From contig NC_043001.1 of NCBI RefSeq assembly GCF_006345805.1, forward strand, positions 48,360,001 through 48,424,000: a stretch of 64,000 bases of DNA. Reading direction: 5' to 3'. Below are positions 1 to 64,000 of the stretch, in pieces. A model generated the notes under the pieces. That model did no database searches. It saw only the letters and a program-made list of their open reading frames with translations, and was not told the origin of the DNA. This stretch comes from Octopus sinensis. Its lineage: Eukaryota. Numbering within the stretch: the first letter of the stretch is position 1; each line of letters opens with the position of its first letter. Both the position numbers and the translations under genes were made by a program.

Positions 1-880
1 GCTGTTTGAAGATAATTGTGGAAAACAAACCTCATTCGAAGGCTTCTGACATTGAAAAACAGCAAGAAATTAGTCCAAGAACGTGTGTTACATATGAGCA
101 TAAGCTTGTGTATTATGGACGAACAACTAGAAGAAAACCTCTCCTTCAACCAATTAATATCATGAAAGAAATAAATGGGCTGAGGAGATGTCAGAAAAAT
201 CCAGTACATTTGGGGATAGAGTGATTCTTTTCAGATGAATCTAGATTTGCATTATTTTCAAACACGTCAGTGGACGTGTTTGGGTCTGGAGGCTTCCCAA
301 TCAAGAATATGATTTGAAACAACTCCAACCAACTGTGAAACATGGCGGTATCTCTGTAATGGTATGGGGAGATATCACCAGTTCTGAGCTGATCGAATGT
401 GTTGGAACCATAAACTCTGAAAAATACATCGAAATACTTAAGCAAGGACTAAGAAAAATGAGTTTTTATTTATGGAAGATGGGGTTCCATGCCACACAGC
501 GAAAAGGAATCAACAATGGCTAACTGAAAATGGGACCAAAAAGCTACCTTGGCCGAGCCAATGTCCTGACATGAACGCAATTGAAAATCTTTGGAGCATA
601 ATAGATAGAGCTATACGAAAACTCGACAGAAACCTAAATCTAAAGATGAATTGTTTCGATTGTTGCGTGAAAAGTGGGCAGAAATTCCACAACAGACAAT
701 CACAAAGCTCATCAGTTCAATGCCAAAAAGAGTTTCTGAATTAAAAACTGCAAAGGGAATCTCAACTAAATACTAAAGTATGTAGTCCTACCTATCGATT
801 ACATTTCAATTGTTCGCTTTGCGTAATAAATAAAAGATTTTGAAAATTAAAGACGTCTATTTACTTCCTGCACGTCTGTG
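1..880 (+). mobile_element. Tc1-family (DD34E) transposon, 3' part; frameshifted transposase ending GISTKY* at 776, right TIR ending at 880 followed by TA
   Basis: Motifs [23 protein letters not shown] and EDGVPCH...WPSQCPDMNAIENLW, with 34 residues between D and E. The terminus ATTTACTTCCTGCACGTCTGTG|TA resembles the TIR of the element at 24153-25728. Confidence 0.92.
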
Positions 881-919
<39 letters not shown>

Positions 920-1203
920 AGAATGTTGAAAAGGAACACACGAGTTGATATATATGGAAAAAAGTCAAGATAGAAAATGCTAAAATAATTTTATAAAAAA
1001 CATTTCAGTACCGGTTTCAGACATTGAGACTTTTTCAACTGTAAGTATGGAAAACAATTAAATTTGGAAAAATTAAAAGAACAGTTTTTTTTAAAGGAAT
1101 ATTTTGTATAGCGTTCAAATACAAGTGGCATTTCCTCCTTGTTTCCTGCCTATATATATACAACTATATATATATTATATATATATATATATATGTCTCG
1201 AAT

Positions 1204-1245
<42 letters not shown>

Positions 1246-1560
1246 GCCGCTTTTCAACATGTGTCTTATCACCCGAAAGGTAATTATTTTTCCACGCTTG
1301 CTGATATTGTTTTGTGTCTCTCTTTTGTCTCAAAGCCGTAGGGCGCCTGTGTCATCCATGTTTTTAACCGTTACTGTCTCCAAAAAAAGATTTTTCGTTT
1401 CATGTTCGTCTCTGTTGCGTTGCATGCATTCTTTCCTTCTGTGGCTGGCTGATTCAGAGCGGATTTCAGAATTAAACAGCCGAAATCTGCGATGAGGGAT
1501 CAGTTTCTGACTGAAGAATAAGGCTTTGAATGACCCGTTTGTCTTTTTGTTCGTCCCTTC
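920..1560 (-). mobile_element. Possible Penelope-like element remnant (non-coding part) interrupted by (TA)n
   Basis: Carries a degenerate minimal hammerhead-like motif on the minus strand at 1003-1044 (…GAAACCGGTA…). No coding evidence. Confidence 0.35.
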
Positions 1561-1598
1561 GTTACCGTTACGTTATTTATGTTATTTATTATGTAATT

Positions 1599-1660
<62 letters not shown>

Positions 1661-1946
1661 AGAGAGGAGAGAGAGATGGCTGTGTTTATATATATATATA
1701 TACACACACCATGTATGAATGTATGTATGTATCAGATGTTCAAGTAGGTGTATCTGAGCCCACATGTGAGTGCATTTTTCTTATATATCCTGTAATCTAG
1801 CTGTTGAATAAATATAATGGGTAAAAGTAAATTTCAAACTCAATTGGGTAATGCAATTATGTAAATCTTTGAAAGCTGTTGCTCCGACATGGCCACATTG
1901 CACTGACGAAAAACATTGAAATACATACATACATACATGAATGCGT

Positions 1947-1980
<34 letters not shown>

Positions 1981-2285
1981 ATTGATAGATTGTAGATAAA
2001 CAGACAGATAGATATACTTAGATGACCGTGTATGTGTGTATGAGTGCGTGTTTGTATGTATTTGTGTATGTATATATGCATGTGTGTAAATATGTCTGTG
2101 TATGTGTATCTGTCAGTGTGTGTGTCAGTGTGTTTGTGTGTGTGTGTGTGTGTGTTGTGTGTGTGTGTGTGTGTGTGTGTGCATTTGGGTATGTTCGTGT
2201 GCGTAAGATAGAAATCACCATATTTCTAACAAAATCGTATTGGATTGTTAATTTGACTGTAAAGCAGTCAACGTATTGGACGACC

Positions 2286-2299
2286 GTTACCATAGCAAC
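2286..2299. promoter_or_regulatory. RFX X-box-like motif GTTACCATAGCAAC with nearby ATTGG (reverse CCAAT) sites
   Basis: Matches the X-box consensus GTYNCYATRGNAAC. ATTGG occurs at 2239, 2275 and 2317. Motif match only; no downstream gene seen. Confidence 0.3.
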
Positions 2300-2659
2300 G
2301 CGTTTATTAATGAGACATTGGTCGAAATGTCCCCTGGAACTTTCCCTGACGTTGCTGTTGTTATAATTATTACTGTTCATTTTTCTGTTTTAATTGTTCT
2401 CCTCTCTCTTCTCTCTCTCTCTCCTCTCTTACTCCCCTATGTCTGTCCTCCTTTCTCACTCTTTTTCTTTCTCCCTCTTTCTCCCATCTCTCTCTCTTTC
2501 TTTCTCTTTCTCCCTCTCTCTCCCCCTCTCTTTCCTTTTCTATTTCCCTTCTCGCCCGTCTTATTTTCTTTTTTCCTCATCTGTTTTACTTTCTTTCCTC
2601 TCCTGCCTGCCCCCCTCCACTTCTCTAATATTCTTGTAGATGGCTATTGACGTTATGGT

Positions 2660-2900
2660 TTGTTGTGCAGTGATGATGAAAGCAGCAATAGCAGCAGCAG
2701 CAGCAGCGGCGGCGACGGCGGCGGCGGTGGTGGTAGTGGTCGTCGTCGCCGTCGTGGTCGTGGTCATCGCCGTCGTCGTCGTCATCGTTGTCGTGGTGGT
2801 GGTGCTGGTGCTGGTGCTGGTGCTGGTGCTGGTGCTGGTGGTGGTGGTGGTGTTGCTGCTGCTGGTGGTACTGGTGCTGGTGGTAGTGGTAGTGGTAGTT

Positions 2901-2938
<38 letters not shown>

Positions 2939-2975
2939 TGACGTCGTCGTCGTAGAAGTAGTATAAGTAGTAGTA

Positions 2976-3010
<35 letters not shown>
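2660..3010. repeat. Compound trinucleotide microsatellite (GCA/GGC/GTC/GGT/GTA)n
   Basis: Directly visible; the source of the poly-V, poly-R and poly-H ORFs. Confidence 0.95.
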
Positions 3011-3011
<1 letters not shown>

Positions 3012-3509
3012 AGTCTTCCTGGTTATTACTGCTATTCTTAACACTTAGCCGCTAGCCAACCATGTTCAAGCAGTCCTATGATCAAACGCGTTCCCGCCAG
3101 GACAATCCCGCCAAATGCACAATCCGAGCCTAAATTATCTAACATCTAGCTTCTTTTTTTAAAGACATTATGATGTAATTTGGGGGCGATATGGTTGCCA
3201 TTTATAGGATTTCGTGCTACCACGTAGAAGGACCCTCTATTGATCGTTGTTTATGGTTAGCCTAGGTCAGTAAGCATCATTGTGCAGATATATTATCTAA
3301 GACATTCCAGCCGTGACTGTCACTTCTTTTTCTGTTGTAAGTGGATCCCGTACTGCGTTATTTAGCGCGTGCTGTGCCAAGGTGGGAGCATGGGACCTAA
3401 TGGCGACACGACAGCTATTTCTAGTAAAATGAGAGTCCACTTAGAGATTTCCAACCGTTTTCTCGTGCTGCTGTTGTCGAAGACGGAGATGACATTAAAG
3501 TTGCAGCGG

Positions 3510-3701
3510 ATGATAATGATAACGGTGGTGGTGGTGGTGGTGGCGGCGGTGGTGGTGCTGGTGGTGCTGGTGGTGGTTGTCGTCTCCTCATCGTCCTCGT
3601 CGTTGAGGTGGTGATGGTGACGATGATGTTGATGATAGCGTTGCGGTGATGATGATGATGATGAGGAGGAGGATGACAACGATGACGACGACGCGGAGAC
3701 A

Positions 3702-3743
<42 letters not shown>

Positions 3744-3790
3744 CAGTAACTAATTAAGGCAACAGTTGTTGTTGCTGTTGTTGTCGTTAT
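3510..3790. repeat. (GGT)n/(GAT)n/(GTT)n low-complexity tract
   Basis: Directly visible. Confidence 0.9.
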
Positions 3791-4289
3791 TCTTTTGTCC
3801 CAGACCAACACCGGTCGAGCTGACCTATGTTTCTACCGTGACCTTCTCGCCTTTATTTCCTTTTCCTTTTTCTTTCAATAATTCCAAACACAAACTAGTC
3901 TGCGAAATAAGGGGGAGCTAGGTACAATTTTTAGCAGGTTGTATGACAATGTAGCGGCTCCCTTTTAGACCACATTGCCCTTATCCATGTTGCTGATGAA
4001 GTTATTTATTTTATTAATGTCACTGCTGCTATTGTGTTGCTTTCGTAGTTAATTGTAATGTAGAGGCCGAAATAAAATCTGACAGCATTCAAAGCATCCA
4101 AGCCGTAAACACCCCGTCATTTGGCTTTTCTTATCCAGTTTGTCCTCCTTCAACACCATTGGGTGTGAGTTGAGAGTAATTTGGCTACTATATCTAGCAG
4201 GAATAGTGATAGCTTTAGAGGCTTCTTCCCCCGTATTTCCCTCGGTGTTGTTACTGTAACAACTTCTGCTATCCCAGATGTTGCTGGTG

Positions 4290-4620
4290 GTGGAGAGTGG
4301 AGTGGTGGTGGTGGTGGTGGTGGTGGTGGCGGCGGTGGTGGCGGTGGTGGTGGTGGTGGTGGTGGTGGTGGTGGTGGTGGTGGTGGGGTTGTGTGGTGGT
4401 GGAGGGTGGAGTGATGGTGGTGGATGGTGGAGGGTGGAGTGATGGTGGTGGTGGTGGTGGTGGTGTGGAGGGTGGAGTGATGGTGGTGGTGGTGGTGGTG
4501 GTGGTGGCGGTGGTGGTGGTGGTGGCGGTGGTGGCGGTGTGGCGGTGGTGGTGGTGGTGGAGGGTGGAGTGATGGTGGTGGTAGTGGAAGAGGGGTGTTG
4601 GTAGTGGTGGTAGTGGTGGT
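4290..4620. repeat. (GGT)n microsatellite, G-rich
   Basis: Directly visible. Confidence 0.95.
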
Positions 4621-4988
4621 GTTGCGGTAACTGCTGAAGTTATGTACTGCAATTGTTGCTGCTGTTGTTTCTGATGCAGTTGTGTACGCTGCCGTTGCTT
4701 GTATTGCAGCTACCTTCAAATTCTTCTGTCGCTGCATCTGCTAATGTTGCAGCAACTGCTGACGTTGCAGCAACTGTTATTGCTACCGTGAATGTTGATG
4801 CTGTTGTTTCTGTTGCTAACTGCTGCTACTGCTGCTGCTGCTGCTACTGTAATTGTTGTTGTTGTTGTTGTTGTTGTTGGTGGTGTGGTGGTGGTGGTGG
4901 TGGTGGCATTGTTGCTATTATTACAGTAATTGTCGACGGCGAATGATTGGTAGAATTGGTAGAGTGTCCGAATAGCTTGATAAATTTA

Positions 4989-6626
4989 CCTTCAGGTATT
5001 CTATCCAGCTCTTTCTGTTCTGAGTTCAAATTCTGTCCAGGTTAACGAGATCGATAAAATAAAGTACAAGCCAAATATTGAGTCGATATAATCGAGGAAC
5101 TCGCCCATTCCCCCAGATTTTAGACCCAGTACATATTATCACCTTCAGGTATTCCATCCAGCTCTTTCTGTTCTGAGTTCAAATTTTCTCCAGGTTAACG
5201 AGATCGATAAAATAAAGTACCAGGCAAATATTGAGTCGACATAATCGAGGAACTCGCCCATTTCCCCAGATTTTAGACCCAGTACATATTATTACCTTCA
5301 GGTATTCTATCCAGCTCTTTCTGTTCTGAGTTCAAATTTTCTCCAGGTTAACGAGATCGATAAAATAAAGTATCAGGCAAATATTGAGTCGATATGATCG
5401 AGGAACTCGCCCATTTCCCCAGATTTTAGACCCAGTACATATTATCACCTTCAGGTATTCCATCCAGCTCTTTCTGTTCTGAGTTCAAATTTTCTCCAGG
5501 TTAACGAAATCGATAAAATAAAGTACCAGCCAAATATTGAGTCAATATAATCGAGGAACTCGCCTATAGCCCCAGACTTTAGACCCAGTACATATTATTA
5601 CCTTCAGGTAATCCATCCAGCTCTTTCTGTTCTGAGTTCAAATTCTGTCCAGGTTAACGAAATCGATAAAATAAAGTACCAGGCAAATATTGAGTCGACA
5701 TAATCGAGGAACTCGCCTATAGCCCCAGACTTTAGATCCGGTACATATTATTACCTTCAGGTAATCCATCCAGCTCTTTCTGTTCTGAGTTCAAATTCTG
5801 TCCAGGTTAAAGAGATCGATAAAATAAAGTACCAGCCAAATATTGAGTCGATATATTCGAGGAACTCATCCATTCCCCCAGATTTTAGACCCAGTACATA
5901 TTATTACCTTCAGGTAATCCATCCAGCTCTTTCTGTTCTGAGTTCAAATTCTGTCCAGGTTAATGAAATCGATAAAATAAAGTACCAGGCACATATTGAG
6001 TCGACATAATCGAGGAACTCGCCTATAGCCCCAGACTTTAGATCCGGTACATATTATTACCTTCAGGTAATCCATCCAGCTCTTTCTGTTCTGAGTTCAA
6101 ATTCTGTCCAGGTTAAAGAGATCGATAAAATAAAGTACCAGCCAAATATTGAGTCGATATATTCGAGGAACTCATCCATTCCCCCAGATTTTAGACCCAG
6201 TACATATTATTACCTTCAGGTAATCCATCCAGCTCTTTCTGTTCTGAGTTCAAATTCTGTCCAGGTTAACGAAATCGATAAAATAAAGTACCAGGCAAAT
6301 ATTGAGTCGACATAATCGAGGAACTCGCCTATAGCCCCAGACTTTAGATCCGGTACATATTATTACCTTCAGGTAATCCATCCAGCTCTTTCTGTTCTGA
6401 GTTCAAATTCTGTCCAGGTTAACGAAATCGATAAAATAAAGTACCAGGCAAATATTGAGTCGACATAATCGAGGAACTCGCCTATAGCCCCAAACTTTAG
6501 ATCCGGTACATATTATTACCTTCAGGTAATCCATCCAGCTCTTCCTGTTCTGAGTTCAAATTCTGTCCAGGTTATAATCGAGGAACTCGCCCATTCCCCC
6601 AGACTTTAGATCCGGTATATATTATG
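4989..6626 (+). repeat. Tandem satellite with a 153-bp unit: 10 full units plus one internally deleted unit, SINE-derived
   Basis: CCTTCAGGT recurs at 4989, 5142, 5295, 5448, 5601, 5754, 5907, 6060, 6213, 6366 and 6519 (exact 153 spacing). The unit contains the SINE1 B-box-like TTCTGAGTTCAAATT and the GATAAAATAAAGTACCAG…GTCGA…ATCGA core. Confidence 0.95.
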
Positions 6627-6842
6627 AATGACAGCGGATTGGGAAAAATCGTTGGCACATCAAAGAAAATGCTTTGCAGTATTTCCTGTGATTCTTTCAT
6701 TTCTGAATTTAAATCCTGCCAATTTTAACTTTGCATTCCATCCTTTGGGGATTAACAAAACAAAACAGAAGTCAAAGTATTGGGGTTTAGGAAATCGATT
6801 ATTCTTCCACATCCCAAATTACTAGCATTATTATCTCAATTA

Positions 6843-7255
6843 AAGGCGGCAAACTGGCAAAATCGCTAACACGCTGGACGAAATGCTTAGTGGTATTTTA
6901 CCCGTCGCTGTGTTCATGAGTTCAAATTCCCCCGAGATCAACTTTGCTTTCCATCATTTTGGGGTCGATTAAATAAGTACCAGTTACGCACTGGGGTCAA
7001 TATAATCAACTTAATCCGTTCGTCTGTCCTTGTTTGTCCTCTCTGTATTTAGCCACTTGTGGGTAGTAAAAAAAAAAGGTATTTTACCCGTCGCTGTTCA
7101 TGAGTTCAAATTCTCCCGAGATCAACTTTGCTTTTCATCCTTTCGGGGTCGATAAATTAAGTACCAGTCGAGTACTGGGGTCGATGTGATCGACGACGCC
7201 CCGCCCCCTCCCCACAAATTGCAGGCTGTGTACCTATAGTAGAAAGGATTATTAT
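6843..7255 (+). mobile_element. tRNA-derived SINE1a with a SINE1b tail module nested at its GGTATTT site
   Basis: Head AAGGCGGCAAACTGGCAAAATCG (A-box-like) and GAGTTCAAATTC (B-box). The 1b tail …GTGGGTAGTAAAAAAAAAA is followed by GGTATTTT at 7078. The 1a tail is …CTATAGTAGAAAGGATTATTAT. Confidence 0.85.
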
Positions 7256-7265
7256 CTGAATTAGA

Positions 7266-7476
7266 AAGGCGGCAAGCTGGCAGAATCGTGACCACAGCTT
7301 GCGAAATGCTTAGCGGCATTTCGTCCGTCTATACGTCTTGAGTTCAAATTCCGTCGAGGTCGACTTTCATCCTTTCGGATCGATAAAATAAGTACCAGTT
7401 CAGTACTGAGGTCGATGTAATCGACTTAATCCCTTCCCGCAAATTTCAGGCCGTGTATCTACAGCAGAAAGGATTA
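7266..7476 (+). mobile_element. tRNA-derived SINE1a, tandem to the previous copy
   Basis: AAGGCGGCAAGCTGGCAGAATCG…GAGTTCAAATTCC…CTGAGGTCGATGTAATCGAC…AGAAAGGATTA. Confidence 0.85.
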
Positions 7477-7991
7477 GTTTCTGAATTAAAGATAGTTTGT
7501 TTTCTTTCACGTACTATTCGATAGCAGTAGATTGGCTAAAAAAATCTTTAGATCGTTTAACAAAATACCTTCAAGGGTTTCTTCTGGTTCTTCATGTTCT
7601 GATTTCAAATACCACGAAGACGAATTCGGTTTTGGAACCTCTGAGGGTAATAAAATGAAGTACCTATAGAAGAAACGATTATTTGGTTGTTTCTTTAACC
7701 CCAGGTCAACGCTGAACAATGTGTTTTAAGGTCTGAAGCACTCTCGGCATCAGGATGATATGTATATATATATATATGTGTGTGTGTGTGTAATATATAT
7801 ATATATATATATATGTAATATATATATACATATATACTTTATATATATATATTATATATATATATATAATATATATATATATTATAAAGAGAGTACAGTA
7901 TGAATGGGAGACAACTTGACTATTATTTCTACTGTGTCTAGTGACCGCGCATGATTCTCTGGTACCGCTGCTGCTGCTGTTGTTGTTGCCC

Positions 7992-8033
<42 letters not shown>

Positions 8034-8336
8034 ATGATTATGATGATGATGATGATGATGTCGTTTTGACCCAGGTCAACTACATAAGATCAGGCAGATC
8101 AGATCTATGAACAAAATATTAGCGCACTGACCATCCTCTCATACCTCGGACACAAAAGGATCCAGGAACACATTTGATTTGCATATCACTTATAACAAAG
8201 TATTATTGTATTGTTTGACGGGTATTTGGCTGCTCTTCCTTGCAGAACATGTGACCTTATAGAAGCTTCATTCTGCGGCTCCTGTAGCTGATGTTACTGC
8301 AGTTCTAACTGTTCTGTTGTAATTGTTTAAGTATTA

Positions 8337-8552
8337 AACGGCGAGCTGGCAGAATCGTTAGCACACCGGACAGTGGTGTTTCGTTAGACGTTACGTTTTG
8401 AGTTCCAATTCTGCCGGAGTTGACTTTACCTTTCATTCTTTTGGGGTCGAAGAAATAAGTACTTCTTGAGCAGTGAGACCAACGTCATCGACTAACACCC
8501 CCACCCCCAAAAAATTCCAGGTATTATGTCTACAGGAGAAAGCAGTATTCTT
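8337..8552 (+). mobile_element. SINE1a, diverged
   Basis: GGCGAGCTGGCAGAATCGTTAGCAC head, GAGTTCCAATTC B-box remnant. Confidence 0.75.
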
Positions 8553-9134
8553 TAAGTATACTCTGTTTCTGGTTTCAGTCACTGAATTATTGGCATGCTG
8601 AGGCAACACCTACAGTAGATAATAGATCTAACTGATCTTATTGACCGTTGTACGTATTCCAGTCTGGTACTAAGTGTATCGATCTCCGTTTTCTGTATTT
8701 GAGTAAACAGGAACACAATTTTTTCATATTGATAAACGTAAGTACTAACTCTGACACGGACGCAAATACAAAATGCACGTATTTGTGTATGTACACACAC
8801 ACACACACATACACATTTACACCCGCACACACACATATGTGTGTGTGAATAAATGTGTGTGTGTGTGTTTGTTTGTATGTGTGTTTACCTAGTACATGTC
8901 TAAATTTTTATGAAAAAGCAATGTATCTAGGTTAGAAACCGGTTCTTTCTCCTTTAGGGAGAAATTTGAAAAATAAAACCAGAAAATAGATATATAAATA
9001 TGTGCATAAATATACAATACGAACACTCTGTGTGTGTATAACTGTGTGTGTGTGCGCGCATATACACATATATGCATGTATGTATGCATGTGCATATATA
9101 TCTATATATATATATAGATATATATATACATATA

Positions 9135-9526
9135 TATACGAGCAAAACGCCCCCCCCCCCGTCCAATGAACGGTGCTGAGTTGTCAAACATTTACACCAA
9201 ATTTTCTCAAGACAACTTGTCCGACCGTCCCATAGGCATCCCCTTTGAGAAACACTGATTTAACCTAAATTTCAGACACCAGCAAAAAAATAGTAAAGAT
9301 AGACTTTTTTCTATTCCAAGAAAAACGATTTTACAAATGCACGTTCCCACGGCATTATCGATCGCATTCACACCTGGAATCGATTTTTGTAATTTTTTCA
9401 AGACTTATACACGCCCTGATACAGTCGGTATCTACCATATCAAATTTGAGCGCAATCGAATGGAGGATGCCCGATATCCTAGAAGACACACACGCAGACA
9501 GACAGAACGGCTTTTATATAATAGAT
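9135..9526 (+). mobile_element. HINE/DINE-1-like (Helentron-associated) non-autonomous element
   Basis: 3' part AAATTTGAGCGCAATCG…ACAGACAGACAGAACGGCTTTTATATAATAGAT has the general architecture of this class. The call is by resemblance. Confidence 0.55.
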
Positions 9527-10126
9527 ATATATACACACTTACACACACACGCACACACATACACGCACACACACACACACACACACACATACATACATGG
9601 ACATATACATGCATGCATACATACCTGTGAACTGTGCTTACATTACCAGGAAGTGTGGCTTCTTTTGAAGTCACGATCACCGCTATATCACACCACATTT
9701 CGAAGCTTATCATATTGCAATCTAAAATCAGGAGATAACTACACAATACCTAATAAACAAAAGAGACACTTAAATTCCTAACCCTCAAAATTCGTCCTAA
9801 AATGTCAATTATTTAACATTTCTGTAGAAAATATTAAATTATTGCCCTTGTGATCAGCAGCCGCTTAAAACTATTTCTTTTCTTTTTTTCTTTTTTTCTA
9901 TACGCTTCTTGCCCTTTGCTTTGTAAATAATTATTTTTGTTTCATGTTTATATGCGCGTTTCGTTGCTTGGATTTGTTTTTATTTGGCTGTCTGCAACAG
10001 ATGGTGTGTCTTTAGAATATTTAGACTGTAAACATTGAATTGAAATATAAACAAATAAAATGCAATCACCAATTTTTTGCTCAATAAGGATTAATGGGTT
10101 TGAGAACAGGTCAGTTGGTGAACTGA

Positions 10127-10203
10127 GATATTGGTAGATTTGTGAATTGGCTAATTGGTAGATTGGTGGAATGGTAGATTGGTGGATTGGTGGATTGGTA
10201 GAC
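10127..10203. repeat. Degenerate 9-bp minisatellite (ATTGGT[A/G]GA)
   Basis: Directly visible. Confidence 0.7.
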
Positions 10204-10403
10204 TAGGGAAGTATGCAACCTAGTCCGATAGTTCCTTCAATAACGACGTTGAGGGCGACAATAACAATCATTAGTAACGATGTGTACGGCGTTCGTGATG
10301 ATGGTATGAAGTTGTTGATAACGAGGAGGAGGGGGGGAGGAGGAGGAGAGCGACGACGCCGACGACGATAATAATGATGACGTAGATGGTATTGAGGAGG
10401 AAA

Positions 10404-10595
10404 TGCTTAGCGGTATTTCGTCTGCCGTTACGTTGTGGGTTCAAATTCCGCCGAGGTCGACTTTGCCTTTCATCCTTTCGGGGTCGATAAATTAAGTACC
10501 AGTTACGCACTGGGGTCGATGTAATCGACTTAATACCTATGTCTGTCCTTGTTTGTCCCCTCTGTGTTTAGCCCCTTGTGGGTAATAAAGAAAAA
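10404..10595 (+). mobile_element. SINE1b (Tx1-type tail), 5'-truncated, with 16-bp target-site duplication
   Basis: TSD GGTATTGAGGAGGAAA at 10388-10403 and 10596-10611. Tail GTCTGTCCTTGTTTGTCCCCTCTGTGTTTAGCCCCTTGTGGGTAATAAAGAAAAA. Confidence 0.92.
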
Positions 10596-11409
10596 GGTAT
10601 TGAGGAGGAAAAGGTTGGTGGTGATCTTAGTAATCGTGGGGTGGGGTCGTTGTGATGGTCTTGGGGATAGTGGTGGTGGTGGTTGTGGTGATATTTGCTG
10701 AGGAGACAAAGGCGTTAACAATTCCTATTTTCTGTGAATATTGACGTTTCATCGGTACATTTTCATTACATCTGTCAAGAAAAAATAAAATTATTGATTT
10801 TCACTTTAGCTGTGACACACTATATGACTCCAGTTAAAGTGACTGCTACTTATTGAGGATGCTGTGGCAACTATGCTGCGACACAAAATAAAAAAGTGAT
10901 TGCAAGGATAGTTTAATGAGAGAAGGTGTTAAAAATAAACTGTGTCAGAATGAAAACAAAAAAACTGAATATAGGCTCTGTTAGCTCGATAAATCCACTG
11001 CGATTGAGAAGTGTCAAACTGCAAGGACAAACGTGGCTTCCATGAGCTTCATTGACGCCATTCCTCATTGGTTGACATATGTATAGTTCCGCGGTTTTAG
11101 CAGAAGAGAGATGAAAAGATTGATTTCACGTATCTACTACCGCCAAAAAATACAATGAAAACACAGTCGGCAGCGTACATCATCACACAAACTCACACAA
11201 ATACACAGACGCATACGCACAAATACAAACACACACACACACACACACACACAACATATATATATATATTATATAATATATATTATATATTATGCATTCA
11301 TACACATAGTGTATGTATTTATGTGTGTGTATGTGTGTGCGTGTGTGTGTGTGTGATGTGTGTATGTGTGTGTGAGTGTGTGTGTGTGCGTGTGTGTGTG
11401 TGTTTATGA

Positions 11410-11720
11410 AGGCTTAGTGTATTCGACTCGCGATCGTAGGGTCGTAAGTTCGATTCCCAGCGGAGCGTTGTGTCCTTGAGCAAGTCACTTTATTTCAAGA
11501 TGCTGCAGTCTCCTCAACTGGCAAAAATGAGTAGTACCTGTATTTCAAGGAGCCAGCCTTGTCACACATTGCGTCACGCTGAATTCTCCATGAGAAGTAT
11601 GTGAAAGGGTGCGCGCGTCTGTGGAGTGTTCAGCCACTTGCACGTTAATCTCACGAGCAAGCTGTTCCGTTGATCCGACCAACTGGAACCCTTGTCGTCG
11701 TAAGCGCCGGAGTGCTAGTA
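11410..11720 (+). mobile_element. tRNA-derived SINE (family 4)
   Basis: B-box GTTCGATTCCC followed by GTTGTGTCCTTGAGCAAGTCACTTT, a common post-tRNA SINE segment. Confidence 0.65.
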
Positions 11721-11829
11721 TGTGTGTATGTGAGTGTGTCTGTGTCTTGTGTGTGTGTGTGTGTGTGTGTGTGTGAGTGAGTAAGTGTGTGTGTGTTTGT
11801 ACATATATAAATGTATATACACATACATC

Positions 11830-12510
11830 TTTTACTTGTTTTATTCCTTAGACTGCAGCCATGCTGGGACACCGCATTGAAGAGGTTTTAGTCGAAGGAA
11901 TCCACCCTAGTGTTTATTTCTTAAATTTCTTTAATACTGGTACTTTATCGTTCTCTTTTACTAAACCGCCAGTTTACGAAGACGTAAACACACCAACACC
12001 GATCGTCAAGCAGTAGTGCAGTACAAACACATACACAGACACTCACACATTATATATACACACGCACATATATATTATATATATATAGTATATATATATA
12101 TAGATTATATATATTATATATAGATATACTATACATACATAGATACATACGTACATACATACATACATACATACATAATACATACTACATACATACATAC
12201 ATACATACATACATACATACATACATACATACATACATACATGTACATTATTCAAAACAGTTTGTTACGGCTCTATGTGACCTATAGTTTCATAGGTTTC
12301 TTACAGAATTGTTGCTCGTCGGGTTCAGTTAACCGAATGGAGAGATGTAAAAAGCCCAAGATGACTACCTAAATCCACTCACAAGATTTTGGTCGGCCCG
12401 AGGCTATAATAGCAGAAAACCTGCTCAAGGTGCCACGCAGTGGGACGGAACCCGGAACTATGTGGTTCGTAAGCAGGCTATTTACCACACAGCCACTCCT
12501 ACGCCTATAT
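11830..12510 (-). mobile_element. SINE2 (bipartite, tRNA-like head) with expanded internal (TA)/(TACA)n
   Basis: Reverse-complement head GGCGTAGGAGTGGCTGTGTGGTAA…GGTTCCGTCCCACTGCGTGGCACC at 12510-12345. The 3' module lies at 12045-11830. Confidence 0.8.
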
Positions 12511-12539
12511 ACGATAAAATGTATACATATTTATCAAAA

Positions 12540-12731
<192 letters not shown>

Positions 12732-13135
12732 GTGTTGTTTTTCTTATTCTCTGTCTTAAGTTTTCTTTTTTTTTTCTCATTTATATAGATCCGTAAGGTA
12801 GTATTCAATACGTAGTATAGTATTTATGCATAGTTAGCAGTACAGAATCACCCAGAGTTTCACACCACTTAAGTTCGATCCACGAACATTCATGAGGAAC
12901 ACATACATACATACGTACATACATACATACATACATACATACATACATTCTCATGAGTACGAAGCGACGATGATCACGAAGTGACGTGATCAGCACGTAA
13001 TGTCGATTTTACATACAGGGAAAAAAGAAAGAAAACCTTTCACTCATATATCCGTTATCTAGTGTATACGTTCTATTCGACTGTCGCTAATTCCGTCTCC
13101 ACCTACGGATTTTATTGTCGTACCCATAGATACAA

Positions 13136-13977
13136 AGATACATACATACATACATACATACATACATACATACATACATACATACATACATACGTTCATA
13201 CATACTACATACATACATACATACATACATTCATACATACATGCATACATACATACATACATACATTCATACATACATACATACATACATCATCATTCAT
13301 ACAATACATACATACATACATACATACATACATACATACATACTTCATACATCATACATACATACATACATACACATACATTCATACATACATACATACA
13401 TACATACATACATACATACATACACATACATACATACATACATTCATACATACATACATACATACATACATACATTCATACATACATACGTCATACATAC
13501 ATACATACATACATACATTCATACATACATGCATACATACATACATACATTCATACATACATACATACATACATACATGCATTCATACATACATGCATAC
13601 ATACATACATACATACATACATACATACATACATTCATACATACATACATACATACATACATTCATACATACATACATACATACATACATACATACATGC
13701 ATACATACATACATACATACATACATACATACATTCATACATACATACATACATACATACATAGATACATACATACATTCATACATACATGCATACATAC
13801 ATACATACATACATACATTCATACATACATACATACAAACATACATACATACATACATACATACATGCATACATTCATACATACATACATACATACATAC
13901 ATACATACATACATACATACATACATACATACATACATACATACATTGATACATACATACATACATACATACATTCA

Positions 13978-14011
<34 letters not shown>

Positions 14012-14345
14012 CATTCATGCATACATACATACATACATACTACATACATACATACATACATACATACATACATACAATACATTGATACATACATACATAC
14101 ATACATTCATACATACATACATACATAAGATACATACATACAATATACATTCATGCATACATACATACATACATACATTCTACATACATACATACATACA
14201 TACATACATACATACATTCATATACATACATACATACATACATTCATACATACATTCATACATACATATACATACATACATACATACATACATGCATACA
14301 TACATACATACACGCACATATACATACAAATAAACGTGCATACAT
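13136..14345. repeat. About 1.2-kb (TACA)n tetranucleotide satellite with TTCA/TGCA variants
   Basis: Directly visible; the source of the YIHT/MYVC ORFs. Confidence 0.97.
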
Positions 14346-14460
14346 GCATACATACATATGCATATGGAGTGTGTGTGTCTCGAGCTGGATGTGATTTTAT
14401 GTTTTCAATTTGAACTCTTCCCAGAACGAAAGAACTGTTTTCTGACAAAGAAAGAATACC

Positions 14461-14582
14461 TCCATAGTAGGGTTCAGTCCTACTGCGTGGCACCTTGGCC
14501 AAGTGTCATCTACTATAGCCTCGGTCCAACCAAAGCCTTGAGAGTGGATTTGGTAGACGGAAACTGAAAAAGGCCCGTCGTA

Positions 14583-14621
<39 letters not shown>

Positions 14622-14626
14622 TGTTT

Positions 14627-14686
<60 letters not shown>

Positions 14687-14900
14687 GGGTGTCTGTGTTT
14701 GTCCCCCCAACATCGCTTGACAACAGATGCTGGTGTGTTTACATCTCCGTAACTTAGCGGTTCGGCAAAAGATCCCGACAGAATAAGTACTAGGCTTACA
14801 AAGAATAAGTCCTGGGGTCGATTTGCTCGACTAAAGACTGTGCTCTAGTATGGCCGTAGTCAAATAACTGAAACAAGTAAAAGAGTAAAAGAGTAAAAAG
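14461..14900 (+). mobile_element. SINE2 with internal (TA)n(TG)n
   Basis: GGTTCAGTCCTACTGCGTGGCACCTTGG…GATTTGGTAGACGGAAACTGAAA…; ends CTGAAACAAGTAAAAGAG with repeated tail. Confidence 0.88.
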
Positions 14901-14959
14901 CATACATACATTAGCCGTCTAATATGGAAAACACAAAATCGAATTAAATGTTAAATCAT

Positions 14960-15095
14960 CCTTTTTACTAAAGGCACAAGGCCTGAAATTTAGGGGTGGG
15001 GAATAGACGATTACATCAACCCCAGTACTCAACTGGTACGTATTTTTTCGAACCCGAAAGAATGAACGGTAAAGTTAAACTCGGCGGAATTTGAA
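14960..15095 (-). mobile_element. SINE1a 3' fragment
   Basis: Reverse complement of TTCAAATTCCGCCGAG…CTGGGGTTGATGTAATCG…CAGGCCTTGTGCCTTTAGTA. Confidence 0.75.
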
Positions 15096-15188
15096 TAATG
15101 ACTATATTTACATGGTCACACTGTGTCGGTTTCGTCCAAGTCTGTTAATATCCCGCCCCCCACTACTTATGTGTAGCGTTATATACAT

Positions 15189-15573
15189 AACTAGCAGTAT
15201 CGCCCGGCGTTGCTCAGGTTTGTAAGGGAAATAACTATAAAGCATTTTTAGAGAGTTATAGCCAAAAAATAGCAAAAAAATGGAAAAAAATTATGGTAAA
15301 TTTTTTTTAGTTAAAAAAGGTGGAGTTGCGTCCCCTAGACAGTTTGCGGTTTGTGTTTCTGATTCTCGACCCCATGTCGAATTTATCGATTTTTTTCAGA
15401 ACTGGGGGAACTTTTCAAAATTTTCGCTGCGTTAGTTTTGAATTATGACATTGGGCTATGTGTGTGTCAAGTTTCATCAGAATCGGTTGAAAGCCGTGGT
15501 CAGGGTGAGGGTACAAGCAAACAGACACACAGAAACACGCACAGACAAACTGCCGTTTATATAGAGAGAGATT
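15189..15573 (+). mobile_element. HINE/DINE-1-like non-autonomous element
   Basis: 5' TAACTAGCAGTATCGCCCGGCGTTGCTC; 3' AAGTTTCATCAGAATCGG…ACAGACAAACTGCCGTTTATATAGAGAGAGAT. Confidence 0.6.
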
Positions 15574-15864
15574 ACGAATCTGTAAAACATTGTATTTTTA
15601 CCTTTGCACCTTTCCACGAGATAAGTTTCTAAGCATCATGTGGTTTATCTCTCTATCAATCAATTCCGCTATCTATATAACTGTTTATTTAATTTCTTTT
15701 CCTGTCTTTAGAAATCGCTTGGCAGCATATAGTTATTTTTCCGTTCAGTTCTTTATTATTCATTTTTTTTTTAATCATGTGTAAATAAGCGTAAATGCGT
15801 GAATGTTTATCGCATATTTGTTTATAAGTTACCATGTATGTGTGCACCTATATATATATATATA

Positions 15865-15904
<40 letters not shown>

Positions 15905-16429
15905 TGGTGTGTGTGTATGTATATGTATATGTATTAAGTATGTATGTATGTATGTGTGTATGAATATGTATGTACGTATATAAGCATATACATATATATA
16001 CATATACATATATACATATATAATAAATGTATAAATATGTATATATACATTAATATAGACATATATATATATATACATACATACATACATATATATATGT
16101 ATATATATACATATATTATATATTTATATATTTATGCTATATATTTTGTATGTGCATATTCATATAGACACATATATATATATATATATATACATACATG
16201 CATACATATATATATATATGTGCATATATGCATATATATTATATATTTATTTATTTATGCTATATATTATTTATGTACATATATATATGTACATACATAC
16301 ACACACACACGCAACACACAGAAAAATCTATATAAACAATGCATAACAAAATGCACAATGAAGAATTGGAATCCACATCCACAAATACCCATTCTTTTAC
16401 GAATTGCTAAAATAATGTTAAAGGTATGC

Positions 16430-16960
16430 TTTTAAATGCTATTTTTCACGTATTTTCCAATTATAGAATATTCCTCCTATGCGCCTACGTTTTTGTATTA
16501 CAAGTTCCAAACTCTTTACGAAAAAGATTCCTACATATTTTACACTCAAACGGTTTTGCTCTAGAGCGTATTGTTCAGCATATTTTGCTAAAATACAATT
16601 GTAGAGAAAATATTTTCCACTCACTCCACTATGGTAAGATTTTTCTTTAGTATTATACGTGAAAATGTCACGATTTGAAACCAATGTTTTGCAATAAATC
16701 TCACATCGATATAAAATATTATTTCTATGAAATAATCAAATAAACATTTCCATAAATAAGTATTTCTCAGTGCTGTACTGTTTTACAGATTTGCCATTTC
16801 TGTTCACAGCATCAAGGAACTCCAAATCCCTACACTTCTGAACTTCGCAATAGACATCAACAAATCGCAAGGTCAGACATTGATAGTATCTGAACTGCAA
16901 TTTGTATATGCCTAGACCATTGCTATTCTCATGAACAGCAATATGTTGGGTGTTCACATA
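16430..16960 (-). pseudogene. Heavily decayed C2H2 zinc-finger array (about 4 fingers)
   Basis: Minus-strand pieces YRCEIYCKTL, TKEKSYHSGVSGKYF, RSRAKPFECKICRNLF (shifted frame) and QKRRRIGGIFYNWKIREK resemble HTGEKP[YF]xCxxCGKxF. The last three units are spaced 86 and 85 nt apart (28-aa period = 84 nt). Confidence 0.55.
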
Positions 16961-17540
16961 ATGAAAATAAAAGCAATCTTTATATCAACTCATAAGGTAT
17001 AAAAACTATAGAAGTTGTTTATGGGGTTATCCTAAATCCCTTCACTGAAACTTGTCTATGCTTTAAAAGACGAAATGGCTTTATGGGGTGTTTAACCGCA
17101 GTATAAATTTTGTCTTACAAGTAATGCACTTTTGCAGAACTACCGTGATTTCTTGAGAAATTGACCATAAAATGAGTCGTCTATATCCTGAACTATACCA
17201 AGTATCCTGCTAGTATATATATATATATGTAAGTTCTGTAGAGAGAAATGGGAATGGAAAGAGAGAAGAGGAGGGAGAGAGATCGATAGACTGAGAGAGA
17301 ATTATTTAATATATATGCACATATTTCTCTCCGTTGTTATTGACTTTACATATGTGTGGGTGTATGTGTATGTGAGTGTGCGTGGGATAGGGTTTGCATG
17401 CCCACCGTGCGTCTAAAATCAACAACTGTTAAAAGATAGGAAAAACGATGTACGAAGAATACGGTATTAGTTTGAAGCTTGTAAGCTGTACTTGGAGTCA
17501 CTATGGAGAGTGATGATGGTTTGAATGTTAGTTTTGGTCC

Positions 17541-17543
17541 GGA

Positions 17544-17587
<44 letters not shown>

Positions 17588-17829
17588 AGGAAGGAAGGAA
17601 AAGGAAGGAAGGAAGGAAGGAAGGAAGGAAGGAAGGAAGGAAGGAAGGATGGAAGGAAGGATGGAAGGAAGGAAGGAAGGAAGGAAAGAAAGACAGAAAG
17701 AAAGGAAGAAAGCTAGGAAGGAAGGAAGGAAGGAAGGAGAAGGAAGGAAGGGAGGAAGGGAGGGAGGAAGAAAGAAAGAAAGTAAGGAAGGAAGGAAGGA
17801 ATGAAGAAAGAAAGAAAGGAAGGAAAGAA

Positions 17830-17863
<34 letters not shown>

Positions 17864-18120
17864 AAAAAAGGAAGGAAGGAAGGAAGGAAGGGAGGAAGAA
17901 AGAAAGAAAGGAAGGAAGAAAGGAAGAAAGAAAGGAGGAAAAAAGAAAGAAAGGAAGGAAGGAAGGAAGAAAGAAAGAAAGAAAGAAAGAAAGGAAGAAA
18001 GGAAGGAAAGAAAGAAGGAAGAGGAAGAAAGAAAGAAAGAAAGAAGGAAAAAAGAAAGAAAGGAAGAAAGAAAGAAACAAAGAAGGAATGAAGGAAGGAA
18101 GGAAAGAAAGAAAGAAAGAA
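17541..18120. repeat. Polypurine (GAAA)n/(GGAA)n tract, about 580 bp
   Basis: Directly visible; the source of the KEGR/FLPS ORFs. Confidence 0.97.
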
Positions 18121-18359
18121 TTATCAATTAATGTATGTAAAAAGTTCTTTATTTTTATATTTGTTTCAGTCATGGAACTATGACCATAGTCGAACGAATC
18201 AACCCCGTACCGCTAGATTATGGGGAGGTAAACGAACCAATACCGAACGTCAAACGGTAGAACGGGCGACAACAAACACAAGGACACAAAAATATACATA
18301 CATGCATATATGTGTGTGTGTGCGCGCGCGCGCGTGTGAGTGTGTGTGCATACTTTAGG

Positions 18360-18720
18360 CACAAGTGTGGCTGTGTGGTAAAAAGATTGTTTCCTAACCA
18401 CATAGTTTCAGGTTCAGTCCCACTACGTGACAATTTGGGCAAGTGTCTTCTGCTATAGCCTCGGGACGTCCAAAGCCTTGTGAGTGGATATAGTAGAAGG
18501 AAACTGAAAGAATCACGCCGTGTGAGTGTGCGTGTGTTTTGTGTCTTTGTGTCTGTTTGTCCCCCACCGCTGCTTAACAACCGATTTTGCTGTGTTTACA
18601 TCTCAATAAGTTACCTATTCGGCAAAAGACACCGATAGAATAAGGAGCGGGCTTAAAAAGTATAAGTACTACGGTCGATTCGTTCGACTAAAATTTTTCA
18701 AGACTGAAACAAGTAAAAGA
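18360..18720 (+). mobile_element. SINE2
   Basis: GTGGCTGTGTGGTAA…GGTTCAGTCCCACT…ACTGAAACAAGTAAAAGA. A partial inverted head follows at about 18725-18835. Confidence 0.82.
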
Positions 18721-19062
18721 TATATACGACAGGCTTCTGCACAGTTTCCATCTATCAAATACACCCACAAGGTATTGATCAGCCAAGGGCTGTAGCAGAA
18801 GACACTTACCCAACGCGTCAAGCATCAGGAAAAAAACCTCCTTAACCAGACAGCCAAGCTTAAGTTTTAAAATAACTCTTTAGGAGCAGGGTGTACGTTG
18901 GTGGGCTAAAACCCAGGAGGAATACCGTTCTATGATTGGCAAACGGGATCAAACGGGTGTGCAGGTGCAATTAACAGTGTGTATGTGTGTGTGTGCTTGG
19001 TAGTGGGCGTCAGGGGAGATGGTGTAGGCGTGTATATTAAAGAGATATATGTATGTGTATAC

Positions 19063-19139
<77 letters not shown>

Positions 19140-19928
19140 AAATTTGAAGGCCTTGATAAGTGAAGTGTAGATTCCGGTGTATGCAATTGCTAAGTGAGTA
19201 GAAAGAAAGGAAGTACGTGTGAAGCTGTCTGAAAGTTTGTATGAATATCTATGATGAAAGTTGTCTAAGATGTGATATTAGGATTGCGTGGAGAAGCGAA
19301 AGCGTGTGCAAAGTGAACGGTGTTATTTGTGGGTAAATAATACACTTACATTCACATACAAACATGTATGCGTACTTCTATGTGCGTGTACACACACACA
19401 CTCCCACACACACTCACAAACCGAAGACGGGACTAAAATGTAATCATTTATATCTGGATATTTCTAAAGGGACTGGCGCCAGTATAGCAGGGCAGGCTAT
19501 TTCGATCTCGTTGCTATTGTAGAATTTTATAAAAGTTCCGCCTCCTTACTTCCGAATAAGAATGTACCGCAGTACCGCAACAAAGTGGATTCTAAAGGGA
19601 CACTCTTCTTCACTACCTTCCCTCAAAACAAATACTATATATATATAAAAATATAGCATAATGTGAAGGAAAAGCTCGAAACGTGCATTTAAGAATTCTT
19701 ATGTCGATATTTGGCAATCTCAATTTATTCCAGAGCTGGATAGACATGCAGAACTCCTCTTTACATAAAAGTAACACTAGAATATTTTTAACACGAAGAT
19801 GGAAGATAACAAGTTTTGATACTACAACACATTTGTTTCTGCATGGCACACCAGCTTTAAGTTGGTGATTTTATAATCATATACCATTCTAGAAAACCAT
19901 TCATCATAATTATGTTGAATGGTTTTCC

Positions 19929-19996
<68 letters not shown>

Positions 19997-20030
19997 TATA
20001 TATATGTGTGTATATATACACACACATATA

Positions 20031-20259
20031 CACGAAGTTTGATCAATAAGCATCTGTAGAGTTGCTATAGTAACGAAGCTAAGGCATGCAGAGTAAAGCG
20101 GCTTGGCACAAGTTGACCTTGAACTCTGATGCGCATGCACTCTAAGTTTTAGCGTTCTAGCTAACTTCTGCTGTTTACAGCAGAGCTTGGAAGAAACGTG
20201 TGTAGCGTGTGATCGTCGCATTGACCATGACAGAGAGAGTTGAGCAGAGGATCTGCATC
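20031..20259 (+). mobile_element. mariner 5' fragment (TIR, UTR and first codons)
   Basis: TA-CACGAAGTTTGATCAATAAG TIR-like start. ATG at 20227 gives MTERVEQRICI, a mariner N-terminal EQRxxIKF-like motif, then truncates. Confidence 0.65.
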
Positions 20260-20474
20260 GCTGAAATTAGAAAAGTTAAAATCATACGTGCGGAAACAAA
20301 CAAAAGCACATGCTCACACGTTCAAACACATACACACACGCACAAACACACATACACACACACACGCACAAAACAGTCACACATATACACATAGAAGATA
20401 GTTCCCCACCATGGGCGCAATCCAATGATTGAAACAAGTAAGAGATAAAAGATACATATACATAAACATACACA

Positions 20475-20875
20475 TAGGCGCAGGAGTGGCTGTGTGGTAA
20501 GTAGCTTGTTTACCAACCACATGGTTCCGGCTTCAGTCCTACTCCGTGGCACCTTGGGCAAGTGTCTTCTACTATAGCCTCGGGCCGACCAAAGCCTTGT
20601 GAGTGGATTTGGTAGACGGAAACTGAAAGAATCCCGTTGTATATATGTATATATATGTATGTGCGTGTATTTTGTGTGTCTGTGTTTGTCCCCCTAGCAT
20701 TGCTTGACAACCGATGCTGGTGTGTTTAGGTCCCCGTCACTTAGCGGTTCGGCAAAAGAGACCAATAGAATAAGTACTGGGCTTACAATAAGTCCCGGGG
20801 TCGAGTTGCTCGATTAAAGGCGGTGCTCCAGCATGGCCGCAATCAAAATGACTGAAACAAGTAAAAAAAAAAGAT
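20475..20875 (+). mobile_element. SINE2, near-complete
   Basis: GGCGCAGGAGTGGCTGTGTGGTAAGTAGCTTG…GGTGCTCCAGCATGGCCGCAATCAAAATGACTGAAACAAGTAAAA. Confidence 0.92.
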
Positions 20876-20998
20876 ATATATGAGCATGGCCTTATGGAGG
20901 AAACCAAAAGGAATGTATAAGAGTAAACACATACGCATATAAACATAACTTCATAAATATATGCATAAATGTATATATATGTACACACATACAGACAT

Positions 20999-21048
<50 letters not shown>

Positions 21049-21949
21049 TAACGCAGATACCATCTATATTTACACATACACATGCCTACATATACCACAC
21101 AGATACACCCATATATATACTACGCACGGACACACATACTTACATACATTGACGAGCCCACATACGCACACTCGAACACAAACAGATATCCATATAAATA
21201 TAATGCTTAGGATTCTTTATGTTATTAGTCATGGGAGAACATTAATTATACAATTATTTATGTTTGAATTTAGTGGAACGTAACATCAAACATGACAAAA
21301 GTGATGTTCATATGTCCATATAGTTGCTCTATCGTCTTTCGTCGTTAATATACATCATCAATATAGCATTGTAATTGTCGTTGCTCTTGATTTTATTGCT
21401 TTCATTTGCCTTGTTGTTATTTAGGGTTGGGATTTCTTTTCCGGTTTTGAAAACGGCACCTATCAATGCTGAGACTGGAAGCGGATTTCGATCGGTGACT
21501 TATATCGGCATTCGTCATTGATGTTACAGGTTAAGACAATTAGGCCAAACAAGAGTGATCTACTGTCACTCCAAAAAGCTGAGCTGTAGGTAGCTTGACT
21601 GTCATTAGTGACTACTTCCGTCAAAGGAGGGTTATATGTGTGTCAGTTTGCAATGGTGATTAATCGTTGACTTTGTCCTAATTACGTACGGTACGTAAGT
21701 AAGGCTCTAAGTATAATCGTTATAATTGTTTTTCTTTGATGCCATTTTTGTTGTTATTTTACCTTCAATATTCCTGTTGTGGCAGTTATATAGCCCTAGA
21801 CCATCGCTAATCCAGTAGACTTGTTCTCAGAATATTCCGCCAAATACTACTCTGTGTATTTATATACGCAACACTCTATTGTCCAATGCACCCTTCATTT
21901 TTACTGTTTAGAGTGTGTTTTAAAGGTGACTTTAGCTATTATCTTTGCC

Positions 21950-22330
21950 ATGGGTGTATTGTAAGAAGCTTGCTTCCCAACCACATAGTTCCAGGTTCGG
22001 TCCCTCCGCATGGCATCTTGAACAACTGTCTTCTACTTTAACCTCGAGCTGACCAAAGCCTTGTGACTAGATTTAGTGGGGGGTGATTCTATCTGTGTGT
22101 GGGTGGGTGCTTGTGGGTGTGTGTTGTGCGTGTATGTGTGTTTTTGTGTCAATGTTTGTCCCCCACCACGGCGTGACAACCGGTGATGGCATGTTTACGT
22201 TCCTGTAACATTGCGGTTCCACAAAACAGATCGATAGAATAAGTACTTGGGTCGATTCAATCAACTAAAAAATCTTTCAAGGCGGTGACCCAGCATGGCC
22301 GCAGTCTAATGGCTGAAACAAGAAAAAGCT
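21950..22330 (+). mobile_element. SINE2, diverged
   Basis: AGAAGCTTGCTTCCCAACCACATAG…CAGCATGGCCGCAGTC…GAAACAAG. Confidence 0.78.
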
Positions 22331-22343
22331 AAAAGTTATCAAC

Positions 22344-22414
<71 letters not shown>

Positions 22415-22689
22415 TGTGTGTGTCTTGTAGTTCGCATAGTATTGAAGTAGAACAGACAAGGAAAGTAAAGAAAAGGTGCCAAGGGCTATCTGCAGAGGGA
22501 AGCAGTCTAAGAAATGCGTTGTTATATCTATTTCCTTATTTGATTTTAAACTTCTCAGCGTTTGCGTTGGCTGCAGCAGCAGTCACTTTTGACATGGTGG
22601 TGGTGGTGGTGGTGGCGGTGGTGTTGGTGACGTATGTTATGATTTTGGTAGTATAAGATCCACCGCCCTATCTCCGATTGAATTTTGAT

Positions 22690-23040
22690 TTTTGGGGTTG
22701 AGATGGTGGATTAATATAGCTTCCTTGATACAACGATTTCCTGTGTTCCTCTCCAAGGCTAGGATGGACGCGTCGGGAGTGATGTTGTCGGATTGTGCTT
22801 CCGGCGTAACAGTTGTTGCCTCTGAGGCACCGTATCTGGTATACTACGTTTGTACGTAGGCATATGTTAGTGTTGCGAATAGGGCAGTTTGCCAGTGTTC
22901 AGGGATGTTGCTCTACGAGAGACCAACTCGCTGATGGGTGTTTACCTACGATCGGTCCTAAATTAGCCAGGTGAATGCCGACGCCTTCCTTGTGGATAGC
23001 CATGTAAATGGCGGAGATGGGTAATCTTCACGAAGCAGGT
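22690..23040 (-). mobile_element. Penelope-like element GIY-YIG endonuclease remnant
   Basis: Minus-strand NVVYQIRCLRGNNCYAGSTIR (VVY…YxGxT) and, in another frame, ILALERNTGNRCIKEAILIHHLNPKI. Confidence 0.75.
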
Positions 23041-23102
23041 TTACTAAGATTTCATGTTTAGTAAATAAATGTGGAAAGAGGCATAAACACACACACACGC
23101 AC

Positions 23103-23175
<73 letters not shown>

Positions 23176-23398
23176 TATATATATATATATATATATAACG
23201 GAGGCTTCAAAAGATATTTTAAGATCCACAAAGATTAGAACTTAACTGCAGCTCTTTGTGGTCCAGAGCAGATATGCAATTTACGTGGGTGTCTCTTCAA
23301 AACATTGTCTGCTTTAAAAAGACACATCAGACGCCATGATAGATCTACGGTGTAAGTACAAGAGGTGGTCGGACTCTGCATAAGGTGTAGACAACCAT

Positions 23399-23464
<66 letters not shown>

Positions 23465-23514
23465 TGTGTGTGTGCGTGCGTGTGTCTGTGTTTGTGTATA
23501 TATATATATATAGT

Positions 23515-23790
23515 GGAGGCACAATGGTCGTAGGATCGCGGTTTCGATTCTCAGACCGGGCGTTGTGAGTGTTTATTGAGCGAAAACACCTAAAAGCTCC
23601 ACGACGCTCCGGCTGGGGGTGGTGATCCCTGCTGTACTTTTTCACCACTGTTTCTCCCAATCTTTCTTCTGTTGGCCTGCTCGCTTAGCCAGCGGGGTGG
23701 CGTCATTCAAAGGCTAAAACAATGCGAATGCATTGTGACCAGCGATGTGTAGCAACATCTGATGGTCTGGTCGGTCACGTGATCACGTGA
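23515..23790 (+). mobile_element. tRNA-derived SINE3
   Basis: GGAGGCACAATGG…GGTTTCGATTCTCAGACC; tail GGTCACGTGATCACGTGA. A second copy lies at 60728-61016. Confidence 0.85.
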
Positions 23791-24152
23791 TATATATATA
23801 TATGAATGAATGCATGTATGCCGTCAAGCATTTTGCCCGGCAGGCTAACGATTCTGCTAACTTGCCGCCCTACTGAAAGCATATATTCATAGTTAAATAG
23901 ACACTGATACACATTAACATCGCAGAAATACATACATATATATATATATAATGATGGCTTTATTCACTTATATTCACCTAGATATACATGTCTCAGTCCA
24001 TTAACAGTGCAATAACAATGCAATATTTGTCCAATAACAATGCAATATTTGTCCGTGTCCTTCGCACCTTGAAATTAAATCCCAATCGGGTCGTCTTTGT
24101 CTTTCATCTTTTCGTAATATAGACATATATATTTTTCGGATACATATACATA

Positions 24153-25728
24153 CACAGACATGACAGAAGTAAATCGAAACCCTTGTACTCGTTAAAATTA
24201 ATTTAAATCTGAAATTATACATTCAAAATATTTATTAATTATTATAATGTGAATATCTAATATTTAGTAGACATGCCCTTTATATTTTTCAATGCAAGGG
24301 CCCTATTAGGTATACTACTGATCAGATGGCGAATATTCTTTTGAGGAATTTCTTGCCAAGTTTCATGCAGTAATCTCAAAAGACCTGGCTTTGGGTATGC
24401 TTTGATCTTTTTATGAAGTGTTCTGTTCATTATGGCCCAGAAGTGTCGAATAGGGTTCATATCTGGTGACTAGCTTGGCCACAGAAGCTTTTTAATGCCG
24501 TTCTCTTCCAACCAGCCTTGGGTCTTTTTAGCCGTGTGACAAGGAGTTCCATCTTCCATAAATAAAGAGACTTCTTTAATCCTTTCACCACTGGGGAAGA
24601 TTGGAAGAAGTCCTTTCTACAACATGAACACATATTTATCTCAGTTTATGTTTGCCTCACACTCCACCAGCTCTGATAGACCGTTGCACCAAATTGATCC
24701 CCCGACCATCGCGGCATAACCGCGTATTTCATTGTTGGCTGCAGTCTTTTCACGTCAAATTCTTGATCACATAGTCTCCAGACCCACACTCAACCACTGT
24801 CAGAAAATACAGTAAATTTGGACTCGTGAAAGAATATGACAGTGTCCTAATGCTAGTGGCCTCGCTACTATCTCACTGGCCCAGTCCCTTCTCCGTTCGA
24901 TATTAGCTGGTCGAAAAAGTGGCTTCCGACTTGTTGCTCTGCCTTAGTAGCCAAGTTTGTAGAGATACCTGTCAGTGTTCTGGGATTGATATCAACTTGA
25001 GCTGCTATGTCAGATGCCTTGGAACGAGGATTGTCCTCCACACTTCACGTAACAAAGTGAAGGGTTCTGTCAGAGGTCCCTGGTCGACCTGGGCGAGGTA
25101 GTGTGGACTCCTTGCCATCCCCGGTGAATTGCACAATCACACTATTGGCTGTAGAAAATGGGATCCCAAGGTTTTCTGCGATTTTACTCTGACAAGTTCC
25201 ACCTTGAGACTGACTCACAATACGGTCTCTTTGAATTTCGGACAGTTCCAAGCCATCTTTTGTATGTGGCATGATTATAAAAGTCACATATAGAACCTGG
25301 CTGTGTGGTAAGTAGCTTGCTTACCAACCGCATGGTTCCGGGTTGAGTCCCACTGCGTAGCACCTTGGCTGTCTTCTGGTATAGTCTAGGGCCGACCAAA
25401 GCTTTGTGAGTGGATTTGGTAGACGGAAACTGAAAGAAGCCCGTCATATATATATATCTGTATGTATATGCTTGTGTGTCTGTATTTGCCCCCCCCCAAT
25501 ATCGCTTGACAACCGATGTCCCCGTAACTTAGCGGTTCGGCAAGAGAGATCGATAGAATAAGTACTAGGCTTACAAAGAATGAGTCCTGGGTCGATTTGC
25601 TCGACTAAATGCAGTCAAATGACTGAAACAAAAAAATGTCAATTAATGAAAAATATGAACCTTTTCAAGTTAAAATAAGCATTAAACAATGTTTTATGGG
25701 GTGTCTATTTACTTCTGCCATGTCTGTA
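24153..25728 (-). mobile_element. Tc1-family transposon, both TIRs present, decayed transposase (25272 to 24257), SINE2 inserted upstream of the ATG
   Basis: TA|CACAGACATGACAGAAGTAAAT (24153) and ATTTACTTCTGCCATGTCTGTA|TA (ends 25728). Motifs [11 protein letters not shown]…PRPGRP, VIFFHESKF, MEDGTPCHT, SPDMNPI, GMSTKY*. Confidence 0.9.
25297..25636 (+). mobile_element. SINE2 nested in the Tc1 5' region
   Basis: TGGCTGTGTGGTAAGTAGCTTGC…GACTGAAACAAAAAAA. Confidence 0.88.
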
Positions 25729-25879
25729 TATATGTATGTATGTAAGTCTGTTTCTCTCTCTTTCCCCCTCTCTCTCTCCCTCTCACTTTCTCTCTATCTA
25801 TCTAACTTTCTTTCTCTCTCACCCTCTCTTACTCACTCTTTCACTTTCTCTCTTCACCCCTCTTTCTCACTGTATGTAT

Positions 25880-25920
<41 letters not shown>

Positions 25921-26599
25921 GTCTGACGATGGCTCAGCCGGCCAAAGCTCCGAAGTCACTGTCAACAGCATTCTTGTATACGAATAATATATTTGTACTC
26001 CACAAAGTATAGAGTAACCCATCAGATTAATGTGAAATCGTTTTCATTATAAATGAACATAAAAATTAACTTTAATATATATATATATATATATACATAC
26101 ACACATAGACACACACGCAGGCACACTCACACACACATTCACACACGTGTTTGTATGCATGTGTGTGACTGTGTGTTTAGTGTGTCTATAATGAAATGTA
26201 TATCGTATGTGCATGCACATGTTTGCATATGTGTGCAGGTGTGTGTACACATAAAACTACGATAGTCAGCTCAACTGAGATCAATAATGATTCAAAATAG
26301 CATATATGTATTCATTATTCCGTTAACAGGTTGTCAGACCTCAGAAAGGTTGTAAGGAGTTAATAATAGTTGCTTCAGTATGTAGGAAATATAAGATGAA
26401 AAGAATTACTTGGCTTGTGAGGTTCATTAAGTATTAGAATGCGGAATTTAACTGCATGTTCTTATCAAATTCTTACGGAATTTTCACGTTTGAATTGCTC
26501 CAGCATGCAGGAGCGTTTTCATTTTTGGATTTTTTTATCTGATATTTTTCGTGTCAGTTATAATGCATTCCTCAGATCGTGGTATCTAAATATATTCTT

Positions 26600-26809
26600 T
26601 TCTACTCTTGGCACAAGGCCCAAAATTTTTGGGCGGGGAGCCAGTCGATTAGATCGACCCCAGTGGGCAACTGATACTTAATTTATTGACACCGAAAGGA
26701 TGAAAGCAAAGTCGAGCTCGGCGGAATTTGAACTCAGAACGTAAAGACAGATGAAATACCGCTAAACGTTTCGCTCGGCGTGCTAACGTTTCTACCAGCT
26801 CGCCGCCTT
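26600..26809 (-). mobile_element. SINE1a
   Basis: Reverse complement of TAAGGCGGCGAGCTGGTAGAAACGTTAGCACG…GAGTTCAAATTCCGCCGAG…CCTTGTGCC. Confidence 0.88.
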
Positions 26810-26903
26810 AGTGTCTAAATGTATTAGCTTAGGCCTGTGAGTATTTCCATATCCTGCATTTGTATGTATGTGAGATGATAAAAAGAGAGAGAAAAGGAGA
26901 GAA

Positions 26904-26985
<82 letters not shown>

Positions 26986-27509
26986 GGATAGATAGATAGA
27001 TAGTCACGTAAATACGTAACTACCTATATACACTCATATATATACGGTGATGGTTTAGCGAGATCTAGCTCCGATACACACACACGCACACATACATATA
27101 TATACGTTTATATGTGGGGGTGGGTGAGTGTATGTATGCATGCGTGTAGTATGTATGTATGAATGTATGGATAAATGAATGAATTAATTAATATTTTGCG
27201 CAGACACATCTGTACATACTTACGTAAGTAAGTACGTAACTCTGTATATATTTTTTCATACATAATCATATGGCTACGATTTAGGGAAGGGCTAGCTCCA
27301 AGATTATTGTGCATTCTATATAATCCGTGATATATTCAACAACGAATGAAACACGGATCTTGATGTTAAAGGCGTGACTCTGAAATACACTCGGCGGAAA
27401 CCTGTTAGTAACATGAAAAGGAATTTTCAAACTAGTTTAGACGGATATTCATTGTTAACAAGTAACATAAGAAAAGTACGAACAAATGCAATAATTACTT
27501 TGTAAGTTC

Positions 27510-27724
27510 AATCGTGGTGCAGGTATTTCCTCCGGTTCCCAACGTTTTGAGTTGAAATTCCACCAATGTCGACATTGTCTATTATCCTTTCGGAGTCGAT
27601 AAAATAAGTACCTGGTAAGTGATAAAATATCAGGCCTTTTTTCCTGTCGAAGAAATGATTGTTATTATTATTATTATCATTATTATTATTATTATTATTA
27701 TTATAATAATAATAATAATACTAC

Positions 27725-27760
<36 letters not shown>

Positions 27761-27855
27761 CAAGAACAACAACAATAATAATAACAACAAGAACAACAAC
27801 AATAATAATAATAACAACATCAACAACAACAATAATAATAATAACAATAATAATA
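27510..27855 (+). mobile_element. Diverged SINE1a fragment with long (ATT)n/(AAT)n tail
   Basis: GGTATTTCC…GAGTTGAAATTCC…GTCGATAAAATAAGTACC, then trinucleotide repeats. Confidence 0.65.
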
Positions 27856-28084
27856 AAGTGAGCTGGCAGAATTGTTAGCACGCTGGACGAAATGCTTAGC
27901 GGTATTTCGCCCATCGCTACGTTCTGAGTTTAAATTCCTCCGCGGTCGACTTTGTCTTTCATCCTTTCGGAGTCGAGATATTAAGTACCAGTTGATCACT
28001 GAGGTTGATGTAATCGACTAGTCCCCTCCCTTCAAATTTCAGGTCTTGTGCCTATAGTAGAAATGATTATTATTGTTATTATTA

Positions 28085-28117
<33 letters not shown>

Positions 28118-28148
28118 CATCATCATTATCATCATTATTATTATTATT
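27856..28148 (+). mobile_element. SINE1a with (ATT)n tail
   Basis: GTGAGCTGGCAGAATTGTTAGCAC…CAGGTCTTGTGCCTATAGTAGAAATGATTATT…. Confidence 0.88.
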
Positions 28149-30165
28149 TTCATATACACCCAACGGATTACACTGTTGGAAAAGAAACAATCCTAACCTC
28201 GGGCTACAACAAGTAACCTTAGGTGTCAAGAATTCTCCTATCGGACTACAATAAGTAACTTTATATACCAAGTACCCTCCTAAGTATCCTCGCTGCCCCT
28301 AATAACACTATTCGCTTGAGCAGTACTAAACTGAGTTTTATGCCTATTTCCTCTATCCATCTGTTCAAATTTTTAGGGATAGATCCCAATGGACCTATAA
28401 CTACTGGTGTACATTTTACCCGCACTTTCCATAATCTCTGTAGTTCAATAGCTAGGTCCTGGTACTTTGCTATTTTTTCTATACTTCGCATATTTATGTT
28501 TTCATCATTTGGGACTGTAAATTCAATTATCTGCACCTCCTATTCTCTTTATCTACTACTAGCAAATTACGCTTTCTAGCTTCTATTACTGTGTCAGTCT
28601 GAATGTTTAAGTCTCACAACATCTTATATCTCTTACTTTCTAGTAGTTTACTATGTTCATGTTCATACCATTTATCAGTATGTTCAAATTCTAGCTTTCT
28701 ACATAGCTCCCAGTGGATTGCTGTCCCTAGATTGTCATATATTTTCTTGTATTCTTTCTATGCCAGCATGCTATATTCACTTACTATATGAGTAGCGCTT
28801 TCCTCTTTTGATTTGCATAATTTACATTGGGAATGTACTTGGTTTTTGACTGTCTTGGCTTTTATGCAATTAGTCCTTATTGCTTAATCTTGTGCAACTA
28901 CTAACAAACTTTCTGTCTCCCTCTTCAGTTTTCCTTTCTGCAACCATAACAATGTTTCACTACTACTATTTGCTGCAACTAGTTTTGGAAATCTACCATG
29001 CAAAGCCAGTCAAATAATTGATGCTCTTTTTGCTGGTTTTTAAATTCGTTTTGGCTTTTGGCCTCCCTATGTCTTCCTGTGACTCTAGTAGCTTTTAATA
29101 AACTTTCTTCATAGAAGTCTATATTTACTCCAGGTAATTCTCCGCAATCTTCTACTGATATTAAACCTCTTCCGCTATCTTTTGTAGGTAGGTATAATCT
29201 TGCTACTCCTGCCCTTGGGCGGAGTCCTACATTCATATTGAATTCCTTCCCTAGCTTTTCTCTCTAGCATCGCTAATTCAGTTTTTGTCTAATCTACAAA
29301 AGCTGCTGTGTATCTAAATAACGATACTTCCCAAGTATTTACAGCCTTCACTAGATTCGGACCATTTAGCTTTGATTTCATTAGCTTTCTTACCCTTGTG
29401 ATGTACTCCTTGTCAAATTTCGTTTTCATTTCTGTTGTTAGCACCCTGTCAGATTCTAATACTCCTAAATACGTAAAACTCTCTCTTTTTAATGATTTTA
29501 ACGTCTGACCATCTGGTGATTACATGCCTTCGCTGTTGACTACCTGTCCCCTTCTCATGACTAATACTGCACACTTATCAATACCAAATTCCATGCTGAA
29601 GAGTCTTACAGTCTGTATTAAAGAATTTATCTCTTTTTCATTCTTACTAAAAAGCAAATGGTTAATTTTTCCCTTACAATTTCTGAAATTATACTCTGCC
29701 TTTACCTTCCTTAATACTAAACTGGGGGTATCAAACATAACACAAATATTAAAGAAGACAACGAGACCCCCTGGAAAATTCCATTTTTCACATTAACATT
29801 CCCTAAAAGTCGTCACCTGAATAGAGATCTACTTTCTATTTCTTCATGCTGCAGCTAATTAATTCTCTTATGTTGTCTGCTATGCTGAATATACTCAAAT
29901 ACTCACTTATCTTGAGTGTGGGATCGTGTCTTTCGAATAATCTATCCATGCTATTGCTAGATTTTCCTTTTCTAGCTTTTTCTTAATTTAGAACTGCTTT
30001 GTCTATGTATAATAGATCATGCGTTCCTCTATCCTTTCTCTTGCAAGCTTTCTGTTCTTCTGGCAGTAAATCCTGGTTGTCAAGGTGCTCGTAAATGTTT
30101 CCACACTAATGGTAAGTGATTGGTCTGTAGTTGCTAACTCTATTATAATATACAACTAGCAACTA
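28149..30165 (-). mobile_element. R4/Dong-clade non-LTR retrotransposon C (RT remnant plus RLE endonuclease), decayed, 5'-truncated
   Basis: GKINHLLF…MEFGIDKCAVL, LYLPTKDSGRGLISVEDC, IIEFTVPNDENI…KIAKYQDLAIEL…VVIGPLGSIP…LLGAARILRRVL*. The 3' UTR runs into (AAT)n. Confidence 0.85.
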
Positions 30166-30249
30166 TATTATTAATATTATTATTGTTGTTGTTGTTCTTC
30201 TTCTTCTTATTATATTATTATATTATCATTATTATTATTGTTGTTGTTG

Positions 30250-30296
<47 letters not shown>

Positions 30297-30299
<3 letters not shown>

Positions 30300-32770
30300 T
30301 AGTTTTATTTTTATAGCGTGCTTTCACTTCACTACCGAGCGCAGCTCTGTGTGCCTTGGGATGTACTGTGATTTGTTGTGATGCTCTGATGGTTATTGTA
30401 TGGAAAGTGTTCTGCGTAGGATGTGTGCAGTGCCTAGTAGTGCAATTTTCTGTATGTTATATGTGTTTGTAAGTATGGTGTTTTTGTATGTATTTGTCTG
30501 AATATTTTTTTATCATGCCTAATGCACCTACTATGATAGGAATTGTTTCTGTTTTCAGGTTCCACATTCTAGTTACCTCTATTTCCAGGTCTTTGTATTT
30601 TGAGAGTTTCTCCATTTCTTTTAGAGACACGTTGTCATCTGCTGCGGTATTGATACATCAATTAGAAAGCATTTTTTTTCTTCATGATCTCTGACAACTA
30701 TATCTGGTCTGTTGGCCTTAATTTCTCTATCTGTGTGTATCGGCATATCCCAGAGTATGGGTGCTTTCTCGTTTTCTGTGACCTTTCTGGTGTTGTGCCT
30801 ATACCATCTTTTTTCTGTTGTTATTCCATAATGTTGGCATAGCTTCCAATGTATGTAGGTTCCAACTCTGTCATGTCTGTGAATATATTCCTTCTTAGCC
30901 AGGACTGGGCAGCTAGAGATAATATGATTTATTGTTTCTTGTCCATCTCCACATATTCTGCAGTTACTTGTAATATTTCTTTTCATTACATGTTTTTGGT
31001 AATTTCTGGTGGGGAGGCTTTGGTCTTGTGCTGCAATTAAAAATCCCTCTGTTTCTGCTTTGAGTCCTGAGCTTCTCAACCATTGCTGGGATTTTTCTTC
31101 TATCTTTTCTTTTCTTTTGCGTTTAGTTAGTGCAGTATTTACCATGAAGGGGGCTTTTCTTGCCATCGTTTTATCATGGTTCGTTGCTTTTCTATTATTA
31201 GTTTGGATTTCATTTGTTTATAGCTTTTGTTGTTTCTTCATCATCTTCTTCTTCTTCTTTGTGTTTATTAGGTGGTATGATCTCTTGTTTGTATTGTCAG
31301 CTTCCTTAAATACTGAGAACAGTTTTTTTGTTTTGCTCGTGTTTTGCTGCTATCTGGATCAGTTTTCCTTCCTTCTGAAGTAGGTATTTTTGCAGTCCTA
31401 TGGTGGTTATTTTATAGTAGTTTTCCAGCTGTATAAGGCCTCTACCACCTTCTATACGTTGTATATATAGTTTTCTATGTCAGATTTTGGGTGATGCATC
31501 CTAGATCCTGTCAGTATTTTTCTTGTTTTCCTATCTATTTTGGACAGTTCATTTCGTGTCCGTTAAGGATATTGTAGTTGTAAACTTATAACTGGGACAG
31601 CTAAAGTGTTGATACCTATTATCTTGTTTTTAGCATTGAGCTCTGTTTTTAGTATTGATCTAACTCGTCTATAATATTCTTTTTTTTTTATTTTTCTCTT
31701 TCATTTGTGTGTGTTGTGTTTTATCTAGTTCATGGATTCCTAAGTATTTGTAAGTTTGGCTTTGGTCTAATTCTTTATTTCATTGGTTTTATCTAGTGTG
31801 ATGCTGTTACTCTTAACTAGTTTTCCTCTTTTCATGGTTACTTTGGCGCATTTTTCTAATCCAAATTTCATATCTTTTTCTTTGGTAAATCCATGAACTG
31901 TCTTTAATAGTGTTTCCAGCTGTTTGTCATTTGCAGCGTATAGTTTTAGGTCATCCATATATAAAAGGTGGCTGATCGTTTTGCCGTAACATTTATATCC
32001 GCATCCAGTTCTATTTAGCATATCAGATAGAGGTGACAGTGCCAAGCAGAAAAGGAGTGGAGAGAGCGTGTCTCCTGGAATATTCCTCTTCTAATGGGGA
32101 TGTCTTTGGTTTTCATGAGTCCCTCTTTTGTTTGGAGGTGTAGGACTGTTTGCCATTTATTCATAGAGTGCTCTATGAATTTTATGATTGTTGGTGCTAC
32201 TTTGTTAATGGCTAGTGTTTCGAGGATCCATGTGTGGGGGATGCTATCAAACGCCTTTTTGTAGTCAATCCAGGCCATACTGAGGCCTTTCTTCTTCTGT
32301 GGCTGTCTTCAGTTACGGCTTTATTAATCATTAGTTGATCTTTACAGCCATATGAGCCCTTGCGGCATCCTTTCTGCTCTTCTGGGAACAGTTTGTTTTC
32401 GTCCAGGTGCTTGTTCAGCTTTGCGATATCACTGCAGTAAATGCCTTGAACATAGTAGAGAGGCAGGTTATTGGTCTGTAGTTTTTCTGGTTTTGTTGTT
32501 TCATTTGATTTGGGAATTAAGATGGTTTTCCCCTTCGTGAGCCATTCAGGCATTGTCTCTGGCTCTGCTAGTATGCTGTTAAAGTTTTCAGCCAGCTTTT
32601 TGTGCATTCCTGTTAGATATTTCAACCAGAAGTTGGGGATCTTGTCATGCCCAGGTGCCTTCCAGTTGCTTAGTTTTTGCAGTGCCTGGGTGACCTCTAC
32701 AGTTGTTATGGGGGTCCAAAGTTGTTCAGATGCCGAGTTTGTTATTTTCATACTCCTTTTTTTCATACTT
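30297..32770 (-). mobile_element. R4/Dong-clade non-LTR retrotransposon B (RT, CCHC finger, RLE), frameshifted
   Basis: NWKAPGHD, EQKGCRKGSYGCKDQL, AWIDYKKAFDS, LLYMDDLKLY, FGLEKC, ETEGFLIAAQDQ, CRICG…ETINHIISSC, ILWDMPIHTDREIKANRPDIV…LIDVSIP. The 3' end AAAACTACTG is followed by (AAT)n. Confidence 0.95.
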
Positions 32771-32781
32771 TTTTTTCATAC

Positions 32782-32835
<54 letters not shown>

Positions 32836-32839
32836 GTTA

Positions 32840-34290
32840 TTATATGTTTGACTTTTGCTTTATATTTGTACAAGTTGGCTTCAAGTCTCACCCAGAGACC
32901 TCAAGAGACAACAGGTTGGAAGTTCATGTTGTTATGCCTAGTGTGCCATATATTTGTGTGGGGGGGGTTGTGTTGTACTAGTAAATATCTAAAAAAAAAA
33001 GAGAAAAAAACGAAAATTATGTTCTCCTTTTTTGTATTTTGTTTTGGATGTTATTTATCCACAGGGTTTGTTTGGGTGGTGGTACTCCTGTTTGGATGGG
33101 TTTGAGTGAGTATCCAGCTTCTTTTGTGACTACAGTGGCTGCTGCGTATACTAAGTCATTTAGCTCAGTGATATCGCTTTTTGTTTCAGTGCTTATTAGT
33201 TCCGTGACGGCTAGGTTTATGCTGTTTATAATTGGTGTTGTTGTTTTGTTTATTTTGATTTTTGGGAGGTATGGTCGGTGGTCCATTTTGAGCTCTGTGG
33301 TATTCAGTTCTTTGATTATTTTACTTTTTATATTATCATAACCATTAGGCTGCCCTTCGTTGTTTCCAGGTTTTAGATTTGTGTTGCTTTCTTTCTTATT
33401 TATATATTTGTTTACCGTGTTTTGGCTTGCTGTTTGTTGTGTATTATTATGCATCCTTACGGTCTGGGTTTGTTGTTATTTGTTTACATCGTGTTTGTTG
33501 GAAGTGTTACGTTTGTCTTCGTGTTTTACTGTTTCAGTGTTTATATTATTGGGCATTGTTGTGTGGCTTCTATCTACATTTTCCTGGTGTATTTTTTCTT
33601 TCAGATGTTCTATTTCTATTTCTGATATTTTTTTGCGTTGAGAATGTATCTTTAGCTAGTTTATTAGGGTTCATTGCTGTATCCAAGTCTATATTTATGT
33701 TATTTTCCTTCCATATTTTATATGTATGTGTTGTTGGGTTTTCATTTTTTGGGTAGAGCACTGCTGTGAAGTATGCGTGTAGGATAGAAATGTATTCCTC
33801 ACGTGTCCATTTATGTCTTTTGGGTTTTATTTGCGGGACATGAGGAACAACGTCCGGCCCATTATTTTGACGGTCGTCATTTTCGTAGGGTACCGGTCCG
33901 TTCATTTCTGTTGTCACATTGTTTTGCACGTGTAGTTTTTCGTATATTTTGTGTTGTAAGTTTAAAGTACGTACCTCCCGATTGTTATTATTGGGTTTAA
34001 TTTCTTCGTAGTTCCTTTGTACATGGTGATTGGGGTCGGGGATGATCTGGTGTTGATGGATCGTAATGTTTCACGCATGTTTACATGTGTTGTGTTAGAG
34101 GTGGAGATGATATCGAGTCACAATACATCATTTCGTTTCGAAAATAGTAATAAATTTTAATGAGTATTACTTACTCGGATACAGTCCAATCCTTTGTTAG
34201 GAAATCTTTGGCTCCATACGATATCCTTGTTTTCGCTGTTTGTGGATAGATTTCGGAGCTCTGTTTTATCGTTCGTACATCTTAAACGTC
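32840..34290 (-). mobile_element. R4/Dong-clade element A: 5' UTR and N-terminal ORF joined to a short 3'-UTR-like segment and (AAT)n
   Basis: KRHKWTREEY, HRPYLPKIK, DITELNDLVYAAA and LWINNIQNKI resemble R4/Dong N-terminal motifs. 33000-32840 is non-coding and ends in (AAT)n. Confidence 0.75.
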
Positions 34291-34345
<55 letters not shown>

Positions 34346-34347
<2 letters not shown>

Positions 34348-34470
34348 GGCGGATAACTGAGAACTTCGTTACCGCGCAGGACAAAATGCTTCGTGGAATT
34401 TCTTCTGGCTTTACATTCTGAGTGCAAGTGCCGCCGAATCAGCTGCTACCGTGTTTTCGAGTGAAATACA
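34346..34470 (+). mobile_element. Diverged SINE1 head directly after (ATT)n
   Basis: AAGGCGGATAACTG…AAAATGCTT…TTCTGAGTGCAAGTGCCGCCG. Confidence 0.55.
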
Positions 34471-34660
34471 TCGTATTGAAGAAAATGATTTTAGTCTTTG
34501 TTTTGCTATTTTGTTATTAAGCCAAACAGCATCCTTTTCGGGGCTAATTTTGAATCTTAATAATGGCCATGTTACTTCTTTATGAAAAAAGAAATGTAAT
34601 AAAGCACACCCAAGGGGCAGTTGGCTGTTCTGGTAGCCAGATAGTAAAATTATCTGCTGG

Positions 34661-34951
34661 TTGGTGGCGGAGTTCCTCTACTACAGGTTGCACAGAATTA
34701 ACATTTTGAAGGTTCATAGGTTACAAAATCAAAATTCATTGGGACAAAGTATAGAGTTATATATCCAAACGGATCAAGATGGAATGGAATCCATCCCGGT
34801 TTTGATCCAGCTGTTAGGTGGCTCGAAATTGTACGTAGTTGTTGAGGACAGAAAGCCAAGGTGTCACTTGAGATGTGAAACAAACCATTTCAAGGCTTTC
34901 TATCCACAGCAAAGGAGGAAAGGACAACCACTCCTTCAGACACCATCATAA
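34661..34951 (+). mobile_element. Tx1/L1-type ORF1 remnant with decayed zinc knuckle
   Basis: IPVLIQLLGGSKLYVVVEDRKPRCHLRCETNHFKAFYP resembles the VEGRxPxCxxCxxxGHxxxxCP pattern. Confidence 0.45.
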
Positions 34952-35088
34952 CCACAAAAAGAACGGCATCAGTAATCATGTTGAATGCAAAATAAGTTAG
35001 TCGGGTGCATCTTTGTATACATTAGAATGTATACAGTATTTTTTCCTGTATTCTTTTTATTGAAAATATTCTTTAACATATGAGCTCA

Positions 35089-35119
<31 letters not shown>

Positions 35120-35239
35120 ATGTGTGTGGTTGTGTGTGTGTGTGTGTGGTGTGTGTGGTATGTGTGTGTGTGTAGGTGTGGATGTGTGTGTGTGTGTGTG
35201 TGTGCATATGTAAGCATGCATACATATATATAGATATAT

Positions 35240-35287
<48 letters not shown>

Positions 35288-35293
35288 ATATAT

Positions 35294-35450
35294 GACGGAG
35301 TTTTCAGTTTCTGTTAACTAAATCCGAGCACAAGGCTTTGTCGACCCGAGGCTATAGTAGAAGACACTTGTCCAAGATATCATGCAGTGGGCCTAAACCC
35401 GGAACCATTTGGTTGGGAACCAAACTTCTTGCCACTCAACCACGCCTATA
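35294..35450 (-). mobile_element. SINE2 5' module
   Basis: Reverse complement of the SINE2 head through GAAAACTCCGTCA, followed by (TA)n. Confidence 0.75.
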
Positions 35451-35564
35451 AGTCCTGAGAGTTCGGTTGTGTATATGTTTGTTTCTTTTTAAATCATTTT
35501 CAAGATACTTATTTTTTTGTTTTCATACCTTGCTATTATTTTACATCTTAATATATATGTTGTT

Positions 35565-35780
35565 TAAGGCAGCGAGCTGGTAAATTAGCGCGTCGGGCAA
35601 AATACTTAGCGATATTTCGTCCGTCCAAACGTTCTGAATCGAAATTCCCCTGAAATCGACTTTGCTTTTCATCCTTTCGATAAAATAAATACAATTTGTG
35701 CACTAGGGTTCAATGTGATCGACTTATACCCTCCCCGAAATTTCTAGCCCAGTGTCAAAATTTGAAATCGATGTCTTGCT
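35565..35780 (+). mobile_element. SINE1a, diverged
   Basis: AAGGCAGCGAGCTGGTAA…AAATACTTAGCGATATTTCGTCC…GTGATCGAC. Confidence 0.75.
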
Positions 35781-36193
35781 TGTCCCTCTTTCTATATTTG
35801 GATTGATTTTTTTTAGAGATAAATTATTGTCTATTGAGCCGGATACATCACTCAGGTGATATCTCGTTTTCTTATTTTTCTTGACAAGACCCAGTAGATT
35901 TATTCTAATCTTCCTGTCTTTTTGATCACTTTCTCACACTCGGAGTCACTTTCTATTGCATAATGATATCATTTGTTTTCTGTCTATAAACAATGAGCCA
36001 CGTATGTTGCGCGACGAATGTGAATACTTTGTCAAAAGTTGTAGAGAACAAATATTGTGGGAGAATGCGGGTCATATAGCTCATGCAACTTGCTTGAGGA
36101 TCCCATTTTATCAATTATCATAGTAAACACCGGGCTATATAATAATAAGCAATAATAAATCTCTGAACGAGATGTAAACAGTAACTGCACGAC

Positions 36194-36398
36194 AATGTGA
36201 GGTATACTAGCCATCTCAATATAGCTAACCACTAAGGGTGGGTGTTACTGTAGCTTGTAGCCCCAGGAGAACATCGTCTCCAGCTGGAGAAAGTGTGCCT
36301 AAAGCCAGCTGGAGACGATGTCCTCGTGGGGCTACAAGCTACAGTAACACCCACCCTTAGTGGTTAGCCATATTGAGATGGCTAGTATACCTCACATT
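36194..36398. repeat. Near-perfect inverted repeat (94-bp arms, 3 mismatches, 17-nt loop); probable foldback MITE
   Basis: Arm 36194-36287 is the reverse complement of 36305-36398 apart from 3 substitutions. Loop AGAAAGTGTGCCTAAAG. Confidence 0.93.
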
Positions 36399-36971
36399 AT
36401 ACAATAATAGAATTTTGTAAAACCCTGAAGATTTGGGAGTTTTCAAAGGACAAATTAAACTAACTCGAGTAGATTACGAACACAATGAAAATTAGTTAGT
36501 GTCCAAAGATTTGCTATTTCAATTTCTGGTTATGAATATATATTCACATTCATATATATGCATCTGGTATACATACGTAAATGACAATTAATTACGTAAA
36601 GTTATCTACAGAAGTATCAAGTACGCCTATCACAAGACTTCAGATATTTCCACACATGCAGACATATAAAACACAAACATTTAATCATTCGTATACTTGC
36701 AAATCTCAAATCTCAAGAATTCCCTTAAAGCAAACGTCGAAGCCTTGTTACTTGTATAAAACCAATTGGTTTTCTGAAAAGCAATTAAACAAACCTGAAA
36801 GAAAAGCGAACATAAACACATACGTATCAAAATACATACAAACATAAATACATTGATACACACACACACACACAGGCACACACATACATAAACACATATA
36901 CACACACATACAGACACACATACACACACTCACGCGCATTAGATACGCATATATATATATATACCTCGCAT

Positions 36972-37037
<66 letters not shown>

Positions 37038-37101
37038 CCATATATATATAATATATACATATATATATATATATATATTTACATATATATACATATACAC
37101 A

Positions 37102-37158
<57 letters not shown>

Positions 37159-37933
37159 ATATATATATATATATATGAGCATATATAAGCAGCAGGAATA
37201 TTCGGAAGCGACTATTTATATAGATATTAGTATTGTTATTATTATCGAAGGCAATACAAATAGTTCATAATAACAAACAATATTAAAATAGGTAGTTGCA
37301 GGCCCAAATAAACATTATATAGCTATAGAATTAAAATTATATTACTCATAAGGACACATTAACGTATCTATCCACTAGAAATGAGAGTCAAAACCCTCAT
37401 TTTGATCACCAAAACACAACATAAATTTGTGTGAGTGTGTGTCTATGTGTGTATGTGTGGGTGTGTGTGAGTGTGTGTTTGTGTGTGTACGTATGTATAT
37501 AATAAAAACAGATGGATAATATGTCAATCCACTACAGCTATATACAACGAGTTTTAATTGATTAACGAAGAAATTACTTATTACGAAAAATCGTTTTATT
37601 CAGGTGAATGAATAAATCACGACATTCAAAAACATTCTTGTGACGGATACTGGTCATATCATCATGAAGTGGCACAAACCGTTGGCTTCTGAAAGTTTTT
37701 GAAGGTTTTATCCTATTGATTTAATTTCGTTCGAAATAGCTCATTATCCATCTGTTGTTATTTCTTTATTTATTATTCACCTACGTCGGAACCAGCATCT
37801 TGTCTGGATCCGAAGTATATTATGGACCGTGCATTTAGTGCAATGTGCGTCTCTTGATTAGATTCAGGTCTCGTGATATACAGATAATCTTATACATAAC
37901 CTGAATATCTTTCTACATGTACTTCGGTACCGG

Positions 37934-38013
<80 letters not shown>

Positions 38014-38029
38014 TTGCAACAACTTGCAT

Positions 38030-38572
38030 ATGCAAGTGCTACCAGTCCAAAACTCCGCATACCGGAAGCCAGCAAGTGTATGGGGTCATCAGGAGAGAAT
38101 GCGCGCTGTTTCGGGGGGCCTACCTCTCGACGGCATCAATGCGCACCACTGATATGAGGCCCCGCTTGCTAGATCAGCTGGTTATCAAATAAGCTCAATA
38201 TCCTTCTAGCCATCGCTCATCGTCTCTTTTTAACCAAATGCAGTGGCTAGCCTTCTCCACTGTAGATTGGATATCGGTCATGGTGGTATTGACTTTACAA
38301 TGAGTTAGGACTAGCGATACAACAGTCGTCTCACACTGTGTCCAACGAACCCTCTATCCGACTTCGATTGGAAAATTTCCGCTTTCCAGCCTGCGTCTTC
38401 ACATTCCTCGAGGAGGTTTACATGACGGTTAAATTTTCGAGCCCGAGCGGCGTCCATATTATCTTCATGAGAAACCGTTAACTCGACTAGATTTAACAAC
38501 TTTCCTTCTTCACAACACATCAAAATATCTGTTTTTTCGTAATTGGATGGAAAGAATCTCTGGCACCCAGGG
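38030..38572 (-). mobile_element. HERO-like RLE non-LTR retrotransposon, 3' fragment
   Basis: PEILSIQLRKTDIL…LVELTVSHEDN…ARKF…ECEDAGWKA…RGFVGHSV, then EKASHCIWLKRDDERW and a 3' UTR. Flanked by (TA)n on both sides. Confidence 0.75.
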
Positions 38573-38635
<63 letters not shown>

Positions 38636-38636
38636 C

Positions 38637-38678
<42 letters not shown>

Positions 38679-39033
38679 ATATAGATATATATTATATATG
38701 TATATATATAGGTATAGGTATTTATGTATGTATTATATATAGGTAGTTTGATGCAACCAGGTAAGATAAAACACAAGATATGAGTATGTACGTATTCTTA
38801 GTTTGATGAGTGCCAACACATGAAACTCCCGGAAATTGATTAAATCTGTTACTTCAGCTAAATATTATACATATATATTATATATATATATTGTGTGTGT
38901 GTATATACACATAGATGTATATATTAATATATATATAATATTAATAGAGTGTGTGAGAGATAGAGAGATATTATATATATACTTGTATATGCCTATATAC
39001 TCATTTATATAAATATGTATCATATATATATAT

Positions 39034-39077
<44 letters not shown>

Positions 39078-39349
39078 CAAAAGGATGTGTTATAATACTA
39101 GTCCACATATACAAAAAGAGCCATACCATCAATCCAACATACCTCCAATCATGAGCTACCTACAATTTTATAAACACACATATACTATACACATACACGC
39201 ATACAAACGCACACATATATATTATGCGTATATGTATGTGTATGTATATGGTCTGTATATATATAAATATATTACATATATATACATATATATACACACT
39301 CACGCACATGCACACACACACACACGTATATATATATATATATATATAT

Positions 39350-39449
39350 NNNNNNNNNNNNNNNNNNNNNNNNNNNNNNNNNNNNNNNNNNNNNNNNNNN
39401 NNNNNNNNNNNNNNNNNNNNNNNNNNNNNNNNNNNNNNNNNNNNNNNNN
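39350..39449. other. Assembly gap (100 N)
   Basis: Run of N; the round number suggests a placeholder of unknown true size. Confidence 1.
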
Positions 39450-39997
39450 ATAAAATGTATTCTTTAGTATTTCAAGATATTTTTATGTAATTTTGGTAAA
39501 TATATCTGTTAACATGAGATGTCAATATTATTTTCATTTTTGCGTAATTTAGACGATAGTTTATTCACCGCACCCTCTATAAATGTGCGTATATCTATGT
39601 CAGTATAGATAAGATTATATAGATCAGAAGAATCAGAATTTAAATTTAATCTAATAAAAAATACATATTCTGAACTGAAGTCTCTAGTTATATATTTTCT
39701 CTAATTCATTGTTTGTATATTGTTTTGTCTTTTCGGTCTTTTGTTTGTTTTGTTTTTTGTTTTGCTTTTGATTTTTATGTTGTTTTTAATGTAGGAATAT
39801 GAAGGTATGATTATATTAAAGTAGACAATGTACAGAACACATCTGAGGGTTACACAACGCATACAACATAGACACAGGAATATATATAGTGTCATGTGTA
39901 TGTATATATATGTATAAATGTGTTCTATATATATATATATATATATATAGATATATATTTTCTATATATATATATATATATTATATACATTATATAC

Positions 39998-40093
<96 letters not shown>

Positions 40094-40119
40094 GGTAAAC
40101 ATATACACACAGGCGAAAC

Positions 40120-41035
40120 ACGTATTGGGTGTCTGATCGGCTTTTGATCGACACTAAACTCAAGCACTCTAACACGTAGCTAGCTTTAGACTGTCACTTG
40201 CACATGCGTACTCGTAAGATACTTCACACCACTCTATGACACGAACTTTTAGCGCGATAAATTGTATTTTGTGTAATTGTGATAACCCTGAAAATGGAGA
40301 ACCAAAACAAACGTTATCGACCCATCATGCTTTTTTTATTCAAAAACAAAAAAGCAAAAAAGCGACAGAGACTTGCAGGAAGATATGCACTGTGTACAGA
40401 GAGTATTTTGTTATCGAATGCATGTACCAGAAGTGGTTTTTCAAGATTTTGATCAAGAAATTTTTCGGTTTTCGCTCTGGTCGGTCAATTGAGATTAACA
40501 GCAACAAAATAAAGCTATACGAGTTATACGAAGTAGATGATTGCGGATACTTCCCAAAATATCTACATCGACTGTTGAAAGCAATCTGTATGCATCATCT
40601 TAGTTACGTCAGTAGGCTCGATGTATAGGTCCCACATCAATTGAATAAGGCTAAACTCGTCCAAAGGATTTCCATCTGCAATTTCATGCAGAAAGATGAA
40701 AAAATCATCCTTTTTTAAAGTGAATGGTAATTGAGAGGGTACGAAAAAATTATCTATTAGAACAGTGAGAAGCGAAAATGATCATGGGGAAAGCGCGGCG
40801 AACCGCCACAAACAACCTCCTCCAAAGCAGGACTTCACCCGATTTGGTGGGATTGGAAGGCCGTTGTTTGTTGCGAGATCGAGCGCAATATAACCAGGTT
40901 ACACACTTGTTTATACACGTGGCAGATGTTACTGGGTGCTCACTGGAGGTTTTACCACGCCCTACATATCCGCCCAACATTGCGTCTACAAACTTACACA
41001 TGTGTCGGTCTCTTAACTCAAATGTATTCATTGAT
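40120..41035 (+). mobile_element. mariner transposon, decayed and internally deleted
   Basis: MENQNKRYRPIML…ATETCRKICTVY, RSGRSIEINSNKIK, (W)VPHQL, LEVLPRPTYPPNIASTNLHMCRSL (resembles HPPYSPDLAPSDYHLFRSL). Confidence 0.82.
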
Positions 41036-41197
41036 TGAATACATTTGAAGTTGTGTGTGTGTATGAGAAAGAGAGAGAGAGGCGGGTCTATGCGAATGTT
41101 TGTGCAAACTGGTTTATAAATAAGGATATGCATAAATATATATGTTACATATGTGTGTGTATTTATATACACACACACATATCTATTTAGTAATAAT

Positions 41198-41231
<34 letters not shown>

Positions 41232-41259
41232 GTATATTATATATGTAATATATATATAT

Positions 41260-41294
<35 letters not shown>

Positions 41295-41427
41295 TATAAT
41301 GTCTATATATATATTTAGTATATGTATATATATATATATGTATATATTATATATTTATTATATATATGTATGTATATATATATATATATATATATATACA
41401 TTATATATGTCTATATATATATCTATG

Positions 41428-41459
<32 letters not shown>

Positions 41460-41472
41460 TATGTCATATACA

Positions 41473-41551
<79 letters not shown>

Positions 41552-41779
41552 GTGTGTACACTCATGCACATATATATATAGTATATAAAGGTCCGCGCTT
41601 CAGAACATTGGGACATAGACATGCTCAAAGCACGCTGGTGCGAAACCCAAATGTACGAACAACAAAGCCTCCCAAGAAAAGATTCATCAGGGGAATCAAA
41701 AGACTTAATTAAAAAAATCAACTAATTATAATACTACCACCAACACCATCCGCATTCAACAACAATAAGAGGCCTTGGG

Positions 41780-42075
41780 TTAGAAAAACATCAGCATGAA
41801 AACCTACGTTGACAATGAAAGAGCTGCAGAGGAAAAGCGGTTAATCAAAAAAGTCAAACAGAACCCGAAAGTGTTCTATTCGTATGCCAAAATGCTTAGG
41901 ACAGCATTCTCCAACATTACGCTAAAGAAATGCCAGAAGCACTGCAGAAACAATACCGCTCTATTTTTAGTGATCCCACTGATATTGACACAAGGTATAT
42001 GAATGAACAACATATTAACTCCAACATAACTTTCACTGCTTCAAACATCATAGCAGCAATAAATAAGATCAATAA
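41780..42075 (+). mobile_element. CR1/L2-type LINE ORF2 linker remnant
   Basis: KKVKQNPKVFYSYAK; MPEALQKQYRSIFSDP…ITFTASNIIAAINKI. Confidence 0.7.
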
Positions 42076-42079
42076 GAAT

Positions 42080-42470
42080 GAGGCAGCCGAGAAATATGGT
42101 AAGAACTACCACACCATAAATAATAGGAACAGGGAATTTGGCCTCTGTAATTGTGCTAAAGATAAAGTATGCCCCTTAAACTCTAGATGCTTGACGAAGT
42201 ACCTACTGTAGCATTTAATTTCATTTGTGGATAGAAATAAAATGAAGAAAACGAACTTAATCAGTCTAGCCTGGTCACTTAGAGATAGAAACCATAGCTT
42301 TATCACAGACTGGGGGATAACTAGTACAGTTAAACCGTATAGAACCAGGAGAAATAGATGTGGGTTTTGTATAGAATAAATGTACTAAATCTTTACATCA
42401 GGACACAAATTACTTAGTAGACAAAACAGACCTTAAGGAATTTAACACACTTACTAGGTAACTCAATATC
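42080..42470 (+). mobile_element. Penelope-like element endonuclease-region remnant
   Basis: CNCAKDKVCPLNSRCL followed by TNLISLAWSLRD…DWGI…PYRTRRNRCGFCIE. The GIY-YIG core itself appears deleted. Confidence 0.7.
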
Positions 42471-43105
42471 TTAACCATAGATGGGAGGGAATGAAAGACA
42501 GAATCCTATGTCCAGAACTCTCCAACTGCATACCTTTATCCTTAACTAATATTTTATATTCCTTTTTCTTTACTTTCCCTAACACAGCTACGAAAAATTC
42601 TGAATAACTAAGAACTTAACATAGAACTGAACCACCTTAAAAAAATACATTACAAGAACTATACATGAAATTAAGCTTATTAAGAACCCATCAACTTAGG
42701 AACCAATGAAATAAACCTGCCAGTATACTAAAATAAATTTCGACCTAACTAGATAGAGTCCCGACTTCGGCCAGCAACTGATGTAAAACCGACGTCAACC
42801 ATAGAATTTCACAAGCAGATCGGATTTCAAATCCAAACTAACCATACCACGCTTTCTCCTGAAGCCTAACCAATAAACAAGAAATTGAAATAAGTTCGCT
42901 TCGAGCCAAGCTAGTTGGAAGACCCTAAACGAAGCTGCACAGAAAATTATACCCGGTTGCATATGCAACTACTCATACTCACACAGAAACACGTGTAGGT
43001 TCTTGTAGCCATAAAAACATGCTGGATGACACACCGTAAAATAAAAGGAAATAAATTTTGATGAGGTACCAGTCTCCATATTCTCTGTCGTTATAATTAT
43101 TGCAA

Positions 43106-43826
43106 GAGATACCTACTTGTACCCATGGAAGAAGTAAACACTAAGTCATGAGCACACTTAAGTACCCCAAATATATCTAAAATAGAAATTCTACAGCATA
43201 CCTCGAGTAACGTGTGATCGGACTGAAAATTCTCATAGAGTGAGAGAGTCTGGAAGTGAATAGTATTAAATTTACATCTAATATAGGATAAAATTTTCGA
43301 AAAAATTTTATAAATGGCCAGCATATTAAAAAATACTTTTAAAGGTTAAATTTATAAACAAGGGCAAAAGAAAAAATTCCAATGCCAAATATGCCGAAAA
43401 TAGACATAATCGTCAATAACCATATAATTTATCACTATATGCACGCGTCTCGAAAGCAAGCCGACAGAAATTTCTAAAAACTTTCGTTATTATCGAATCG
43501 GCCACGCTTTCTAAGTTAATTCATTTAGAATTTTCTCGTCATCAGCGATAAATACGATAAGAAAATAAATGAGATACTTACTTGTACCCATGGAAGAAGT
43601 AAACACTAAGTCATGAGCACACTTAAGTACCCCAAATATATCCTAAATAGAAATTCTACAGCATACCTCGAGACACGTGTGATGGGACTGAAAATCCTCA
43701 TAGAGTGAGAGAGTCCGGAAGTGAATAGTATTGAATTTACATGTAATATAGGATAAAATTTTCGAAAAAATTTTATCAATGGCCAGCATATTCAAAAATA
43801 CCTCTAAAGGTTAAATTTATAAACAA
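43106..43826 (+). repeat. 256-bp direct repeat pair (43106-43361 and 43571-43826)
   Basis: Both copies run from GAGATAC(C/T)TACTTGTACCCATGG to GGTTAAATTTATAAACAA. Confidence 0.9.
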
Positions 43827-43829
43827 CTG

Positions 43830-44585
43830 TGGTCACATGATCGAAGTTTGAGCCTGATTGCGCCATTTTTTCTGGCTTCAAAGGGTAAGCTTGGCCGCTC
43901 CACTAGCAATGTGCACCAAAGAAAAATAAAGAGCAATGATCCGATTTATCTGGTCGGAAGGTGCGTCAGGTACTGAAATTCATCAGAGGCTTTTAACGCA
44001 ATAGGGGGACAGTGCACTACTACGTAGAAGTGAGTATGAATGGATGGAGAAGATTAAAGTTGACAGGACAAGCGTGACGCACGAAGAGGGAGCAGGGCGC
44101 CCATCAACCTTCACCACTGACGAGAAGATTCAGATATCTCGAGAGATGGTGATGGAGAACCGGGGAGTTACCATCAGTGACGTAGGTCGTTCTCTGCAGA
44201 TTAGTCATGGTTCTGCCTATCAAATCATCCACAATGAGTTCGGCTTCCATGAAGTCTATGCAAGACGGGTGCCAAGAGAGTTTACCGCAGAGCACAAGCG
44301 CAAACGTCTTGAGGCCTGTCAACGTTTACTCGATCGCTACAACTATAAGGGCGAAGAATTTTTGAGCAGAATAGTTACAGATGAAACATTGGTCCATCAT
44401 TATGAGGCAGAATCCAAAAGAGTATGGAATGGATACATCCTGGTTTGCCAGCGACGAAGAAATTCAAGACTCAGTCTTCTCATTTTGGGGATTCAAAAGG
44501 GTCTTTTCTGGAAGACTACATGGAAAAGGGGTGTACGATCAACAGTTCAAGATGCAGGGATTTGCTGGCCAACGAAATGAAGCCA
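43830..44585 (+). mobile_element. mariner transposase fragment (N-terminus to first catalytic D)
   Basis: GAGRPST, VTISDV…ISHGSAYQII…FHEVYARRVPREF (WVPxxL-like), FLSRIVTDETLVHHYEAESKR. Confidence 0.88.
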
Positions 44586-44589
44586 GCAA

Positions 44590-44812
44590 TTCGCTAAAAG
44601 CCTCCGATGAATTTCAGCACTTGACACAGCTTACGACCAGAGAAATTGGATTACTGCTCTTTGTTCTTCTTTGATGCACATTGCTAGTGGAGCGGCCATG
44701 CTTACACCGTAAAGCCAGAAACTACGATCACATGGCTGCAACAGTACGAACTATAAGCACGCATACTCAGAAGGCAGTGTGGCAAAAATAAAAATGGCTA
44801 AAGTGTGGGTAA
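44590..44812 (-). mobile_element. 5' fragment of a second copy of the same mariner family, convergent
   Basis: The reverse complement encodes MAAPLAMCIKEEQRAVIQFLWS and matches about 43872-44000. Confidence 0.82.
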
Positions 44813-44816
44813 TCTA

Positions 44817-46065
44817 TGGATCCTCCCATAAATAATGCGGTTTTTTCAGTTGTATGAACTAAAAGTCGTGATAAACTACTTGCACCAACTTGTTATAAAA
44901 GCAGATAGTAATTTTATATTGTACTTATTCTTAGTGCAAGTCTTGAAGAGTGTAGTTCGATTTTAATACTTATCTTTTCAAAGCTACAATGGAAGTGACA
45001 AAAGATCATATTCGGCATATTTTGTTTTAGGATTTCAATAAAGGTAACAACGCAACGGAAAATACGAGGAATGTTAATGCAGTATATGGGGATCGGACAA
45101 TAAGCGTAAGCCAGTGTCAACAGTGGTTCCAGAAATTCCGAGCCGGAAACTACAGCCTAGAAGATGAGCCTCATTTTGGAAGATCGGTAGAGCTTGACGA
45201 GGACGTCCTGCAAACCCTGGTGGAACAAAATCCCATTGTAACCGTTGAGAAACTAGCAGGGAAGCTTGGATTTGGTCATTCAACCATTCATCAACACCTG
45301 CCTGCCATCAGAATTCAGCAAATTGGGTCAATTGGTTCGTCACTAACTTTCCGAGTCTAATCGCGCGCAGAGAGTGAATGTGTGCTCTTCTTTGTTGTCA
45401 CGTCTCATGAGTGAACCTTTTTTTAGACCGAATAGCGACTGGTGACGAGAAATAGGTTCTCTATAAAAATGTCAAGCGCCGAAGACAGCGGATAGGAAAA
45501 GGAGAAACAACCGCAACCCAGACTAAAGAAGGTCTTCACCCACGTAAGGTGTTGTTATCAGTTTAGTGAGATATGAAAAGTTTAGTGGGATATGAAAAAT
45601 TCCACTTTGAACTTTTAAACGCAAACAAAACGATAACAAATGAGATCTACTATGAGCAACTTGAGCAGCTTAAGTCAGCGCTAGTAGAAAAACGACAGTA
45701 TTTGCTTTCAATGTTCGGATTATGCTTGACCACATACAGTGAGAATGATATTCCAAACGGTGGAGCAGTTTGAATGGATATCGATGCTCCACCCACCATA
45801 TTCGCTGGACTTTGCTCCATCTGATTATTATTTATTCCGTAGTCTTAAAAATCATTTGGACGGAAAAAATATGAATTCTGTAGACGAAGTCAGAACTGTA
45901 CTGGAGGAGTATTTTTCTTCACACACAAGTGAGTTTTGGAAGAGGGCCCTTACAAGAGCATTGTAGAAAATGAAAGAGGGTATATTTTACATTAAAAAAT
46001 AACTTTGCTATTCTTAATAATGATAAAATAAAAGAAGTATAAAAAACGCATTATTTATTGGATGG

Positions 46066-46068
<3 letters not shown>
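44817..46068 (+). mobile_element. mariner (D,D34D-type) near-full-length, pseudogenised
   Basis: TIR cores ATAAATAATGCG (left) and CGCATTATTTAT (right) with TA flanks. MEVTKDHIRHIL…WFQKFRAGNYSLED, IATGDEK, GLHPRKVLL, HPPYSLDFAPSDYYLFRSL. Stops and frameshifts present. Confidence 0.93.
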
Positions 46069-46103
<35 letters not shown>

Positions 46104-46120
46104 TCATAGGATTTTTCATA

Positions 46121-46306
46121 GTATTTTTCCGATGCCCGGATAACTGAAGAGATAGCGGCGCGAATTTCCACCTCAGCATCCGAAACTCGGAGTTTTATCA
46201 CGGCTACCGAATAATTGTCACATATTACATTTGCAGATAAATTCCTGTATTTACATAATATCGAGGTCTCTCTCATTCTTTTGTTGTCTTACCATTTTTA
46301 TCAATA

Positions 46307-46339
<33 letters not shown>

Positions 46340-47078
46340 ACATAAAAGTAGAATAAAACTGGAGATTCTTTTATAATTTTTTTCATCATATCATGGATCG
46401 CATAATATTTACATGTTTCACAAGCATATACATGTATACAAGTCTGTAATCGTTGCATAGATAGTTGCATAATCACTTTATAATGCCAAATCATCAGAAA
46501 AAAAAGATTAATTTAATTCATTGTTGTTTCCTAGCGTGCGGAGATCCAAGCTGAGAACTAGTGGTATAAGTTGATTATGCAAGTGTCTATGAAACGATTA
46601 CTGCATAGCATACAAGTAAAAGCTAGAGAAACACGTGCGATAGCTATGTAATTTGTGATGTTATAATAATTAATTTTCCTAATCAAATCTACTCATGGAT
46701 ATACTCTCTGTAATCTATTCAAATGAATATAATGCCAAACGACAATCTGACAGATTTATTTTAATACCTCTTTTGAAGTTGATCATACATGATTTATATA
46801 TGGTTGTAAGTTTAACTATCATGGTATCTCGTTCGAAATAGCAACTTTTAATTATTTATGTAAGTATATCATATGTGAGTATATATATATAAATATATAT
46901 AGAAATGGTAAGATGACAAAATAATGAAAGAGACCTCGATATTATGTAAATAGAGAAATTTATCTGTAAATATAACGTGACAATTATTCGGTAGCCATGA
47001 TAAAACACCGAGTCTCAGATGTCGAGGCAGAAACCCACGCCTCCATCTCTTCAGTTTTCGGGCCATCGAAAAAAATGC
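46121..47078. repeat. Diverged about 155-bp inverted repeat pair (46121-46277 and 46923-47078), each arm with a hammerhead-like motif
   Basis: Arm 1 reads CTGAAGAGAT…CATCCGAAACTCGGAGTTTTATCACGGCTACCGAATAATTGTCAC. Arm 2 (reverse complement) reads CTGAAGAGAT…CATCTGAGACTCGGTGTTTTATCATGGCTACCGAATAATTGTCAC. Confidence 0.85.
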
Positions 47079-47146
47079 TATACCATTTTTTCGATTGCCC
47101 GATATGCATAAATATATATATATATATATATATATATCGTAAAATA

Positions 47147-47620
47147 CCGTAAATCCTCGAGTATAGTCCGCTCTTGAGTATAATACGCAGGGGATTTTTA
47201 GGGGGCTGTACCTCTGAAAAACCTAAAATTTGTGTATAAAACGCACTCCTTCTCTAACTTGAGTCGTGCGTATTTAAGCCAGAAGTACCTAGTCGAACAA
47301 ACACTTCTGTGCACGCGTAATACAATAATGGTGATGTTCTTAACTGTTATATGGGAATGTAAATATGTTTGCAAATTAGTTTTGTTATATGTTATTCTGT
47401 GTTCTGAATACTTTTATTTTAATAAATGTTGCTAACTGCAAGTTATGGATGATTCTTTAATGACTTCATTGCTTTCAGGCTTGGCTTAAGGTATTTTCGC
47501 GCCCGACATCACAAAATGCGTCTGAATAAACATTGCAAATAGAGACACGGACATTGCTTAGAAAATATTTTTTATCCTTGTATATAGAACGCACTAGGGA
47601 TTATACTCGAGGATTTACGG
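47147..47620. mobile_element. pogo/Tigger-like MITE, 474 bp
   Basis: 23-bp TIRs CCGTAAATCCTCGAGTATA(G/A)TCC with one mismatch, TA on both flanks. Confidence 0.92.
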
Positions 47621-47917
47621 TATATATTATTGTAATTCGAATTAGGTTATGAAACGTACGTAGTGGTTTACTTATCTTTTATTAAACTTTTTAATACTTT
47701 TGGATAGTTATATATAATAATAATAATAAAAAATAATAATAATAATAATAAAATAAATAAAATAAATAAATTAATAAATAAAAAATTTTAATTTTAAATT
47801 CTAAATTTTATATCTTATATATTTTGTAAATTATATTAATTATTTTTATTTTTATGTTTTGGTTTATGTTTTTCACTGTTTGATTTGCCTAATAGTGGTT
47901 TTATCTCTAATTTGATT

Positions 47918-47975
<58 letters not shown>

Positions 47976-49180
47976 TGCAAGGACACAACAAACATAGACA
48001 CGGCGGAGAGAGATCATATTTTAACGATGCTTCTCTATTATTCACCATAAACTTTTACCTGATTGTAGCGATTGATGTTTTAGGAGAAATGTATTTCACG
48101 TTTTAACAATATAAAGCTCAACCCAGACTCTCACATGGGATAACGCTGCTATCCGCACAGGCATTCTAAAAGCAGCAATAGAAGGGCTGCCAGATCACTT
48201 AGTTTAAACTTACTCATAAACATTTTAGTCCTGCAAACACGTTATCTTCTTCCGTTCCCCTTTATACGATTCCTCCTCCTCCTCCTCCTCCTCCACCTCC
48301 TTCTTCTTCTTCTCCTTTTCCTCCTTCTCCTTTTTGTTCTTCTTCTCCACCTCCTCAACCTTCTCCTCCTTATTCTTCTTCCCCCCTCCTCATTCACTAT
48401 TACTACTACTACTACTGCCACCACCACCACCGCCACTAGAATTAGCAGAATAGTTGACTAAATTTTGCCTTTTAACTTAAAAGGGGGTCAATAAAAGAAA
48501 GTACCAGTCAAGTACTAAGGTCGATAGTTTCGGCTTACCCCCACCATCACTACCACCACCTCCTTCAAAATGTCCGGTCTTGCGCTTTGGATCTCCTTTC
48601 CCTCCTTCGTCATCAACGTGTTGTTACTCATAATTACCGGACATTCTAAACAACACCTAACACCAATCGTTCCTAAAGTGGGAAACAATTTCCACTTAGA
48701 GTGGGGAAGGAGGTGGAAAGATCGAGGGGAGGAATTTACAAAAAATGGGGGTTGATAATGCGGTGACTAAAAGAGTATGGTGGATTTTTAAAAAAATAAT
48801 GGCTTAATTGGGTTTTATTTGTGAAATAGTTGTTTGAATTTACTGCAGAGAGGCGATCTATATATCTGGTAGCAAATGGGGAGGGAGCACTAGGAATATG
48901 ACCTGGGCCCCAAGGAAGCGGCAGGCTGAAAATATTAGGGAAACAAGGCCTTACATAGAAAGGGTAAAACATGTTTTTGTTATTACACGATTATCGTTAT
49001 TTTGCTCTTGCGTGCGTGGGTGGTGTTTTGATTGTTGTTTTTCGGAGTTTTTTGTTTAATTTTTTTGTCATTGCTTTCTCTCTCGATGACATTTTCTCAT
49101 CATTCAGTTTTGTTTCGGAATAGGTTTAAGTAATTTATAAATTTCTTTGTAAGCAACATTGTCCGACCAAAAGTTCATAG

Positions 49181-49212
<32 letters not shown>

Positions 49213-50416
49213 CACACACACACACACACACACATACACACACACACACACACACTAACACACACAAATACATATGCATACATATATGTATAAATACATA
49301 TATATAAGCATATATACATATATTATATATATATATATATGCATATAACTGTATATATTTATATATGTAAATGCCATATATATGCGTGTGTGTGTATTTA
49401 TATGAACATATTAATGTATGTATATATATAATTATATTTTATTTATACATACATATATGTTTCTATATATGTATGTTTGTATGCATGTGTGCATATATGA
49501 ATGTATGTATGTATGTATAAAGTAGTAAAGCAAAACAACAAAGGAGAAAGAAAAAGAGACAGAGACAGAGAGACAGAGAGACAGACAGAAGGAAATTGTA
49601 AACTTAAATAGAAAGGAAGAGCAGAAAAAAAAAGCAAGAAGAAAAGAAACATGATCAGTAAAGATGACAATAACGAAAAAAAGGAAAGAAAGAAAAGATG
49701 ACGCAGTCGCGCCGTTGGTAAGATTTGTCAGATTATGTTCGTCTGGAATTATTTTCTGCCAATGTCTTTCATCTTCCTCTTTATTTACTAGACTAGACTT
49801 CAAGCATTGAATTGCCTTTTGATGCATTCACGCACGCACACAGGAACACACACACACACACACACACACACAAAGGCAAATGCATACACACACAAATAAC
49901 GTACATGTATGCGCATTGATACACACAATTGTCATTCAGACATACATACGAGATATCAATGCACGTATTTCTATTCACCTACATTCAACACACACGCACA
50001 CACGCACACATACAAACACACACACACATACACACACACTTACACACACACATATGTATATGTTCTCTTTTGGAATAGTGGATCTCGGAGCATACAAGGC
50101 TTAAATGGTAACATGTAGATATTGGTTTGGAATCCCAAAGGATTTTTCAAGCCAATATTTATGTTATTATAAATTCATGTGCTTCGAGATCCAATGTTAC
50201 GAAAGAGAATTATCTCACGTTCTCTCGAAAGTTTAAATGTGTGTGTGTGTGTGTGGTGTGTGTGTGTGTGTGTGCAGATATATGATGATGGCCGTCCATT
50301 CGTGTGACTGAGGAAGTCCATTGATCATTGCCCGTGCATGAGATTGTTGCGCCAACAGTCGGTTTCATCCGGGTTCGCGTCCGCGGCTTCTACGCTTAGC
50401 TCGGTTCCCTCCTACA

Positions 50417-50454
<38 letters not shown>

Positions 50455-50455
<1 letters not shown>

Positions 50456-50676
50456 GACCGGGTGCTGAAGATAACCTGGCTTGGGGTAAAAAAAAATCTT
50501 CGGAGAGAATCAGTTAATCAGGATTTGATTCAACATACTCCCCTCACGGATTCACACACACAGCAGCGGTCCTTTAGTTTCTCTAAGCCTTGTAAAAAGA
50601 AAAAACTCGGAAGTTTGGACCTCGAACCAGGCCCTATACGATATCCTTTTAGCCAGGATTTTTCAGCACCCCCTTC
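50455..50676. mobile_element. mariner-type MITE
   Basis: GGGTGCTGAAGATAACCTGGCT and AGCCAGGATTTTTCAGCACCC are imperfect inverted repeats near TA ends. Confidence 0.6.
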
Positions 50677-51189
50677 TATGTGTACACACACATCTGTGAC
50701 ACAGTATTTCAATTTTTCTCATTCTACTATGCTCCACAGGGAATTATGGGTCCCCTACAGCCTATGAAATTGCAGCGTCTCTACGTATCTAGGACAAGAA
50801 GACATAATAATGAATATGATTACACTTACTTACGTAAATATGATTGTGGTTTTAAGCGAATTGCCCAAGTGAATCAGGATTATTACCTACTGCAAATGGT
50901 TCGCTTGCTTCCAAAACACACTAAAGGTTACGACATGACTCTCGTGCGAACATAAGAAGCAAATTAGGCATATAGAAATTTATTCATACGATAGGCAGCA
51001 TCAAATCGGTAACTTTGAACTGCTTCAATTTCATAAGAGGGCATTTTCTACATTTGTTAAAATTCGATGGTGGACAGCTCTAATAACTACGAAAGAATTA
51101 ACGGGGTCTCAAAAGAGAACGTTGCGAAAACTTTACGAACGAAAATGAAACTTAAATGACAGTATTTGAAGAGACGTTGTGCTTCTTCA

Positions 51190-51600
51190 TTGAGATTCTG
51201 GGTTCAGTCGCACACCTTCGCACCTGGGGCAAGCGTGACTTGTACTACGGCCGCAAAGTAAACCAAAGCCTTTTGAGTAGATCTTTGCAAACGGAAACTA
51301 AAAGAAACCTGTCGTGCATATGAATGTGTGTGTGCGTATGTGTGGGAGTGTGTGTACGTATATCTATGTGTTCGCATTTTTGTGTTTGAGTTAAGCCCTC
51401 AACGCGTGACAACCGGTATTAGTTTGTTTATGTCCTTATAATTTAGTCATTTGGCAACAAGAGACAGACAGACAAACAGAATAACTATCAGGCTTTAAGA
51501 AAATAGGTACCGAGATCGATTTGGTCGAATAAACCCTTCAAGACATTGCCCCAGCTTGGCCGCGTAATCTAAAGACGAAAGCAAGTAAAAGATAAATGAT
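51190..51600 (+). mobile_element. SINE2, strongly diverged
   Basis: GGGTTCAGTCGCAC…AACGGAAACTAAAAGAAAC…CCCAGCTTGGCCGC…GCAAGTAAAAGA. Confidence 0.65.
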
Positions 51601-52771
51601 ATTAGTCCAACAGAAAATATATATCCACTGCTGTCTCTTTATTGCTACCAAAAGTACAACCAGTCCATGAAGACCTGGATGAATTACAATTACAATTCAC
51701 ATGTTATAATTCGAATGTAAGCAAATTCATTCAAAGACATTTGACAATATACAATGAAATTAATATCAATAGGAATTCGTTTACATGAACTTTTATAGCT
51801 TAACAACGCTCTCAGATTTAATTTTATGTTAAAAAGTTATGTCTAAAAAAAAATAAGTTCTAATAGTTAAGCTTTAAATCATTGATGTGCAACGCACACA
51901 TATATAATTTATTTCACATTTTATTCAGCAGAAATGACATATCTTTGCAAATAACGAACAAAATATTCAAATATTATAATAATGGCAGTAAGGCTTGTGG
52001 TGAGGAAAGCGATGCCCCCACCACCACCACCAGTAACCAAAACAACCACTATAACAACAATCAACCGTTACCATGTCTCTCCCCCTCCCTCTCTCTCTCT
52101 CTATCTCCCTCTCTTTCTCCGTTCAGTATAATCATTATAAATGTTACTGCAGCCAACACCACTACCATGACTATCAGAACCTTCTTATTCTTAATTACTT
52201 TCCTTAACGTAACGGATTCCTTATGTTAAAGATATTATATTAGTAATATAACTGATCAAGGTGATGATCTGGCAGAAGCGTTAAAGAGGACGTAAGAAAT
52301 GCTTCGAGGCATTTCTTCCGGCTCTTTACATTCCGAGTTCAAATCCCACTGAAGTTAACTTTGGCTTTCATCTGAAGTCCTTAAAATAAAGTATCATTTA
52401 AGCACATAGGTCAATGGTATTGCTGAATTTTTTCACCCCGGATTTCTTTAACGTGTGCCTAAATTGGAAACAAAATATTACATCAATAGAGAATGGGCCA
52501 AACAGAACAGACGCAGATACGTGGAATGGAGAGTCGTTGAAGAGGTCACAGGACGTGTTTTGAAACATTTCCAGACAAACGACAAAATAGAAAAATAAGA
52601 ATAATAAATATAATAAAATATAACAATAATAAATCTGAAGAATGAATATATAATGCATGTGTTTATTTAGCAAAAAAAAATGACAGTCCCGAAATATAAC
52701 AATATCCTTTTCAACATATAAACAATATCCGTATTACAACTGTTAAATGAAATCAAATTTAGGAGCGGCTA

Positions 52772-52870
52772 CCGTATTTTCCGGCATACAAGTCGAAGTT
52801 TTCGGACCAATATGTTCAATCAAAAATTAAGATAGGTCGACTTATACATCAAGACGACTTTGGCCGAGCA
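52772..52870 (+). mobile_element. pogo-like transposon end
   Basis: TA|CCGTATTTTCCGGCATACAAGTCG with GTCGACTTATAC subterminal motif; the other end was not found. Confidence 0.5.
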
Positions 52871-53254
52871 AAAATTCCATGTATAATGCAGCAGGATTTG
52901 GAAATATAGTCACAACTTTGGGATGTTTATACAATATACTTCGTTGAGTTGTATGCCAGAAAATATGGTAATCTACGTGAAAAACAAAATAGGCTTCATT
53001 TCAAAGGGAAATTTTTTTAATGCCCGTATATATTTTTCTGCCAACCGACACAATATAGAATGTTCATTTGGTTCTATTCTCCATAACAATTACAAAATAT
53101 TTTGTGTTTCAAAATGGTTTGTTGAGAAGATTATGACTTTAGACTCTGAAAACAAATTGGAGCAGAAAGGAAAAAAGTGGGATTTTAAAGCTATTTGCCC
53201 ACTTTATTCTCAATGTATTTAAATAGATTACTTGTTTCAAAATTTCGTTTTGGG

Positions 53255-54142
53255 ATTTGGTTTGCAAGATTCTTTATGTGAGTTCGTGTATTGAAGTATA
53301 TTTTGTTGTGTCTGGGGAGAGTCATTCTCTTTTAGTGCCTTATTATTTAACACTCATTTATTTATTTATCATTTCTCGAATTTTGGTGGTAACTCTAAAG
53401 CATGCATTTCATCTTTCTCTAGTTGTACCGTATATTCCAGAGGTATAATTTTTGTTGTTGGTGGCGGTGGAGGTATTGTTTGTTGGTGTCCTGGTGCCGA
53501 AGTCTTCTGGTAGTTTACATTTCGACATGACAATTCCGTCGATATTGTTTGGTGTTTGTATTGATTCTTACCTTGCTGGGATTGTTGTTGCTGTTTCATC
53601 CACTTGAGTTTATTGTTGAAGTGTTTGCTACAGTCATGGTTTACTCGGCGGTATTCTTGTTGGATGTTTGTCATGAATCTGTCTCTTTCGTGTGGTGTAG
53701 TGGTGTTTTTTTTTTAGTTCATGCAGCAGGACTTTCATTTCTGGTACTGGTTGATTTTTGTGTATATTTTCTTATTTCTTTTTTTTTTTTTTGCAACATC
53801 GTGTGTTTTAGTTTTCTTCCTTGATGTTCTGTGAGTCCCAGCCGAATTGACAGATTTCGTGTAAAGCTTGGAGGAAATGTATGTTTTAATGAAGTGGAGT
53901 TGCCGGGTAGCTATTTAGACAACAGAACAGTGTTTCTTAGTGTTTTGCTAGCTTGGCCAAAGCTTATTTTATTTTGTCTTTGAATTTGGTTTGCAAGATT
54001 CTTTATGTGAGTTCATGTGTTGAAGCATATTTTGTGTCTGGGGAGAGTTATTCTCTTTTAACGCCTTATTATTTAACACACACACCGGTGAAGTTTCCAC
54101 TCATTTACTTATTTATCTTTTCTCGAATTTTGGTGGTCACTC
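53255..54142. repeat. About 140-160-bp direct repeats (53255-53395 and 53984-54142) around a low-complexity coding-like spacer; possible Penelope-like terminal duplication
   Basis: Both copies run from ATTTGGTTTGCAAGATTCTTTATGTGAG to GAATTTTGGTGGT(A/C)ACTC. The second has an extra ACACACCGGTGAAGTTTCC segment. Confidence 0.7.
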
Positions 54143-54609
54143 ATGTAATTCTGTGATGTAATACCTCCTTAGACGATTAACACACAACAGGAAATTCCAG
54201 GTGATGTGGAAACGAACAATTAATAAAGTTCATTTTTGTAATAGCAAATATGCAGCAGTTCACAATTACGCCTGAAATACAAATGAAATTGAAAAACGGA
54301 AACGAGGAAGTGGTGTTTCCATACAAGCAAATTAATAAAATCAGTTTTTATTTAACTCCCCTCCACGCACAACAAATCCAGACTATACTAAATTAAAACT
54401 ACTTGCCTCATTTATCACACTGATATCACCGTTGCATCTGCATATATTTTACTACTTCATTTAATTACCCATTAATCATTCGCTTTCTAAAACTTCACGC
54501 CGTTACAACCCTCACATACACTTTAGCATCATTAATCTTAAGAACTAACATTGCATATTAGTATATACTCCTGTGTATGCATTTAATAGTTTGTTATTAT
54601 AATTATTGT

Positions 54610-54810
54610 ATATGCACGCTGGGAAAAATGCTTCACGTCATTCCATCCGTCTTGACGTTCTGAGTTCAAATTCCGCCGAGATCGACTTTCCCTGTCATCC
54701 TATTGTTGATGAAGCAAGTATCACTAAAAGACTGAGATCGATGTAATACATTAGTCCTCTTCCCCAAAAATTTCAAGCCTTGTGCATTTAGTAGAAAGGA
54801 TTATATATCT
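54610..54810 (+). mobile_element. SINE1a, diverged
   Basis: AAAATGCTT…TTCTGAGTTCAAATTCCGCCGAGATCGAC…AAGCCTTGTGCATTTAGTAGAAAGGATTAT. Confidence 0.75.
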
Positions 54811-55164
54811 ATGTATATATACGTAAATGTCGAACGATGAAAATGAGTGCTCAAATACGCATTGATGGGTAGAATTTCTTTATTTGTGAATTAAGAATAT
54901 CATTGGTTTCATATTAAGAAAAATATAGTATCTTAACAATTTTTCAAGTCGATCACATGGAGGAATGATGCTTGCCTCCATTTTGGACGATAATGGTCCC
55001 TGTTAGTGTTTACGTTTAAATTCATGCGCGTTAACTACGGCATTAGAGTGATTTAGCTCTTATTTCTAGTAATGTAGGTGTTTCCTAACACCCTTGTCAC
55101 ATTTAGTGATAATTATAATTCTCCTTTTTGAAACATTGCAAACTGCTGTTTATATCAATCATAC

Positions 55165-55365
55165 TCTTTACTCTTTTACTTGTTTCAGTCATTTAACTGC
55201 GGCCATGCTGGAACACCGCCTTTAATCGAGCAACTCGACCCCGGGACTTATTCTTTTGTAAGCCCAGTAGTTATTCTATCGGTCTCTTTTGCCGAACCGC
55301 TAAGTAACGGGGATATAAACACACCAGCATCGGTTGTCAAGGACAAACACAGACACACAACCACA
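55165..55365 (-). mobile_element. SINE2 3' module
   Basis: TCTTTTACTTGTTTCAGTCATTTAACTGCGGCCATGCTGGAACACCGCC…CCAGCATCGGTTGTCAAG. Confidence 0.85.
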
Positions 55366-55369
55366 CACA

Positions 55370-55402
<33 letters not shown>

Positions 55403-55797
55403 CTGAAATGCGTTTTTACCGCTTGGATCGCTTTCAATGCCACTACATCCCGTCCGATTCGCTCCAAAATTTACAGGTACATGTAGAATGAGGTGACGAT
55501 GCCCGTGGGCTACCTTAGAAATCCCTCTCTTGAAAGGTGTGGTTGCTAGGGGCCATCTTCCTCACTCACGCTATTTCCTCCTTTCCCTCTCTTACTCCCC
55601 TTCATTTATAACTTTGAGAATTCCACTACCGTTATTTAATGTATTCCCCTCAACTCCCTTTCACTTTCCCTTTATAAGTTCGTCAGACGGCTTTCTTTGA
55701 TGTATCTGTCTGCATTCATAGGGAGAATTATCATCGCTACCAACAACACACAATCATGAGAACAAATATTATGAATCAGATATTCATTGCGTTCATT

Positions 55798-55861
<64 letters not shown>

Positions 55862-56155
55862 CGATATATAAATATGTATATATAATGTATATACACAAAG
55901 TGTATATATCTGTATTTATGTATATTAAACTTTTTAATACTTTTTGATAGTTATATATATTTTTAAACAAATTATAAATATAATTTAATAATTTTTATTT
56001 TAAATTTAAATAATTTAAATTTTTCAATTTTATATATTTTCTATATTATATTTTTATTTTTATGTTTTTGTTTTTGGTTTTTTTTTGCCTAATAGTGGTT
56101 TTATCTCTAATCTAATTTATACATATATATATATAATTTGTATATATAATGCGTG

Positions 56156-56213
<58 letters not shown>

Positions 56214-56264
56214 GTGTGCATTATGTGGTCGGTCGGTTCAGCTGAAAATATGCACACCTATGAA

Positions 56265-57354
56265 CCCTTTCGTTACTATATTTCTGACCAAAATACACCC
56301 CTTATGTGTTTCAATTAATTTCTAACATAATCATAAGGTTAGTCTGGTTTCATTAAACAACTATAACTTTTTATTTAGCAATATATTAATCTGATTTTTG
56401 GAAGATAATTGAATGAAATGTTCTCAACCAATTCTATACTATAATTTTTGTCACAAAGTGACTCTAATTGCAGGTAGATACAGGTAAATTCAACAAAATA
56501 TAAAATTATTAAAATTTTGTTGAAACATCGCTATAGAAAATGGGTTATTAGCTAATATTCAATTGGGTATACAACAAAATTTTACGATAGAATTTGTTAT
56601 TCTGGGTAACTATCTGATACCCATAATAATATTTATGGCAAAATAGTCTTAATTTCATTTAAGGTTGTGGGAAACCACTAACTATCCTTTCTTTCGCTTT
56701 GTTTACATTTAGCGTAACGGTTCGTTTCCGCCGTAATGATTTCAAATAGGCTCATCCGAAAAAGTAAAAAGAAATAGTCTAAGGCTTTACTCTCCTGGGA
56801 AAGTCTGTGGCTTGGTCAAGTTTCTTCAGAAAAATCACCGAAAGAAACAGTTTTTCAATTTTCACTCCATTCAGGTGCCAATTCATTTTCTTTATCGCTG
56901 TCGGAGCTCTCAGATTCACCGTTTTCACTTTCGGAAAATGAAACATCAGATTCATTATCAAATACCACGTACTTTTTTTTTTCAGTCGTAGAGTTAGATT
57001 TATCAAGGTCTTCAGTAGAAAATCCTTCAAATTCTGACTCGCTGCTTGATATAATGAAATTCGTATCCATCTTTTGTCAGAATTACAAAGTTTGAAAACA
57101 CAATAGGAACAAATTTCGGAAAAAAATCTCCCAAAATTCACGGAATTAAAATTACACTTCGATTGTTGTACAAAACTGTAGATGAACTGTTTACGAAGTA
57201 TAATCACGTGTTTTCACGAGTGTAATAAAGAGATTTGCTCTGATATTCTCATTTAAATACGTATGAATAGGTAAATACGGGCGGGCTTATGCGGTTTGGT
57301 CACATTAACCAAAATCTTTTTCGGGCGGCTTTGGGCGGTTTGGTAACGAAAGGG
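56265..57354 (-). mobile_element. piggyBac-like non-autonomous element with acidic transposase N-terminal remnant
   Basis: 12-bp TIR CCCTTTCGTTAC at both ends. Flanks are TTAA (57355-57358) and TGAA (56261-56264, degenerate TTAA). ORF SESEFEGFSTEDL…DNESDVSFSES…EWSEN. Confidence 0.85.
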
Positions 57355-58099
57355 TTAAAAGTGCTGGCAAGATTGCATGACAACTATTTTTTTCCTCAAA
57401 TGAAAGGCGTGACCTCTAGGACAAAATTCCTCATCTTATAAAATGTGGCCCCAGTAGACCCGAATGAAATCGGGTTATATTCACCAAAAGGTGAAAAGGG
57501 GTATAAATGGGTCTGGAAGGGGATTAAAATTTAAAGGAGCGAGTGTTTAGGAATTCTCTGTTACATCAAGCTAAAAAATTTTCGCCAGCCTTTTAATCGT
57601 CAATGTGTTGCCGTCCATGATGAAGAAGTTTTGAATGCTTGCCATGGTGAGTCTACTGTCGTGAGAAAGAATCACTTCAAAACTTGGTGTTTACGATTTT
57701 TCTTTTACATCAAGTTCAAAATTTTACGCCAGCCGTTAAACTGTCAATACGTTGCTGTCCATCGTTAAGAAATGCCAGCCATGGTGACTCTACTATCCTC
57801 AAATTCTATCCCTTCAAAATTTGGTTTCCAATATTTTATTATTTTTATTCAGCTCGCAAGTTCGTCTGTCCCTTTTAAATGTTAGCGTTTTGCTGTCTGC
57901 CTTGAAGCAGACCTTTCCGTTGCCACTGCCTGATATTTATGATTGATCTTTCTAAATATTTTATTTCTCAACTTACTCAAGATCTTTTGTTGTTTATAAT
58001 TCGGAGAGAGATAGATAAAGATAGAGAGTCCGAGAGAAAAGAAAAGTAAGAGAGTGGGAAAGTGAGAGAGAAAAGAGAGAGAAACAAAGAGGGAGAATC

Positions 58100-58410
58100 A
58101 TCATCATCATCATCGTTTAACGTCCGTTTTCCGTGCTAGCACGGGTTGGACAGTTTGACCGGGGTCTAGGAAGCCAGGAGGCGGCACAGGGCTCCAGTCT
58201 GATCTGGCAGTGTTTCTACAGGTGGATGCCCTTCCTAACGCCAACCACTCTGTGAGTGTAGTGGGTGCTTTTTTCGTGCCGCCGGCACAGGTGCCAGGGG
58301 GGCTCGCAGCGGCAACGATCGGTTGGTGCTTTTTACGTGCCACCGGCACAGAAGCCAGTCAAGGCGGCGCTGCAATCGGCCACGTTCGGATGGTGCTGAA
58401 AGGAAGCAAC
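58100..58410 (-). mobile_element. (GAT)n-tailed retroposon (SINE or RTE-related 3' end)
   Basis: The reverse complement ends GCTAGCACGGAAAACGGACGTTAAACGATGATGATG. It contains GTTAGGAAGGGCATCC and an internal duplicated GGTGCTTTTT…CGTGCC…CCGGCACAG. Confidence 0.7.
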
Positions 58411-58463
58411 AGAAAGTAACAACCACACTCTTACCCGCGCGTAGAGCGGGTCACCTTCAGCTA

Positions 58464-58506
<43 letters not shown>

Positions 58507-58526
58507 ATATATATATACACATATAT

Positions 58527-58687
58527 ACGACGGGCTTCTTTCAGTTTCCGTCTACCAAATCCACTCACAAGGCTTTGGTCGGCCGAGGCTATTGTAGAAG
58601 ACACTTACCCAAGGTGCCACGCAGTGGGACTGAACGCGGAACCATGTGGTTGGTAAACAAGCTACTTACCACACAGCCACTCTTGCG

Positions 58688-58742
<55 letters not shown>

Positions 58743-58890
58743 TATATATATGACGGGCTTCTCTCAATTTCCGTTTACCAAATTCACTCACAAGGCTTTG
58801 TTCGGCCCGCGTCTATATTGAAAGACACTTGCCCTGACTGAACTCAGAACTGTATGGTTGAGAAGCAATCTTCTTACCGCACAACCATGC
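58527..58890 (-). mobile_element. Two tandem SINE2 5' modules separated by (TA)n
   Basis: GACGGGCTTCTTTCAGTTTCCGTCTACC…CACAGCCAC (58527-58690), repeated at about 58752-58890. Confidence 0.85.
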
Positions 58891-60084
58891 CCGTCGATAC
58901 CAAGTCAGATATCAAAATATCCATTATCAGTGGCCACACATATATATATATATATGGCAACTGACTTCTTCACCAAGAGAGAGTTTAGACTAAAATTATA
59001 ATGTCGCAGTATGTTCCCCAAGCGCATGCTCATAACTTGTGCTTCATTGCACGCACGCACGTGGCACTTACGCACTCATACATACATATACACATATAGG
59101 TGTGTGTACATAGATAGATAGGTCGATAAATACATATGTAGACAAATAGACAGATTAATTGATAGATAGATACCATACTTCACTGGCGTGCTAAATAATT
59201 ATATACACACTATACTTGTACGTGTATGTGTGTGCATAAGCATATACAAGTACGAGTGTATCTACTATAATTACTTATGTATACATACAAATATATATAC
59301 AGATACATACACACATACAAATACACATGTATGTATGTATGTATGTATGTATGTATGTATGCATGTATGTATGTATGTGATTCACTTATTCACTTTCTTT
59401 AATTAGGTGCTATTTGTTTACATGATAAAATTTATATTGAAATGTATTAATAAAATTTCATGTTCTGCTTTCTTTTCTTTTTCTCATTTATTTCTCCTCT
59501 AATTGAGCATTCTGCAACTGATCACGTTGCTACTTTGTTTTTGCTGTAATATGTGCTATAGTGTTGATGTTATTGTTGTTGTTGGTCTTGTTTCGTTTTG
59601 TGATTTAAATTTCACTATATTATTGTTTATTTGTTTTTTCTCTGATATTAGTAATAATTGTAGTTGATATTGTTGTTGCCGTTGTTGTTGTTGTTGTTGC
59701 TGTTGTTTTGTCTCGAGGGCTATTTTTAAGCTCCACGCTATTACACTCAATGACCAGGCAGTATTTTGTATACAAACCAATTTTATCTTTACTTTCTAAG
59801 CAATAATGAATAGAAATAAGATATAATAATGATTCCTAACATATAGACAAAAGCCGACACATTTCCAGAAAGGTTATAATCGATGACATTACTATTTATT
59901 TGGTTGATATTTGTTTCATCAACCTCATAGCCGTCATTCACAAGCTAGTGTGACCCAGTAGCTTTTACCCGGCTCTTATTAACTGTTTGAGGTTCGTCTG
60001 CAATCGAAAGCATAGATATCCTTTCGGTCTTTCCACCTCTTCATTCAGCAGAACACCGAGGATGTAACAACTGGCTGGAGAAAG

Positions 60085-60458
60085 GGAGGCATCAGTAATA
60101 AGCTGATTAGATGGACCCCAGTACTCAACTGGTACTAAACTTATCGATTCCAAAAGGATATAAGTCATGGTCGATCGCCGTGGAATTTGAACTCAGAACA
60201 TAAAGACAGACGAAATACCTATTTCTTTACTACCCACAAGGGGCTAAACACAGAGAGGACAAACAAGGACAGACAAACGGATTAAGTCGATTACATCGAC
60301 CCGAAGTGCGTAACTGGTACTTATTTAATCGACCCCGAAAGGATGAAAGGTAAAGTCGACCTCGACGGAATTTGAACTCAGAACGAAGCGGCAGACGAAA
60401 TACCGCTAAGCACTTTCGAAATACCGCTAAGCTAACGTTTTTGCCATCTCGCCGCCTT
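60085..60458 (-). mobile_element. SINE1a host with nested SINE1b (60220-60416), 9-bp TSD
   Basis: TSD CGAAATACC (GGTATTTCG on the element strand) at 60211-60219 and 60417-60425. Confidence 0.9.
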
Positions 60459-60727
60459 ATAATAATCTTAATATTAACGATATACCCTGTTAAGACAGTG
60501 GCAAAGAAATCTACTTGGTTAATAGCTCGAAAGACTGTACACAGGGGGAAACAAAATAGAAAAACGTCAGCATCTACGAGCGAGCGCTGGGCTCATAGTT
60601 GGGACCATATTGCGCACCAGCAAGTGAAGCAGAATACTGAATGTAACAACAGAATATTTAGAGACTGACAAGAAACAATTAACCACATTGGCTGTAGCTA
60701 CTTATTCTCAAATGAAGTATAATATAA

Positions 60728-61016
60728 TATCACTGTGATCGACCAGGCTATCAGATGTTGCTACACATCGCTGGTCACAATGTGCTTCGCATTGTTTTAG
60801 CCTTCAAATGACGCCACCCCGCTGGCTAAGCGAGCAGGCCAACAGAAGAAAGAGTGAGAGAAAGTTGTAGCGAAAGAGTACAGCAGAGATCGCCACTATC
60901 CCCTGCCGGAGCCTCGTGGAGCTTTAGGTGTTTTCGCTCAATAAACACTCACTACGCCTGGTCTGGGAATCGAAACCGCGAGTCCGCTGCCCTAACCACT
61001 GGGCCATTGCGCCTCC
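60728..61016 (-). mobile_element. tRNA-derived SINE3
   Basis: Reverse-complement head GGAGGCGCAATGGCCCAGTGGTTAGGGCAGCGGACTCGCGGTTTCGATTCCCAGACC (A and B boxes). Confidence 0.9.
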
Positions 61017-61429
61017 ACATAATATAATATACATCTCATAAATTAAGACGCCAAAAAGTTTTAACATAGCCTGCGGAATTCGAATGCCGCGTCCATTGTG
61101 AACCATGAAGCTGAAGCTAATCAATACACAATAGGGACATCAAAATCTTAATAGTAAAAATTAGAAGGTTTAAACTCAGTAACTAAGATGACACATATCA
61201 GCGATCCGAAACCGAGAAATCACATTGGTGTCTAATACAGAAGAATACAGGAAAAAGTTGTAACATTATGCTTGGGTTTTTGCTGTAAACCATATGACTG
61301 TACCAACAGACGTGATAGCATTAGAACTTTCTAAACAGCGAAGATTAAACTACTATTATGAAATACCGATTGAAATTAACTGGTATAAATATGCAAAAGC
61401 GTTTGGGAATTAAAAAGTGAATGTGCATA

Positions 61430-61780
61430 CCTGGGTGGTTAAAAAGCTTTCTTCGCACCACGTGTTACAAGGTTCAGTCCCACTCTATGCTACCTTGGGC
61501 AAGTGTCTTCTAATATAGCCCCGCGTCGACCAATGCTTTGTGACTTAATTTGATAGACAGATTCTGTTAGAATGCCTGTCGTATATGAGTGCGCGAGTTT
61601 TTCTTTGTCTCTCTCACAACCAGTGTTGGTTTGTTTGTGTTTATTGGTTTCTTTCAGCGGTTCAACAGTCCAGCCAATAGAGACCAATAGTCTACATACC
61701 AGACATGCAATAAATACTAGGATCGATCTAAAGAATTAAATTCTTCAAAGAGATTCTCTAGCATAGCAGCAAAATAATAA
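61430..61780 (+). mobile_element. SINE2, diverged
   Basis: GGTTCAGTCCCACT…CCTTGGGCAAGTGTCTTC…CAGCGGTTC. Confidence 0.7.
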
Positions 61781-62624
61781 AAGAATTATAAAAACTTTTC
61801 CGGATCCCACCAAACGGTGAGATTAAGTTCAAATCTGGACATTCATGTTACGAATGAACAGTAAGGGTAATATCTCATGATCACTTGTCCTTCTCAATAG
61901 AGAATAATGATTCTCTAAAAGAAATGGTGAATCTATCCAAGTGTAAAGATTTGAAAAGTAAAGCAGAAATAATCCTGGCAATCAGGATTTATCTCTATAA
62001 CATACAAAAAATTGAATAATTAGGCTCTCCACGCAGGAAAGTGCATTTTGAGACATATATGAAACAGTAAAATAGATGACTCGAGACAGATTAGATAGAT
62101 ACCAGTTAAGAGAACCGCCAGATATAAAGTACATGCAAGTCCTCAAGTTGTGAGGGTGTGTCGCCTCATAGGTTCGATTCCAAGACTAGTCGGTGCGTTG
62201 CGCTCTTGAGCAAAACACTTCACTTCACGTCGCTTTATGATCACTTTTATACTGGACATGGAGCACACCGTGCGCCTGTACAGGCAATAACGATTTGAGG
62301 AAGGGAATACACTAATGTACAACACAAATATTTCATCACTATAAACAATTTATCTGTGCAGGTTATTCAGCAATAGCGTTCAGCTAGAAATGGCAGAATC
62401 GTTTTTGTCGAACACGAAGGGTTACCAAGAGTTAATGTTGTCTTTCACCTCGCTGCATTAATAATTCAAAATTTAATTAACATTCCCGAGTTGTCACCCT
62501 TTTGCTTTGACTAGATTTGATAAACGTCAGTCATTGAGCTGATGTTTCCGTCTCCTCATTGCGAAGATAATTTTACCTGATTGAAATTTGTTAACATTCT
62601 CTCATCTATTATGCTTCATGTACA

Positions 62625-62850
62625 TAAGGAGACGAGCTGGCAGAATCGTTAGCTCGACAGGCTAGATGCTTAGCTGCATTTCGTCCGTCTTTACGTTCTA
62701 AGTTCAAATGTTCAAATTCCTCCAAGGTCGACTTTGCCTTTCATCCCTCCGAATCCGATAAAATAAGTACCAATTGAGTTCTTCGTATCGACGTAATTGA
62801 CTTACCCGCTCTCCCGAAATTGCTTGCCTTGTGCCAAAATCTGAAATCAT
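62625..62850 (+). mobile_element. SINE1a
   Basis: AAGGAGACGAGCTGGCAGAATCGTTAGC…GATAAAATAAGTACC…CCTTGTGCC. Confidence 0.82.
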
Positions 62851-62989
62851 TATGTTTCTTGCAGATATTATCTCCCAGGTAATCACCCCCACCAAACACA
62901 CATCCGTGAACATAATTTGTCCTGAACGGACGTCTCAACCAGACTAATGTATATTTCATCGCTGTAAAATTTCGTTGGTTTCAAGTACC

Positions 62990-63172
62990 TATTTCTTTAT
63001 TACCCACAAGGGGCTAAACACAGAGGGGACAAACAAGGACAGACATAGGTATTAAGTCGATTACATCGACCCCAGTGCGTAACTGGTACTTAATATATCT
63101 ACCCCGAAAGGATGAAAGGCAAAATCGACCTCGGCGGAATTTGAACTCACAACGTAACGCAGACGAAATACG
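62990..63172 (-). mobile_element. SINE1b body, interrupted at its GTATTTCG site by a Tx1-like LINE
   Basis: The reverse complement reads GTATTTCGTCTGCGTTACGTTGTGAGTTCAAATTCCGCC…GGGTAATAAAGAAATA, followed by GGTACTT. Confidence 0.9.
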
Positions 63173-63173
63173 A

Positions 63174-64000
63174 ATTTCTTTATTGCCCACCGGGGGCCAA
63201 ACATAGATATGGACAGTACAACTGATGGGATCAGTGAATCGATATGATTTTACATAAATGTGACATCAAAAATAAAATACAATACATAAAAATCGAATGG
63301 AATACACAGTACAAAAACAAAAGAAATGAAGCGATGATCAAGTTACGCTCCGATCCCACAAGCCCCGATCTACCGCTGATACCTTTTTATTTTCTCTTTT
63401 TTTTTTCCTCGTATATTTTCACACGGTTCCTTGCACGCACAACACTCGTGCAACATACTTCCATCTCTTTTGGAACGTACACTCTGACAGACACCTCTTC
63501 TCCAGCCACAGTTTCCTTTTCAAATGAAAAGAAAAAAAGGATCGTAAATTGTCACCAGAGATAAAGTTGCCTGTCTTAATTCCTTATATCCTAGTATTCC
63601 ATACAGCCTCTTTTGCTATTGCTACAACCGTGAGAAAACAATTCTTACCTTCGTTCGTTAGAACTCCCGGTGGGTCAATTTTTATAATTGACTCAGTCGA
63701 CAGCCGTACTCTTCCTTCGCCGGACAACAGATGTTCAGCATAAGCCCACATTTCAGTTATCTCCGGACACTGAACAATAGCGTGAGGGACGGTTTCCCTG
63801 TCCCCACCGCATCTTGGACAGGTCGGCGACTGACGTTTACCATGTCTTGCGAGCTTATCCCAAACGGGCAAGGCACCTCTGTAGCATTGCCAGGTTAAGG
63901 ACTTTTGGAAGTTGTCCAACGTTCTCAACCCGAATGTACGATGAAACAAGCTGTCCAGTTGAATAAATCCGAGACCTAGAGTCGACCCCAGGCCATCGTC
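63174..64000 (-). mobile_element. Tx1/L1-type non-LTR retrotransposon, 3' end (ORF2 C-terminal zinc-finger region and 3' UTR); continues beyond the window
   Basis: SLTWQCYRGALPV…CPRCGGDRETVPHAIVQCP…W…AKEAVWNTR matches the L1/Tx1 C-terminal CCHC region. The U-rich 3' UTR ends GGTGGGCAATAAAGAAAT. Confidence 0.82.

What the first reader, a model, noticed from the sequence alone, without database searches (positions are those of the whole stretch)
10388..10611. SINE1b is target-specific: all four copies end at GGTA(T/C)T
Seen: the 3' junctions on the element strand are GGTATTTT (7078), GGTATTGA (10596), GGTATTTC (60219, minus) and GGTACTTG (62989, minus). At this locus the 16-bp TSD GGTATTGAGGAGGAAA is perfect and lies in non-SINE DNA. 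GGTATT therefore belongs to the target rather than the element. Inference: a sequence-specific endonuclease nicks next to GGTAYT. Strong target specificity is unusual for SINEs.
Basis: partly seen in the sequence, partly recalled or inferred. Interest (0 to 1): 0.75.

Follow-up and report, generated by a model that had tools for sequence, protein, structure and literature searches.

The report
SINE that inserts at GGTAYT sites
A short octopus-type jumping element (SINE1b) and probably its parent LINE insert next to the six-base word GGTAYT, often inside the head of older SINEs, which is a real but not unprecedented kind of target preference seen here in only four copies.

Summary
All four SINE1b tails in the window (..GTGGGTA[A/G]TAAAGAAA[T/A]A) are followed directly by GGTATT (three copies) or GGTACT (one copy). 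The chance of this per insertion is about 6e-4.

The hexamer was present before insertion at all three loci that can be tested. The evidence is a perfect 16-bp duplication in non-SINE DNA, a 9-bp duplication and a 20-bp (really ~58-bp) duplication. The last two lie inside older SINE heads, which themselves carry GGTATTTCG.

It is L1-like, has a zf-RVT domain, and shares the SINE1b tail. It abuts CGTATTTCG of a SINE head.

The sister family SINE1a has the same body but a different tail. It starts its duplications with ATTATT-like words and never with GGTAYT (0 of 8).

So target-selective, target-primed reverse transcription is well supported. Whether the selector is the LINE endonuclease or pairing of read-through RNA (GGUAUU) with the nicked target is unresolved. 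Three related LINE copies elsewhere do not sit at GGTAYT.

Target-specific SINEs are already known (SINEU-3 with Tx1). I could not obtain genome-wide flanks. With n=4, interest is moderate.

The parts
10388..10403 (+). 5' copy of the target-site duplication GGTATTGAGGAGGAAA, in non-SINE, purine-rich DNA
   Evidence: Identical to 10596-10611 and occurs only twice in the window. Its last 4 nt (GAAA) also match the SINE position just 5' of TGCTTAGC, which gives microhomology at the 5' junction.
10404..10595 (+). SINE1b copy, 192 bp, from TGCTTAGCGGTATTTCG.. to ..GTGGGTAATAAAGAAAAA
   Evidence: It is 97% identical to the copy at 62992-63171.
10596..10611 (+). 3' copy of the 16-bp target-site duplication, beginning with GGTATT
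6884..7077 (+). Older SINE1b copy (83% identical to the 10404 copy), nested in a SINE1a head. Only about 6951-7077 is diagnostically 1b.
   Evidence: The stretch 6892 to ~6950 shares private variants with the host SINE at 7078 to ~7134.
6892..6911 (+). 5' copy of the perfect 20-mer GGTATTTTACCCGTCGCTGT. The duplicated host sequence really extends about 58 nt.
7078..7097 (+). 3' copy of the 20-mer. The host SINE1a continues to about 7262.
   Evidence: The empty-site join gives a continuous SINE head.
60220..60416 (-). SINE1b copy (92% identical to the 10404 copy), from AAAGTGCTTAGCGG.. to ..GTAGTAAAGAAATA, nested in an older SINE head
60417..60425 (-). 5' copy of the 9-bp duplication GGTATTTCG, which is part of the host SINE head
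60211..60219 (-). 3' copy of GGTATTTCG. The host SINE body continues to about 60087 and is only 77% identical to 1b.
62990..63171 (-). SINE1b copy that starts at GTATTTCG, so its first ~10 nt are missing. It ends ..GTAATAAAGAAATA.
62984..62989 (-). GGTACT at the 3' junction of that copy, in non-SINE flank. No 5' duplicate is found in the window.
63173..64000 (-). 3' end of an L1-like LINE that runs off the window. It has an ORF2 C-terminus with a zf-RVT zinc knuckle, an in-frame premature stop at 63586-63584, and a family stop at about 63421-63419. The ~246-nt 3' UTR ends ..TCTATGTTTGGCCCCCGGTGGGCAATAAAGAAATT, which is homologous to the SINE1b tail. It is followed by CGTATTTCGTCTGC.

Best explanation
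SINE1b is a non-autonomous retroposon of about 195 bp. Its last ~35-40 nt, a small hairpin plus AATAAAGAAAT, are borrowed from an L1/Tx1-like LINE whose 3' end is in this window.

It integrates by target-primed reverse transcription at places where the element-sense strand reads 5'-GGTAYT. The opposite strand is nicked immediately 3' of 5'-ARTACC. cDNA synthesis starts at the last A of the tail. The second strand is broken 9 to 20 or more nt downstream, so every duplication starts with the hexamer.

The head of this SINE family contains ..TTAGCGGTATTTCG.., so resident SINEs are frequent targets. This yields nested tail|GGTATTTCG-SINE junctions.

I take the nick preference of the LINE's APE-type endonuclease as the main selector, possibly reinforced by RNA-primer pairing.

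Shown: the junctions, the duplications, the shared tail and the contrast with SINE1a. Inferred: who makes the nick and why it falls there.
For: - Junction word: 4 of 4 tails are followed by GGTAYT. This is 6.4e-4 per site by chance.
- Hexamer in the target: it is present in the 5' duplicate at 3 of 3 testable loci, and joining the flanks restores intact host SINE heads.
- Independent events: the nested copies differ in age from their hosts (92% vs 77% identity to the 10404 reference copy). The duplications vary in length (9, 16, 20+ bp), which fits target-primed reverse transcription.
- Partner LINE: the LINE tail matches the SINE1b tail at 81-85% over 33-42 nt, and this is the only such match in the window. 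Both share a small hairpin.
- LINE junction: the LINE itself abuts CGTATT, 5 of 6 positions, at the same place in a SINE head.
- LINE type: a zf-RVT C-terminus. Relatives are closest to human L1 ORF2p among solved structures. Distant full-length relatives carry Exo_endo_phos + RVT_1 + zf-RVT.
- Control: SINE1a has the same body but another tail, and shows 0 of 8 junctions at GGTAYT. Its duplications begin with ATTATT-like words (Fisher p=0.002).
- Literature: the endonuclease is the main determinant of target choice in non-LTR elements, and Tx1-group L1 relatives are target-specific (PMC4494074, PMC3747384).
Against: - There are only four SINE insertions and one LINE junction.
- The LINE junction is a 5 of 6 match, and its 5' end lies outside the window.
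- Three related LINE copies with the same conserved tail are not at GGTAYT. The Octopus sinensis copy L004 reads ..GAAATT|GGATGTTC. L010 and L013 read ..GAAATC|(ATT)n.
- The endonuclease domain of this LINE was never seen.
- The hexamer is transcribed into read-through SINE RNA, so pairing alone could explain the pattern. The one variant, GGTACT, is exactly a G.U wobble in such a pairing.
Confidence: 0.45

Rival explanations
1. RNA-guided site choice. The endonuclease is not very specific. Pol III (or the LINE's pol II) reads past the tail into the flank, so the RNA ends ..GAAAUA-GGUAUU.. Only nicked targets whose 3' end (..AATACC-3') pairs with that hexamer prime cDNA synthesis efficiently. 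Each new copy recreates the same flank, so the preference is inherited along the SINE lineage.
For: - The hexamer sits exactly where target-derived sequence begins, so every copy would transcribe it.
- The GGTACT variant equals a G.U wobble against GGUAUU (inference).
- Related LINE copies have other words after the same tail: (ATT)n twice and GGATGT once.
- SINE1a has ATTATT-like words there, and its duplications start with them. This is as expected if the word is set by the RNA 3' end and not by the enzyme.
- Two or three of five targets are SINE heads, where pairing could extend to GGUAUUUCG. This is suggestive only: p is about 0.02-0.1.
- Precedents: L1 priming depends on complementarity between primer and poly(A) (PMC3649969). 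Co-transcribed target sequence strengthens the target-specific integration of R2-type elements (statement in PMC4494074).
Against: - Microhomology-driven priming is usually of variable length. Here all testable targets carry the full hexamer, and in the two non-SINE targets similarity stops sharply after 6-7 nt.
- The model needs a nick exactly at the hexamer border each time.
- No RNA data are available.
Confidence: 0.33
2. GGTAYT is simply the last six bases of the element. The real duplications are shorter (GAGGAGGAAA, TCG, TTACCC..), and the upstream GGTATT copies are coincidences.
For: - All copies end with it.
- Loose positional similarity to the GGATTATT end of SINE1a tails.
Against: - It needs three coincidences. 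One is an exact GGTATT abutting the 10-bp repeat at 10388 (about 2e-4).
- The other two are host SINEs broken exactly after their own GGTATT, with a 3-bp duplication at one of them.
- The LINE with the same tail lacks the hexamer in L004, L010 and L013.
Confidence: 0.07
3. The true target is the SINE head, reached by homology-driven insertion or template switching between SINE sequences, not a hexamer. The two non-SINE sites are chance look-alikes.
For: - Two of four SINE1b copies, and the LINE, lie at the same point of SINE heads.
- At 7078 the duplicated host sequence is about 58 nt, and the 5' join lies within homologous SINE body.
Against: - The 10388 site has a clean 16-bp duplication in DNA with no SINE similarity, yet starts with GGTATT.
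- The 62989 flank is also non-SINE.
- At 60425 the new copy restarts at its own 5' end after a 9-bp duplication. This is an insertion, not a switch.
Confidence: 0.08
4. Small-sample accident or assembly artefact, with no real preference.
For: Only four copies were seen, and no second genome region with 1b was obtained. The 20.8 kb of O. sinensis in L004 has none.
Against: - About 2e-13 by chance.
- Flanks are unrelated and copies are of different ages.
- 0 of 8 for the sister family.
Confidence: 0.03

Closest known systems
SINEU-3 and its Tx1-clade LINE partners in crocodilians (Kojima 2015, PMC4494074)
   Same: A SINE that shares its 3' tail with an L1-related, APE-type LINE and inherits a target preference. 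It inserts into another interspersed repeat at a fixed point with a recurring duplication. Tandem copies sandwich the duplication.
   Different: - SINEU-3 aims at one ~16-bp site of one DNA transposon family (90% of copies). Here the common denominator is only a hexamer, and two of four sites are in unique DNA.
- The heads differ (snRNA vs a tRNA/CORE-like head).
- Tx1-clade membership of the LINE here was not tested.
Human L1/Alu: endonuclease consensus TTTT/AA plus primer-poly(A) pairing (PMC8565326, PMC3649969)
   Same: A short word at the start of every duplication, seen for both LINE and SINE. Both nick preference and primer-template complementarity shape it. The LINE relatives here are most similar to L1 ORF2p among solved structures.
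   Different: - The word is G/C-containing (GGTAYT), not a T/A tract.
- The tail is AATAAAGAAAT[A/T], not poly(A). Complementarity therefore exists only if the RNA reads through into the flank.
R2/R1-type site-specific LINEs whose co-transcribed downstream target RNA helps precise integration (as summarised in PMC4494074 and PMC3747384)
   Same: Reverse transcription starts at a fixed internal point of a longer RNA. The downstream RNA equals the target sequence.
   Different: - Those elements aim at long unique sites in rDNA. R2 uses a restriction-like endonuclease.
- Here the site is a hexamer and the LINE is L1-like.
Octopus tRNA-derived/CORE SINEs OR1/OR2 (Ohshima & Okada 1994, cited in PMC4758252 and PMC4824008)
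   Same: Host group and general build: head, CORE-like body (..GAGTTCAAATTCC..CTTTCGGGGTCGATAAATTAAGTACCAG..) and LINE-type tail. This resemblance is recalled from memory.
   Different: No reference sequence was available here, so identity was not tested. No target preference for these SINEs turned up in the papers searched.

Membership tests
LINE-mobilised SINE | 3' tail shared with a LINE | tested here: met
   The last 33-42 nt are 81-85% identical to the LINE 3' end at 63173-63217(-). These are the only such matches in the window. Both share a small hairpin.
LINE-mobilised SINE | Dispersed copies flanked by target-site duplications of variable length | tested here: met
   Duplications of 16, 9 and 20+ bp at three of four copies. 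Copies are 83-97% identical to each other.
LINE-mobilised SINE | Head derived from tRNA (or 5S/7SL) with a pol III promoter | tested here: not met
   - ARAGORN finds no tRNA-like gene.
- Rfam finds nothing at gathering score, and no tRNA hit at E<=10 on a full-length SINE1a head.
- Only a B-box-like GAGTTCAAATTCC is seen by eye.
- Both clear 1b 5' ends lack the first ~37 nt of the 1a head.
Target-specific SINE/LINE pair (SINEU-3/Tx1 type) | Most copies sit at the same target sequence, and the duplication starts with the same word | tested here: met
   4 of 4 tails are at GGTAYT and 3 of 3 duplications begin with GGTATT. The sample is very small.
Target-specific SINE/LINE pair (SINEU-3/Tx1 type) | The target is one particular repeat or gene family | tested here: not met
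   Two targets are SINE heads and two are unique, non-SINE DNA.
Target-specific SINE/LINE pair (SINEU-3/Tx1 type) | The partner LINE shows the same target | tested here: inconclusive
   The window LINE abuts CGTATT in a SINE head, a 5 of 6 match. Relatives L004, L010 and L013 abut GGATGT or (ATT)n.
Tx1 group of the L1 clade | Phylogenetic placement of the RT within Tx1 | not tested
   No reference Tx1 sequences were available. I can say only that relatives match human L1 ORF2p better than R2 proteins.
L1-clade APE-type LINE | N-terminal APE endonuclease, RT, and C-terminal Cys-His motif | tested here: inconclusive
   - zf-RVT is present in the window copy.
- RT is present in close relatives P0151 and P0152.
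- Exo_endo_phos is seen only in distant relatives P0088 and P0121.
- The 5' part of the window copy lies beyond position 64000.
L1-clade APE-type LINE | Poly(A) or A-rich simple tail | tested here: not met
   The copies end at AATAAAGAAAT[T/C] with no poly(A).

The most novel reading that the evidence does not exclude
The target word is carried by the RNA, not by the protein. Each copy transcribes the first bases of its own target as a 3' extension, and that extension guides the next integration by pairing with the nicked DNA. A SINE lineage would then have a heritable 'target memory' that can change by mutation. This would explain why sister families with related tails use different words (SINE1a ATTATT, SINE1b GGTATT, related LINEs (ATT)n), and why the head of the SINE itself, which carries GGTATTTCG, is hit so often.
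Probability: 0.3. Interest if true: 0.65.

Novelty: new member of a known kind. Interest (0 to 1): 0.45.

Why it matters
SINEs make up a large share of octopus genomes. A family that homes to a hexamer found in the head of resident SINEs would help explain nested and tandem SINE clusters, and it would tend to spare unique DNA.

A short G/C-containing target word in an L1-like LINE/SINE pair would also be a convenient system for one specific question. It could separate how much of target choice comes from the endonuclease and how much from primer-RNA pairing.

This becomes worth pursuing only once genome-wide flanks confirm the four-copy pattern.

Tried and rejected
1. Protein database as a proxy for genome-wide flanks. 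The reverse frame across the junction reads [K/Q/E]-Y-L-F-L-Y-Y-P-Q-G-A-K-H.. The first query was too short and the 40-aa query found no candidate.
2. Exact-pattern scan of JGI metagenome contigs for the 1b tail: no match.
3. The search for related loci with the LINE C-terminus. Alignment A1 was too loose. Alignment A2 found nothing confirmable in metagenome or prokaryote genome contigs.
4. Contigs encoding LINE relatives.
   - Only O. sinensis L004, L010 and L013 reach a LINE 3' end.
   - L001-L003, L005, L007-L009, L011 and L012 stop short or have other tails. L006 ends with a tail-like CTTGTGGCCAAT that I could not call as a junction.
   - A window ORF (44044-44580) and P0155 were not on record.
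   - L004's 20.8 kb holds no SINE1b.
5. tRNA origin of the head: ARAGORN and Rfam were negative.
6. Selection for a pol III terminator at GGTATTTT: rejected. Only one of the four flanks has four or more T's.
7. The 153-bp satellite as further tail|GGTATT junctions: rejected. Its unit border lies 13 nt upstream of GGTA[A/T]T and its tail is 1a-like.
8. Segmental duplication of one junction: rejected, because the flanks are unrelated.

Full report
**What is there**

The window is full of one SINE group. A BLAST of the copy at 10404-10595 finds 16 matching stretches. Most share only the head and body (query positions 1-127) and end in a ..CCTTGTGCCTATAGTAGAAAGG|ATTATT.. tail; I call this family SINE1a.

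Four copies have another 3' part..TTAAT[CCGTT/ACCTA]TGTCTGTCCTTGTTTGTCC[T/C]CTCTGTGTTTAGCCCCTTGTGGGTA[A/G]TAAAGAAATA, and are SINE1b. They lie at 6884-7077(+), 10404-10595(+), 60220-60416(-) and 62990-63171(-). A profile of the tail finds no further SINE copy in the window, only one additional tail that belongs to a LINE.

**Check of the observation**

All four tails are followed at once by GGTATT (7078, 10596, 60219-) or GGTACT (62989-). GGTAYT occurs 82 times on both strands of the window, no more than shuffles give. The chance at a given oriented position is therefore 6.4e-4, and about 2e-13 for four events.

The copies are 97%, 92% and 83% identical to the 10404 copy and have unrelated flanks. 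They are separate insertions of different ages.

The 16-mer GGTATTGAGGAGGAAA is present exactly twice, at 10388-10403 and 10596-10611, in DNA without SINE similarity.

**Is the hexamer target or element?**

Three loci can be tested.

- *Locus 10388.* The duplication begins with GGTATT.
- *Locus 60219.* The reading on the minus strand is ..GGCGGCGAGATGGCAAAAACGTTAGCTTAGC GGTATTTCG | AAAGTGCTTAGCGGTATTTCG...GTAGTAAAGAAATA | GGTATTTCG TCTGTCTTTATGTTCTGAGTTCAAATTCC.. This is a 9-bp duplication inside an older SINE head. The host is 77% identical to the 10404 reference copy and the insert 92%.
- *Locus 7078.* A perfect 20-mer, GGTATTTTACCCGTCGCTGT, flanks the insert inside another SINE1a. The two sides share private variants for about 58 nt (TTTTACCCGTCGC, TCATGAG, CCGAGATCAAC, TTGCTTT) before the left one turns into diagnostic 1b sequence. 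The host sequence was therefore duplicated over about 58 nt and the 5' join was made within homologous SINE body.

Joining the flanks at the two nested loci gives continuous SINE heads.

So the hexamer was in the target in 3 of 3 cases. The reading that it is only the element's end needs three coincidences. The fourth copy has no recognisable 5' duplicate, because a LINE sits at its 5' side.

**The partner LINE**

From 64000 down to 63173 on the minus strand runs the C-terminus of a non-LTR ORF2.

- It has a zf-RVT zinc knuckle.
- It has an in-frame premature stop at 63586-63584 where relatives read on.
- The family stop is at about 63421-63419.
- The 3' UTR is about 246 nt and ends TCTATGTTTGGCCCCCGGTGGGCAATAAAGAAATT.

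The last 33-42 nt match the SINE1b tails at 81-85% identity. Both can form the same small hairpin, with one compensatory pair.

Relatives found in protein searches include an Octopus sinensis protein. Close relatives with an RT domain hit human L1 ORF2p best among solved structures. Distant full-length relatives have Exo_endo_phos + RVT_1 + zf-RVT. The LINE is therefore L1-like and probably APE-type. Tx1 membership was not tested.

This LINE copy is followed by CGTATTTCGTCTGC.., which is the SINE head from its GGTATT position onward with one mismatch. Either it inserted into that head, or the SINE re-used a GGTACT site at the LINE's end. Both readings put the LINE at a GGTAYT-like word. The 5' end that would decide between them is outside the window.

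**Internal control**

SINE1a has the same head and body but a different tail. None of eight 1a-type 3' junctions is at GGTAYT (Fisher p=0.002).

Where duplications can be called they start with A/T words right after ..AGAAAGG:
- AATAYATTTAGAYAC (copy 26643-26765-);
- ATT[G/C]TTTAAGTAT (copy 8372-8493);
- ATTATTATCTGAATTAAA, repeated between three or four tandem SINEs at about 6620-7500.

The junction word therefore goes with the tail, meaning with the partner or with the RNA 3' end, and not with the SINE body.

**Evidence from elsewhere**

I could not get genome-wide flanks (see the section on what was tried). Three related LINE 3' ends were recovered.

- O. sinensis CM016876.1 (L004): about 70% nt identity over 823 nt up to the very end, reading ..GTGGCTAATAAAGAAATT|GGATGTTCTACC.
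- A Logan contig (L010)..GTGGTCAATAAGGAAATC|ATTATTATT...
- A JGI contig (L013)..GTGGCCAATAAAAGAAATC|(ATT)n.

The tail and its end point are thus conserved across the LINE group, but GGTAYT is not a general rule for it.

**Mechanism**

The anatomy fits target-primed reverse transcription. The strand opposite to the element is nicked just after 5'-ARTACC, and cDNA starts at the last tail base. A second break 9 to 20 or more nt downstream gives duplications that begin with the hexamer.

*Endonuclease as selector.* I favour the nick preference of the LINE's endonuclease (about 0.45). All tested targets carry a strict full hexamer. Similarity stops sharply after 6-7 nt in the two non-SINE sites. 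The literature holds that the endonuclease mainly sets target choice in non-LTR elements and that Tx1-group L1 relatives are target-specific (PMC4494074, PMC3747384).

*RNA pairing as selector.* The main rival (about 0.33) is that read-through RNA carrying GGUAUU pairs with the nicked target. L1 priming depends on primer/poly(A) complementarity (PMC3649969). Co-transcribed target sequence strengthens the specific integration of R2-type elements (PMC4494074). This rival explains three things neatly: the different words after the same tail in related LINEs, the ATTATT word of SINE1a, and GGTACT as a G.U wobble.

*SINE heads as targets.* Heads carry about 14% of the window's GGTAYT sites but took 2 of 4 SINE1b insertions, or 3 of 5 counting the LINE. 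This is suggestive only (p about 0.1 and 0.02), and either model can explain it.

**Comparison and novelty**

The nearest described case is SINEU-3, mobilised by Tx1 LINEs into one site of Mariner-N4_AMi, with tandem copies sandwiching the duplication (PMC4494074). Here the target is a hexamer, half the sites are in unique DNA, and the element's own family supplies many targets.

My paper searches turned up no report of target preference for octopus SINEs. I file this as a new member of a known kind, namely target-selective LINE/SINE pairs. It rests on four copies in one window, so interest is moderate.

Noticed in passing
window 4986-6574: A 153-bp satellite with 10.4 units and 93% matches, built from a 5'-truncated SINE1a-like unit (..GGTA[A/T]TCCATCCAGC..TTCTGAGTTCAAATTC..tail ..CCCAGTACAT). 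The units are separated by ATTATTACCTTCA, so the unit border lies 13 nt upstream of the head's GGTATT position.
   Followed up: partly
window ~6620-7500: Three or four SINE1a copies lie head to tail, each followed by the same ~18-bp word (ATTATTATCTCAATTAA / ATTATTATCTGAATTAGAA / ATTAGTTTCTGAATTAAAG). This looks like repeated insertion into one regenerated target site, as described for tandem SINEU-3. Old tandem duplication is not excluded.
   Followed up: partly
window 8372-8540 and 26560-26800(-): SINE1a duplications begin with A/T words directly after the conserved ..AGAAAGG tail: ATT[G/C]TTTAAGTAT and AATAYATTTAGAYAC. The sister family therefore seems to have its own ATTATT-like junction word.
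   Followed up: partly
window 10404 and 60416(-): The two SINE1b copies with a clear 5' junction both start at the same point, (G)AAA[T/G]TGCTTAGCGG. They lack the first ~37 nt of the SINE1a head (AAGGCGGCGAGCTGGCAGAAACGTTAGCACGCCGGGC). This suggests a defined RNA 5' end and not random truncation.
   Followed up: no
window 63584-63586(-): The LINE copy has an in-frame TAA where all close relatives continue for about 55 more residues (..R[LM]KGL..FHLKRK..ER..). This copy is therefore dead.
   Followed up: yes
window ~30200-33454(-): A second, different LINE. It has broken ORFs at 33017-33454, 32212-32766 and 30621-31166, the last with a zf-RVT domain. It ends in a long (AAT)n/(AAC)n run at about 30300-30200.
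   Followed up: partly
window 35605-35800 and 62667-62850: Two SINE copies with a third kind of 3' part (..GTG[T/C]CAAAAT[T/C]TGAAATC..). The one at ~35740-35790 continues with GATGTCTTGCTTGTCCCTCTTTCTATATTTGG, which loosely resembles the 1b/LINE 3' region.
   Followed up: no
window 39350-39449: A run of exactly 100 N, which is an assembly gap.
   Followed up: no
window 13125-14358, 17542-18120, 4285-4621: Very long microsatellites: (CATA)~312, (GAAA)~144 and (TGG)~114. They generate the longest spurious ORFs in the window.
   Followed up: no
proteins P0155, P0005, P0151, P0152 (loci L005, L013): Close relatives of this cephalopod-type LINE are deposited as 'hypothetical protein' in JGI metagenomes. 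One is named as a zinc-binding protein of a Herbaspirillum MAG. This is most likely animal DNA contaminating those bins.
   Followed up: no
L010 1573-1613 and L013 1990-2105: Two LINE relatives from different samples both end ..AATAA[G/A]..GAAATC and run straight into (ATT)n in the same phase. This is either a slippage-made tail or insertion into (ATT)n microsatellites.
   Followed up: no

What the first reader, a model, noticed from the sequence alone, without database searches (positions are those of the whole stretch)
62984..64000. Candidate LINE/SINE partnership: a Tx1-like LINE shares its 3' terminus with SINE1b
Seen: the LINE 3' end (63207 to 63174, minus) is TCTATGTTTGGCCCCCGGTGGGCAATAAAGAAAT. 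The SINE1b tail is TCTGTGTTTAGCCCCTTGTGGGTAATAAAGAAAT, 29/34 identical. SINE1a has the same body but a different tail (…CTATAGTAGAAAGG(ATT)n). Established: SINEs commonly borrow the 3' end of the LINE that mobilises them, and Tx1-clade LINEs include many target-specific families. Inference: SINE1b is a chimera of a SINE1 body and the tail of this Tx1 family, and it is mobilised by that LINE's ORF2. This would be a self-contained, possibly undescribed target-specific LINE/SINE system.
Basis: partly seen in the sequence, partly recalled or inferred. Interest (0 to 1): 0.85.

Follow-up and report, generated by a model that had tools for sequence, protein, structure and literature searches.

The report
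Octopus SINE borrows Tx1-like LINE tail
An abundant short repeat (SINE) in this octopus genome ends in the same roughly 45-base hairpin-containing tail as a Tx1-type LINE retrotransposon found across octopods, so the LINE's enzyme most likely copies the SINE; this is a good new example of a well-known kind of parasitism, not a new kind.

Summary
The LINE 3' end (63207..63174, minus) and the SINE1b tail are 29/34 identical. The tail is the true 3' terminus of the LINE. Seven independent LINE copies end in it: the window copy, Octopus sinensis, two Argonauta hians subfamilies, two read-assembly copies and one metagenome contig. In Argonauta, several unrelated SINE families carry the same tail, and one has copied about 235 nt of the LINE 3'UTR.

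Full-length Argonauta relatives encode APE + RT + zf-RVT. Their RT is closer to Xenopus Tx1 (229 bits) than to human L1 (147 bits).

The tail can fold into a conserved stem-loop, with only one covarying pair.

New here: the window LINE abuts a 5'-truncated SINE1b at the SINE's internal GGTATT. Two other SINE1b copies sit at that same position in other SINEs. All three readable SINE1b TSDs begin with GGTATT. Argonauta SINE TSDs begin with TATT, and two LINE copies lie in (ATT)n. This is a site preference, not strict specificity.

The window LINE copy is defective (in-frame stop) and is cut by the window end.

Verdict: the core partnership is supported. It is a new member of a known kind. Repbase and Dfam could not be checked.

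The parts
63419..64000 (-). C-terminal end of the ORF2 of a Tx1-like LINE, cut by the window edge. It carries an in-frame premature TAA at 63586..63584. The frame then continues for 54 codons to TGA at 63421..63419.
   Evidence: Pfam zf-RVT E=5e-9. 55-63% identity to cephalopod LINE ORF2 C-termini. The frame-0 translation past the stop aligns with the relatives' C-terminus.
63174..63418 (-). LINE 3'UTR (245 nt), ending in the conserved tail.
   Evidence: Aligns at about 70% with the O. sinensis copy L004 through to the tail in a single HSP. MAFFT alignment of four 3'UTRs.
63174..63222 (-). Conserved LINE 3' block of about 49 nt. The predicted stem-loop pairs TCTATGTTT with AATAAAGA around the hairpin GCCC-CCGGT-GGGC, and the block ends in GAAAT.
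   Evidence: Alignments A1 and A2. Fold. Pair counts: 88% of cells paired against 40-51% when slid, with one GC<->CG covarying pair.
62991..63173 (-). SINE1b copy D. It is 5'-truncated at consensus position ~51, exactly at the SINE's internal (G)GTATTTCG, where the LINE tail abuts it. Its own tail is 63024..62991. It is followed by A + GGTACT (62990..62984).
   Evidence: 97% identical to copy A. Junction read.
10404..10595 (+). SINE1b copy A, 5'-truncated at about consensus position 38. It is flanked by a perfect 16-bp TSD, GGTATTGAGGAGGAAA, at 10388-10403 and 10596-10611.
60220..60416 (-). SINE1b copy B, inserted inside another SINE at its GGTATTTCG site. The TSD GGTATTTCG lies at 60425..60417 and 60219..60211.
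6892..7098 (+). SINE1b copy C: the 3' part of SINE1b nested in a SINE1a at the same GGTATT position. The duplicated host sequence starts with GGTATTTTACCCGTCGCTG at 6892 and 7078. The tail, with a degenerate A-run, ends at 7077.

Best explanation
The window comes from an octopod genome. On the minus strand, 64000..63174 is the 3' end of a defective copy of a Tx1-like LINE (APE-RT-CCHC type).

This LINE family ends in a conserved block of about 45-50 nt: TCTRTGTTT, then a 4-bp hairpin with a 5-nt loop, then AATAAAGAAAT. There is no poly(A).

SINE1b is a Pol III-type SINE. It consists of the common octopus SINE1 body (positions 1-168) fused to this LINE 3' module.

Inferred mechanism: the LINE's ORF2 protein recognises the stem-loop tail on its own RNA and starts target-primed reverse transcription there. 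SINE1b RNA presents the same tail and is copied in trans. This produces 9-17-bp target-site duplications and frequent 5' truncation.

Integration prefers sites whose top strand begins TATT. For SINE1b the site is GGTATT; for SINE1a and some LINE copies it is (ATT)n. Because every SINE1 body contains GCGGTATTTCG, new SINE1b copies, and here the LINE itself, often land inside older SINEs at that exact position.

Shown: the shared tail, its terminal position in many LINE copies across three or more species, Tx1 affinity, the TSDs and the site bias. Inferred: recognition of the tail by ORF2p, trans-mobilisation, and whether the endonuclease or RNA/target annealing sets the site.
For: Tail and terminus:
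- The two tails are 29/34 identical, E=1.7e-5.
- The tail is at the 3' terminus of LINE copies in the window, O. sinensis L004, A. hians L005 and L006 (two subfamilies, about 55% aa identity), Logan contigs L010/L011 and L012, and JGI contig L013.
- In Argonauta, several SINE families with different heads carry the same tail.
- One Argonauta SINE directly behind the L006 LINE matches its 3'UTR at 77% over 124 nt, plus the tail.

Structure of the tail:
- The stem-loop is predicted identically for LINE and SINE tails.
- 88% of cells are paired against at most 51% when slid. Pair 17-27 switches GC<->CG.

Tx1 affinity:
- Architecture is Exo_endo_phos + RVT_1 + zf-RVT.
- Xenopus Tx1 ORF2 is a named hit at E=3.5e-64.
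- RT-region scores: Argonauta-Tx1 229 bits, Argonauta-L1 147, Tx1-L1 145-149.
- In the ML tree Tx1 is sister to the Argonauta LINE clade (86/90), with human L1 outside.

Target sites:
- 3/3 readable SINE1b TSDs start with GGTATT and the fourth flank is GGTACT. GGTATT occurs at 3.6e-4 per oriented position in the window.
- The LINE tail abuts a SINE at the same internal site.
- Argonauta SINE TSDs of 14-17 bp start with TATT or TATAT.
- The L005 LINE has the TSD (ATT)4ATAC. The L013 LINE is followed by C(ATT)n with n>=28.
Against: - No functional test was done.
- The window LINE copy has a premature stop, and its 5' end and upstream TSD lie outside the window. Insertion of the LINE into the SINE is therefore inferred from geometry alone.
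- The window LINE tail differs from SINE1b's at 5/34 positions, two of them in the loop.
- LINE 3' flanks are heterogeneous: TGGATGTT inside a satellite in L004, TCACAACC in L012, CCAATTTT in L010.
- Only four SINE1b copies were available, and none is demonstrably full length.
- The hairpin rests on a single covarying pair, and folding z-scores are not significant.
- Tx1 placement uses only two labelled references (Xenopus Tx1 and human L1). It reaches the window copy only through 55-58% identity over 138 aa plus the shared 3' end.
Confidence: 0.8

Rival explanations
1. The 'LINE tail' at 63207..63174 is a separately inserted fragment of SINE1b, or a chance match, and is not part of the LINE.
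For: It is immediately adjacent to a SINE1b copy, and nested SINE insertions are common in this window.
Against: The window LINE aligns continuously through ORF, 3'UTR and tail to O. sinensis L004. Six other LINE copies from other species end in the same block at the same distance from the stop codon. Blast E=1.7e-5.
Confidence: 0.02
2. The tail is shared, but SINE1b is driven by a different, currently active sister subfamily of the Tx1-like LINE. The family represented by the window copy is only a relative.
For: There are 5/34 differences, including two loop positions. The Logan LINE copy L012 has the SINE1b-type GGGTAATAAAGAA stem side, and O. sinensis L004 has the SINE1b loop CTTGT. PMC13282606 reports 13 recently active L1-Tx1 families in O. 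vulgaris.
Against: The window LINE shares the C-G state of pair 17-27 with SINE1b. It also sits in a SINE at the SINE1b-type target site.
Confidence: 0.35
3. The LINE-SINE junction in the window is not a LINE insertion into a SINE. It is a single chimeric retrotransposition event: the RT started on SINE1b RNA and then switched template to LINE RNA at the GGTATT microhomology.
For: The junction falls exactly at GTATT. Read-through LINE or SINE RNAs would carry GGUAUU downstream of the tail, which would favour switching (inference).
Against: Copies B and C show ordinary TSD-flanked insertions at the same SINE position, so simple insertion suffices. No 5' junction is available to decide between the two.
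Confidence: 0.12
4. The direction is reversed: the LINE family captured its 3' end from a SINE.
For: None specific. It is formally possible for a recent subfamily.
Against: The tail is conserved in LINEs of Octopus and Argonauta and in a metagenome-derived relative, whereas the SINE bodies and heads that carry it differ between genera.
Confidence: 0.03

Closest known systems
'Common-tail' LINE/SINE pairs of the stringent type (Ohshima et al. 1996; eel UnaL2/UnaSINE1, Kajikawa & Okada 2002; reviewed in PMC3747384)
   Same: The SINE 3' end is homologous to the 3' terminus of a LINE. There is a conserved terminal stem-loop and no poly(A). Different SINE heads repeatedly capture the same LINE tail.
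   Different: The LINE here belongs to the L1/Tx1 group, not to L2, CR1 or RTE. Recognition of the tail is untested.
SINEU / Tx1-Mar of crocodilians (Kojima 2015, PMC4494074)
   Same: A Tx1-clade LINE is partnered with SINEs. LINE and SINE share an insertion-site preference and are often found inside another repeat family, stacked next to each other.
   Different: In that case the partnership was inferred from a shared target (Mariner-N4_AMi) and shared snRNA-derived heads. Here it rests on a shared 3' tail. The heads are not snRNA-derived, and the site is a short motif (GGTATT / TATT / (ATT)n) that happens to occur in the SINE body.
Microsatellite-targeting Tx1-clade LINEs: Kibi (TC)n, Koshi (TTC)n, crocodilian (TTCC)n/(TTTC)n families (Kojima & Fujiwara 2004, as cited in PMC4494074)
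   Same: The clade is the same, and some LINE and SINE copies sit in a trinucleotide repeat with the TSD made of the repeat (L005, L013, SINE1a).
   Different: The preference here is loose. Several LINE copies are not in (ATT)n. The (ATT)n preference rests on very few copies.
Monocot L1 lineage with a conserved 3' stem-loop shared with maize/sorghum SINEs (PMC3472496, PMC3747384)
   Same: An L1-group LINE that keeps a structured 3' end mirrored in SINEs, i.e. stringent recognition within the L1 group.
   Different: That case is in plants and the L1 clade proper. Here it is molluscs and the Tx1 branch.
Octopus CORE-SINEs OR1/OR2 (Ohshima & Okada 1994; cited in PMC4824008 and PMC4758252)
   Same: An abundant octopus SINE with a Pol III-type head. 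RepeatMasker-based studies call the main octopus SINEs tRNA-Core/tRNA-Deu (PMC8967140).
   Different: Identity of SINE1 with OR1/OR2 was not tested because no reference sequences were on hand. No LINE partner for them was found in the papers searched.

Membership tests
LINE/SINE common-tail partnership | SINE 3' end homologous to the LINE 3' end | tested here: met
   29/34 identical in the window. The homologous block extends to about 45-50 nt against other LINE copies.
LINE/SINE common-tail partnership | The shared sequence is the genuine 3' terminus of the LINE in independent copies | tested here: met
   Seven LINE copies from at least three species end in it.
LINE/SINE common-tail partnership | LINE and SINE insertions share TSD length and target features | tested here: inconclusive
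   In Argonauta the LINE TSD is about 16 bp, (ATT)4ATAC, and SINE TSDs are 14-17 bp starting with TATT. In the window the LINE's 5' end is missing, and only its 3' junction (at the SINE's GTATT site) matches SINE1b. Other LINE flanks differ.
LINE/SINE common-tail partnership | Trans-mobilisation of the SINE by the LINE protein, dependent on the tail | not testable with these tools
   Needs a retrotransposition assay.
Tx1 clade of non-LTR retrotransposons | ORF2 with an N-terminal APE endonuclease, an RT and a C-terminal CCHC (zf-RVT) motif | tested here: met
   The window copy shows only zf-RVT. The full-length Argonauta relative L005 has Exo_endo_phos + RVT_1 + zf-RVT. Distant full-length hits have the same domains.
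Tx1 clade of non-LTR retrotransposons | RT groups with Tx1 references rather than with L1 or other clades | tested here: met
   Argonauta-Tx1 229 bits against Argonauta-L1 147 and Tx1-L1 145-149. R2 scores 71 bits. In the ML tree Xenopus Tx1 is sister to the Argonauta clade at 86/90. Caveats: only two labelled references were used, RTclass1 and Repbase were not available, and the link to the window copy is through 55-58% identity over 138 aa.
Tx1 clade of non-LTR retrotransposons | Sequence-specific or strongly preferred target (true of many but not all members) | tested here: inconclusive
   SINE1b shows GGTATT in 3/3 TSDs. Two of eight LINE copies are in (ATT)n and one is at GTATT. The others are in unrelated sites.
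tRNA-derived / CORE-SINE | tRNA-related head with A and B boxes | tested here: inconclusive
   A-box-like TGGCAGAATCG and B-box-like GAGTTCAAATTCC are visible in the sequence. However, ARAGORN and Rfam report no tRNA in the window.
tRNA-derived / CORE-SINE | Central CORE domain homologous to MIR/OR1 | not tested
   No reference CORE sequence was available. The resemblance is recalled from memory and suggested by the literature classification (PMC8967140, PMC4824008).

The most novel reading that the evidence does not exclude
One ancient Tx1 lineage that recognises a stem-loop tail, present since the common ancestor of Octopus and Argonauta, may drive most octopod SINE families. These would include SINE1b, the (ATT)n-ended SINE1a (whose tail has the same hairpin plus A-rich layout) and several Argonauta SINEs. 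Site choice may be set partly by annealing of read-through RNA (…GAAAU-A-GGUAUU / …GAAAUCUAUU) to the nicked target. If so, SINEs would home into a motif inside other SINE copies and build stacked arrays. That would name the engine of the octopus-specific SINE expansion.
Probability: 0.3. Interest if true: 0.6.

Novelty: new member of a known kind. Interest (0 to 1): 0.42.

Why it matters
SINEs make up roughly 12% of the O. vulgaris genome (PMC13282606) and about 40% of octopus repeat content (PMC8967140). Their expansion is regarded as octopus-specific. The papers I could search leave most of them 'unclassified' and name no LINE partner.

Tying an apparently young SINE subfamily (two copies 97% identical), and by tail architecture probably its relatives, to a Tx1-type LINE has three uses:
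- It tells annotators how to classify these repeats.
- It points to which LINE activity to monitor in germline or brain.
- It offers a rare case of stringent, structured-tail recognition within the L1/Tx1 group, testable by hairpin mutagenesis.

It does not change the general picture of how SINEs parasitise LINEs.

Tried and rejected
- Direct protein search with the 138-aa fragment found only two short Logan fragments. The length filter excludes full-length relatives. I bridged through the representative search and P0005.
- The metagenome-wide scan for the tail pattern gave two chance matches with no LINE or SINE context.
- Rfam (gathering threshold on the whole window; E-value threshold on one SINE) and ARAGORN found no tRNA. 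The tRNA origin of the SINE head is therefore unconfirmed here.
- Folding z-scores of the tails are not significant. I relied on pair counts instead, and these give only one covarying pair.
- I first considered that GGTATT (Octopus) or CTATT (Argonauta) after the tail might simply be the last bases of the element. I rejected this as the whole story for Octopus, because the upstream TSD copies also begin with GGTATT. In Argonauta the C, and sometimes CT or CTA, belongs to the element, and the TSD starts at TATT/TTTT.
- I considered that copies B and C might be members of one amplified dimeric SINE. I rejected this because the inserted part starts at different positions (about 34 against about 130) and the host sequences differ.
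- The look-up of P0153 found no contig.
- A rooted quartet with R2 as outgroup could not be built, because the PDB tool prints only the five best alignments and all five are L1.

Full report
**What is in the window**

The sequence is eukaryotic and rich in one SINE superfamily. The nearest protein and DNA relatives of the LINE come from Octopus sinensis and Argonauta hians, so the window is from an octopod.

On the minus strand, 64000..63587 translates to 138 aa with a Cx2Cx8Hx4C motif that matches Pfam zf-RVT (E=5e-9). An in-frame TAA at 63586..63584 interrupts the frame. The frame then continues for 54 codons, homologous to the relatives' C-terminus, down to TGA at 63421..63419. This is therefore a defective copy whose 5' part lies beyond the window.

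**The observation**

The SINE1b tail TCTGTGTTTAGCCCCTTGTGGGTAATAAAGAAAT occurs at 63024..62991 (-), 10561-10594 (+), 60254..60221 (-), and in degenerate form at about 7040-7077 (+). Identity to the LINE tail is 29/34, and blastn within the window gives E=1.7e-5.

SINE1a and SINE1b share consensus positions 1-168 and then diverge. SINE1a ends in ...CCTTGTGCCTATAGTAGAAAGG followed by (ATT)n.

**Is the tail really the LINE's?**

Yes. The window LINE aligns in one HSP (822 columns, 70% identity) to an O. sinensis copy (L004). The HSP runs from the ORF through the 3'UTR to the last base of the tail.

Independent LINE copies end as follows:
- O. sinensis L004: ...TCTATGTTTGGGCCCTTGTGGCTAATAAAGAAAT
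- A. hians L005: ...TCTATGTTTTTGCCCTTGTGGCTAATAAAAGAAAT
- A. hians L006, a second subfamily with about 55% aa identity: ...TCTGTGTCAGCCAGGTGGCTAAGAAAGAAAT
- Logan L012: ...TTTTATGTTTAACTCCTAGTGGGTAATAAAGAAT
- Logan L010/L011: a decayed version
- JGI contig L013: ...TGTTTCCGGGCCCTTGTGGCCAATAAAAGAAAT

The rest of the 3'UTR is poorly conserved between genera, while the last 45-50 nt are conserved. That pattern argues for function.

In Argonauta at least two or three SINE families with different heads carry the same tail. A SINE directly behind the L006 LINE has copied about 235 nt of that LINE's 3'UTR: 77% identity over 124 nt, plus the tail. The LINE is therefore the donor, and SINEs have captured its end repeatedly.

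**Structure of the tail**

RNAfold gives the same fold for the window LINE tail, SINE1b and the O. sinensis LINE. It is a 4-bp hairpin with a 5-nt loop (GCCC/CUUGU/GGGU and variants), extended by pairing of UCURUGUUU with AAUAAAGA.

On 28 tails, 88% of cells pair, against 40-51% when the 3' partners are slid. One pair switches G-C to C-G, and its neighbour takes G-U, G-C or A-U. L012 adds A-U and U-G variants, and L013 adds G-C.

Z-scores are not significant, and the covariation may reflect a single event. The stem-loop is plausible but not proven.

**Clade**

L005 holds a nearly full-length element:
- ORF1 with a CCHC knuckle
- ORF2 with Exo_endo_phos, RVT_1 and zf-RVT domains, broken by two frameshifts

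Searching with its RT region returns Xenopus Tx1 ORF2 (YTX2_XENLA) at E=3.5e-64 and 36% identity. Human L1 ORF2p scores 145 bits and R2 71 bits.

Pairwise phmmer on the same RT region gives Argonauta-Tx1 229 bits, Argonauta-L1 147 and Tx1-L1 145-149. An ML tree puts Tx1 sister to the Argonauta LINE clade (86/90), with L1 outside.

The window fragment is 55-58% identical to these elements over its 138 aa and shares their 3' end. 'Tx1-like' is supported, with thin reference sampling. Published octopus repeat annotations already list L1-Tx1 families, including 13 recently active ones in O. vulgaris (PMC13282606; PMC8967140).

The LINE tail is followed without any spacer by TCGTATTTCGTCTGC..., which is a SINE1b copy beginning at its internal GCGGTATTTCG.

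The SINE1b copies sit as follows:
- Copy B lies in another SINE at the same position, with the TSD GGTATTTCG.
- Copy C lies in a SINE1a at the same position, and the duplicated host sequence starts with GGTATTTTACCCG.
- Copy A is outside any SINE but has a perfect 16-bp TSD, GGTATTGAGGAGGAAA.
- Copy D is followed by GGTACT.

GGTATT occurs at 3.6e-4 per oriented position, so this is not chance. Only about 9 of the 46 GGTATT sites in the window are the SINE-internal site. Nesting in SINEs is therefore mostly explained by the motif being part of an abundant repeat, with perhaps some extra preference.

In Argonauta, SINE TSDs are 14-17 bp and begin TATT, TATAT or TTTT. The element contributes the C or CT of the recurrent 'CTATT'.

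The L005 LINE has the TSD (ATT)4ATAC, and three short SINEs are stacked in its upstream TSD copy. The L013 LINE is followed by C(ATT)n with n>=28. SINE1a in the window has the TSD ATTATTATCTSAATTA, present three times.

Other LINE copies have unrelated flanks: L004 sits in a 31-bp satellite at TGGATGTT, L012 has TCACAACC and L010 has CCAATTTT.

The system thus shows a preference for TATT, (ATT)n or GGTATT, not strict specificity. I cannot tell whether the endonuclease sets the site or whether read-through RNA anneals to the nicked target.

**Mechanism (inference)**

ORF2p binds the terminal stem-loop and starts TPRT at ...GAAAT. SINE1b RNA mimics that end.

Two SINE1b copies are 97% identical, which suggests recent activity.

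The window LINE copy is dead, and its tail differs from SINE1b's at five positions. The real driver is the family or a sister subfamily.

**Comparison and novelty**

Common-tail LINE/SINE pairs are textbook. Structured 3' ends shared with SINEs exist in a monocot L1 lineage (PMC3472496). A Tx1/SINE partnership with a shared target inside another transposon is described in crocodilians (PMC4494074).

In five literature searches I found no named partner for octopus SINEs. Repbase and Dfam could not be consulted.

I rate this a new member of a known kind. Interest is moderate, mainly because it may name the engine of the octopus SINE expansion.

Noticed in passing
window 4986-6574: A 153-bp tandem repeat with 10.4 copies at 93% identity. 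Its unit contains a piece of the SINE body (…TCTGAGTTCAAATTC…GATAAAATAAAGTACCAG…), so this is a satellite built from a SINE fragment.
   Followed up: no
window 6827-7488: The 16-bp sequence ATTATTATCTSAATTA occurs three times (6827, 7248, 7473). It brackets two SINE1a elements, the first of which has SINE1b nested in it. This looks like repeated insertion into the same (ATT)-type site, or a duplication of element plus TSD.
   Followed up: partly
window 27703-28150: A SINE1a copy (27860-28066) lies between (ATA/AAT)n upstream (51 copies) and (ATT)n downstream. These are the same microsatellite in opposite orientations. This is unexplained.
   Followed up: no
window 63584-63586: In-frame premature TAA in the LINE ORF2. 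The frame stays open for 54 more homologous codons, so the copy is defective.
   Followed up: yes
L005 4886-5360 (Argonauta hians): Three copies of a short (~150 nt) SINE with a tRNA-like head and the LINE tail are stacked head-to-tail in the upstream TSD copy of a near full-length LINE. The whole block lies inside an (ATT)n microsatellite.
   Followed up: partly
L006 12014-12649 (Argonauta hians): The LINE 3'UTR ends in its tail at about 12290. It is followed within about 30-40 nt by a SINE whose body is a copy of that same 3'UTR (77% over 124 nt) behind a B-box-like head.
   Followed up: partly
L004 8700-9700 and 11070 onward (Octopus sinensis): The LINE copy is inserted in a 31-bp satellite (unit ~CCAGTCTCCAGATGTTCCATCACAGTTGTCA) that continues on both sides.
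   Followed up: no
proteins P0153, P0005, P0151, P0152; loci L013, L014: Close relatives of this cephalopod-type LINE ORF2 are deposited as a 'Herbaspirillum sp.' MAG protein and as JGI metagenome contigs. They are most likely animal DNA in metagenomic bins, not bacterial genes.
   Followed up: no
window 39350-39449: A run of 100 N, i.e. an assembly gap.
   Followed up: no
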